Origin: Gemmata obscuriglobus | GTDB lineage: Bacteria; Planctomycetota; Planctomycetia; Gemmatales; Gemmataceae | Direction: 5' to 3' | Assembly: GCF_008065095.1 (NCBI RefSeq) | Contig: NZ_CP042911.1 | Span: 3,270,001 to 3,302,000, forward strand | Length of the DNA: 32,000 nucleotides | Shown: positions 1 to 32,000 of the stretch, piece by piece | Position numbering within the stretch: position 1 is the stretch's first letter | How the letters are laid out: each line of letters opens with the position of its first letter | The notes under the pieces: model-generated | The model's database searches: none | Told to the model about the DNA's origin: nothing | The model's input: the letters and a program-made list of their open reading frames with translations, nothing else | Translations under genes and position numbers: made by a program

Positions 1-633
1 CAGCGCGGCCGCCGCTTCGGCTTCCAGTGCCGTGGACATGCCCACGGCGTCGGCCCCGCAAGCGGCGAGCGCGCGGATCTCCGCGGGCGTCTCGTAGCTC
101 GGGCCGGTCAGCGCTGCGTAGAGCCCCGCGAGCAGTTCGCGTCCGCCGGTTCGCTCATGCGCCCCCATGACCTCAATGAGACGCGCGGCGTACGGGCGCA
201 CCGGTCCGTCGCCGGCCGCTAGGCCGCGCCACGCGGCGGGACCGAGGAGCTTGAGGTGCCCTTGAATGGCCATCAGCGAGCCGGGCGCCAGAGCCGGGTT
301 GATGCCGCCGGCCGCGTTCGTGAGGACGAGGCGCCGCGCGCCGAGTTCGGCCGCGGTGCGCACCGTGCCGGTCACGACCTCCCAGGGGTGGCCCTCGTAG
401 AAATGCACCCGGCCTCGGAAGAGCAGAGCCGGCATGCCGCTCCATTCACCGACCGCCAGCGTGCCGCCGTGGCCGTGAACCGACGGCGGAACCAGCCCCG
501 GGACCGCGCCGAACGGCACCGCTGCGCGTTCCACGAACGCGGCGGCGGCGCCGCCCAATCCCGACCCAAGTACGACGGCCGCCCGCGGCGCGAGCGCCGC
601 AGCGGTACGGGCGAACGCGGCGAACGCGACCAT
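1..633 (-). CDS. purine nucleoside phosphorylase (PNP/MTAP family), paralogous copy 1; 3' end runs off the window
   Basis: ATG at 631-633 (complement). Hand translation gives MVAFAAFARTAAALAPRAAVVLGSGLGG...HFYEGHPWEVVTGT...LTNAAGGINP...GPSYETPAEIRALAACGADAVGMST and stays open to position 1. About 95% nt identical, without indels, to the complete PNP gene at 21798-22583. Confidence 0.8.
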   Translation of the reverse strand, partial: MVAFAAFARTAAALAPRAAVVLGSGLGGAAAAFVERAAVPFGAVPGLVPPSVHGHGGTLAVGEWSGMPALLFRGRVHFYEGHPWEVVTGTVRTAAELGARRLVLTNAAGGINPALAPGSLMAIQGHLKLLGPAAWRGLAAGDGPVRPYAARLIEVMGAHERTGGRELLAGLYAALTGPSYETPAEIRALAACGADAVGMSTALEAEAAAAL

Positions 634-1817
634 CAAACGCCCGCCGCCTGGAACAGGGGGGGGCACATCTGCTGCACCTGATCGAAGAGGAACGCCAGGA
701 GCATCAGGTGCGCCAGCACCACCGACAGGTTGTTGTCCCCGTGCCCGAAGTTGTGCTCGAAGTGGTACCCCTGGTTCTTGAGCGTGTTGAACGTCTCGTT
801 CTCGATCCGCCACCGGGCCCGCCCGGCCCGCGCCAGTTGCCGCACGTTGGCCCCGGTGACGGCCATGTCCGTGACCCACGTCCATTCCCGTGGGGTCCCG
901 TCCGGATCGAGTTCCACCAGGTGCACGAAGTTCACCCGCACGTCGTCATTCGACTCGTTCAGCGGCAGATCGGCGATCCACAGGTAGCTGCGGCGGAGCC
1001 CGGTCCGCGGGTCCGCGTTCTCGACGACCTCGAACGCGTGCTGGTCCTGGCGGGCGCACACGTGCGCGAACAGGTGGGCGTGGTCCGCAGCCTTGACACC
1101 CAGGAGGAAATGGCACCTGGCCTTCTGAAGGTCCCGGACGTGGGGTGCATTGCTGCTCCGCGCGTCCTCGACCACGAGAACGGCTAGGTCCGGGTGCTCC
1201 TCGCGGAACCGGCCCAACCACCGCCGGGCCGCGTTCCGCTCGCAGTCGTTCTTGGTCCCCCCGTCGGCCCGCTGGATCGGCTCGGGGGCCAGGGCCAGGA
1301 CCGCGGAGAAGTCCGGATGAACGACCGCGGCCCCGAGCATCTGGTGGTAATACGACACGGCCCCGTTGGCGTGCCGGCGGGTCATGCAATGGGGGCAGTG
1401 GACCTTCTGGGAGCAGAAGTACTCGACCCCGTCCAGGGCCACCACGTAGCACCCGTCCACCCGGTACTCGTCCAAGACGTGAGCCGCCTGCAACCGGGCG
1501 AACACGTCCCGGAACACGGGACGCAGGTGGTCCGGGTCCACGTCGTCGAGGATGGACCGCATCTGGGAGTCGCTGGGCCGGCCCGTGAGGCCGAACACGT
1601 GCCGCAGGTTGTGGTCCAGGGTGCGCCGTTGGAACGCGAGTAGGGACGGGTCCTTGAGGGCGAATAGGGCCAGCCCCGCCATCAGCACGTCGGGCAGCGA
1701 GAACGTGGGCTCGCGGCGTGCGTCCGGGATCGTCTCGAACCGCTCCCGGGCGCACGCGATCAGGGCGTCGGAGTGCAGGTCCTCATATGCACGCGGGGAA
1801 CTGACGGGTATGCTCAT
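633..1817 (-). CDS. DDE transposase (IS4/ISNCY-like), C-terminus apparently truncated and fused to 4 foreign codons
   Basis: ORF 633-1979; likely ATG at 1815-1817 (MSIPVSSPRAYEDLH...). Motifs include VALDGVEYF..CPHC, DCERNAA and RWRIENETFNTLKNQGYHFEHNFGHG, as I recall them from IS4-like DDE transposases. The last codons (AGV-stop) lie in the sequence duplicated at 22583-22595. Confidence 0.7.
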   Translation of the reverse strand: MSIPVSSPRAYEDLHSDALIACARERFETIPDARREPTFSLPDVLMAGLALFALKDPSLLAFQRRTLDHNLRHVFGLTGRPSDSQMRSILDDVDPDHLRPVFRDVFARLQAAHVLDEYRVDGCYVVALDGVEYFCSQKVHCPHCMTRRHANGAVSYYHQMLGAAVVHPDFSAVLALAPEPIQRADGGTKNDCERNAARRWLGRFREEHPDLAVLVVEDARSSNAPHVRDLQKARCHFLLGVKAADHAHLFAHVCARQDQHAFEVVENADPRTGLRRSYLWIADLPLNESNDDVRVNFVHLVELDPDGTPREWTWVTDMAVTGANVRQLARAGRARWRIENETFNTLKNQGYHFEHNFGHGDNNLSVVLAHLMLLAFLFDQVQQMCPPLFQAAGV

Positions 1818-1959
1818 GACCACGCCCCAGCGAGATCCCAGGGCGATACGACAACGGCCGCCTCGGACCGAGCGTACCCCGCTGGGGCCAAAAAGGCTCA
1901 CGAATTCGAGCTTTTCAAGCCGAATCTCGCTCGCCGGGAATTGCTGAACCGTTGGCGTT
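646..1959. mobile_element. IS remnant carrying the DDE transposase, inserted into an older IS5-family element; left end probably truncated
   Basis: The right boundary is inferred from where the IS5-type N-terminal reading frame loses similarity (after ..DIIDAVFYI, about 1960). The left boundary is where homology to 22583-22595 begins (645/646). I could find no terminal inverted repeats. Confidence 0.45.
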
Positions 1960-2115
1960 GATGTAGAAGACGGCATCAATGATATCTTTGATCGGAATCG
2001 TCTGGCGACGCCCGCGACCCGTGTTCGGCGGGAACATCGGCTCCAGGAGCGTCCATTGATCGGCCGTTAGATCACTGCTATACGACTTGCGAGCTGATGT
2101 ATTCGTGCCAAACAT
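1960..2115 (-). pseudogene. IS5-family transposase N-terminal fragment (DUF4096-type), interrupted
   Basis: MFGTNTSARKSYSSDLTADQWTLLEPMFPPNTGRGRRQTIPIKDIIDAVFYI matches the recalled pattern SDLTDEQW.L.EPL.PP...GRPR....R.I.NAI.Y.LRTGCQWR. Similarity stops at about 1960. Confidence 0.6.
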
Positions 2116-2178
2116 GAATGCTCCCTAAGTCCCTGATTTCCAGCACTTTAGGAGAATTCGGATTTGCCGTACAGCCTC

Positions 2179-2424
2179 TCAACCTCTCAATCTCTGACTA
2201 GCCCTGGGTGTTGGGGCACGGTATGTTGCCATGCCCCAAAACCCAGCGCGTGACCCAACCGCTTCTGTCGCAGCCGACCGAACTGCGAGATCGCCTCGGG
2301 CGTGGTGTGCCCGCCCATCACCGCCCAAGCACAGGGTCAACAGGCCTACCAGTGGGTGCTGGCGACCGTGACGGCTCCGCGGGTCCGTTAGCAAGGCCAA
2401 TCGCTCGACCAGGGACCGGGACAT
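2179..2424 (-). pseudogene. ISAs1-family (H-repeat/DDE_Tnp_1_assoc) transposase N-terminal fragment with a frameshift
   Basis: MSRSLVERLALLTDPRSRHGRQHPLVGLLTLCL continues in the +1 frame as AVMGGHTTPEAISQFGRLRQKRLGHALGF. This fits the L..L.DPR...G..H.L..IL.L...AVL.G......I..FG signature. No DDE domain follows. Confidence 0.5.
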
Positions 2425-2619
2425 GGGTGCGGCTACTGAAACGATGAGCCGCACCCACACCCACATGCCGCAGCTTACCCAACACCAATCCGTGCACAGC
2501 CTTGGGCAGATACCTCACCGCACTGGACGTTGGTTCCGGCCGCCTGCGGCAGGTGAACCCTTCGGGAACGTTACGTGACTGCTCCGGCTACGACGCGCTG
2601 AACGCCGAAGGGCGGTGAC

Positions 2620-4107
2620 TCACAGCCGCCCGCCGACCGGTTCCACCGCGAACGTAAACGCCTCGCACGACACGACCCCTGGTAGCGGCAATATGGCCCG
2701 GTCGAGACAGGGGCGGTCGTCGATCAGGAACTTCGTGTCCGGCACGCGCACGCTTAACCCCTCGCGCGAGCGATAAATCAGCACGGGCGCGTCAACCGCC
2801 AGCGGAATGTGTGCGTCGGGCTCCGGACCGAGAATGAGTTCGTTCCCCATCAGCAGCACCGCGTCAACCGGGGCCTGCAACCGGTGCCCACTCGTCACTT
2901 CCAGTTTCGCAGACGAACTGACCTCCACCGGCTTGTGGAACAGGAACTGGCAACTCGTGCCGAGGGTCACGCGATCGCCGGGCGCGAGCACCGCCCGTTT
3001 AGTATCTGCGCCGTTGACGCGCAGTGAGCGACCGGACTCGATCACGTAGCCTTCGGCATCGCGGGTGAGTTCGGCGTGGGTACGTGACACCTCTGCGTAG
3101 AGCGGCACGTCCACCGGGCCGTCGGCTGTAGCCTGTCCGAAGGTGACCCGGTTCGACAGGCACACCAGATACCCGCCCACCCCGTCCACCCATAGCAGGA
3201 ACCGCTTCGGTAGCGGGGCACCTGCGCTCGAGGACTCTTCCGCAAGAGCCGTTCCGGCTACACGAGCGATAGGGCGACCGCTCCCAGTTGCTGGCGGATG
3301 TAACGACTCGACCCGTGTAGCTCCTGCCCGGCCCGACGTACTCCGCGCGATCGGCCGCATGGTCGGCAGTTCCGGCACCGGCATCGGAACGGCAACGCTC
3401 ACCGTCTCGGGTGCCGCGGCGGCCCAGGCCCGTCCGCGAACCGCTTTCGCCTCCCGGTGGTCCGGAGCTACGGCCAGCACCTCCGCCGCGAACGTTACGG
3501 CTTCGGCCCATTTTTTCGCGTCGGCCGCGTCCATGAGGCGTGAGACCGCGTCACGGAACTGCACGTGCCGCGCCTCGACCGCGTCTCGGAACCGCTCCAA
3601 CCCGGTCGGTGGACACGGCAGCTTCGGGGCGATGCGGTCCAATTCCGCCAAGGCACGAAGGAACTCGCCGCGGTCCGCCAGTTCAGATGCGTGAACCCAG
3701 TCTTGGGCCGCGACTTCGAGCCGTTCGAGATCGGGGTGCCGCACCCCGCGGTCGCGAATCCGGGTGATCTGGTCGAGCGTGTCGATGGGGCGGCCGGCTT
3801 CGAGCATCGCCTTTGCCTGAACCACTGACAGTTTGGAAAGCGTGTACCGCAAGTCGGTAACCGCTTTTTCCCCGGTGTTGAGCGTCTCGGCAGCTAGCAG
3901 GTCGCGCCACGCCGCATCGGGGTTGTGCTGGTCGAGTGCCTTGGCCGCCCGCGTCAGGTAAGACCGCACGACTTCGCGGGCGAGCCGAACCACCTTGCGG
4001 TGCCCGTCGGCGAGATGGGGTTCGAGCAACCGGTGCGCGTCTTCAGGGCGGCCGGCACCGACCGCCTCTTGCGTCTGACGCAGTACCAACCACAGTGACG
4101 CGGGCAT
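2620..4107 (-). CDS. FHA domain-containing protein with N-terminal helical region
   Basis: The C-terminal half has an FHA-like segment (VTFGQATADGPVDVPLYAEVSRTHAELTRDAEGYVIESGRSLRVNGADTKRAVLAPGDRVTLG). I chose the start at ATG 4105-4107 (MPASLWLVLRQ...) because third-position GC drops upstream. In-frame alternatives exist at 4419 (strong SD) and 4848. Confidence 0.7.
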   Translation of the reverse strand: MPASLWLVLRQTQEAVGAGRPEDAHRLLEPHLADGHRKVVRLAREVVRSYLTRAAKALDQHNPDAAWRDLLAAETLNTGEKAVTDLRYTLSKLSVVQAKAMLEAGRPIDTLDQITRIRDRGVRHPDLERLEVAAQDWVHASELADRGEFLRALAELDRIAPKLPCPPTGLERFRDAVEARHVQFRDAVSRLMDAADAKKWAEAVTFAAEVLAVAPDHREAKAVRGRAWAAAAPETVSVAVPMPVPELPTMRPIARSTSGRAGATRVESLHPPATGSGRPIARVAGTALAEESSSAGAPLPKRFLLWVDGVGGYLVCLSNRVTFGQATADGPVDVPLYAEVSRTHAELTRDAEGYVIESGRSLRVNGADTKRAVLAPGDRVTLGTSCQFLFHKPVEVSSSAKLEVTSGHRLQAPVDAVLLMGNELILGPEPDAHIPLAVDAPVLIYRSREGLSVRVPDTKFLIDDRPCLDRAILPLPGVVSCEAFTFAVEPVGGRL

Positions 4108-4194
4108 AGGGTGACGGAGTGGGTGGCGGAGACCGTGCGCATAGTGTACCAGATTCGAATCGATTGAAACCGACCAACCTCCGACACAGGTGCG

Positions 4195-4217
4195 GTGCCG
4201 GCGTCGGACGCCGGCAC
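4195..4217. repeat. 23-bp perfect palindrome GTGCCGGCGTC-G-GACGCCGGCAC
   Basis: Read directly: 11-nt arms are exactly complementary around one central base. It lies about 90 bp upstream of the preferred FHA start. Confidence 0.8.
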
Positions 4218-4645
4218 GTTCGCGCCTGCCCGGTTCTCTCTGCCCTGCCTGTCTCCCACCACTGATGCATGTCGGAGTGAGCGGAAACGGCGTGGTGGTG
4301 TGCGATTTTGGCACGCCGCTTCCCGACAGATGGCACGTACCGCCCGGCGCAGTAAAGCCGGCGCGGGAAACTGCTTTTCCGCTCCTTGGCGCCGCCGATC
4401 GCACTCGCGCCTCGGGCATTTTTCCCCCTCCTTTTTCACTCGCTGCACTTCCCGATGTCCGAATCATGCCTTCTGGGGCAGTTGGCAGCGGTGCTCCCGT
4501 CCGACGGTTGGCGTCGCAGGCGCGTGGTAAATATGCCGCAAGAGTCGCCATATCAAGATGTTGCGCCACGATATCTGGGAGCCGTTGGGATCTCGGGCGA
4601 CTCGCCCGACGATTGTAACTGGGGCTCAAAGCAGTGGATTCGTGG

Positions 4646-4722
4646 GTAGCGATCGCCCAGCGAATGGGTAGTCCGATGCCCGTTAACTGCCAGCGAATGT
4701 CCTGTCGGCCACCCAGCGGATC
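4646..4722. repeat. array of about 7 degenerate 11-bp tandem repeats (consensus about CCAGCGAATNN / CCAGTCCGNNT)
   Basis: Phased 11-mers from 4646: gtagcgatcgc / ccagcgaatgg / gtagtccgatg / cccgttaactg / ccagcgaatgt / cctgtcggcca / cccagcggatc. Homologous to the array at 14041-14106. Confidence 0.65.
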
Positions 4723-5075
4723 GCCCACATGCCATAGGAGAGCCCGTTGCACCGCCGGGCCGGTCAAGAACAGTGGGACCGCCCGAGTGGTTCTCGGACG
4801 CGGCTCTTGCGGTAGGCCGGCAAACGGTTGGAATTTCTCGTGCATCAAACTACTGATGGCAGCGCGGGTACACCCGAGTTAGGCCGTGTACCACGATGGG
4901 TGCCACAGGTACGACCGCACTCGTCGCGATCAGCCCTTCAGCCGCTCGACCCATGATTACCGGCACGGCACGTGCATGGGCCACCAACTCACTGTCAGCT
5001 TACGGCGAGTGGTTGTCACCAGAGGGTTCCGGCCGATGTTCCCGGCCGGGACCGATTCGTGCCGCAAAGACCGAG

Positions 5076-6143
5076 ATGATGATGCGAAGAAAGTGGCTTC
5101 TGGTCGCTCTTGCGCTCGCGGGCTGTGGCGCCGCGTACCTCGGCTGGAAGGCGCTCCGACCCAGGCCGTTACCGGAGGGTTTCGCCAGCAGCAACGGCCG
5201 TATTGAGGCGGTCGAGATCGACGTAGCCGCGAAGACCGCTGGTCGGCTCAAAGAGGTACTGGTAAACGAAGGCGATTTTGTCACCGCCGGCCAGGTGCTC
5301 GCCCGGATGGACACCGAGGTGCTCGCGGCGCAACTTCGTGAGGCCGAAGCGGACTCGCGCAAGGCAAAGAGCGCGGTCGACACCGCCAAGAGCACTGTCG
5401 TACAGCGGGAGAGCGAGAAAGCGGCCGGGCTGTCGGTCGTCGCCCAGCGCGAGGCCGAATTCGACGGGGCGAAACGGACCCGCACGCGGGCGGAGGCCAT
5501 GTCTGCCCAGGGCGTCGGTTCGGCCGAAGTGCTCGACGGCGCCCGCGTCCAGTTCTTCAGCTCGGAAGCGGCCGTCAAAGCCGCTCGGGCGAACGTCGCT
5601 GCCGCGGACGCGGCCATCGCCACGGCCCGGTCGCAGGTGATTCAGGCCGAGGCGACGGTGGACGCGGCCAAATCCCGGATCGAGCGGCTTCAGGCGGACA
5701 TCGATGACAGCACGCTTCGCGCCCCGCGCGACGGCCGGGTGCAGTACCGGGTCGCTCAACCCGGTGAGGTGCTCGCGGCCGGCGGCAAGGTGCTGAACAT
5801 GGTCGACCTCGGCGACGTGTACATGACGTTCTTCCTACCGACCGCGGACGCCGGCCGGGCGCGAATGGGGACCGAGGTTCACATCGTTCTCGACGCGGCC
5901 CCGCAGTTCGTTATCCCGGCCCGCGTCTCATACGTCGCGGACGTGGCCCAGTTCACCCCGAAGACGGTCGAGACGGCGCAGGAGCGCCAGAAGCTGATGT
6001 TCCGCATCAAGGCGCGAATCGATCCGGACCTGCTCAAGAAGCACATCAACCGCGTCAAGACCGGGTTGCCGGGGGTAGCCTACGCCCAACTCGATCCCGG
6101 GGCCGAATGGCCCGCGGACATCCGGGTGAGGTTGCCGGAATGA
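5076..6143 (+). CDS. HlyD-family membrane fusion (periplasmic adaptor) protein, YhiI/YbhG-like
   Basis: Start [17 protein letters not shown] (TM/signal anchor), a long coiled-coil, and the C-terminal motif [27 protein letters not shown] typical of the YbhG/YhiI group. Its stop overlaps the next start (ATGA at 6140-6143). Confidence 0.85.
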
Positions 6144-8962
6144 CCAGCCCCCAACCGCAACCGAGCCCGGCGCCGGCGGCCCGGCTAACCGGAGTCAGTT
6201 TGACATACGGCGGGACCCGCGCGCTCGACGCCGTCACCCTGGACCTGCCGGCCGGGCGAACCGTCGGCCTGATCGGCCCCGACGGGGTCGGCAAGTCCAG
6301 CCTGTTGGCGCTGGTTGCCGGCCTGCGCCGAGTTCAGGCGGGGCGCGTGGAGGTGCTCGGCGGCAACATGGCCGACGCCGGGCACCGCGGCCGGGCGTGC
6401 CCCCGGATCGCCTACATGCCGCAGGGGCTGGGCAAGAACCTGTACCCGACCCTGTCGGTGTTCGAGAACGTCGACTTCTTCGGCCGACTGTTCGGCCACG
6501 CCCGCGCGGAGCGCCGCCGCCGCATCACGGAACTGCTGGCGGGGACCGGGCTGATACCGTTCGCCGATCGCCCCGCCGGCAAGCTGTCCGGCGGGATGAA
6601 GCAGAAACTCGGCTTGTGTTGCGCGCTGATTCACGACCCGGACCTGCTCATCCTGGACGAGCCGACGACGGGCGTGGACCCGCTCTCCCGCCGCCAGTTC
6701 TGGGAGCTGATTGACCGCATCCGGGGCGACCGGCCGGGGCTGACCGCGCTGGTGGCGACCGCGTACATGGACGAGGCCGCCCGGTTCGACTGGCTGGTGG
6801 CGATGGACGCCGGCCGGGTGCTCGCCACCGGCACCCCGGCGGAGCTGCTCGCCCGGACCGCGACCCCGTCGCTGGAGGCGGCTTTCGTCGCGCTGCTCCC
6901 GGAGGAGCGACGCCGCAGCCACCGGGAGGTGGTCATCCCGCCGCGGGCCGGTGCGGGCGAAGTGGCCATTGAGGCGGTCGAGCTCACGAAAGCGTTCGGC
7001 GCGTTCGTCGCCGTGGACCGGGTGAACTTCCGGATCGAGCGGGGGGAGATCTTCGGCTTTCTCGGCTCCAACGGGTGCGGCAAGACGACGACCATGAAGG
7101 TCCTGACCGGGCTGCTCCCGGCCAGCGGCGGCACGGCCCGGCTGCTCGGGCGGCCGGTCGACGCTGGCGACATCGAAACCCGCCGGCGGGTCGGCTACAT
7201 GTCGCAGGCCTTCTCGCTGTACAGCGAACTGACGGTGCGGCAGAACCTCGTGCTGCACGCCCGGCTGTTTCAGGTCCCCGGGGACGAGATTCCGGGGCGG
7301 GTCGCCGAGCTGGTCGAGCGGTTCGGCTTGGGTGAAGCCGTTGACGCGCTGCCGGACGCGCTCCCGCTCGGTCAGCGGCAGCGGCTGTCGCTGGCCGTCG
7401 CCCTCGTCCATCGACCCGAGTTGCTGATCCTCGACGAGCCGACTTCCGGCGTCGATCCGATCGCCCGGGACGGGTTCTGGCAGCTCCTGGCCGATCTGTC
7501 GCGCCGGGACCGGGTGACGATTTTCGTTTCCACTCACTTCGTGAACGAGGCGGCCCGGTGCGACCGCATCTCGCTCATGCACGCCGGGCGGGTGCTGGTC
7601 AGCGACACCCCGGCCGGGCTGGTCGCGGTGAGCGGTGCGGCGTCGCTCGAAGACGCCTTCATCGGCTACCTGGAAGAGGCCGCGGCCCAGGCCCCGGGGG
7701 CCGGTAGCACGAACCCGGGGGCGGCTCGCGGTCGGGAACCTGAAGGCCCGCCGGCCCCTCGCCGCGATGGTGCCGTGGCTGCCGGCCCCCGCTCTTTACC
7801 TCCCACTTCCCGCCCATCCTTGAGCGCTGCCCCCTGGTTCAGCGGTCAGCGGATGGTGAGTTACGCCCGCCGCGAGGCGCTCGAACTCCGGCGCGACCCG
7901 GTTCGCGCGGCTACGGCCCTGCTCGGCAGCGTGGCCCTGATGCTCATTATGGGCTACGGGATCAGTATGGATGTCGAGAACCTGCCCTTCGGCGTGCTGG
8001 ACCGCGACCAGACCGCCGCCAGCCGCGACTACGCCCTGAACCTGGCGGGGTCGCGGTACTTCGCCGAGCGGCCCGCGGTGGCCGACTACGACGAGGCGGA
8101 CCGGCGCATGCAGTCGGGCGAACTCAGCGTCGTGATCGAGATCCCGCCCGACTTCGGGCGCGACCTGGAACGGGGCCGGGCCGTGCAGATCGGGGTTTGG
8201 GTGGACGGGGCCATGCCGTCCCGGGGCGAGACCGCCCGCAGCTACGTCCAGGGCGCCCACGCACAGTGGCAGGCCGATGTGGCCCGCCGCCGCCTCGGCG
8301 TGCGCGGCGCGTCCGCCCCCGCCACGATCGAGACGCGGTTCCGGTACAACCCGGACGTGAAGAGCGTCGTGGCGATGGTTCCGGGCGTGATCCCGCTGTT
8401 GTTGCAGCTCATCCCGGCCGTGCTTGTGTCGCTGTCTGTGGTTCGGGAGAAGGAGCTGGGGTCGGTCATCAACTTCTACGCCACCCCGACGACCCGGCTG
8501 GAGTTCCTGCTCGGCAAGCAGCTCCCGTACATCGCCCTGGGGATGCTCAACTTCCTGCTGCTGGCCCTGCTGGCGGTCACGGCGTTCCGGGTGCCGTTCA
8601 CCGGCAGCTTCGCCGCCCTGACCGCCGGTGCGGTGCTCTACGTCGGCTGCGCGACCGCGCTGGGCGCGCTCATCTCCGTGTTCATGCGGAGCCAGGTCGC
8701 GGCCGTCTTCGGCACGGCGGTGCTCACCATCCTGCCCGCCGTTTCGTTCTCCGGGATGATCGACCCGGTGTCGTCCCTGGAGGGCGCCGGGGCGTGGATC
8801 GGCCGCGTCTACCCGACCGCCCACTTCCTGACCATTTCCCGCGGGACGTTCTCCAAGGCCCTCGGGTTCGCCGACCTGACCGCCCCGTTCCTGGCGCTGA
8901 TCGTCGCGTTCCCGGTGCTGATCGGGCTGGCCGCGGCGCTGTTGCGAAAACAGGAGGCCTGA
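6140..8962 (+). CDS. fused ABC protein: two ATPase domains plus a C-terminal ABC-2 permease domain (RbbA/YhiH-like architecture)
   Basis: Two Walker A sites ([18 protein letters not shown]), two signature motifs (LSGGMKQK; a degenerate second one, LPLGQRQR) and two Walker B sites (LLILDEPT twice). A low-complexity linker is followed by about 370 aa with multiple hydrophobic helices. Confidence 0.85.
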
Positions 8963-8965
8963 CCG

Positions 8966-10087
8966 ATGCGCGCCGGGACCGTCTGGCACTTGGGCGTCAA
9001 GGAGCTGTGGAGCCTGGCCCGCGACCCGATGCTGCTCGGGCTCATCGCCTTCAGCTTCACGGTGTCGGTCTACGCGGGGGCGACGGCCCAGCCGGAGACG
9101 CTCAACAAGGCGCCGATCGCGGTGGTGGACTACGACCGGTCGCCGCTGTCCGAGCGCATCACCGCTGCGTTCTACCCGCCGCAGTTCCTGCCGCCGGCCC
9201 GGATCACCCCGGACGAAATGGATGCCCGCATGGACGCCGGCCGGGACACGTTCGCGCTGGTGGTCCCGCCCGACTTCCAGCGCGACGTGCTCGCCGGGCG
9301 GCGGCCGGCGGTCCAGCTCAACGTCGACGCGACGCGCATGAGCCAGGCGTACACCGGCAGCGGGTACGTCGAGACGATCACCAGCGGGGAGGTCCGTGCG
9401 TTCGCCGACCGGTACCGAGCGAACCCGGCCCCGCCGGTGGACATGGCCGTGCGGGCGCGGTTCAACCCGGAGCTGAACAAGTCGTGGTTCGGAGCGGTCG
9501 TGAAGCTGATCGACAACGTGAACCTGCTGGCGATCGCGCTGGCCGGGGCCGCCCTGATCCGGGAGCGGGAGCGGGGCACGATCGAGCACCTGCTGGTGAT
9601 GCCGGTGACCCCGTTCGAGATCATGACCGGCAAGGTGTGGTCGATGGGACTGGTGGTGCTGTTCGCGTGCGCACTGTCGCTGCGGGTCGTTGTGCAGGGG
9701 GCGCTTGGGGTGCCGGTCGGGGGCTCGCGGGCACTGTTCCTCTGCGGCGTCGCGCTGCACCTGTTTGCCGCCACGTCGATCGGCATCTTCATGGGCACGT
9801 TCGCCCGCTCGATGCCGCAGTTCGGGCTGCTGCTGATGATGGTGGTGCTGCCGCTCCAGATGTTGTCCGGCGGGGTGACGCCCCGCGAGAGCATGCCCGG
9901 GTGGGTGCAAACGGTGATGCTGGCGGCCCCCACCACACACTTCGTGGCCCTGTCCCAGGGCATCCTCTACCGCGGCGCGGGGCTGTCGGTCGTGTGGCCG
10001 CAGTTCCTCGCGCTCGCACTGATCGGGACGACGTTCTTTGGCGTGACGCTGGCGCGGTTCCGTAAGGTCATCGGCACGATGGCTTGA
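8966..10087 (+). CDS. ABC-2 type transporter permease (YhhJ/YbhR-like)
   Basis: ATG lies 3 nt after the preceding stop. One N-terminal TM helix, a large loop and then a cluster of C-terminal TM helices, paralogous to the C-terminal domain of the preceding gene. Confidence 0.85.
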   Translation: MRAGTVWHLGVKELWSLARDPMLLGLIAFSFTVSVYAGATAQPETLNKAPIAVVDYDRSPLSERITAAFYPPQFLPPARITPDEMDARMDAGRDTFALVVPPDFQRDVLAGRRPAVQLNVDATRMSQAYTGSGYVETITSGEVRAFADRYRANPAPPVDMAVRARFNPELNKSWFGAVVKLIDNVNLLAIALAGAALIRERERGTIEHLLVMPVTPFEIMTGKVWSMGLVVLFACALSLRVVVQGALGVPVGGSRALFLCGVALHLFAATSIGIFMGTFARSMPQFGLLLMMVVLPLQMLSGGVTPRESMPGWVQTVMLAAPTTHFVALSQGILYRGAGLSVVWPQFLALALIGTTFFGVTLARFRKVIGTMA

Positions 10088-10366
10088 TCCCGGGTCCGAG
10101 GGCGCCCTGACCGTCACTGACCACCGGTTCGGTTCGAAGGCCGTGGCCTCAACTTCGGATCGGTGCCCCTCGGACAGTATCCGCACCTCATCGGCGCGGT
10201 CGCCGGAACGCAGGACCCGCGGGACGGGCTGCGCGGCCCGCCGAAGATGCCTTGAACGAACGGTTGAATTAACGCGGGCGCGCCGGCCCCCTGTTCGCTG
10301 AGCCGTGCCGAGTGGCAAGGTCAAACCATACGCGGCCGAGCACGCGCGTCAGGGTGTCGCGCCGCG

Positions 10367-10801
10367 TCACCATTTCCAGGTGCGGTACGCCACAACCGCC
10401 CGCGCCCGATCGATCCCAACAACCACTCTCTGCCCAACGTACCACTCGGAAACCTGCCGCGCGTGCTCGCCGCCGGGCACTCCGTTAAGCCAGTGGGTGT
10501 CGGTCGTGGGCGTCGCGGATACCCCGTCTGGCACCCAGGCCCCGAGTTCCTCGCGCGGCACCGTTGCGACAACGCGAATGTCCCAATCGGACGGCCCCGG
10601 TACGAGGCCGTTGCCGTTGTTCTGGTATCGCACATGGAAGCCCAGCTCGCGGTAGCTGCGGCGGAACGTCACGTACCGCTCGAGGAACGCGGACCGTTCG
10701 GCGAGCGACGGCAGCGATTCGCTCAACGTGTCCGTTGACTCCGGCCTGTTCGGTCCACAGCCCGCACAGGCGATCAGAACGCAGGCGATCGTATTTCTCA
10801 T
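10367..10801 (-). CDS. hypothetical lipoprotein
   Basis: MRNTIACVLIACAGCGP carries a lipobox-like A-C-A-G-C after a short hydrophobic signal. It lies 62 nt downstream of the P-type ATPase on the same strand. The listed 735-aa ORF upstream of this Met is an alternate frame of the ATPase gene. Confidence 0.6.
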   Translation of the reverse strand: MRNTIACVLIACAGCGPNRPESTDTLSESLPSLAERSAFLERYVTFRRSYRELGFHVRYQNNGNGLVPGPSDWDIRVVATVPREELGAWVPDGVSATPTTDTHWLNGVPGGEHARQVSEWYVGQRVVVGIDRARAVVAYRTWKW

Positions 10802-10863
10802 CTGGCCCTCGTGGTGCGTCAGAACCGTTCGTAACCGCTCCACCACCTGCGAGCGGTTGCTGT

Positions 10864-13248
10864 TCACCGCCCCAATGCTCTGCGCCACGGGATCCACTCC
10901 GCGAGGCGCGACACCGCGAAGGCCGGCGCTGCGACCGCAAGCACCTTCAGCCACTCCGATCCGGACAGTGGGGCGAGGCGGAAGAAGTCCGCCGACAGGG
11001 GCCAGTACATGAACCCGGCGTAGATGGGGACGACCACCAGCGACAGCTTTACAAGCCAGCGGTCCGTCGTGAGCCGTTCGCCGTCGCCGTTCAGCACCCG
11101 CCACAGCACCGTCACGCCGAGCAGAATGAGTGCGGTCAGCAGCATTGTGCGCTGCGTGTCCTCGTTCACGTCCCAAACGTGTTTTCCGAGGGCCAGCAGC
11201 GCGACGCCGCAGCCCGCGAACACCAACCCCGTGCGCAGCGCGAACCCACCCACGTCCGCGAGGAACGGGGTCTTGTCGGCCGCCCCGGACCGCTCGCGGG
11301 TCAGCGCCATCAGTAGCGCCGGGACGCCGATCACCATCCAGTTCAGGAGCGTCACTTGCTGCGGCAGGTACGGGAACGGGATGTCGAACAGCCCGACCGC
11401 GTAGGCCACGATGAACGCCATCGAGTAGACGTTCTTCGTGAGGAACAGCTTGCCCGCGCGGCGCAGGTTGCGCACGATCGTCCGCCCCTCCGCGATCGCC
11501 TCGGGCAGCACCGCGAAGTCGTTCGTCTCCAGTACCAGGCTCGACACCGTTTTGGCGGCCGGGCTCCCCTCGCCCATCGCGATCCCCAGGTCGGCCTTCT
11601 TGATCGGCAGCACGTCGTTGACCCCGTCGCCGATCATCGCGACGTTCGCGCCGCCCTTCTGAAGTGCCTCCACGATCGCGACCTTCTGGAGCGGCTCGAC
11701 GCGGCCGAACACGCTGTGCGCGCGCACGAACGCGACCGGGTCTTCGGCGGCGTCGAGGTCTTTCCCGCTCACCACCGGCTCGCGGGACATCGGCAGGTTG
11801 AGTGGCGCGACGGTGGCCTGAACGGTTCGCGGGTTGTCGCCCGAGATCGCCTTGAACGCGATCCCCTGCGCGGACAGCGCCTGGAGCACCGCCGCCGCGT
11901 CCGGGCGCAGCTCGTCGGCCAGCGCGACCAGTGCCAAGAGCTGCAGGGCAGGGGGGAGGGTGCCCGGTTCGAGCGGCGCCGCGGCGGTGCTTTCGGCGAA
12001 CAGCAGGACCCGCAGCCCGGCCGTTTGCAGCCGGTTCAGTTCCGCGTCCCAACGGCCGACGCCCGGGGACAGTGCTTCCGGGGCGCCCAGCACCAGCACG
12101 CGTTCCGCACCGGGTTCGCGCACGCGCGCGGCGCTGAACCGCGTCCGTGCGTTGAACGGGAGGTGCTCGACCGCCTCCACCGGGACCGTGCCGAGGGCCG
12201 CGCGGATTGCCTGGATGTTCTTGTTGTCGCGATCGATCGAGGCGCACGCGAACTGCGCCAGCCGGTGCCGCACCTCGTGTTCGGGCAGCTCGTCCGTCAG
12301 GACGCGAAGCGTGTCGAGTTTCAGCCGGTTGGAGGTCAGCGTCCCGGTCTTGTCCGTACACACCACATCGACCGCGGCCATCGCCTCGACGGCGTTCAGC
12401 CGTTGGACGAGCGCGCCGCGCCGCCCGATCACCACCGCCCCGATGGTGAAGGCGACGGTCGCGGTCAGCACCAGGCCCTGCGGGATCGTGGAAACCACCG
12501 TCGCAGCGATCATCCGGAACATGTGTTCCGCGCCGATCTCGCCCAGCGCGTACAGGGCGCCGTACAGGGCGCACAGGGCGAGCGCGGCGATACTCAGGGC
12601 GGTGATGATGCGGTTCGACGCCCGGGTGATGGGGCTGGTGGTGTAGCTGTACCGCTGGGCGTCGGCGGTGACGCGCTGGGCGAACGCGGCCGAGCCCACC
12701 TTTTCCGCCCGGTAGCTCCCCTCGCCGGTCACGCAGATGCTCCCGGACAGCACCCGTTCACCGGCCCCCCGGCGCACCGGGTCCGATTCGCCGGTGAGCA
12801 GCGCTTCGTCGACCTCCAGGTACTGCGATTCGAGCAGGGTGCCGTCCGCGACTACCGTTTCGCCGACCCGCAGCAGCACCAGATCACCCAGCACCACATC
12901 GTCCACTGGGATCTCGTGCGGGCGGCCGTCCCGCACCACGCGCGCCTTCTGGGCGGTCAGAATCGCTAGACGGTCCAACTGCCGCTTGGCGCGCAGCTCC
13001 TGGGCCAGCCCGATGAGCGTGTTGGCGAGTGCCGTACCGGTTACAGACACGCCGGCCCGCCAGTCGCCGAACGAGAACAGCGCGACCGCCGTCGGTGCGA
13101 CCACGAGGTTGAACACCGTGAACGCGTGTCGGGACACGATCACCCCGTAGTCCGCCCACGCCGACCGGCGGGTGCGGTTCACCTCCCCCCGGCGCACACG
13201 CTCCGCAACTTCGATTGCTGTCAGACCCGTGGCGGGTGGGGCGGTCAT
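10864..13248 (-). CDS. cation-translocating P-type ATPase
   Basis: Motifs TGES, the DKTGTLT phosphorylation site, MIGDGVNDVLPIKKADLGIAMG and about 10 predicted TM segments. Start taken at ATG 13246-13248 (MTAPPATGLTAIEVAERV). Confidence 0.9.
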   Translation of the reverse strand: MTAPPATGLTAIEVAERVRRGEVNRTRRSAWADYGVIVSRHAFTVFNLVVAPTAVALFSFGDWRAGVSVTGTALANTLIGLAQELRAKRQLDRLAILTAQKARVVRDGRPHEIPVDDVVLGDLVLLRVGETVVADGTLLESQYLEVDEALLTGESDPVRRGAGERVLSGSICVTGEGSYRAEKVGSAAFAQRVTADAQRYSYTTSPITRASNRIITALSIAALALCALYGALYALGEIGAEHMFRMIAATVVSTIPQGLVLTATVAFTIGAVVIGRRGALVQRLNAVEAMAAVDVVCTDKTGTLTSNRLKLDTLRVLTDELPEHEVRHRLAQFACASIDRDNKNIQAIRAALGTVPVEAVEHLPFNARTRFSAARVREPGAERVLVLGAPEALSPGVGRWDAELNRLQTAGLRVLLFAESTAAAPLEPGTLPPALQLLALVALADELRPDAAAVLQALSAQGIAFKAISGDNPRTVQATVAPLNLPMSREPVVSGKDLDAAEDPVAFVRAHSVFGRVEPLQKVAIVEALQKGGANVAMIGDGVNDVLPIKKADLGIAMGEGSPAAKTVSSLVLETNDFAVLPEAIAEGRTIVRNLRRAGKLFLTKNVYSMAFIVAYAVGLFDIPFPYLPQQVTLLNWMVIGVPALLMALTRERSGAADKTPFLADVGGFALRTGLVFAGCGVALLALGKHVWDVNEDTQRTMLLTALILLGVTVLWRVLNGDGERLTTDRWLVKLSLVVVPIYAGFMYWPLSADFFRLAPLSGSEWLKVLAVAAPAFAVSRLAEWIPWRRALGR

Positions 13249-13414
13249 AAGTGGTTCTTCCTCCGGGAGCGTCGGGCGGCGGTATTGTACCCGGCGTGAC
13301 TGCTCGGACTTGGCGCGGCCCGTAGTATTGTCCTGACACCGGTTTTCTGCTTTCTGACAACCCGGGCGGCGGGATTCAGTTACTCTGGTAATCATTCCGC
13401 AAAGGAGCCAAGGG

Positions 13415-13816
13415 ATGTCAGCCGACGCGCGTGAGGGTCCCGTCAAGCCACTGCGCGTTCTGGTGGTGGATGACGACGCCGATACGCTCGACTCGCAGCT
13501 CGACCTGCTCGGGCTGTGCGGGTTCGCGGTCGGCACTGCGGCTGATGGCGAGGAGGCACTTCGGACCGTTTTGGCCGATCGGCCCGATGTGGTTGTGACG
13601 GATTTGCGGATGCCGCGGTGCTCCGGGAGCGAACTGGCGCGCCGGGTGTCCGCGGCGGGGCTCTCGCCGCGCCCGTTTCTGGTGGCGGCGACCGGGTGCC
13701 AAGGCACCATGCTCCGGGAGGCCGAACAGGCCGGGTTCGATCTGATACTGATGAAGCCCGTCGAACCGGCGGTGCTGGTCGGGTTGCTCCGCCGGATCGA
13801 GCGCGCCCTTCACTAA
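13415..13816 (+). CDS. single-domain response regulator (CheY-like receiver)
   Basis: LRVLVVDDDADT, phospho-acceptor context VVVTDLRMP and a C-terminal LMKP. AAGGAG lies 7 nt upstream of the ATG. Confidence 0.85.
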   Translation: MSADAREGPVKPLRVLVVDDDADTLDSQLDLLGLCGFAVGTAADGEEALRTVLADRPDVVVTDLRMPRCSGSELARRVSAAGLSPRPFLVAATGCQGTMLREAEQAGFDLILMKPVEPAVLVGLLRRIERALH

Positions 13817-14040
13817 CCGGCTTTGCTGTCGCGGCTTTTTGGTCGGCACATCGAGCGTCCTGTCCGAATCGCACTTTCAGAAACCAAAACCCATCGGCTG
13901 TCTCTGACGCCCGGTTCCCGTCAGAGGCGGACGATTTTACCCGCGTCAATTGCTGCAAGCGATTTGGTGATAGTGCTTTGCGACTCTATTATGCCGGATC
14001 GCCTTGGGGTGGCGGTTCGGAGAAATCGCGTGATTCGGTG

Positions 14041-14106
14041 GTAGCGATGTACCAGCGAATCGCCAGTCCGGGTACAGCAGATGTCCAGTCGGCGACCAGT
14101 CCGAGT
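14041..14106. repeat. array of six degenerate 11-bp tandem repeats
   Basis: Exactly phased 11-mers: gtagcgatgta / ccagcgaatcg / ccagtccgggt / acagcagatgt / ccagtcggcga / ccagtccgagt. The region 14032-14070 matches 4637-4675 at 31 of 39 ungapped positions (hand count). Confidence 0.7.
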
Positions 14107-14349
14107 GCCACCGACGCCGCACCGACTTTCCCATACTCGCAGCCCTGTGATGTGAGCCACGTGCCCAATTCATCTGAAAAGCGACACGCGCCGCGACTGA
14201 AGCGGGGCGAAGCCGAGATCCAAATTCCGCCGGTTGGAAACGGCCCAGATTGAATCCTCGCGCCCGCTACTGTCCAGATGGCACCCGCGTTGACGAGCGA
14301 TTGCGTACCGGGTATGCGGGCGGCCATCGTACAACCCGAGGGGGGCCGC

Positions 14350-14718
14350 ATGCGGTCGCTCGCCCGATTCGCTCTTCTCGCCGCACTCGGCTCCGGGTGC
14401 CTCACGCCTTGGAACGCTCCGTCGGCGGATGCTGTGGTCATCACTCAAAGGGGGAACACCACCACCCTCGGCGTTGCTTCGCACGAAGTCATGTACCCGA
14501 TCCCGTTCGTGTCGCCGCCCGTTCTGGAGGTGGACCCCGCGGACAAGGCGACCATCCTGCACTTGGAAGAGAAGGCCGATCGGTTCGTGGTCACCGCCGC
14601 TCCCGTTGAGGTGTGGCGAACGAGCACGACGCTCAAGTGGAAAGCCACGGGTTCCGTACCGCGGTCTGCGGCTGTTGTGGGGTTGGTGTTCCCGGACGCA
14701 TCATCCCCGAGGCGGTAA
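14350..14718 (+). CDS. hypothetical secreted protein or lipoprotein
   Basis: MRSLARFALLAALGSGC has a signal peptide with a lipobox-like LGSGC. I recognise no domain. Confidence 0.5.
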   Translation: MRSLARFALLAALGSGCLTPWNAPSADAVVITQRGNTTTLGVASHEVMYPIPFVSPPVLEVDPADKATILHLEEKADRFVVTAAPVEVWRTSTTLKWKATGSVPRSAAVVGLVFPDASSPRR

Positions 14719-14922
14719 CGGGCACCGGCTCAAGCCGCTACGGTTGCTACCCGATACCCCATTATGCGCAACGCTCCTGTGTGCAGGCGCCTGAATGTCA
14801 CCAAACGAATCCGGCGTCTTTACCACGCATGACGTGCGAACAGTGTCGGCCCAATGTGCCGAATCGGTGGGCCGCAAGCGGTCGCGGCGCCGGCGGCTCA
14901 AGACGGTTTCGGCCGCACCTAG

Positions 14923-16230
14923 CTAATACGCGCTCGGCGGGGGGCTTTGCCCGGAGCAGACGGGCAGGCAGATGCGGAACGTGGTGCCGGAGCCCGGTGC
15001 GGTCTCCATGCTGATCGCCCCGCCGTGCCGGGCGACCACGTCCGCCACGATACTCATCCCGAGGCCCGTGCCCGTTTCTTTCGTTGTGAAGAACGGCTCG
15101 AACAGCCGGGTCCGCACGTCGTCCGTCATCCCGCACCCGGTGTCGGACACCCGCAAGCACACGGCCGGGGCGCCGTCCGGTAAGCTCCCGGGCACCGTGG
15201 CGAGCGTGAGCCGACCGCCGTCGGGCATCGCGTCGCGGGCGTTGCTCGCGAGGTTCAGCAGCACCTGCCCGATTTGGACCGGGTCGGCCGACACCGGCGG
15301 CAGGTCCGCGGTCGGTTCGAGCGTGACCCGCACCCCGCGGCCCACCAGCCGCGCCACCAGCGGCTGGGCGTCCGCGACCACCCGGTTCAGGTCCAGCGGC
15401 TCCGGGGTGAACGGCTGGGCGCGTGCGAACCGCAGCAGTTGACCGGTCAGCGCCTGGCCGCGCAGGCCGGCCTCGACCACGTGGGCGGCGAGGTCCTGCG
15501 TCGGCGTACCGGCCGCGGACGCCTGGATGACCTCGCCGAAGCCGATGATGACGGTGAGCAGGTTGTTGAAGTCGTGCGCCACCCCGGCCACCATGCGCCC
15601 GAGCGCGTCCATCTTCCGCGACCGCTGGAGCAGCTCGCGGAGCCGGTCCCGCTCGGCCTCGGCCCGCGCCTGCACCTCGAGCTGCGCGGTCCGCTCGGTC
15701 AGCAGCCGGGCGTTCTCGGTGGCGCGGGCTTCGGCCCGGTCCCGCGCCGCCGACAGGTCGCCGATCAGGGCCGCGTTGGTCCACGCCACCGCCGCCGCAT
15801 CGGCCAGCGCCTGGAGGGTCTCGACCTGATCGGGGGTCGCGTGGTGCTCGGTCCCCCAGTAGGCCCCGATCGTGCCGAGCGGATCGTCCGGGCGCACCGC
15901 CACCACGGCCAGGCTCTTCACGAACGTGGCCCGGTAGGACCCGTGCGGGATGCGAGGGTCGGCGAACACGTCGGGGATCACGGCCGGCAGCTTGTGCGCC
16001 GCGACCCACCCCCCGATGCAGCACCCGGCCCGGAACCGGCGCCCCTTCCAGAGCGGCGCGACCGCGTCCTCTTCGAGGTAGCGGCACTCGCCGTCGGCGA
16101 GCAGCGCGAACGTCGCCCCGTCGGCGCCGACCAGGCGCCGAACGTAGTGTGTGACGACGGTCAGAATGGCGGCGTGGTCGCGGCACCGGGCCAGTGCATG
16201 CACCGCATCAACAAGCGCGGAGTGAGACAT
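14923..16230 (-). CDS. cytoplasmic GAF-domain sensor histidine kinase
   Basis: N-terminal GAF-like region, coiled-coil, H-box GRMVAGVAHDFNNLLTVI, N-box LNLASNARDAM, and G-boxes DTGCGM and GTGLGMS. No TM segments. Confidence 0.85.
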   Translation of the reverse strand: MSHSALVDAVHALARCRDHAAILTVVTHYVRRLVGADGATFALLADGECRYLEEDAVAPLWKGRRFRAGCCIGGWVAAHKLPAVIPDVFADPRIPHGSYRATFVKSLAVVAVRPDDPLGTIGAYWGTEHHATPDQVETLQALADAAAVAWTNAALIGDLSAARDRAEARATENARLLTERTAQLEVQARAEAERDRLRELLQRSRKMDALGRMVAGVAHDFNNLLTVIIGFGEVIQASAAGTPTQDLAAHVVEAGLRGQALTGQLLRFARAQPFTPEPLDLNRVVADAQPLVARLVGRGVRVTLEPTADLPPVSADPVQIGQVLLNLASNARDAMPDGGRLTLATVPGSLPDGAPAVCLRVSDTGCGMTDDVRTRLFEPFFTTKETGTGLGMSIVADVVARHGGAISMETAPGSGTTFRICLPVCSGQSPPPSAY

Positions 16231-16534
16231 TGGAGTGCATTCGGCCCTGCGAGTCGGGCAGGCAGAAAAATACCGTTGCGATGCGATCAAGTGAAGGGGC
16301 GATTGCAAAAGTCGGCGTGGATTGCGACATCGCGCGCGCGGTTTTGTGGCCCAGCGCGACTTTTTCGGCCGGCCCTCACCCGGGGCCGGCGGCTGTCTCC
16401 TCTCGGTTTCTTGTCACCGGGTTGTTGCGTCACCGTCCCCGGGCCGATTACAGTGTGTAGGTCGGTTTCTCGCGCTCGAAAAAACTCTCTCCGTTCCTCC
16501 CTCGAAGCCGGCGCGTCACGCCGGGGAAGCTGCC

Positions 16535-17995
16535 ATGGACCTCTTCAGTCGCCGCGAGTTCGTTAACCGTTCCGCGCTCCTCGCCGCCGCCGCGGCCGCC
16601 GGCGCCACTGCAACCGCCGAAGACAAGCCGACCGCCACCGCCGCCAAGGCCCGGGCCGACAAGCTCCGCGTCGCCGTGGTGGGCGTGCGGGGCCGCGGGA
16701 TGAGCCACGTCGGCGGGTTCCTCGGCAAGAACAACTGCGAGATCACCACCGTCTGCGACTGCGACGAGGCCGTCATCGGCCCCGCGATGAAGCAGATCGA
16801 GGGCAAGCAGGGCAAGGCCCCCAGGTTCGAGAAGGACATCCGCAAGCTGGTCGAGAACAAGGACATCGACGTCATCTCGATCGCCACGCCGAACCACTGG
16901 CACGCGCTGATGGCGGTGTGGGCGATGGAGAACGGCAAAGACGTGTACTGCGAGAAGCCCGCCACGCACAATGTGCGCGAGGGCGCGATCATGACCGCCG
17001 CGGCCCGCAAGTACAACCGCATCTGCCAGGTGGGCACCCAGAGCCGCAGCAACCCCGGGATGCGGGACGCCATCGCCTACGTCCGCGGCGGGAAGATCGG
17101 GGCGGTGGACCTGGCGATCGGGCTGTGCTACAAGCCACGCACCAGCATCGGCAAGGTGACCGGCGAGCAGGCCCCGCCGAAGACGATGGACTACGACCTG
17201 TGGTGCGGCCCGGCCCCGCTGAAGGCGCCGACGCGGAACACCAAGAACGGCACCGTCCACTACGACTGGCACTGGATCTGGGACTTCGGCAACGGCGACC
17301 TGGGCAACCAGGGCGTCCACGAGATGGACAAGGCCCGCTGGGGGCTCGGCCAGACCACCATGCCGAACAGCGTGTTCAGCCTCGGCGGGCGGTTCGGGTA
17401 CACCGACGACGGCGAGACCGCCAACACGCAGTTGTGCGTGTTCGATTACGATAAGGCGAAGATGATCTTCGAGGTCCGCGGCCTCACCACCGACGCCTAC
17501 AAGGGGGCGAAGGTGGGCAACATTTGGGTGGGGACCGAGGGCTACGTGGTGTGCCCGAGCTACTCCGGCGGCGTCGCGTACGACAAGAACGGCAAGGAGG
17601 TGGCGAAGTTCTCCGGTGGCGGCGACCAGCACCACTTCGACAACTTCGTGAAGGCGGTGCGGAGCCGCAAGGTGGAGGACCTGAACTGCGACATCGCCGA
17701 GGGGCACCTGTCGGCGGCGCTGTGCCACCTGGCCAACATCAGCTACCGGCTCGGCACCGAGGGGTCGATCACGAAGGCCGGGGCGGTGAGCGACAACAAG
17801 ACCGTCAACGAGTTCGCGGCCGGGATGCTGGCCCACCTCAAGGCCAACAAGGTGAACCTGGACAGCACCGTGGGCCGGTTCGGGCCGCTGCTCCAGATCG
17901 ACACCAAGACCGAGCGGTTCAAGGACAACGCGAAGGCCAACGCGATGCTGTTCCGCGAGTACCGCAAGGGGTTCGAGCTGAAGGAGAGCGTGTAA
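16535..17995 (+). CDS. Gfo/Idh/MocA family oxidoreductase with twin-arginine signal
   Basis: MDLFSRREFVNRSALLAAAAAAG (Tat motif SRREF), Rossmann segment LRVAVVGVRGRG, and the family-typical IATPNHWHA..A...GKDVYCEKP. Confidence 0.9.
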   Translation: MDLFSRREFVNRSALLAAAAAAGATATAEDKPTATAAKARADKLRVAVVGVRGRGMSHVGGFLGKNNCEITTVCDCDEAVIGPAMKQIEGKQGKAPRFEKDIRKLVENKDIDVISIATPNHWHALMAVWAMENGKDVYCEKPATHNVREGAIMTAAARKYNRICQVGTQSRSNPGMRDAIAYVRGGKIGAVDLAIGLCYKPRTSIGKVTGEQAPPKTMDYDLWCGPAPLKAPTRNTKNGTVHYDWHWIWDFGNGDLGNQGVHEMDKARWGLGQTTMPNSVFSLGGRFGYTDDGETANTQLCVFDYDKAKMIFEVRGLTTDAYKGAKVGNIWVGTEGYVVCPSYSGGVAYDKNGKEVAKFSGGGDQHHFDNFVKAVRSRKVEDLNCDIAEGHLSAALCHLANISYRLGTEGSITKAGAVSDNKTVNEFAAGMLAHLKANKVNLDSTVGRFGPLLQIDTKTERFKDNAKANAMLFREYRKGFELKESV

Positions 17996-18124
17996 CGCCG
18001 GAGTAACCGGTTCCCGGCTCCGCGTTGGCGGGGCCGGGGTTGTCACGTCTGAATGGTGGTCACGCGGTCGTCCCGGTTCAGGGGCGGCGCCTGATACATG
18101 AACCCATCTGCGGTCTCGCGTTCT

Positions 18125-18162
18125 TGACGAGCCGCGACCGCCAGGGTAATGGCACTCGTTTT
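18125..18162. repeat. degenerate copy of the palindromic element found at 18286-18333
   Basis: gacgagccgcgaccgccagggtaatggcactcgtttt aligns with aacgagtgccattaaccgccaggacgcggttaatggcactcgtttt. The right arm is nearly intact and the left arm is decayed. Confidence 0.55.
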
Positions 18163-18232
18163 CCCTGTTTACCTAGTCGCCTGTGCGCTGAATTTGGATA
18201 CCCTGAGCAAACTTTCCGACGCAAAGCCGAAT

Positions 18233-19387
18233 TCAGACTTCCCAAACGCAGCGCACAAGTGAACACTGAGAACATAAAACGAGTGCCATTAACCGCCAGG
18301 ACGCGGTTAATGGCACTCGTTTTGACACTTTAGCAGCGAGAGTGCAGGGATTGGGGTTCCTTGCGTGGAACCGGCCGATTTTTGAGCCATCGCGCCGAAG
18401 ACCGCGCCCGATGGAGGCCGTGAAGGGTTTGGGTGCGTCGGGTGGCGTCAGGCGGCGGTGCTCGAAAAGCTCGGCCACATCCGCCTTTTGGCGCGTCGTC
18501 ATCCGTCGCGCCGGGGCGGCGTCCTGTTTGCGGGGGCGACCACGCTTGCGCGTGCGGATCGGCGCCAGGACGTGCTTACGCACGTGAGTCAACGCACGCG
18601 GGACGGCCTGATTGATCTCCTTGAGGATATGGAACACGCAGAGCGGGTGCGGCACGCCCGGCCAGCGTTGCGAAAGGACGGCCGGGTACCGCGACGAGCC
18701 ATCGGTGGTAATGCCCTGCACACGCTTGCCACGGGCGCCCAGTTGGCCCTTAACGTCCGCCCGAAAGATCCGGACATCGGCGTGGGTCGGGTCGTGTTCG
18801 AGGACACAACAGGCCAGGCGGTTGTACCGGCGGTTGTCCACAACTGAAAGGATGCAGAAGGGGCCGTCATCGACTTCGTCGATGGCCACGTAACCGGAGA
18901 ACTGCGCCAGGGCGTCGTCGAGGTAGGTGGTCCGACGTGTCGCCACCTTTTTCCCCCTTCGCCACGATCCAGAACCGGGTCGTGGCGAAGGGGACAAGAC
19001 CCGGTGATCCCGCCACAGATTCCAACTGGCGGTTTGATAGGGGAGTCCGTCCTCGCACACCAGGCGCACGGCCAGATCCTGGACGCGCCGGGTGTACAGG
19101 CACTTGGGGCGCGCCAGGTCCGTGAGGTCCACGGCGAAGCACCGGCCACAGGAGAGGCACCGGTGTCTGGAGAAGGTCACGACCAGATCGACGGGGCGTC
19201 CGGTGCGTGGGTCGCCCAGATCGTGCAACGTGCGGGTATCGGTGGTGCAACGGCCGGCCGCGTGGTTGCAACGCGGGCACCGACGCGAACGGACGTTACG
19301 TGTGCGCCGGTGGATGTGCGGTTGGGGGAGATCTTCGACCTGGGTAATCCCCTCAGTGGGGTCCGGAGTGTATTCGCCGGGAGCCAT
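18233..19387 (-). pseudogene. ISL3-like zinc-finger/DDE transposase, probably C-terminally deleted; ORF reads out through the IS end
   Basis: CPRCNH...RHRCLSCGRCF (zf-ISL3-like), YVAIDEVDDGPFCILSVVDN and GITTDGSSRYP...CVFHILKE (the first two acidic-residue motifs). There is no stop inside the element, so the last 34 codons are flanking DNA including the 18286-18333 hairpin. Confidence 0.55.
18286..18333. repeat. perfect 21-bp-stem palindromic element (loop 6 nt)
   Basis: aaaacgagtgccattaaccgc (18286-18306) is the exact reverse complement of gcggttaatggcactcgtttt (18313-18333). It directly abuts the IS end at 18334. Confidence 0.85.
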
Positions 19388-19466
19388 TGGCACTTCTCCA
19401 CAACGGTCCCTACGCCTTGTTAGAGGGTCGAACCGCCAATGGATGCAATCCCGCTGCTAAAGTGTC
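18334..19466. mobile_element. IS element (ISL3-like), 1133 bp, with imperfect terminal inverted repeats
   Basis: gacactttagcagcgagagtgcagggattgg (18334-18364) versus the reverse complement of ccaatggatgcaatcccgctgctaaagtgtc (19436-19466): 26 of 31 match and the outer 15 are perfect. I saw no target-site duplication. Confidence 0.65.
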
Positions 19467-19685
19467 GTAATCGTGGTCGATTTCAATCATCTGCTTGGAT
19501 TTCCAGTGTGCGGTGACGGTTCGGGGTAAGAATCCATCGAAATCCAGGCAAATTGAGTGCTTTTGCCCTGCACATTCGCCGTCGTCGCCTGTTTCACAGT
19601 ATTCGAGCCACTGTTCAACTAACTCGCAGACGAGTAACGTTTCTCCCGGCGGAACGGGGACTTTTTCACGAGTCGGGTAGCCCAC
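19410..19685 (-). other. small lower-GC ORF whose 3' end is replaced by the IS terminus (possible disrupted gene)
   Basis: ..GETLLVCELVEQWLEYCETGDDGECAGQKHSICLDFDGFLPRTVTAHWKSKQMIEIDHDYDTL runs into IS sequence at 19466. The start is uncertain (GTG about 19685 or TTG 19781). No recognised domain. Confidence 0.25.
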
Positions 19686-19777
19686 TCCAACTGAAAGCGG
19701 GCGTATCCCTGCTCCGCCTCTGGACTGCCGGGCTTGCCGAAATATCGCACGTGACGCTCGCCGGCCGTCTGCCACTC

Positions 19778-20023
19778 TCAATAGGCGCGATCAGTTGCCT
19801 TATGCGTTTTGAGAGTCGTGCACGGACGCGTTGGTCCTTTGACAGGCTTTACCTTTGGCCGGAATCGACGGTTGGGAGCAACCGTAACCGCCGCGTTCTC
19901 AGCCGTACACCCGAGCTTGAGTCTCGCGTTGGTGGTTGTGACGGGAACGCCGGTTTTGGCGGCGCACTGCTTGAGGGTGAGGGTTTCGCCCCGGACAGTG
20001 TACATTTTCGGCGGATTGGGCAT
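19778..20023 (-). CDS. small phage-like helix-turn-helix protein (hypothetical)
   Basis: MYTVRGETLTLKQCAAKTGVPVTTTNARLKLGCTAENA resembles a motif I recall from phage and mobile-element DNA-binding proteins: G.T.TL.EWA...G....TL..RL..GWS.E.A. Lower GC than the surroundings; next to the 3' side of a tRNA. Confidence 0.4.
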   Translation of the reverse strand: MPNPPKMYTVRGETLTLKQCAAKTGVPVTTTNARLKLGCTAENAAVTVAPNRRFRPKVKPVKGPTRPCTTLKTHKATDRAY

Positions 20024-20087
20024 GGAGTATCTCGGGTTGTGAGTTCCGAGATTACATCGGCACTTCCGTTCACGTCAGGGGAGTTGT

Positions 20088-20126
20088 GAACTCTCACGTC
20101 CCGTCAGTGATGGGACGTGAGAGTTC
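20088..20126. terminator. 15-bp perfect stem hairpin downstream of tRNA-Ala (possible terminator or processing structure)
   Basis: gaactctcacgtccc (20088-20102) / 9-nt loop / gggacgtgagagttc (20112-20126). It lies 52 nt 3' of the tRNA on the minus strand. No U-tract. Confidence 0.4.
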
Positions 20127-20177
20127 GAAGCTGAAGGGATAAATGACGCAACCCATGCTATTTGCAGGGGTTGCGAG

Positions 20178-20250
20178 TGGAGCGAATGAGAGTCGAACTC
20201 ACGGCCTCTTCGTTGCGAACGAAGCGCTCTACCAACTGAGCTATCGCCCC
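20178..20250 (-). tRNA. tRNA-Ala (anticodon CGC)
   Basis: Hand-folded cloverleaf: acceptor GGGGCGA/TCGCTCC with the G3:U70 alanine identity pair, D arm GCTC-AGTTGGTA-GAGC, anticodon arm CTTCG-TTCGCAA-CGAAG, T arm GTGAG-TTCGACT-CTCAT. 73 nt; CCA not encoded. Confidence 0.95.
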
Positions 20251-20364
20251 AATTTGTCTCACAAATACTGACATCGAAAACTAAAACAACCTCCTCCGAC
20301 CTACATAATGATAAAGGGCAAACGAGCTGCGGCAAGGGTACTTTTCAGGCAGGAGCCAGAAATT

Positions 20365-21331
20365 GGTGGTGTCCTACTTTTGTTGCACGGCCGGGAACGC
20401 CAGCCACTCTTGCAACGACTACACGTGATCGGTGAGTCCGGCCGCCAGCGCCGGGGTTCTCTCGCGCCAGCGGCGGTCCGCACCCTTGGCGCGCAGGGTG
20501 CGGACGGGCCAGCGAAAGTAGCGGGACGCGGTCGCAGCCCGGTGCGTGTTCCAGTCCTTGGAGAACGCATACGTCTTGCGGGCCTTGCGGCTGCACCGGT
20601 TCCGATCGGTCCCGTTGTGCCGCCCCACGAAGCACGTGTCACGACCGTGCTCACGACCGAGGCGGCCAGCCCGGCGGTCACCGCGGCCGCGGTCCCGAGC
20701 ACCACCCGGGTACTCACGGACATGACCCGATTGCTCTTCCGCTCCTTATGTACGGTCGCGCACATGACCGATGCCGGGAGTACCGAGCCTTGTGCGGGCG
20801 CCGCGGCACCGGTCCTCCGGGGCACCGTTCTTCTCCTCGCGGGCCACGAAGCTCCACTCCTCAGCGAGCTGGAGTTCGTTGGTCCGGGGGGGAAAGGGCC
20901 ACCAACTCGTCGTGGAGTTGCTGGGCCTGGTGCCCGGTCTGACGGATGTACCGGGTGACCGTGTCCCGATGCACCCCGACCAACCGGGCGGTCTTGCGGG
21001 TGCCCGCCCCCTCGGCCACGTGGGCCAGCACCGCGGTCACCGTTTGGGCCGACAGCCGGGTCCCATACAAGGGCGTGCCCTTGCGCTCGGAGAACCGGGC
21101 CTGGCACGTGGAGCACCGCAGCACCCGGGTGCGGTTCGGTCCGTACCGGGCCGGCACCGTCAGGTTACCGTGCCCCCGCTTCCCGTGGTCCGGGCAATCC
21201 GCATTCCGGCAGCAGAACCGACTCAGGTCGTCCATCACCGATCTCGACCCGCGCGAGGGAAAACACCACCGAACGGTGTAAACTCCTTGCCACGTATCAG
21301 CAGCCGCATGCAAGACGAACAGGACACCACC
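20365..21331. mobile_element. IS1-family element, degenerate
   Basis: Terminal inverted repeats ggtggtgtcctacttttgttgca (20365-20387) versus the reverse complement of tgcaagacgaacaggacaccacc (21309-21331): 18 of 23 match and the outer 11 are perfect. GGTG-type ends as in IS1. I saw no clear target duplication. Confidence 0.65.
20419..21235 (-). pseudogene. IS1-family transposase, frameshifted and internally deleted
   Basis: InsA-like zinc finger/HTH (MDDLSRFCCRNADCPDHGKRGHGNL..LRCSTCQARFSERKGTPLYG..HRDTVTRY). A frame break occurs at a C7 run (about 20886-20892), then TNELQLAEEWSFVAREEKN and a stop. The C-terminal piece is in yet another frame (RKTYAFSKDWNTHRAA...TPALAAGLTDHV). Confidence 0.65.
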
Positions 21332-21540
21332 GTCGAAACCGGAGGAGCTGGAACTGCCCACTGCTGCCCTCAAGCTCCTCAAAAGTGGTCGAATCGTGCA
21401 GACAGTAGAGGACCAGTTGAAGAAGGAAGGGAAATCAATGGGGCCGCGGTAGAGTTAGCCCGAGTCTGATGGGGGGCGGCTACCGCCTCTCTCTATCGGA
21501 TTCCAGTCGTTCCAGGTTCGAGCCACGGAACTCGAGTCTA

Positions 21541-21662
21541 TATTTCCCTGGGACCGCGGACGTCCCGTCCGCCGGTTGGGAGGTGGGGCCGTGTTGCGGA
21601 CCTTCAGCAAGCGTCCTCATCCCTCGGGCAGCGAACAGAACGTCCGCGGTCCCAGAGAAATA
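21541..21662. repeat. 122-bp inverted-repeat element (22-nt arms, 78-nt spacer)
   Basis: tatttccctgggaccgcggacg (21541-21562) versus cgtccgcggtcccagagaaata (21641-21662): 21 of 22 complementary. Partial pairing continues inward. Confidence 0.7.
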
Positions 21663-21797
21663 CCCACCGATTCCCCACGTGTCCTCGCTCAAAATTCGAA
21701 ATCACTGAACCGCTGTCACGCGCGCTCAGTCCTGCGTTCCGTTGCGGGCACTGCGAAAGCCGGTTCGGTGTGACTCCGATGTCGCGCCGGGATTGTG

Positions 21798-22583
21798 TCA
21801 GTACGGAGCGCGAATGAGCGCCCCGAGTAACGCCCCCAGTCGGTCAACGGCCAGGGCGGCGTTCGTCAACACCTCGGCGTGATCGAGCGCTGTCCCTCCG
21901 ATCCCGGCGGCCTTGTTCGTGACGCACGAAATTGCCGCCACTTCGAGCCCGCGTGCGGCTGCCGCTTCGGCTTCCAGCGCTGTGGACATGCCCACGGCGT
22001 CGGCCCCGCAAGCGGCGAGCGCGCGGATCTCCGCGGGGGTCTCGTAGCTCGGGCCGGTCAGCGCTGCGTAGAGCCCCGCGAGCAGTTCGCGTCCGCCGGC
22101 GCGCTCGTGCGCCCGCATGACCTCAATGAGTCGCGCGGCGTACGGGCGCACCGATCCGTCGCCGGCCGCCAGGCCGCGCCACGCGGCGGGGCCGAGGAGC
22201 TTGAGGTGTCCTCGAATCGCCATCAGCGCACCAGGCGACAGAGCCGGGTTGATGCCGCCCGCGGCGTTCGTGAGGACGAGGCGCCGCGCGCCGAGTTCGG
22301 CCGCGGTGCGCACCGTGCCGGTCACGACCTCCCAGGGGTGGCCCTCGTAGAAATGCACCCGGCCTCGAACGAGCAGGGCCGGGACGCCGCCCCACTCGCC
22401 GACCGCCAGCGTGCCGCCGTGGCCGTGAACCGACGGCGGAACCAGCCCCGGGACGGCGCCGAACGGCACCGCTGCGCGTTCCACGAACGCGGCGGCGGCG
22501 CCGCCCAATCCCGACCCAAGCACGACGGCCGCCCGCGGCGCGAGCGCCGCAGCGGTACGGGCGAACGCGGCGAACGCGGCCAT
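21798..22583 (-). CDS. purine nucleoside phosphorylase (PNP/MTAP family), complete copy 2
   Basis: 261 aa: MAAFAAFARTAAALAPRAAVVLGSGLGG..., HFYEGH, LTNAAGGINP, GPSYETPAE, GADAVGMST, ISCVTNKAAG. The start overlaps the upstream stop (TGATG). Confidence 0.9.
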   Translation of the reverse strand: MAAFAAFARTAAALAPRAAVVLGSGLGGAAAAFVERAAVPFGAVPGLVPPSVHGHGGTLAVGEWGGVPALLVRGRVHFYEGHPWEVVTGTVRTAAELGARRLVLTNAAGGINPALSPGALMAIRGHLKLLGPAAWRGLAAGDGSVRPYAARLIEVMRAHERAGGRELLAGLYAALTGPSYETPAEIRALAACGADAVGMSTALEAEAAAARGLEVAAISCVTNKAAGIGGTALDHAEVLTNAALAVDRLGALLGALIRAPY

Positions 22584-23335
22584 CAAACGCCCGCCAGGTC
22601 GTCGAGGTCGGTGAACGGGCTCGGCGGGCTGCTCTCCGCGATCTCCGCGAACATCTGCTTGGTCCGCACGGCCCAGCCGATGAACTGGGCCGCCCCTTCG
22701 ACGCCGAGCCGCTCGGCGTTCACCACCGCGTCGTAGGCGGTCGGGTCCGCGGCGTCGCGCGCGAGCGTGCGGTCGAGGAACAGTGCGCGGCGCTCGTCCC
22801 GGGCGCGCACCTCTTCGGCGGCTTCGGGCCGGGTGAGTCGGAGTTCCTGGGCCAAATACGCGATCCGCGCCTCGGTCGGCGCGATGACGCGGACGTGTAC
22901 GGTGGTCTCGGGCGGCAGCAGGAACCCGGCGGCCCGCCCCACGATCACGGCGTTCCCGCGGGCCGCGACCGTCAGCACGAGCCGGATCAGCGGGAGCACC
23001 TCCGGGTCCGCGTTCAACTTGTGGTCGCGCTGGAGGTGTTCGAGCTGCGCGTCGGCCCACGCCCGCGCATCGCCGGGCACGTCGGCCAACAGTTGCGCGC
23101 GGGCGTCGTCGTTTTGAACGAGGTAATCGAGCGTGTCGTGGTCGAACACCTGCCACGTGAGGATGTCGGCGACCTTTTTCGCGATTTCGGTGCCGCGCGA
23201 CCCCGCCTGCCGGCTGATCGCAACCGTCAGCCCCCGCGGGTGCGTGAGCGGGCCGTCCGGGGCGTCACCACGGAACCCGTGGACCGGTGCGCCCTGAAGC
23301 TCGAACGGGATCGAAACGGGAGACGGAGGGGGCAT
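22583..23335 (-). CDS. cytidylate kinase-like family protein (Cytidylate_kin2-type)
   Basis: TVAISRQAGSRGTEIAKKVADIL fits the degenerate P-loop-like ISRE.GSGG..IA motif of that family. Start set at ATG 23333-23335, 8 nt after the upstream stop. An alternative at 23383 would overlap that gene by 40 nt. Confidence 0.7.
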   Translation of the reverse strand: MPPPSPVSIPFELQGAPVHGFRGDAPDGPLTHPRGLTVAISRQAGSRGTEIAKKVADILTWQVFDHDTLDYLVQNDDARAQLLADVPGDARAWADAQLEHLQRDHKLNADPEVLPLIRLVLTVAARGNAVIVGRAAGFLLPPETTVHVRVIAPTEARIAYLAQELRLTRPEAAEEVRARDERRALFLDRTLARDAADPTAYDAVVNAERLGVEGAAQFIGWAVRTKQMFAEIAESSPPSPFTDLDDLAGV

Positions 23336-23343
23336 CGGTCGGC

Positions 23344-24417
23344 TCACACGTCGTCGCGGTATTCGGACCGGGAGAACAGCCACATTCCCAGCAGGGTGAT
23401 CGCGACCGGGGCCGCGAGCAGCACCGCCCAGGCGGTCTCGGAGGACACGGCCTGCGCGGTGATCGCGGGGAGCATCTCGCCGGGGTGCCCGGCCGCGACG
23501 GCCTCATTATACATCAGCGAGCGGGCGTAAAAGGTCAGGCTCAGTAACTTCAGGCTCCCGGGCAGCGCGGCGACCACCGTTTCGAAAAAGAACACATAGA
23601 CCAAGCCGATCACGACCGGCCGGCGGAACAGCGCGCCGACGAGGTGGAACAGCGCCGCGAACGCGACCGTGCCGGCCGCCGCGGCGGGCCAGTACAGCGC
23701 GAAGGCGGCGCGGCCCGTCGCGCCGCCGGCCAGGGAGACCAGCGCGAACCCGCCGAGCCCGAACGCGACGCACCACGGCAGCGTGCCGAGAAACTTCGCC
23801 AGGTATATGCCTCCCCGCGGGATCGGCCGCGTCATGACCCACACGAGCGAGCGCGTCTCCCGGTCGGTCCCGAACGCCCCGCTCGCGTACGAGAGGGTGA
23901 ACAGCGGCAGCACGAACCCCATGAACACCAGAAGCACGGCGAACCGCGAGTAGTTCATGAACCCCCAGCTCTCCCGGAGCGGTTCGGACCGGAGGGCCGC
24001 CTGCGGGATCGAGAGGAGCAGGGTGGTGAGCGCGTCCTCGGTGGGGTTCAGCGGGTTCGGCAGCTCGTGCGGCGGTTGCGCGTTGACCTCCGCCCCCTCG
24101 AACAGCACCTGATAACGGGCGCCGAGGCTCTGCCGCTCAGCCTCCTGGGTTGCCAGCGGGCGCGGGCCGATCATGGTGGTGACCGTGCGGCGCGCGCGGA
24201 GCTGTGTAACGTCCCAGGCGCCGTTGCGCGTGGCGAACCCGACCCACGTCACCACCAGCGCGAGCAAGCCGGCCGACACGAGCCCCATCTGCCGCATTCG
24301 CCAGTGCCGCTGAAAGCTCTGGACGACGAGCACGCACCAGGCGCGGAACGCGCTGGGGAGTGTGGAATGAGGAGCCGGGTGCAGGGCTTGAGCAGCGGAC
24401 TCGTGCGTGGTGTTCAT
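23344..24417 (-). CDS. ABC-2-like integral membrane permease (hypothetical)
   Basis: Start MNTTHESAAQ. One N-terminal TM helix, a soluble loop of about 100 aa, then five or so hydrophobic helices. Positioned directly after an ABC ATPase gene. Confidence 0.65.
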   Translation of the reverse strand: MNTTHESAAQALHPAPHSTLPSAFRAWCVLVVQSFQRHWRMRQMGLVSAGLLALVVTWVGFATRNGAWDVTQLRARRTVTTMIGPRPLATQEAERQSLGARYQVLFEGAEVNAQPPHELPNPLNPTEDALTTLLLSIPQAALRSEPLRESWGFMNYSRFAVLLVFMGFVLPLFTLSYASGAFGTDRETRSLVWVMTRPIPRGGIYLAKFLGTLPWCVAFGLGGFALVSLAGGATGRAAFALYWPAAAAGTVAFAALFHLVGALFRRPVVIGLVYVFFFETVVAALPGSLKLLSLTFYARSLMYNEAVAAGHPGEMLPAITAQAVSSETAWAVLLAAPVAITLLGMWLFSRSEYRDDV

Positions 24418-24472
24418 CGGCTCTCGCGGTGGTTGCTTCTGGCCCTGACCTCCCGGCTCTCCAATTCGCGGC

Positions 24473-25597
24473 TCAAGTCTTCCCGCTGCCGCCGAGCAGG
24501 TAGCCGAGGATCGCGTGTGCGGACTCGTCGAGCGGCTCGAGGCGCCGCACGTCGATCGCGTGCTCAACCGCGAGCCTTCCGAACGTCTCGAAGAACCGCT
24601 TGGGGTGATCGGCCTTCACGACCAGCGCGCCGGATCCGTCGGCCATGTTCGGCGCCACATCGACGGCCAGAACCTCCGGTAGGGCGATGAGCAGCCGTGC
24701 GACCGCGCGGGGGTTCTCAACGTCGATGCGGACGGAAACCGGGTGGTCCTCCAGCAGGTCGCGGATCTGCTGGAGCGTGCCCACCGCCGCCACCCGCCCC
24801 CGGGCCATAATCACCACATGGTTCGTGAGCTTCTCCAGTGCCTCCAGCTCGTGGCTGGAGATGAGCAGGCACTTGCCCTGCGCCGCGAGCGACTGGAACA
24901 GTTCGAGCAGCTCCTGGCGCCCGATCGGGTCGATCCCGGAAAGTGGTTCGTCGAGGATGAGCAGTTCGGGCTCGTGAAGAAGCGCCTGCGCGAGCTTGAT
25001 CCGCTGGCGCATCCCCTTCGAGTACCCGCGGAGCTTGCGGTCGGCGCGCTCCAACATGCCGACGCGCGCGAGCACGCCCTCCGTGCGCCGGTGCGACTCG
25101 ACCCGCGTGTAGCCGCACAGCCGGGCCATCGTCCAGACGAACCGGCGGCCGGACATTTCCTCGTAGAAGGCGTCCGCGTCCGGGCAGTACCCGACCAGCC
25201 GCCGGGCGCGCCAGTTCCACGTGTCGACCCCGCGCACGCTCACCCGACCCAGCGTCGGGCGGAGCTGGCCGTTCGCCATCCGGAGCAGTGTGGATTTGCC
25301 GGCCCCGTTCGCGCCGACGAGGCCCGTGATGCCGCCGGTCAGTTCCAGCGTCACCTGGTTGAGCGCCAGAACCGTTCCGTACCACTTGGAGACCTGCTCG
25401 AAGAGGAGCAGCGGCGCGCCGGACGAGCGGGCGGCGTGAGGCGCCCGTGCCTCGGTCTGTGCCTCGTGCGTATCGGCGTGCGCGGTCGGGACCGTTTCGT
25501 CGGCCACGTGGGGCACCTCGGCGTGTTCGGCGGCGCGGCCGGTTACCGGGGTGCTGACGCCCGTCGCTCGTCCCGCCGGCACGAACTCGTTGCTCAT
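24473..25597 (-). CDS. ABC transporter ATP-binding protein with His/acidic-rich N-terminal extension and C-terminal accessory domain
   Basis: Walker A GANGAGKST, signature YSKGMRQR, Walker B LLILDEPLSG, H-loop SSHEL. ATG lies 10 nt after the upstream stop. Confidence 0.9.
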   Translation of the reverse strand: MSNEFVPAGRATGVSTPVTGRAAEHAEVPHVADETVPTAHADTHEAQTEARAPHAARSSGAPLLLFEQVSKWYGTVLALNQVTLELTGGITGLVGANGAGKSTLLRMANGQLRPTLGRVSVRGVDTWNWRARRLVGYCPDADAFYEEMSGRRFVWTMARLCGYTRVESHRRTEGVLARVGMLERADRKLRGYSKGMRQRIKLAQALLHEPELLILDEPLSGIDPIGRQELLELFQSLAAQGKCLLISSHELEALEKLTNHVVIMARGRVAAVGTLQQIRDLLEDHPVSVRIDVENPRAVARLLIALPEVLAVDVAPNMADGSGALVVKADHPKRFFETFGRLAVEHAIDVRRLEPLDESAHAILGYLLGGSGKT

Positions 25598-25607
25598 CGA
25601 TCACCAC

Positions 25608-26540
25608 TTACGAGACGATTTCGACCGCCTGGATGCGCCGCCGCAGGAACAGCCCGCACGCGGCCGTCACGCCCGCAACCGCCGCCCACGCCTCCCAGTA
25701 GTCGGGCTGCGGCTGCGGGCGCACCGTCGCGGGGTCCGCCCCGAGGCAGCTCAGCCCGCACAGGTAGAGGTTGTTCCACAGGTCGATCAGCCGCCAGTGC
25801 CGGTTCTCGGTGGACTCCACCAGCCACCCCGAAAGCATCGGGAGCAGCGCGAACAGCCCCATCCAGATCATCGCCATCGGCACCGTGCGGCGCACCAGCA
25901 CCGCCGTTGCCACCGTCAGCAGCGACAGCGCGGCGGTGAGCACTGCCCCGTAACCGATGATACCGAGCAGCAGCGAGAAGTGGTCGAAGTAGTACGTGTG
26001 CCAGTCGTACAGCAGCCCGGCCTCGACCCACAGCAGCGCCGCGGGGAGCGTCGTGAGCAGGCCGATCAACCCGCCGATCGCGAGACACTTGCCGAGCACG
26101 TAGTGCCACCGCCCGATCGGCTTCGAGAGGTAGAACGGCAGGCTCCCGTGCGCGAAGTCGTTGCCCACGAGCACCGAGCCCGCGAGCGACAGCACGATCA
26201 CCAGGATGTAGCCCTGGTACCAGATGAAGTTGCCGAACGTGTGGTCCGTGCCGTTGAGCGCGAGCCGGTCGAGGAACCGGGTGATGTTGCGCGCGCTCAC
26301 GGGGATGCCGGCGAACCGAACCGACTCGGTGGCGAGCTGGTTCGTGATCCACACCATCAGGTACTGGGCGTAGAAGAAGAAGAAGAAGATCAGCAGCGCC
26401 AGCCCGAACAGGCCCCACATGAGCCGCCGGCGGAGCAGGAGCTTCAGCGACGCGCGGGCCAGCGCGGTCGAGGCGTACAGCGGCCCGAGCGGGGTCCCGC
26501 GCCACGGCCGGTAGCGGAGCAGGGTGTCGGTGTGCGCCAT
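25608..26540 (-). CDS. integral membrane protein, putative ABC permease component
   Basis: 310 aa with about 6 hydrophobic segments (e.g. GLFGLALLIFFFFFYAQYLMVW). Flanked by the two ABC ATPase genes. Confidence 0.65.
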   Translation of the reverse strand: MAHTDTLLRYRPWRGTPLGPLYASTALARASLKLLLRRRLMWGLFGLALLIFFFFFYAQYLMVWITNQLATESVRFAGIPVSARNITRFLDRLALNGTDHTFGNFIWYQGYILVIVLSLAGSVLVGNDFAHGSLPFYLSKPIGRWHYVLGKCLAIGGLIGLLTTLPAALLWVEAGLLYDWHTYYFDHFSLLLGIIGYGAVLTAALSLLTVATAVLVRRTVPMAMIWMGLFALLPMLSGWLVESTENRHWRLIDLWNNLYLCGLSCLGADPATVRPQPQPDYWEAWAAVAGVTAACGLFLRRRIQAVEIVS

Positions 26541-26593
26541 GGATGTTCTCGATCCGCTGCTGTGAAGCGAACCAGGGGTTCAGATCAAGGTTA

Positions 26594-26659
26594 CACCCGC
26601 CCGGTGACGCATGCGGTTCGACCAGTCACGGTCGAACCGCATGCGTCACCGGGCGGGTG
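26594..26659. repeat. perfect 29-bp-stem hairpin/palindrome with 8-nt loop, intergenic inside the ABC cluster
   Basis: cacccgcccggtgacgcatgcggttcgac (26594-26622) is the exact reverse complement of gtcgaaccgcatgcgtcaccgggcgggtg (26631-26659). Verified base by base. Confidence 0.9.
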
Positions 26660-26691
26660 GCGCTCCCGCCTGCAAACTTGAAACTTCGGTC

Positions 26692-27618
26692 TCAAATCAC
26701 CGTTCTGAGGAACAGTTCCTCCAGCGTTTCCTCGTCGCGCACGAGGCTGCGGATGACGACGCCTCGTGCGGCGGCGCGTTGGAAGAACGTCAGGTTCGAC
26801 CACCCCTGTGGGACCCCGACCCGCCATTCGCCCTCGCCGTTATCGGCGAGCAACTTCACCCCCGCCGCTTCCAGTTCGGCGCGGAACGCCGCGGCCTCGC
26901 CCTGGACGCGAACGCGGAACCGGTCCCGGTGCCGGTCGCGCAACTCGGCCACGGTTCCCTCGCGCCGCACCTGCCCGCCGGCGATGATGACGACCCGCTC
27001 GCACACGGTTTCCACGTCCGCCAGCAGGTGCGTTGAGAGCAGCACCGACTTCCCGTGATCGACACCGAGCGCCTTCACGAGCCGCAACATGGCGTCGCGC
27101 CCGGCGGGGTCGAGGCCCGACGTGGGCTCGTCCAGGAGCAGCACCGGCGGGTCGTGAACGAGCGCCTGGGCGAGCTTCACGCGCTGCTTCATCCCGAGGG
27201 AATACTCTTCGACCAGCCGGTACCGGGCCTCTTCCAGTTCCAGGTACGAGAGCACCTCGTGCGCGCGCCGCGTGGCCTCGCGCCGCGGCATCCCGTACAA
27301 CTCGCCGGCGAGCGCCACGTACTCCACCCCGGTGAGCCCCGGGACGAGGGCGTCCGCCTCGGGCATGAACCCGATGAGCCGCCGGAGCCGCCAGTTCCCC
27401 GCGGCGTCCCGGTCCCCGCCGAGTGGCTCGTTGAGCACGCGGCCCGTTCCGCTCGACGGCGGGATCAGGCCCATCAGGATCTTCAGCAGCGTCGATTTGC
27501 CCGCGCCGTTCGGCCCGAGCAGCCCGATCCGGCCCTCCGGCAGCGAGAGCGTAACGTCCCGCAGCGCGGTGAACGCGCCGAACGTGCGCGAAACGGCGTT
27601 CAGCTCGATCAGGCTCAT
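26692..27618 (-). CDS. ABC transporter ATP-binding protein
   Basis: Walker A GPNGAGKST, signature YSLGMKQR, Walker B VLLLDEPTSG, H-loop STHLL, and a C-terminal domain of about 90 aa. Confidence 0.9.
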   Translation of the reverse strand: MSLIELNAVSRTFGAFTALRDVTLSLPEGRIGLLGPNGAGKSTLLKILMGLIPPSSGTGRVLNEPLGGDRDAAGNWRLRRLIGFMPEADALVPGLTGVEYVALAGELYGMPRREATRRAHEVLSYLELEEARYRLVEEYSLGMKQRVKLAQALVHDPPVLLLDEPTSGLDPAGRDAMLRLVKALGVDHGKSVLLSTHLLADVETVCERVVIIAGGQVRREGTVAELRDRHRDRFRVRVQGEAAAFRAELEAAGVKLLADNGEGEWRVGVPQGWSNLTFFQRAAARGVVIRSLVRDEETLEELFLRTVI

Positions 27619-27723
27619 AGTCTGAAGCCGACAGGCGCAGCGGTGAAGACCGCAACGTCGTCACAACCGGGCACGCGGGCGCGGTTCGTGGGCGTTATGA
27701 CGTTACGGCTTTTAGGGTCACTC

Positions 27724-28902
27724 TCAAGTGGTGTAATCGGCGTTGAGCCGGACGTACTCGGTGGTCAGGTCGCTGGTGTAAAACGTCGAACGGCCGGTGC
27801 CGAGCGTGAACCGCAGTTTGAAATGCACCTCGCGGTTGTGCTTCAGGTAGGCGGACGCGGACGCGGCGTCGAACGGCAGCGGCGCACCGGCCCGGTAGAG
27901 AAGCAGGTCGCCCATCCACAGCGACAGATCCTTCTCCTCGAACGCGACGCCCGAGTACCCCGCCGCGGACACCACCCGCCCCCAGTTCGGGTCGGCGCCG
28001 AACACCGCGGTTTTGACGAGCGCGCTTTCCGCGATGGTCTTGGCGACCTGCTTCGCCTCGGCGTCGCTGCGGCAGCCCTCGACCTCGATGGTAATGAGGT
28101 GCTCAGCGCCTTCGGCGTCGATGATGATTTTGCGGGCCAGTTCCACGCAGACGTGCCGCACCTCGTGCGCGAAAGCGTCCAGTTCGGCTCCCGCGAGCGG
28201 GGGGCCGGAACCGTTAGCCAGCAGGAACACGGTGTCGTTGGTGCTGGTGTGGCCCTCCACCGAGATGCTGTTGAAGCTCTGCTCGGCGGCCACTTTGAGG
28301 ATGCGGTGCAGGTCGGCGGGGGCTACCGCGGCGTCGGTGAGGACGAAGCCCAACATGGTGGCCATGTTCGGGCCGATCATCGCCGCGCCCTTCGCGAACC
28401 CTGTGACGGTGAAGTCCGCGTGCCGGCGGGTGGCGATCTTGATCCCGGTGTCAGTGGTCAGAATGGCGTGAGCGGCGTTCGAAAGCGCGTCGCGCCCCTC
28501 GGCCACTTCGCTGGTCGCCTTCGGGACCCCTGCCTCAAGGACCGGCATCGGCAGGGGGCGGCCGATCACGCCCGTCGAGGCCACCAGCACCTGCTCCGTG
28601 GCGCACCCGAGTTCGGTGGCGACGAGTTGGGTCATCCGCCGGGCGTCGGCGAGGCCCTGATCGCCGGTGCAGGCGTTGGCGTTACCCGAGCACACCACGA
28701 TCGCGCGGGCGTCGGCGCGCGGGAGCCGCTCGCGGCTCACCTGTACGGGGGCCGCACACACACGGTTTTGAGTGAACACGCCCGTCGCGGCGGCCGGTGT
28801 GTCGCTCACAATAACGGCCAGGTCGCGCCGGTCGGGCTCGGTACGCAACCCGCTGACGATGCCCGCGTACCTGTAGCCGCGGGCGAGGTGCCATTCGCTC
28901 AT
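27724..28902 (-). CDS. argJ: bifunctional glutamate N-acetyltransferase / amino-acid acetyltransferase ArgJ
   Basis: VVCSGNANACTG, GFAKGAAMIGPNMATMLGFVLTDA (ATML autoprocessing site), HTSTNDT, and the C-terminal LTTEYVRLNADYTT. Confidence 0.9.
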   Translation of the reverse strand: MSEWHLARGYRYAGIVSGLRTEPDRRDLAVIVSDTPAAATGVFTQNRVCAAPVQVSRERLPRADARAIVVCSGNANACTGDQGLADARRMTQLVATELGCATEQVLVASTGVIGRPLPMPVLEAGVPKATSEVAEGRDALSNAAHAILTTDTGIKIATRRHADFTVTGFAKGAAMIGPNMATMLGFVLTDAAVAPADLHRILKVAAEQSFNSISVEGHTSTNDTVFLLANGSGPPLAGAELDAFAHEVRHVCVELARKIIIDAEGAEHLITIEVEGCRSDAEAKQVAKTIAESALVKTAVFGADPNWGRVVSAAGYSGVAFEEKDLSLWMGDLLLYRAGAPLPFDAASASAYLKHNREVHFKLRFTLGTGRSTFYTSDLTTEYVRLNADYTT

Positions 28903-29073
28903 GCTCCAATCCTATACGCGGGGGCGTAAGGGAAACAGACGCAGGCTGGAAATGGCTTCGCCGGGCTGTCTACCGCTCGCGACCGGCGACTTGGTCGAGA
29001 GCGGGCGCACGAAAACGCCCCGCAGATGGAGCAGGGCGTGGAGTACAAAGATGTCGGATTCGCCAATCGCGTA

Positions 29074-29496
29074 TCACTTCGCGTCGAGTTTGAGGTCTAA
29101 ACGGGTGTTACCGCCGGAAGGGATTTCGACCTCAAGCGGTGAGCTATCTTGTTTGTATTTTGCAGGAATCTGCGCGAGCATAGCTTCGGCAGCTTTGACT
29201 TCAGCAACTGGTGCACCGACTGGGGCTTGGAAGGTTACCCGATATTTGCCGGGCACCGCGCCTGGTTTCTCGTCATAGGTTTTGAGACTGAAAGTGCCAT
29301 CTGACTTCACCTTCCCATTCGCCGGAGCCATTGCATCGGTTGGGGTCAGGACGATGTAAACGTCTCGCACGGGTTGCCCGCTGGCGAACGTCACCTTGCC
29401 ACCTGCCTCAACAGGGCTTGGGAGGGAAATCGATTTACCCGAAGAGCACCCGGCGGTAGGTATCAGGACAAGTGCTGCAATAACGGCGAGGCGCAT
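29074..29496 (-). CDS. small lipoprotein (beta-rich, carboxypeptidase-regulatory-like?)
   Basis: MRLAVIAALVLIPTAGCSSG lipobox. As I recall, this kind of gene often sits downstream of DUF1559 genes in planctomycetes. Confidence 0.6.
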   Translation of the reverse strand: MRLAVIAALVLIPTAGCSSGKSISLPSPVEAGGKVTFASGQPVRDVYIVLTPTDAMAPANGKVKSDGTFSLKTYDEKPGAVPGKYRVTFQAPVGAPVAEVKAAEAMLAQIPAKYKQDSSPLEVEIPSGGNTRLDLKLDAK

Positions 29497-29566
29497 GGGT
29501 GTTGAACTCCAGAAAAAGAGACGGGCCGGCTGGGATAGCCGGCCCGTCGTCAACACGCTTCAACAA

Positions 29567-30694
<1,128 letters not shown>

Positions 30695-30935
30695 CGACGG
30701 ACCTCTGAACTGGAGGAGAAAAGCGACAGAAACACCGGCCGAGCCGGCGGGCCGGCGTCAGGTGAGGCGGCAGCGTTTCGAGCATTCGGGCGCCGGTGCA
30801 ACTCCAGTACTCTAGACGGTGCGTCGCAAAAGAGAACGTTGAATAGTGTGAAGAGTTGGCGCTGCTTCGGTGATCGCAAAGTGAATATTCTGAGTGGATT
30901 CAAAATGTGTGTCGCGCACGGTGACAGACACAGAC

Positions 30936-30963
30936 GGCCGGGCGCGGATTCGAGCGCCCGGCC
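30936..30963 (-). terminator. possible intrinsic terminator hairpin after the globin-domain gene
   Basis: ggccgggcgc / ggattcga / gcgcccggcc: 10-bp GC stem, 10 nt downstream of the stop at 30973. No clear U-tract. Confidence 0.35.
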
Positions 30964-30972
30964 GAGAGGTGG

Positions 30973-31794
30973 TTACGGTTTTGCGCCCTTTTCCGTCGGC
31001 GCCGGGGCCTTCTCGACGATTGCCTCACGGGTGCCGGCGACGACCTTCACCAGCTCCGCAATTTCCGGGTCCGCGACCTTGAACTTTTTCAGGGACGCGA
31101 CGAGGTGAACGGCCAGAGCGTCGAACTCGGCGTCGGTGATCGCCATCCCCTTGTGCGCCTCTTTCATGCTCTTGCCGCTGTACTTGAACGGCCCGCCGCT
31201 CACGTCGCTGATCATGTCCACGATCGACTTCTCCAGTGCCGCGGCGCTCGGCTTGTATTTGCCGCCGCGGGTGAAGTTCACCTTCGGGTCTTCGAGGGCC
31301 GCGAGCGCGAAATCGTGAACGACCGCCTTCACCACGCTCTCACCCCCGAGACGGTCCCACAGCACTTTCTTGGCGTCCTTCGGCTCCTGCGTGTTTTTGG
31401 GTTCCTTAGTGTCCTTCGGCTCGAGTGCGGGCTCTTTTTTGATCGGCGGAGCGATGGTGTTCTGGATCTCGTCCAGTGCCGCGCGCATCTCGATGGCGGC
31501 GTCGGCCGCCTTGTTCAGCCCTTTGGCGCGCTCGAGCCGCTGCTGGGCGTCGGTCTGGAGCTTCGGTCGGTGGTCGAGCATCGGCACCACGGCCGACAGC
31601 GTGCCCTGATATAGCCGAGCGCACTCCCCGTGTCCGCCGCGGTTAAAGATTTCCGTGCCCAGCAGTGCGGACTCGTACACGATTCTCACGATCCGCTTGT
31701 CGAGTTCGGCCCGGTCCAGGGGCTTGTCGTCCGCCCGCGTGAGGCCGACTGCCCCACTCAGGATGAGCACCGCCAGTAAAATTCGTGCGCGCAC
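30973..31794 (-). CDS. signal-peptide protein with C-terminal group-1 truncated hemoglobin (trHbN-like) domain
   Basis: Preferred GTG start at 31792-31794 (preceded by AGAGG) gives MRARILLAVLILSGAVGLTRA. The C-terminal part LWDRLGGESVVKAVVHDF...GGPFKYSGKSMKEAHKGMAITDAEFDA matches the trHb pattern. The listed ORF starts 20 codons earlier, at GTG 31854. Confidence 0.75.
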   Translation of the reverse strand: MRARILLAVLILSGAVGLTRADDKPLDRAELDKRIVRIVYESALLGTEIFNRGGHGECARLYQGTLSAVVPMLDHRPKLQTDAQQRLERAKGLNKAADAAIEMRAALDEIQNTIAPPIKKEPALEPKDTKEPKNTQEPKDAKKVLWDRLGGESVVKAVVHDFALAALEDPKVNFTRGGKYKPSAAALEKSIVDMISDVSGGPFKYSGKSMKEAHKGMAITDAEFDALAVHLVASLKKFKVADPEIAELVKVVAGTREAIVEKAPAPTEKGAKP

Positions 31795-32000
31795 GGTGGA
31801 ACCTCTCGAACAATGGGAGCGAACCGGTACACCCGTCGGTGTCGCGTTCGACACGCCAGTGTAACCGCCGGACCGGTCCGGGTGAACGTGTCACCGGTTT
31901 TTAACGCCCCCGGGTCCGGGGCACGGTGGCGAATCTGCGGGCCGGTTCGGGCTATCGTAATCGGTACGGCCCTAAACAGAGGTGCGCAACCCATGCGCGA

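Follow-up and report, generated by a model that had tools for sequence, protein, structure and literature searches.

To our knowledge, the long spacers in the very large genomes of planctomycetes such as Gemmata have hardly been characterised, and regulatory or repeat elements have seldom been described in them. One of these spacers raises the question of whether a run of 11-base units in it is a true repeat array and, if so, whether it serves the adjoining efflux operon or belongs to a different kind of element. The window, which is the whole stretch of DNA that was analysed, covers 32 kb of the 9.0-Mb chromosome of Gemmata obscuriglobus (CP025958.1). An earlier note, made from the sequence alone, had described a phased array in this window that is related to a second array and resembles an operator or a set of iterons. 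The analysis defined, on firm statistical ground, an element family for which coordinates, a unit motif and models are at hand and whose members can be counted genome-wide.

Two homologous arrays of 11-base units in the window

Spacer A (4108-5075) is 968 bp long with a GC content of 0.629 compared to 0.673 for the window, which agrees with its earlier description as a long spacer of lower GC content; spacer B, which harbors the second site, has 533 bp and a GC content of 0.606. The proposed homology between positions 4637-4675 (site A) and 14032-14070 (site B) was confirmed, as 31 of 39 positions are identical without gaps, while the best matches in 200 trials with Markov-simulated spacers had a mean of 23.5 and a maximum of 27. 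The second matching block that had been noticed between the arrays was also recovered (4697-4713 versus 14081-14097, 15/17 identical). Exactly two occurrences of the 21-nt core GGTAGCGATnnnCCAGCGAAT were detected in the 32 kb window versus 0.02 expected, and the core GGTAGCGATNNNCCAGCGAAT still occurs just twice when three mismatches are permitted. Both window copies are direct, not inverted, relative to each other. Two 10-mers common to both spacers (4327/14275 and 4456/13861) were at chance level according to their BLAST E-value; the pair 4456/13861 was later placed inside the homologous block U described below.

Site A starts with the 5' inverted arm GATTCGTGGG (4637..4646, plus strand), which was read directly from the sequence. 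This arm repeats the CCAGCGAATC unit imperfectly and in inverted orientation, and an imperfect palindrome is formed around TAGCGAT. The core GGTAGCGATcgcCCAGCGAAT, which covers units 1 and 2 (4645..4665, plus strand), has two exact matches in the window and is exact at four loci of G. algarum JC673. Unit parsing and a phased PWM resolved array A (4646..4735, plus strand) into eight units of 11-12 nt, namely GTAGCGATCGC, CCAGCGAATGG, GTAGTCCGATG, CCCGTTAACTG, CCAGCGAATGT, CCTGTCGGCCAC, CCAGCGGATCGC and CCACATGCCAT, and the nhmmer envelope for this array spans 4633-4729. By the same methods, array B (14033..14118, plus strand) was found to consist of the 5' arm GATTCGG followed by the seven units GTAGCGATGTA, CCAGCGAATCG, CCAGTCCGGGT, ACAGCAGATGT, CCAGTCGGCGA, CCAGTCCGAGTG and CCACCGACGCC. 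The earlier division into 11-mers agrees with this independently derived parsing. The units start with CCAGY or GTAGY and the information of the unit PWM is concentrated in positions 1-5. The A residue of the YAG anchor is found at 4648, 4659, 4670, (4681), 4692, (4703) and 4715 in site A, with degenerate units given in brackets, and at 14043, 14054, 14065, 14076, 14087 and 14098 in site B.

No 11-bp array was reported by TRF at site A. This program is blind to the site because the units are too degenerate, and autocorrelation and a phased PWM scan were therefore employed. Site A alone showed a lag-11 autocorrelation of 0.37-0.38 (p ~0.19-0.22 when corrected for the lags tried), which is marginal, whereas the claim of a phased 11-bp array is supported by site B alone (lag 11 z = 4.3, corrected p = 0.001) and by six paralogous copies, which comprise the two window sites and the four G. 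algarum loci with an exact core. For these six copies, z values of 7.2, 5.1 and 7.0 were obtained at lags 11, 22 and 33, with a 95th percentile of 3.0 for the shuffle maxima. The 66 nt downstream of the searched core alone gave a lag-11 z of 5.9, a value reached in 0/1000 shuffles, and the phased PWM scan scored array A with 42 bits and array B with 44 bits, where the null did not exceed 15.7 in 32 kb. At site A, some seven degenerate units of 11 bases form a genuine array, which is roughly in phase with the DNA helix. Unit order and CCAG anchors are common to all copies, also outside the searched pattern, and length differences among copies are indels of 11-12 nt, i.e. whole units. A length of 10 or 12 nt was seen in approximately 10/45 units; this is close to the neutral-indel expectation and gives no sign of selection on the phase.

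An interspersed intergenic element in Gemmata

An exact-core scan of a genome collection, in whose output G. obscuriglobus including both window sites is absent, yielded 35 matches, of which 27 were chance or coding matches in unrelated phyla. The matches L013, L031 and L034 from Planctomycetota MAGs are homologous to each other and lack an array, as does the match L033. Four copies were detected in G. algarum (JC673), in mutually unrelated intergenic contexts, versus an expectation of ~3e-4 per 10-Mb genome by our estimate; the conservation of the core among these copies is an ascertainment effect, since the exact core was used for the search. Homology between copies extends over 90 to about 350 nt and reaches, in several copies, ~250 nt upstream of the array into a CU-rich block. 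Leave-one-out nhmmer searches with the upstream 230 columns recovered site A (E = 9e-11) and the G. algarum copies L008 (1e-13), L024 (9e-9) and L014 (7e-4). This homology ~250 nt beyond the array identifies the array as one module of an interspersed repeat of ~320-350 bp.

The upstream part of the repeat at site A is the CU-rich block U (GCATTTTTCCCCCTCCTTTTTCACTCGCTGCACTTCC...GTCCGAATC, 4406..4469, plus strand), which was delineated by alignments and leave-one-out nhmmer. With block U only, the left-out window copy was recovered at 4410-4468 (E = 2.5e-4), and block U together with the middle segment gave E = 9.4e-11 (4411-4590). The middle segment (4470..4636, plus strand) shows patchy conservation with L008 and L024 and was by itself recovered at 4511-4590 with E = 0.003. 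At site B, the stretch GGCTTTTTGGTCGGCAC...GTCCGAATCGC (13812..13875, plus strand) may be a weak equivalent of block U; it can be aligned and is tentative, because the leave-one-out search misses it. Downstream of array A, a 3' hairpin remnant CCCGTTGCACCGCCGGG (4743..4759, plus strand) is visible in the alignment. The full hairpin module CTGTAAC-N4-GTTACAGCGCC directly follows two G. algarum arrays, and among 62 loci it is intact only in L008 (3876-3893) and L014 (3954-3971). Judged from these alignments, the element appears to be composed of a CU-rich block and a middle segment, an array of six to eight degenerate 11-bp units and a short hairpin that terminates some of the copies. The array represents the downstream half of a ~350-base element scattered in the intergenic DNA of G. 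obscuriglobus and its closest relatives, with an apparent range limited to the lineage of Gemmata obscuriglobus, G. algarum and Gemmata sp. JC717. Its copies are homologous, non-coding and without a conserved RNA fold, and they reside in unrelated intergenic contexts in either orientation.

Conservation among related Gemmataceae, proposed as a check in the earlier note, was observed over a short distance only. Both G. algarum JC673 and Gemmata sp. JC717 have retained site B at the orthologous position, while no array was found in more distant Gemmataceae upstream of the relatives of HlyD (79-84% amino acid identity), MoxR (90-92%) and the lipoprotein (56%). Identity between G. obscuriglobus and G. 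algarum amounts to 92% for the array, 85% for the whole spacer and 84-89% for fourfold-degenerate sites, and the excess is not significant. No further copies were found in ~46 kb of the G. obscuriglobus genome, including the 14 kb that flank the window. A metagenome scan with a degenerate core gave eight matches, none with an array, and a viral scan gave one chance match in AT-rich phage DNA. BLAST searches against a plasmid collection (72,556 plasmids) and a phage collection revealed no similarity, and no relevant paper on the motif was found in the literature. Together with the negative Rfam search detailed below, these results uphold the earlier statement that no described motif matches.

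Terminal inverted repeats or target-site duplications were not evident in alignments that were read by eye and in which the element boundaries are fuzzy, and no clean empty site was found, more distant Gemmataceae being too diverged to show one. The transposase gene examined for sampling the genome is single-copy. Several identities were rejected for the repeat. A template or variable repeat of a diversity-generating retroelement is contradicted by mismatches that are not adenine-specific and by the absence of a reverse transcriptase among the Pfam-scanned window ORFs. A Tn7-like or Mu-like transposon end with multiple transposase sites is contradicted by the direct, not inverted, arrangement of the two window copies, by homology that reaches ~250 nt past the outer edge of the array and by the lack of an adjoining transposase. 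Likewise, attL/attR sites of an island around the 9.4-kb segment from HlyD to the response regulator are at odds with only ~80% identity, with no integrase seen and with the same synteny in G. algarum.

Coding, transcript, operator and repeat explanations

All frames examined were rejected as coding. The most elaborate coding explanation, a minus-strand Trp-containing 11-residue repeat (...ADWxxxxxxLAIRWxIAT(H/T)ES...) in a small protein or in an N-terminal extension of the FHA protein (742-aa ORF), would account for a minus-strand frame that is open in several copies and reads IRWxIAT, for the codon-aligned variable triplet of the core and for W units every 33 nt. It is nevertheless hardly credible, as stop-to-stop ORFs in the best frame across copies range from 45 to 753 codons with no common start or end, the GACTGG motif is read in two frames inside one copy, the signal at lag 33 is no stronger than that at lags 11 and 22, and the 11-12-nt indels between copies shift the frame. 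At site B, a 1-nt indel separates the species inside the sole long ORF, and their alignment in the frame of this ORF contains one synonymous and four non-synonymous changes; a conserved ORF under purifying selection was not found, and the earlier view that a coding repeat is improbable was sustained. A frame-specific GC pattern like that of the FHA gene is absent from the array region, where ORFs had no Pfam matches; the FHA gene itself shows its GC3 signal up to ~4107, where the annotated product of 495 aa also starts. An RNA function was judged quite unlikely. The element could be transcribed and act as an sRNA or a 3'-UTR-derived RNA, whose CCUCC block would pair with ribosome-binding sites and whose CCAG/CUGG motifs would titrate an RNA-binding protein. 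Such a role is compatible with a pyrimidine-rich block U that is predicted to be unstructured, with a hairpin at the end of two copies, with weak -10-like hexamers 47-71 nt upstream of two arrays (conserved at site B) and with the start of three copies just past the stop of a co-oriented gene (the response regulator at site B, the epimerase terminator at L014 and a 633-aa ORF at L024). The other three copies have no co-oriented upstream gene. The covariance analysis suggested earlier for an RNA structure yielded neither covariation nor a common fold: compensatory changes were not seen, and the sole shared pairing in the RNAalifold prediction is the 5' arm hairpin of roughly 10 bp, with an unfavourable covariation term of +0.3 to +0.5. 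Whole-array single-sequence fold z-scores ranged from -2.0 to +1.4 on both strands. Neither spacer had an Rfam match at the gathering score or at E <= 1; a tRNA elsewhere was the only Rfam match in the window. A scan for consensus (sigma-70) promoters was negative in both spacers, intrinsic terminators were not found in spacer B and a single terminator-like site in spacer A does not exceed the shuffles, and the terminal hairpin lacks a U-tract and has a loop that is flipped between copies. As the RNA-structure test remained without support, a reading at the DNA level stays open.

The genomic contexts bear on whether this DNA is a dedicated operator or a repeat without cellular function. The spacers of the six copies are divergent (three), tandem (two) or convergent (one, the 3'-3' spacer of L024), and both orientations occur. 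Neighboring genes in the window encode FHA, HlyD, ABC transporter, P-type ATPase, response regulator and lipoprotein products, whereas the G. algarum copies adjoin aspartate kinase/PQQ propeller genes, two MoxR operons and an ATP-grasp gene. Five of the six copies are located in spacers that must hold a promoter, at 150-500 nt from start codons and distal to conserved proximal blocks. An operator dedicated to the adjacent genes, i.e. the HlyD/RbbA/ABC-2 efflux operon and the gene of the lipoprotein, and recognised by a regulator of the OmpR/PhoB or ribbon-helix-helix type would explain the 11-bp direct repeats, whose units alternate between two flavours like those of PhoP, GlnR and ArcA sites, the location of both window copies upstream of a gene with which they are co-oriented, and the two-component pair that flanks site B. 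The array has the direct-repeat spacing of an OmpR/PhoB-type operator (10-11 bp centre-to-centre, at least two units) as well as the fixed-period tandem direct repeats of iterons and parC. We nevertheless consider the dedicated operator very improbable. The window arrays lie 240-350 nt from start codons, and the site A array is distal to an HlyD-proximal block that is conserved in relatives without any array; HlyD and MoxR relatives without an array retain the promoter-proximal block common to the array-bearing loci. The response regulator beside site B (13415-13816) has a receiver domain only, without an output or DNA-binding domain. What the copies share is not the motif alone with non-homologous flanks, as in a regulon, since unit order and up to ~350 nt of flank homology are common to them; this homology over 90-350 nt in unrelated contexts indicates that they spread by copying and are not independent regulon sites. 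The absence of the array upstream of orthologous HlyD, MoxR and lipoprotein genes and the convergent copy further argue against a dedicated efflux-operon operator, and no rep or par genes were found among the Pfam-scanned genes around the copies, which are chromosomal and without plasmid or phage similarity. The operator or iteron tied to the HlyD/RbbA operon, as put forward in the earlier note, is not supported by these observations. The same contexts make a selfish or decaying repeat without cellular function possible, if somewhat doubtful. A non-autonomous mobile element or its relic, with a slippage-prone array and a coincidental helical period, would account for homologous copies in unrelated spacers with random-looking spacer types (3/2/1) and orientations, which are limited to one lineage and located in extra spacer DNA, as in the epimerase-MoxR spacer (152 nt in a relative versus ~656 nt in G. 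algarum). It also fits the array-less relatives, the length differences by whole units and the lack of a significant conservation excess over neutral sites. On the other hand, terminal inverted repeats, target-site duplications or a partner transposase were not identified, copy number seems low with four exact-core copies in G. algarum, and site B has been stable since the split of G. obscuriglobus and G. algarum. Furthermore, copies with an identity of otherwise ~55-70% have kept the CCAG anchors and the 5' palindromic core, with the core part being ascertained.

The explanation that we favor, with a confidence that falls just short of even, is that the array is a module of a lineage-restricted intergenic repeat of ~320-350 bp and may serve as a platform for protein binding on one face. 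In an ancestral element, the array could have arisen by tandem duplication of an 11-bp unit or of a 22/33-bp super-unit; the element would then have been copied to new sites, and slippage would later have altered the unit number, as suggested by the 11-12-nt indels that distinguish the copies. By analogy only, the array might present one face of double-stranded DNA to a sequence-specific protein, which would nucleate on the best-conserved 5' part, where inverted and direct CCAGCGAATC flank TAGCGAT, and would from there occupy the weaker CCAGY boxes cooperatively in a head-to-tail manner. Candidate binders are a host regulator, an architectural protein or a factor that once mobilised the element. 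Any effect on neighbors, for example the HlyD/RbbA operon, would follow locally from the place at which a copy inserted, and the 11-bp period may simply reflect the size of the unit that was duplicated by chance. A bolder version, in which a Gemmata-specific protein reads helically phased CCAGY boxes and the platform is carried beside new genes on a ~350-bp mobile module, is considered unlikely; as a variant of it, the same module might be transcribed and contribute an anti-Shine-Dalgarno-like CU-rich arm.

Should a protein bind to the array, this would be a case in which a repeat disperses an operator whose multiple sites are already assembled. Under the bolder version, each insertion would plant a ready-made array near an efflux pump, MoxR operons, a lipoprotein and other genes; in a planctomycete, regulation or nucleoid architecture would in this way be rewired through a repeat. 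Without binding, the element would still be of use for tracing recent genome dynamics in the clade of G. obscuriglobus and G. algarum. In either case, caution is advised against taking such arrays as operators of whichever operon adjoins them.

Comparison with known 11-bp arrays and modular repeats

Arrays of 11-bp units to which proteins bind on DNA are known from several bacterial systems. Operators of Streptomyces PhoP (PHO boxes) contain up to six 11-nt direct repeat units (PMC2275107) and E. coli ArcA sites are built from two to five direct repeats with 11-bp centre-to-centre spacing (PMC3798270). Like these OmpR/PhoB-family sites, the Gemmata array is composed of 11-bp direct repeats, with few conserved bases and a variable spacer in each unit, and conserved core units stand beside degenerate ones in arrays of two to six or more; the degenerate units of PhoP and ArcA sites are thought to be filled by cooperative binding (PMC2275107, PMC3798270). 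In contrast to PhoP and ArcA regulon sites, which have independent origins, the Gemmata copies are homologous over 90-350 nt and copy-spread, one of them lies between convergent genes, and no cognate DNA-binding regulator is known or found among the genes nearby. We know of no box sequence of an OmpR/PhoB-family regulator that matches CCAGY. The parC site of plasmid R1 likewise consists of tandem 11-bp direct repeats, arranged as two sets of five iterons bound by ParR, with one ParR dimer per repeat binding cooperatively on one stretch of DNA (PMC2241845). Unlike parC and plasmid iterons, the Gemmata copies are singly dispersed on a chromosome of 9 Mb, their units show much greater degeneracy, the neighboring genes that were scanned against Pfam contain neither par nor rep families, and they have no similarity to the 72,556 plasmids.

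Among interspersed repeats, REP and BIME elements share with the Gemmata element a short intergenic format with imperfect palindromes; they are sometimes protein-binding sites, and REP sequences carry a GTAG tetranucleotide beside the palindrome, which is a likeness to the Gemmata array. Unlike REPs, which are 20-40-nt palindromes, usually in inverted pairs and linked to RAYT genes, the body of the Gemmata element is a direct-repeat array without a palindromic partner, and none of the loci examined showed a RAYT gene. From the pneumococcal BOX element (boxA-boxB(n)-boxC), in which boxB has ~45 nt, the Gemmata element is set apart by its 11-nt unit, the lack of a stable predicted RNA fold and of visible terminal inverted repeats or target-site duplications, an apparently low copy number, and its occurrence in a different phylum without any sequence relationship. 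The architecture is nevertheless alike, since BOX is a modular interspersed repeat with an internal tandem array (PMC3049150), and both are small non-coding intergenic repeats whose central tandem module varies in number and which are found in many unrelated contexts in either orientation (PMC3049150).

Homology and 11-nt phasing of the arrays

Array A (approximately 4637-4735) is located in a 968-bp spacer between a divergent FHA-domain gene on the minus strand (annotated product 495 aa, end of the frame-specific GC signal at approximately 4107) and the gene for an HlyD-type adaptor, which starts at 5076 and is followed by those for a fused double-ATPase/ABC-2 protein and an ABC-2 permease. 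The spacer that holds array B (14033-14118) measures 533 bp and is bounded by a receiver-only response regulator (13415-13816) and a 122-aa ORF, for which direct reading indicated a lipoprotein-like signal sequence. The G. obscuriglobus sequence CP025958.1 (8,998,893 bp) carries this response regulator with identical surrounding DNA. The GC content of both spacers (0.63 for A and 0.61 for B) is lower than that of the window (0.673). A consensus promoter was detected in neither spacer; terminator-like sites were absent from spacer B, and the only one in spacer A represents no excess over its shuffles.

Conserved blocks were observed in these spacers. The block ..TTACCGGCACG..CAC..GCATG.. (approximately 4950-4985; approximately 3820-3850 in locus L052 and 3555-3590 in L062) is found upstream of HlyD across Gemmataceae, approximately 100-130 nt ahead of the start codon. 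The efflux operon probably has its real promoter or leader in this block, which is independent of the array. The stretch TTTGCGACTCTATTATGCCGG (13978-14003) includes a -10-like TATTAT 47 nt upstream of array B. It is unchanged between G. obscuriglobus and the syntenic locus of G. algarum JC673 and shows one change in that of Gemmata sp. JC717 (9630-9655 in both), although the DNA immediately upstream has diverged.

The earlier note had claimed that the two arrays are homologous, and its ungapped match of 31 of 39 positions proved exact (simulated spacers gave a mean of 23.5 and a maximum of 27), while the second matching block is identical at 15 of 17 positions. With up to three mismatches allowed, the 21-nt core GGTAGCGATNNNCCAGCGAAT (4645-4665 in array A) occurs exactly twice in the window, where 0.02 occurrences are expected. 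The 11-nt phasing, which had been read from array A, was not convincing at that site alone: Tandem Repeats Finder (TRF) found nothing there and the lag-11 autocorrelation was equalled by approximately one in five shuffles, all lags considered. It did hold at site B alone (corrected p = 0.001) and over six paralogous copies, namely the two window arrays and four from G. algarum, with z = 7.2 at lag 11, 5.1 at lag 22 and 7.0 at lag 33. Restriction to the 66 nt downstream of the searched core gave z = 5.9, which was reached in 0/1000 shuffles. The copies parse into 6-8 units of 11 nt, sometimes 10 or 12, each starting with CCAG or GTAG, and the information of the unit matrix resides in positions 1-5 (1.8 bits for A at position 3). 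In a phased scan every array reached 40-45 bits, where the null gave at most 15.7 per 32 kb; these scores are not independent, since the matrix was trained on the same arrays. The scan detected no arrays in the window beyond those known. The observation of an 11-bp array is confirmed and extended.

A lineage-restricted modular interspersed repeat

Scanning the genome collection for the exact core yielded 35 matches, none of them from G. obscuriglobus, so that this count excludes the source genome. Four are true relatives, all from G. algarum JC673; the others were rejected as coding or chance matches. The four copies are found in unrelated contexts and in varying orientation to the neighbouring genes: a divergent spacer between an aspartate kinase and a PQQ beta-propeller gene (L008), the spacer of an NAD-epimerase and a MoxR-DUF58 operon (L014), a 1.5-kb divergent spacer adjoining a second MoxR operon (L035) and a convergent spacer flanked on both sides by 3' ends, those of an ATP-grasp gene and of a DAHP-synthase operon (L024). 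Neither the window nor 14 kb of flanking genome contained further copies.

The region from HlyD to the lipoprotein is syntenic in G. algarum JC673 and Gemmata sp. JC717, and array B occupies the orthologous position there, one base of its core being changed (GCGAT to GCGGT). In both strains an extra YHYH-domain gene (region 4134-5765 of their loci) separates the ABC-2 permease from the P-type ATPase cluster; this gene is absent from G. obscuriglobus (window approximately 10090-10360).

Inspection of the 260 nt upstream of each array revealed a common CU-rich block, GCATTTTTCCCCCTCC..TTTTC..CTCGCGGCACTTCC..GTCCGAATC, and a patchy common middle segment. Leave-one-out nhmmer on these upstream columns recovered L008 (E = 1e-13), array A (9e-11), L024 (9e-9) and L014 (7e-4), L035 weakly and array B not at all. 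A perfect hairpin, CTGTAAC-N4-GTTACAG, follows directly 3' of two G. algarum arrays (L008 3876-3893, L014 3954-3971) and nowhere else among the 62 loci examined; it has no U-tract, and the palindrome is flipped between the two copies, one loop reading CCCC and the other GGGG. A remnant of the hairpin is found at 4743-4759 of site A. The upstream homology and this 3' module therefore define a modular element of approximately 320-350 bp, a new lineage-restricted interspersed repeat whose 3' half is the degenerate 11-bp tandem array.

The CU-rich block (window 4406-4469; L008 3545-3608; L024 4199-4258; L014 3633-3698) is located approximately 170-240 nt upstream of the arrays and is predicted to be unstructured. 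It holds an anti-Shine-Dalgarno-like CCTCC/CACCTC motif, and its opposite strand has a strong AAGGAGG plus ATG with no conserved ORF behind it.

In more distant Gemmataceae the array is absent at relatives of HlyD (79-84% amino-acid identity), of the lipoprotein (56%) and of MoxR (90-92%). The HlyD and MoxR relatives retain a promoter-proximal block in common with the array-bearing loci, and the epimerase-MoxR spacer of one syntenic relative measures 152 nt versus approximately 656 nt in G. algarum. This places the arrays in extra spacer DNA that is specific to the lineage. The block CGCGACACTTTCCGAAAA..GTTTAATCC..TTGCGTC ahead of MoxR (L014 4075-4150; approximately 130-190 nt ahead of the gene in L055-L060) is conserved in all relatives and is probably the MoxR promoter region.

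Other repeats and mobile genes

IS-type genes occur on the minus strand at 633-1979, 2179-2466, 18233-19132 and 20861-21235 (a DDE_Tnp_1 transposase with an adjoining fragment, a MULE/ISL3-like transposase that is single-copy in the genome collection, and a small HTH protein); none adjoins an array in the window. Inverted repeats comprise a 31-nt pair (18324-18354/19436-19466), a perfect 30-nt palindrome with a 6-nt loop (26594-26659) and an imperfect 51-nt repeat (21541-21662). A 300-bp direct duplicate with 94% identity (5-304 and 21955-22254) has its second copy within a PNP_UDP_1 phosphorylase gene, and a paralogous phosphorylase gene lies left of the window in an older assembly. A minus-strand tRNA gene (70 bits) was detected at 20178-20250.

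Functional reading of the element

The array was regarded as unlikely to be coding in the earlier note, and this view was borne out. On the minus strand, the frame that looks most like protein (..LAIRWxIAT..) lacks a common start or stop, one DNA motif falls in different frames inside a single copy, 11-12-nt indels separate the copies and a 1-nt species indel lies within the sole long ORF at site B. The periodicity is as strong at lags 11 and 22 as at lag 33, and the species differ by one synonymous and four non-synonymous array changes. A structured RNA, the alternative proposed for a covariance check, found no support: there was no Rfam match, fold z-scores on both strands lay between -2.0 and +1.4, and the sole consensus pairing, a 10-bp hairpin of the inverted arm GATTCGgTGG with the unit CCAGCGAATC, shows arm changes that are not compensated in the opposite arm. 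Action at the RNA level through the CU-rich arm is a serious rival. A plasmid or phage origin was rejected, as no matches were obtained.

Identity between G. obscuriglobus and G. algarum is 92% in the array, 85% over the whole spacer and 84-89% at fourfold-degenerate sites; because the species are this close, the pair gives no demonstrable constraint on the array. Another serious rival is that the element is a purely selfish or decaying repeat.

The interpretation given in the earlier note is supported in part. The copy-paste origin of the array, the variety of its contexts, one of them a convergent spacer, and its absence at related promoters speak against a dedicated operator for the efflux operon. 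Since coding and RNA-fold signals are absent, the most economical functional reading is that the array may act at the DNA level as a one-face platform for protein binding, a mechanism we infer. Such a platform would resemble the 11-bp direct-repeat binding arrays of the OmpR/PhoB family regulators PhoP of Streptomyces (PMC2275107) and ArcA (PMC3798270) and of ParR on R1 parC (PMC2241845), in which a variable spacer likewise accompanies a few conserved bases. For a modular repeat whose internal array varies, as in the Gemmata element, the pneumococcal BOX elements (PMC3049150) provide a precedent.

What the first reader, a model, noticed from the sequence alone, without database searches (positions are those of the whole stretch)
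14032..14117. Second, cleaner copy of the 11-bp array, between the response regulator and a small lipoprotein gene
There are six exactly phased units: gtagcgatgta / ccagcgaatcg / ccagtccgggt / acagcagatgt / ccagtcggcga / ccagtccgagt. The dinucleotide AG recurs at 14043, 14054, 14065, 14076, 14087 and 14098. The array lies in a 530-bp lower-GC spacer downstream of a single-domain response regulator and about 250 bp upstream of a lipoprotein gene, with a soluble GAF histidine kinase convergent just beyond. The regulator has no DNA-binding output domain, so it cannot obviously read the array itself. An unidentified DNA-binding factor may therefore co-regulate this locus and the transporter operon at 5076-10087. 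Weaker similarity between the two spacers continues downstream (for example cggttggaa at 14232-14240 and 4824-4832).
Basis: seen in the sequence. Interest (0 to 1): 0.65.

Follow-up and report, generated by a model that had tools for sequence, protein, structure and literature searches.

The report
Phased 11-bp core of Gemmata repeat
The 11-bp array is real and is the conserved core of a small non-coding repeat found in several unrelated gene spacers of Gemmata obscuriglobus and G. algarum; it most likely acts as a multi-site docking platform for a DNA-binding protein, not as a switch private to these two operons.

Summary
Six in-phase 11-bp units lie at 14041-14106, preceded by one inverted unit, and this is far beyond chance. 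The array is homologous to the one at 4635-4735.

The window comes from Gemmata obscuriglobus (CP025958.1). The same roughly 100-bp array occurs at six distinct, unrelated intergenic loci in G. obscuriglobus and G. algarum. In four copies it sits inside a colinear element of about 350 bp. The copy in this finding keeps only the core.

At the aspartokinase-PQQ spacer, three related Gemmata genomes have a spacer 260-330 bp shorter and no element. Orthologous HlyD upstream regions in other Gemmataceae also lack it. It therefore arrived by insertion or duplication and is not an ancestral operator.

It is not coding, matches no Rfam family, and shows no conserved RNA fold. Each unit carries a 5-bp S-Y-A-G-Y motif once per helical turn. 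Between orthologs the core is 93.7% identical against 86.2% for the rest of the spacers (p=0.004).

Best reading: a lineage-specific dispersed repeat whose core is a helically phased platform for cooperative protein binding. The binding protein is unknown.

The parts
14030..14040 (+). Inverted unit GTGATTCGGTG. Its reverse complement resembles the CCAGCGAATCG unit. It forms a 10-bp imperfect inverted repeat with 14052-14061.
   Evidence: Sequence. GATTCG at -8 is present in 4 of 6 paralogs. Predicted hairpin with no covariation.
14041..14106 (+). Six direct 11-bp units: GTAGCGATGTA, CCAGCGAATCG, CCAGTCCGGGT, ACAGCAGATGT, CCAGTCGGCGA, CCAGTCCGAGT. This is the core of the repeat family (copy 2).
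   Evidence: Unit logo S-Y-A-G-Y from 39 units. nhmmer E=6e-26 to the family profile.
14107..14128 (+). Two degenerate trailing units (GCCACCGACGC, CGCACCGACTT).
   Evidence: Sequence. Covered by the family profile hit 14029-14126.
4635..4735 (+). Paralogous array (copy 1). It has the same unit order, plus one extra 11-bp unit and one 12-bp unit.
4416..4465 (+). Block A of the extended element at copy 1. It is a pyrimidine-rich left end, GCATTTTTCCCCCTCC...GTCCGAATC.
   Evidence: Colinear with L003 and L019 at the same offset from the array. Leave-one-out flank profile E=5.5e-8.
4535..4575 (+). Block B of the extended element at copy 1 (YAAK-N12-YAAR-N-TKTTRCR).
4736..4759 (+). Degenerate right-end block at copy 1. 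It is related to the CTGTAAC-N4-GTTACAGCGCC hairpin of L003, L058 and L009.
   Evidence: Weak, judged by eye and from the MAFFT alignment.

Best explanation
The array at 14030-14128 is one copy of the conserved core (about 100 bp) of a low-copy, non-coding repeat. The repeat is dispersed through intergenic spacers of the Gemmata obscuriglobus / G. algarum lineage.

In its fuller form the element is about 350 bp. It has a pyrimidine-rich left block, a middle block, the array, and a right-end hairpin. The copy in this finding retains only the core.

The element reached these spacers by insertion or duplication, not by descent of an old operator.

The core has one inverted unit followed by 6-8 direct units. 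Each unit shows a 5-bp S-Y-A-G-Y motif every 11 bp, that is, once per helical turn.

My proposed mechanism is that the array works at the DNA level. A sequence-specific protein nucleates on the high-information units (GATTCG...GGTAGCGAT...CCAGCGAAT). It then extends cooperatively along one face of the helix over the weaker CCAGTCSG units. The result is a nucleoprotein complex of about 70-90 bp that can act on neighbouring genes as a distal regulatory or architectural site.

Shown: the array is real, homologous between copies, dispersed, variably present between species, non-coding, and more conserved than its surroundings. Inferred: protein binding, the DNA level of action, and any effect on neighbouring genes. 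The protein is unidentified.
For: Family and dispersal. The core pattern is found at 4 further G. algarum loci, none a duplicate of the window copies. Profile hits range from E=1e-19 to 1e-26. A third G. obscuriglobus copy lies at the aspartokinase-PQQ spacer.

Extended element. Flank-only leave-one-out profiles find the left-out copy at the expected place for win1 (5.5e-8), L003 (2.4e-12), L009 (7e-5) and L019 (1.3e-6).

Insertion. The AK-PQQ spacer is 604 bp with the element in G. obscuriglobus and G. algarum. It is 274, 274 and 341 bp without it in G. massiliana, a MAG and a third relative. HlyD orthologs at 79-84% aa identity lack it.

Phasing. Lag 11 is the top lag in 4 of 6 paralogs. In the unit logo, A at position 3 occurs in 34/39 units and G at position 4 in 37/39. 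Phased motif runs occur nowhere else in about 165 kb.

Constraint. In two orthologous pairs the core is 178/190 identical, against 782/907 for the rest of the spacers (Fisher p=0.0036). Among paralogs only the core is BLAST-significant.

Not coding. Copies differ by 11- and 12-nt indels, and the frames disagree at block B (sequence).

Not a known or structured RNA. There is no Rfam hit. The alifold energy is -4 to -5 kcal/mol with no covariation. The fold z-scores are -0.6 and -1.6.

Precedent. 11-bp phased direct repeats are bound cooperatively by OmpR/PhoB-type regulators (PMC2275107, PMC3798270) and by ParR on R1 parC (PMC2241845).
Against: No binding protein is identified, and none is encoded next to any copy.

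Orientation relative to neighbouring genes is not fixed. The right-hand neighbour is codirectional in 4 of 6 copies and convergent in 2 of 6.

The array is 180-250 bp from the likely lipoprotein promoter, not on it.

Individual CCAG units are not invariant between orthologs (CCAG to CCCG, ACAG to GCAG).

The conservation test rests on only two orthologous pairs at about 90% identity.

Four of the six paralogs were found using the core pattern itself, so conservation of that 18-mer among them is partly due to how they were found.

The same paralog pattern would arise if the core were the binding site of a mobilising enzyme and had no host function.
Confidence: 0.5

Rival explanations
1. Mobile-element reading. 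The array is the subterminal binding site of the transposase or recombinase that spread a non-autonomous element, and it has no host function where it sits.
For: The family is dispersed and low-copy and is always intergenic. It is present in some species and absent in others at the AK-PQQ spacer. The core lies near the right end, next to a terminal hairpin. Conservation of only the core among old paralogs is what selection on a master copy would give.
Against: There are no terminal inverted repeats and no second, inverted array within 8 kb of any copy. No target-site duplication was seen (and by eye). No transposase lies next to any copy. There is no match in the plasmid, viral or metagenome collections. 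The core is more conserved than the flanks between orthologs, which argues for constraint in place.
Confidence: 0.2
2. The array is an operator shared by a regulon, through which one transcription factor co-regulates the RR-lipoprotein locus and the HlyD-ABC operon.
For: The arrays are homologous and both lie upstream of, and co-oriented with, a downstream operon. The phased direct-repeat architecture matches known response-regulator operators (PMC2275107, PMC3798270).
Against: The other four distinct loci have functionally unrelated neighbours. One copy lies between convergent genes and one is inverted. Orthologous HlyD operons lack the array but keep a different palindrome. The copies share colinear flanks, so they arose by copying a DNA segment, not by convergence of binding sites. 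The array is distant from the probable promoters.
Confidence: 0.12
3. RNA-level reading. The element is transcribed, and the unstructured array presents 6-8 evenly spaced YAG/YC motifs to a multimeric RNA-binding protein, acting as a sponge, a leader, or a Rho-loading site.
For: The array region is predicted to be largely unpaired. A hairpin follows the array in L003, L058 and L009. Weak sigma-70-like hexamers lie upstream in two copies. Ring proteins that read spaced triplets or YC dimers are known (TRAP, Rho; from my own knowledge).
Against: There is no conserved promoter across copies. The hairpin has no U-tract and is missing in most copies. There is no Rfam match and no covariation. The C/G ratio is 0.94-1.38, which is not G-poor. 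An exact 11-nt period fits the DNA helical repeat better than any known RNA-binding register.
Confidence: 0.1
4. Neutral relic. An ancestral 11-bp tandem duplication was carried around by chance segmental copying and now has no function.
For: The units are degenerate and TRF does not call the array. Some CCAG units mutate between orthologs.
Against: Core conservation exceeds that of the flanks both among paralogs and between orthologs (p=0.0036). The order of unit types is kept in all six paralogs.
Confidence: 0.07

Closest known systems
Multi-repeat operators of OmpR/PhoB-family response regulators (Streptomyces PhoP PHO boxes made of 11-nt DRus; E. coli ArcA boxes)
   Same: Both are head-to-tail direct repeats with an 11-bp period. 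The informative bases occupy the first 5-7 positions of each unit. Arrays run from 2 up to 8 units, with strong core units plus weaker extension units that are filled cooperatively (PMC2275107, PMC3798270).
   Different: The sequence motif is unrelated (S-Y-A-G-Y against GTTCAY and others). The array carries an extra inverted unit. It sits 180-250 bp from the likely promoter. It belongs to a copied DNA segment of about 350 bp found at unrelated loci, one of them between convergent genes. The neighbouring regulator has no winged-helix domain.
Plasmid R1 centromere parC (two sets of five 11-bp iterons bound by ParR dimers)
   Same: Both have 11-bp direct iterons, about five or more per set, each taking one protein dimer to form a continuous nucleoprotein structure that also represses a promoter (PMC2241845).
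   Different: The site is chromosomal and multi-copy. No parR/parM-like genes are adjacent. There is a single array rather than two sets flanking a promoter. There is no sequence similarity to plasmids.
Small dispersed intergenic repeats of bacteria (MITEs, BOX, ERIC, REP/BIME)
   Same: The element is short (about 100-350 bp), non-coding, confined to intergenic spacers, multi-copy and lineage-specific. It has modular blocks with a variable number of internal units, and its presence varies between related genomes.
   Different: No terminal inverted repeats or target duplications were found. The copy number appears low (six distinct loci found). The conserved part is an internal 11-bp phased array rather than a palindrome or the termini.

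Membership tests
OmpR/PhoB-type direct-repeat operator | Tandem direct repeats with 10-11 bp centre-to-centre spacing | tested here: met
   11-bp period, 6-8 units.
OmpR/PhoB-type direct-repeat operator | Site overlaps or closely adjoins the promoter of the regulated gene | tested here: inconclusive
   The array ends about 180 bp before the candidate -35 at 14290. One paralog lies between convergent genes. No TSS data are available.
OmpR/PhoB-type direct-repeat operator | A cognate winged-helix regulator binds the repeats | not testable with these tools
   The adjacent regulator is receiver-only. No binding data exist.
ParR/parC type II centromere | 11-bp iterons next to parR-parM genes, in two sets flanking the par promoter | tested here: not met
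   There is a single array. The neighbours are RR, lipoprotein, FHA and HlyD genes. No plasmid similarity.
MITE (non-autonomous TIR transposon) | Terminal inverted repeats | tested here: not met
   The ends GCATTTYCC... and ...GTTACAGCGCC are not inverted copies of each other. No inverted partner of the core lies within any locus.
MITE (non-autonomous TIR transposon) | Target-site duplication | tested here: inconclusive
   None was seen. The empty-site spacers are too diverged to place the junctions exactly.
MITE (non-autonomous TIR transposon) | Short, non-coding, dispersed, with presence varying between relatives | tested here: met
IS200/IS605-derived palindrome-associated element | Subterminal hairpins at both ends, with related tnpA/tnpB copies in the genome | tested here: inconclusive
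   A hairpin is found only at the right end, and only in L003, L058 and L009. The genome could not be scanned for a parent element.
REP/BIME | 20-40-bp GC-rich palindromes in high copy number | tested here: not met
   The core is a direct-repeat array. The only palindrome occurs solely with the element.
Any Rfam RNA family | Covariance-model match | tested here: not met
   No hit at gathering score or at E<=5 over either spacer, apart from a chance snoRNA match at E=2.7.
Protein-coding gene | Reading frame conserved between copies | tested here: not met
   Copies differ by 11- and 12-nt indels. The ORFs ending at the TAG of GGTAGCGAT read block B in different frames. Spacer GC is 60.6%, against 67-72% in genes.
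Rho utilisation (rut) site | C-rich, G-poor unstructured RNA | tested here: not met
   C/G ratio is 0.94-1.38.

The most novel reading that the evidence does not exclude
A Gemmata-specific DNA-binding protein recognises S-Y-A-G-Y motifs set 11 bp apart and polymerises over about 80 bp. Its binding platform was spread by a small mobile element, wiring unrelated operons (an efflux ABC transporter, MoxR ATPases, a two-component locus, aspartokinase) into one lineage-specific regulatory or architectural network. This would be a bacterial case of a regulon built by a transposable element.
Probability: 0.15. Interest if true: 0.7.

Novelty: new variant of a known kind. Interest (0 to 1): 0.45.

Why it matters
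Planctomycete gene regulation and genome repeats are almost uncharted, and Gemmata obscuriglobus is one of the few genetically tractable members.

A repeat whose conserved part is a helically phased array, and which evolves more slowly than its surroundings, gives a concrete handle for study. A 90-bp probe could be used to fish out an unknown DNA-binding protein.

Presence in some Gemmata species and absence in others offers natural with/without comparisons for neighbouring gene expression.

If the element proves to be only a decaying insertion, the result still corrects a tempting mistake, namely reading shared upstream repeats as evidence of co-regulation.

Tried and rejected
Rfam. No hit at gathering score over the whole window or at E<=5 over both spacers.

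RNA consensus folds. Folds of the core and of the roughly 360-nt element gave negligible energy and no covariation. Single-sequence folds were no better than shuffles.

Coding. Rejected because of 11/12-nt indels and inconsistent frames.

TRF. It does not call the array because the units are too diverged.

Sigma-70 scan. No promoter conserved across copies.

Sigma-54 scan. The hits are at background density. The 10/12 match at 4961 is really a palindrome whose spacing varies in orthologs.

Rut-like C>G skew. Absent.

TIRs, target-site duplication and a second array. Not found.

Metagenome, viral and plasmid collections. Only chance or coding hits to the pattern, and no family members. Most genome hits outside Gemmata fall in a conserved coding motif; from memory this is the GH15 '...DSLVYRY' motif, which I did not test.

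At chance level.

Upstream blocks A and B. These could not be verified for the copy in this finding.

Literature. Searches found no description of Gemmata repeats and no usable transcriptome.

Limits.

Full report
**Observation**

The six 11-bp units are GTAGCGATGTA, CCAGCGAATCG, CCAGTCCGGGT, ACAGCAGATGT, CCAGTCGGCGA and CCAGTCCGAGT, with AG at 14043 + 11n.

Lag-11 self-identity is 0.44, against 0.26+-0.05 in shuffles. It is the strongest lag between 3 and 24, with p=0.008 after correcting for the choice of lag. The region is the second most 11-periodic 77-bp stretch in the 32-kb window.

The two spacers align locally with score 40, against 22.5+-2.4 (maximum 30) for 300 dinucleotide-preserving shuffles. 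They share GGTAGCGATNNNCCAGCGAAT, which occurs exactly twice in the window where 0.02 is expected.

The context is as described:
- a receiver-only response regulator at 13415-13816;
- a 122-aa protein with a signal peptide and an approximate lipobox, and no Pfam match, at 14350-14718;
- a convergent GAF-HisKA-HATPase kinase;
- an HlyD / ABC / ABC-2 operon at 5076-10087.

The spacer is 60.6% GC, against 67.3% for the window.

**Source and relatives**

The lipoprotein sequence places the window in Gemmata obscuriglobus CP025958.1.

A scan of one genome per species for the 18 specified bases of the core returned 35 loci. Four are in Gemmata algarum JC673 (L003, L009, L019, L030). All four show the same run of 11-bp units, and none is a duplicate of the window copies. 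The other hits fall in unrelated sequence, mostly a conserved coding motif.

A profile built from the six copies recovers each at E=1e-19 to 1e-26 and finds nothing else in the held DNA.

The orthologous RR-lipoprotein spacer of G. algarum JC673 and JC717 keeps the array with one mismatch in the core pattern. G. obscuriglobus also carries the L003 copy.

That makes six distinct loci: three seen in G. obscuriglobus and five in G. algarum.

Scans of metagenome and viral collections and a BLAST search of plasmids gave no further members.

**Anatomy**

All copies keep the same order of unit types:
1. an inverted unit containing GATTCG;
2. GTAGCGAT;
3. CCAGCGAAT;
4. CCAGTCSG;
5. zero or one extra unit;
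6. CCAGCRRATGT;
7. CCAGTCGGCG;
8. CCAGTCSGA.

Copies differ by indels of whole units, of 11 or 12 nt.

A logo of 39 units shows information only at positions 1-5, S-Y-A-G-Y. A occurs at position 3 in 34/39 units and G at position 4 in 37/39.

Across about 165 kb of Gemmataceae DNA (330,830 strand-positions), every site with at least 4 of 6 such motifs in 11-bp register belongs to this family. The motif frequency is 0.0069 per position.

Outside the core, four copies (window 4416-4759, L003, L009, L019) share colinear blocks at the same distance from the array:
- a pyrimidine-rich left block ending in GTCCGAATC, at about -230 to -175;
- a middle block at about -105 to -65;
- in L003, L058 and L009, a right-end hairpin CTGTAAC-N4-GTTACAG.

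Leave-one-out profiles built only from the flank (-250 to -31) find the omitted copy at the expected place:

| Copy | E-value |
|---|---|
| win1 | 5.5e-8 |
| L003 | 2.4e-12 |
| L009 | 7e-5 |
| L019 | 1.3e-6 |
| L030 | 0.05 |
| copy in this finding (win2) | not detected |

So the 14040 copy is a core-only or strongly diverged copy.

**How it got there**

The spacer between aspartokinase and a PQQ-type protein is 604 bp and holds the element in G. obscuriglobus and G. algarum. In G. massiliana, in a MAG with 87% identical aspartokinase, and in a contig with 93% identical aspartokinase, the spacer is 274, 274 and 341 bp. No element is present, although the gene-proximal ends still align.

Orthologous HlyD operons at 79-84% aa identity in other Gemmataceae lack the array. 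They keep a different palindrome, which is also present at window 4957-4977.

The copies therefore arose by insertion or duplication of a DNA segment in the G. obscuriglobus/G. algarum lineage, not by descent of an old operator.

I found no terminal inverted repeats, no target duplication, no second array and no neighbouring transposase.

**What it is not**

It is not coding. The unit indels break any frame. The ORFs that end at the TAG inside GGTAGCGAT read the middle block in different frames. The GC content is spacer-like.

It is not a known RNA.

It shows no conserved fold. Only the GATTCG/CGAATC hairpin is predicted, it has no covariation, and it is broken in L019. The consensus energies are -4 to -5 kcal/mol, and the single-sequence z-scores are -0.6 and -1.6.

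No promoter is conserved across copies. Sigma-54-like matches are at background density. The array is not G-poor.

**Evidence of constraint**

Among paralogs only the core is BLAST-significant. The flanks have drifted to the edge of detection while keeping their spacing.

Between orthologs (G. obscuriglobus against G. algarum, two loci), the core is 178/190 identical (93.7%). This is similar to the adjacent genes at 92-93%. The rest of the spacers is 782/907 identical (86.2%), giving Fisher p=0.0036.

This is modest evidence from two pairs, but it points to selection acting where the element sits.

**Mechanism**

A 5-bp motif repeated once per helical turn, in direct orientation over 70-90 bp, is the geometry used by proteins that bind side by side on one face of DNA. 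The pattern of strong units at one end and weaker ones following fits this too.

Documented examples:
- PhoP on 11-nt DRus, with 2-8 units per operator and core plus extension units (PMC2275107);
- ArcA on 2-5 direct repeats at 11-bp spacing (PMC3798270);
- ParR dimers on the 11-bp iterons of R1 parC (PMC2241845).

I therefore favour a DNA-level cooperative binding platform, at about 0.5. The binding protein, and any effect on neighbours, are inferred and not shown.

The main rival, at about 0.2, is that the same platform served only the enzyme that mobilised the element.

- four further distinct loci carry the element;
- one copy lies between convergent genes and one is inverted;
- the array is absent from orthologous HlyD operons;
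- the array lies 180-250 bp from the probable lipoprotein promoter, TTGACG-N17-TATGCG at 14290-14318, whose -35 is conserved even in a distant ortholog that lacks the array.

**Novelty and verdict**

I found no description of this repeat in the searchable literature, and no library match.

It fits the general class of small dispersed intergenic repeats, but its conserved part is an internal helically phased array rather than termini or a palindrome. I rate it a new variant of a known kind, with interest 0.45.

The finding is real, robust and testable. It is lineage-restricted, appears low-copy, and has no demonstrated function.

Noticed in passing
window 5-~630 and 21955-~22580; 633-1979 (-): A stretch of about 600 bp is duplicated at 94% identity. 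The second copy lies inside a PNP_UDP_1 phosphorylase gene (21798-23156, -). The copy at the window start abuts a DDE transposase ORF, which suggests a paralog interrupted or bordered by an IS.
   Followed up: partly
window 4957-4977: A palindrome TTACCGGCACG-GCA-CGTGCAT lies about 100 bp upstream of the HlyD start. It is conserved, with a variable loop, in the orthologous spacers of L062 and L045. It is a better candidate than the array for the ancestral operator or leader hairpin of the efflux operon. It also scores 10/12 against the sigma-54 consensus, but the spacing is not conserved.
   Followed up: partly
window 14290-14318: A sigma-70-like TTGACG-N17-TATGCG ends 32 bp before the lipoprotein ATG. 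The TTGAC and the following GTGCCGG are conserved even in the distant ortholog L042, which lacks the array.
   Followed up: partly
window 4416-4440 (minus strand): Read on the minus strand, the left end of element copy 1 is AAGGAGG-N7-ATG, in frame with the FHA-domain gene. The gene may therefore start at 4419 rather than 4107. Similar purine-rich + ATG ends occur in L009 and L019, where no gene follows.
   Followed up: partly
L003 3876-3893, L058 4255-4272, L009 3954-3971: The right-end hairpin CTGTAAC-CCCC-GTTACAG (L003, L058) appears as CTGTAAC-GGGG-GTTACAG in L009, with identical flanks. The loop is inverted, as expected from template switching within a hairpin.
   Followed up: no
window 26594-26659: A perfect 30-nt inverted repeat with a 6-nt loop lies between two ABC-transporter gene sets.
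   Followed up: no
window 18324-18354 / 19436-19466 and 18132-18162 / 18276-18306: Two pairs of 31-nt inverted repeats (84% and 81% complementary) lie around an unannotated 386-aa ORF (18233-19393, -) with no Pfam match. These may be the ends of a small mobile element.
   Followed up: no
L009 4106-6225 and L030 3312-5230: Two different MoxR-DUF58 operons of G. algarum each have a copy of the element upstream, one in direct and one in inverted orientation. This may be coincidence or a hint at a preferred neighbourhood.
   Followed up: no
window 20177-20250 (-): tRNA-Ala (CGC), the only RNA gene detected in the window.
   Followed up: yes
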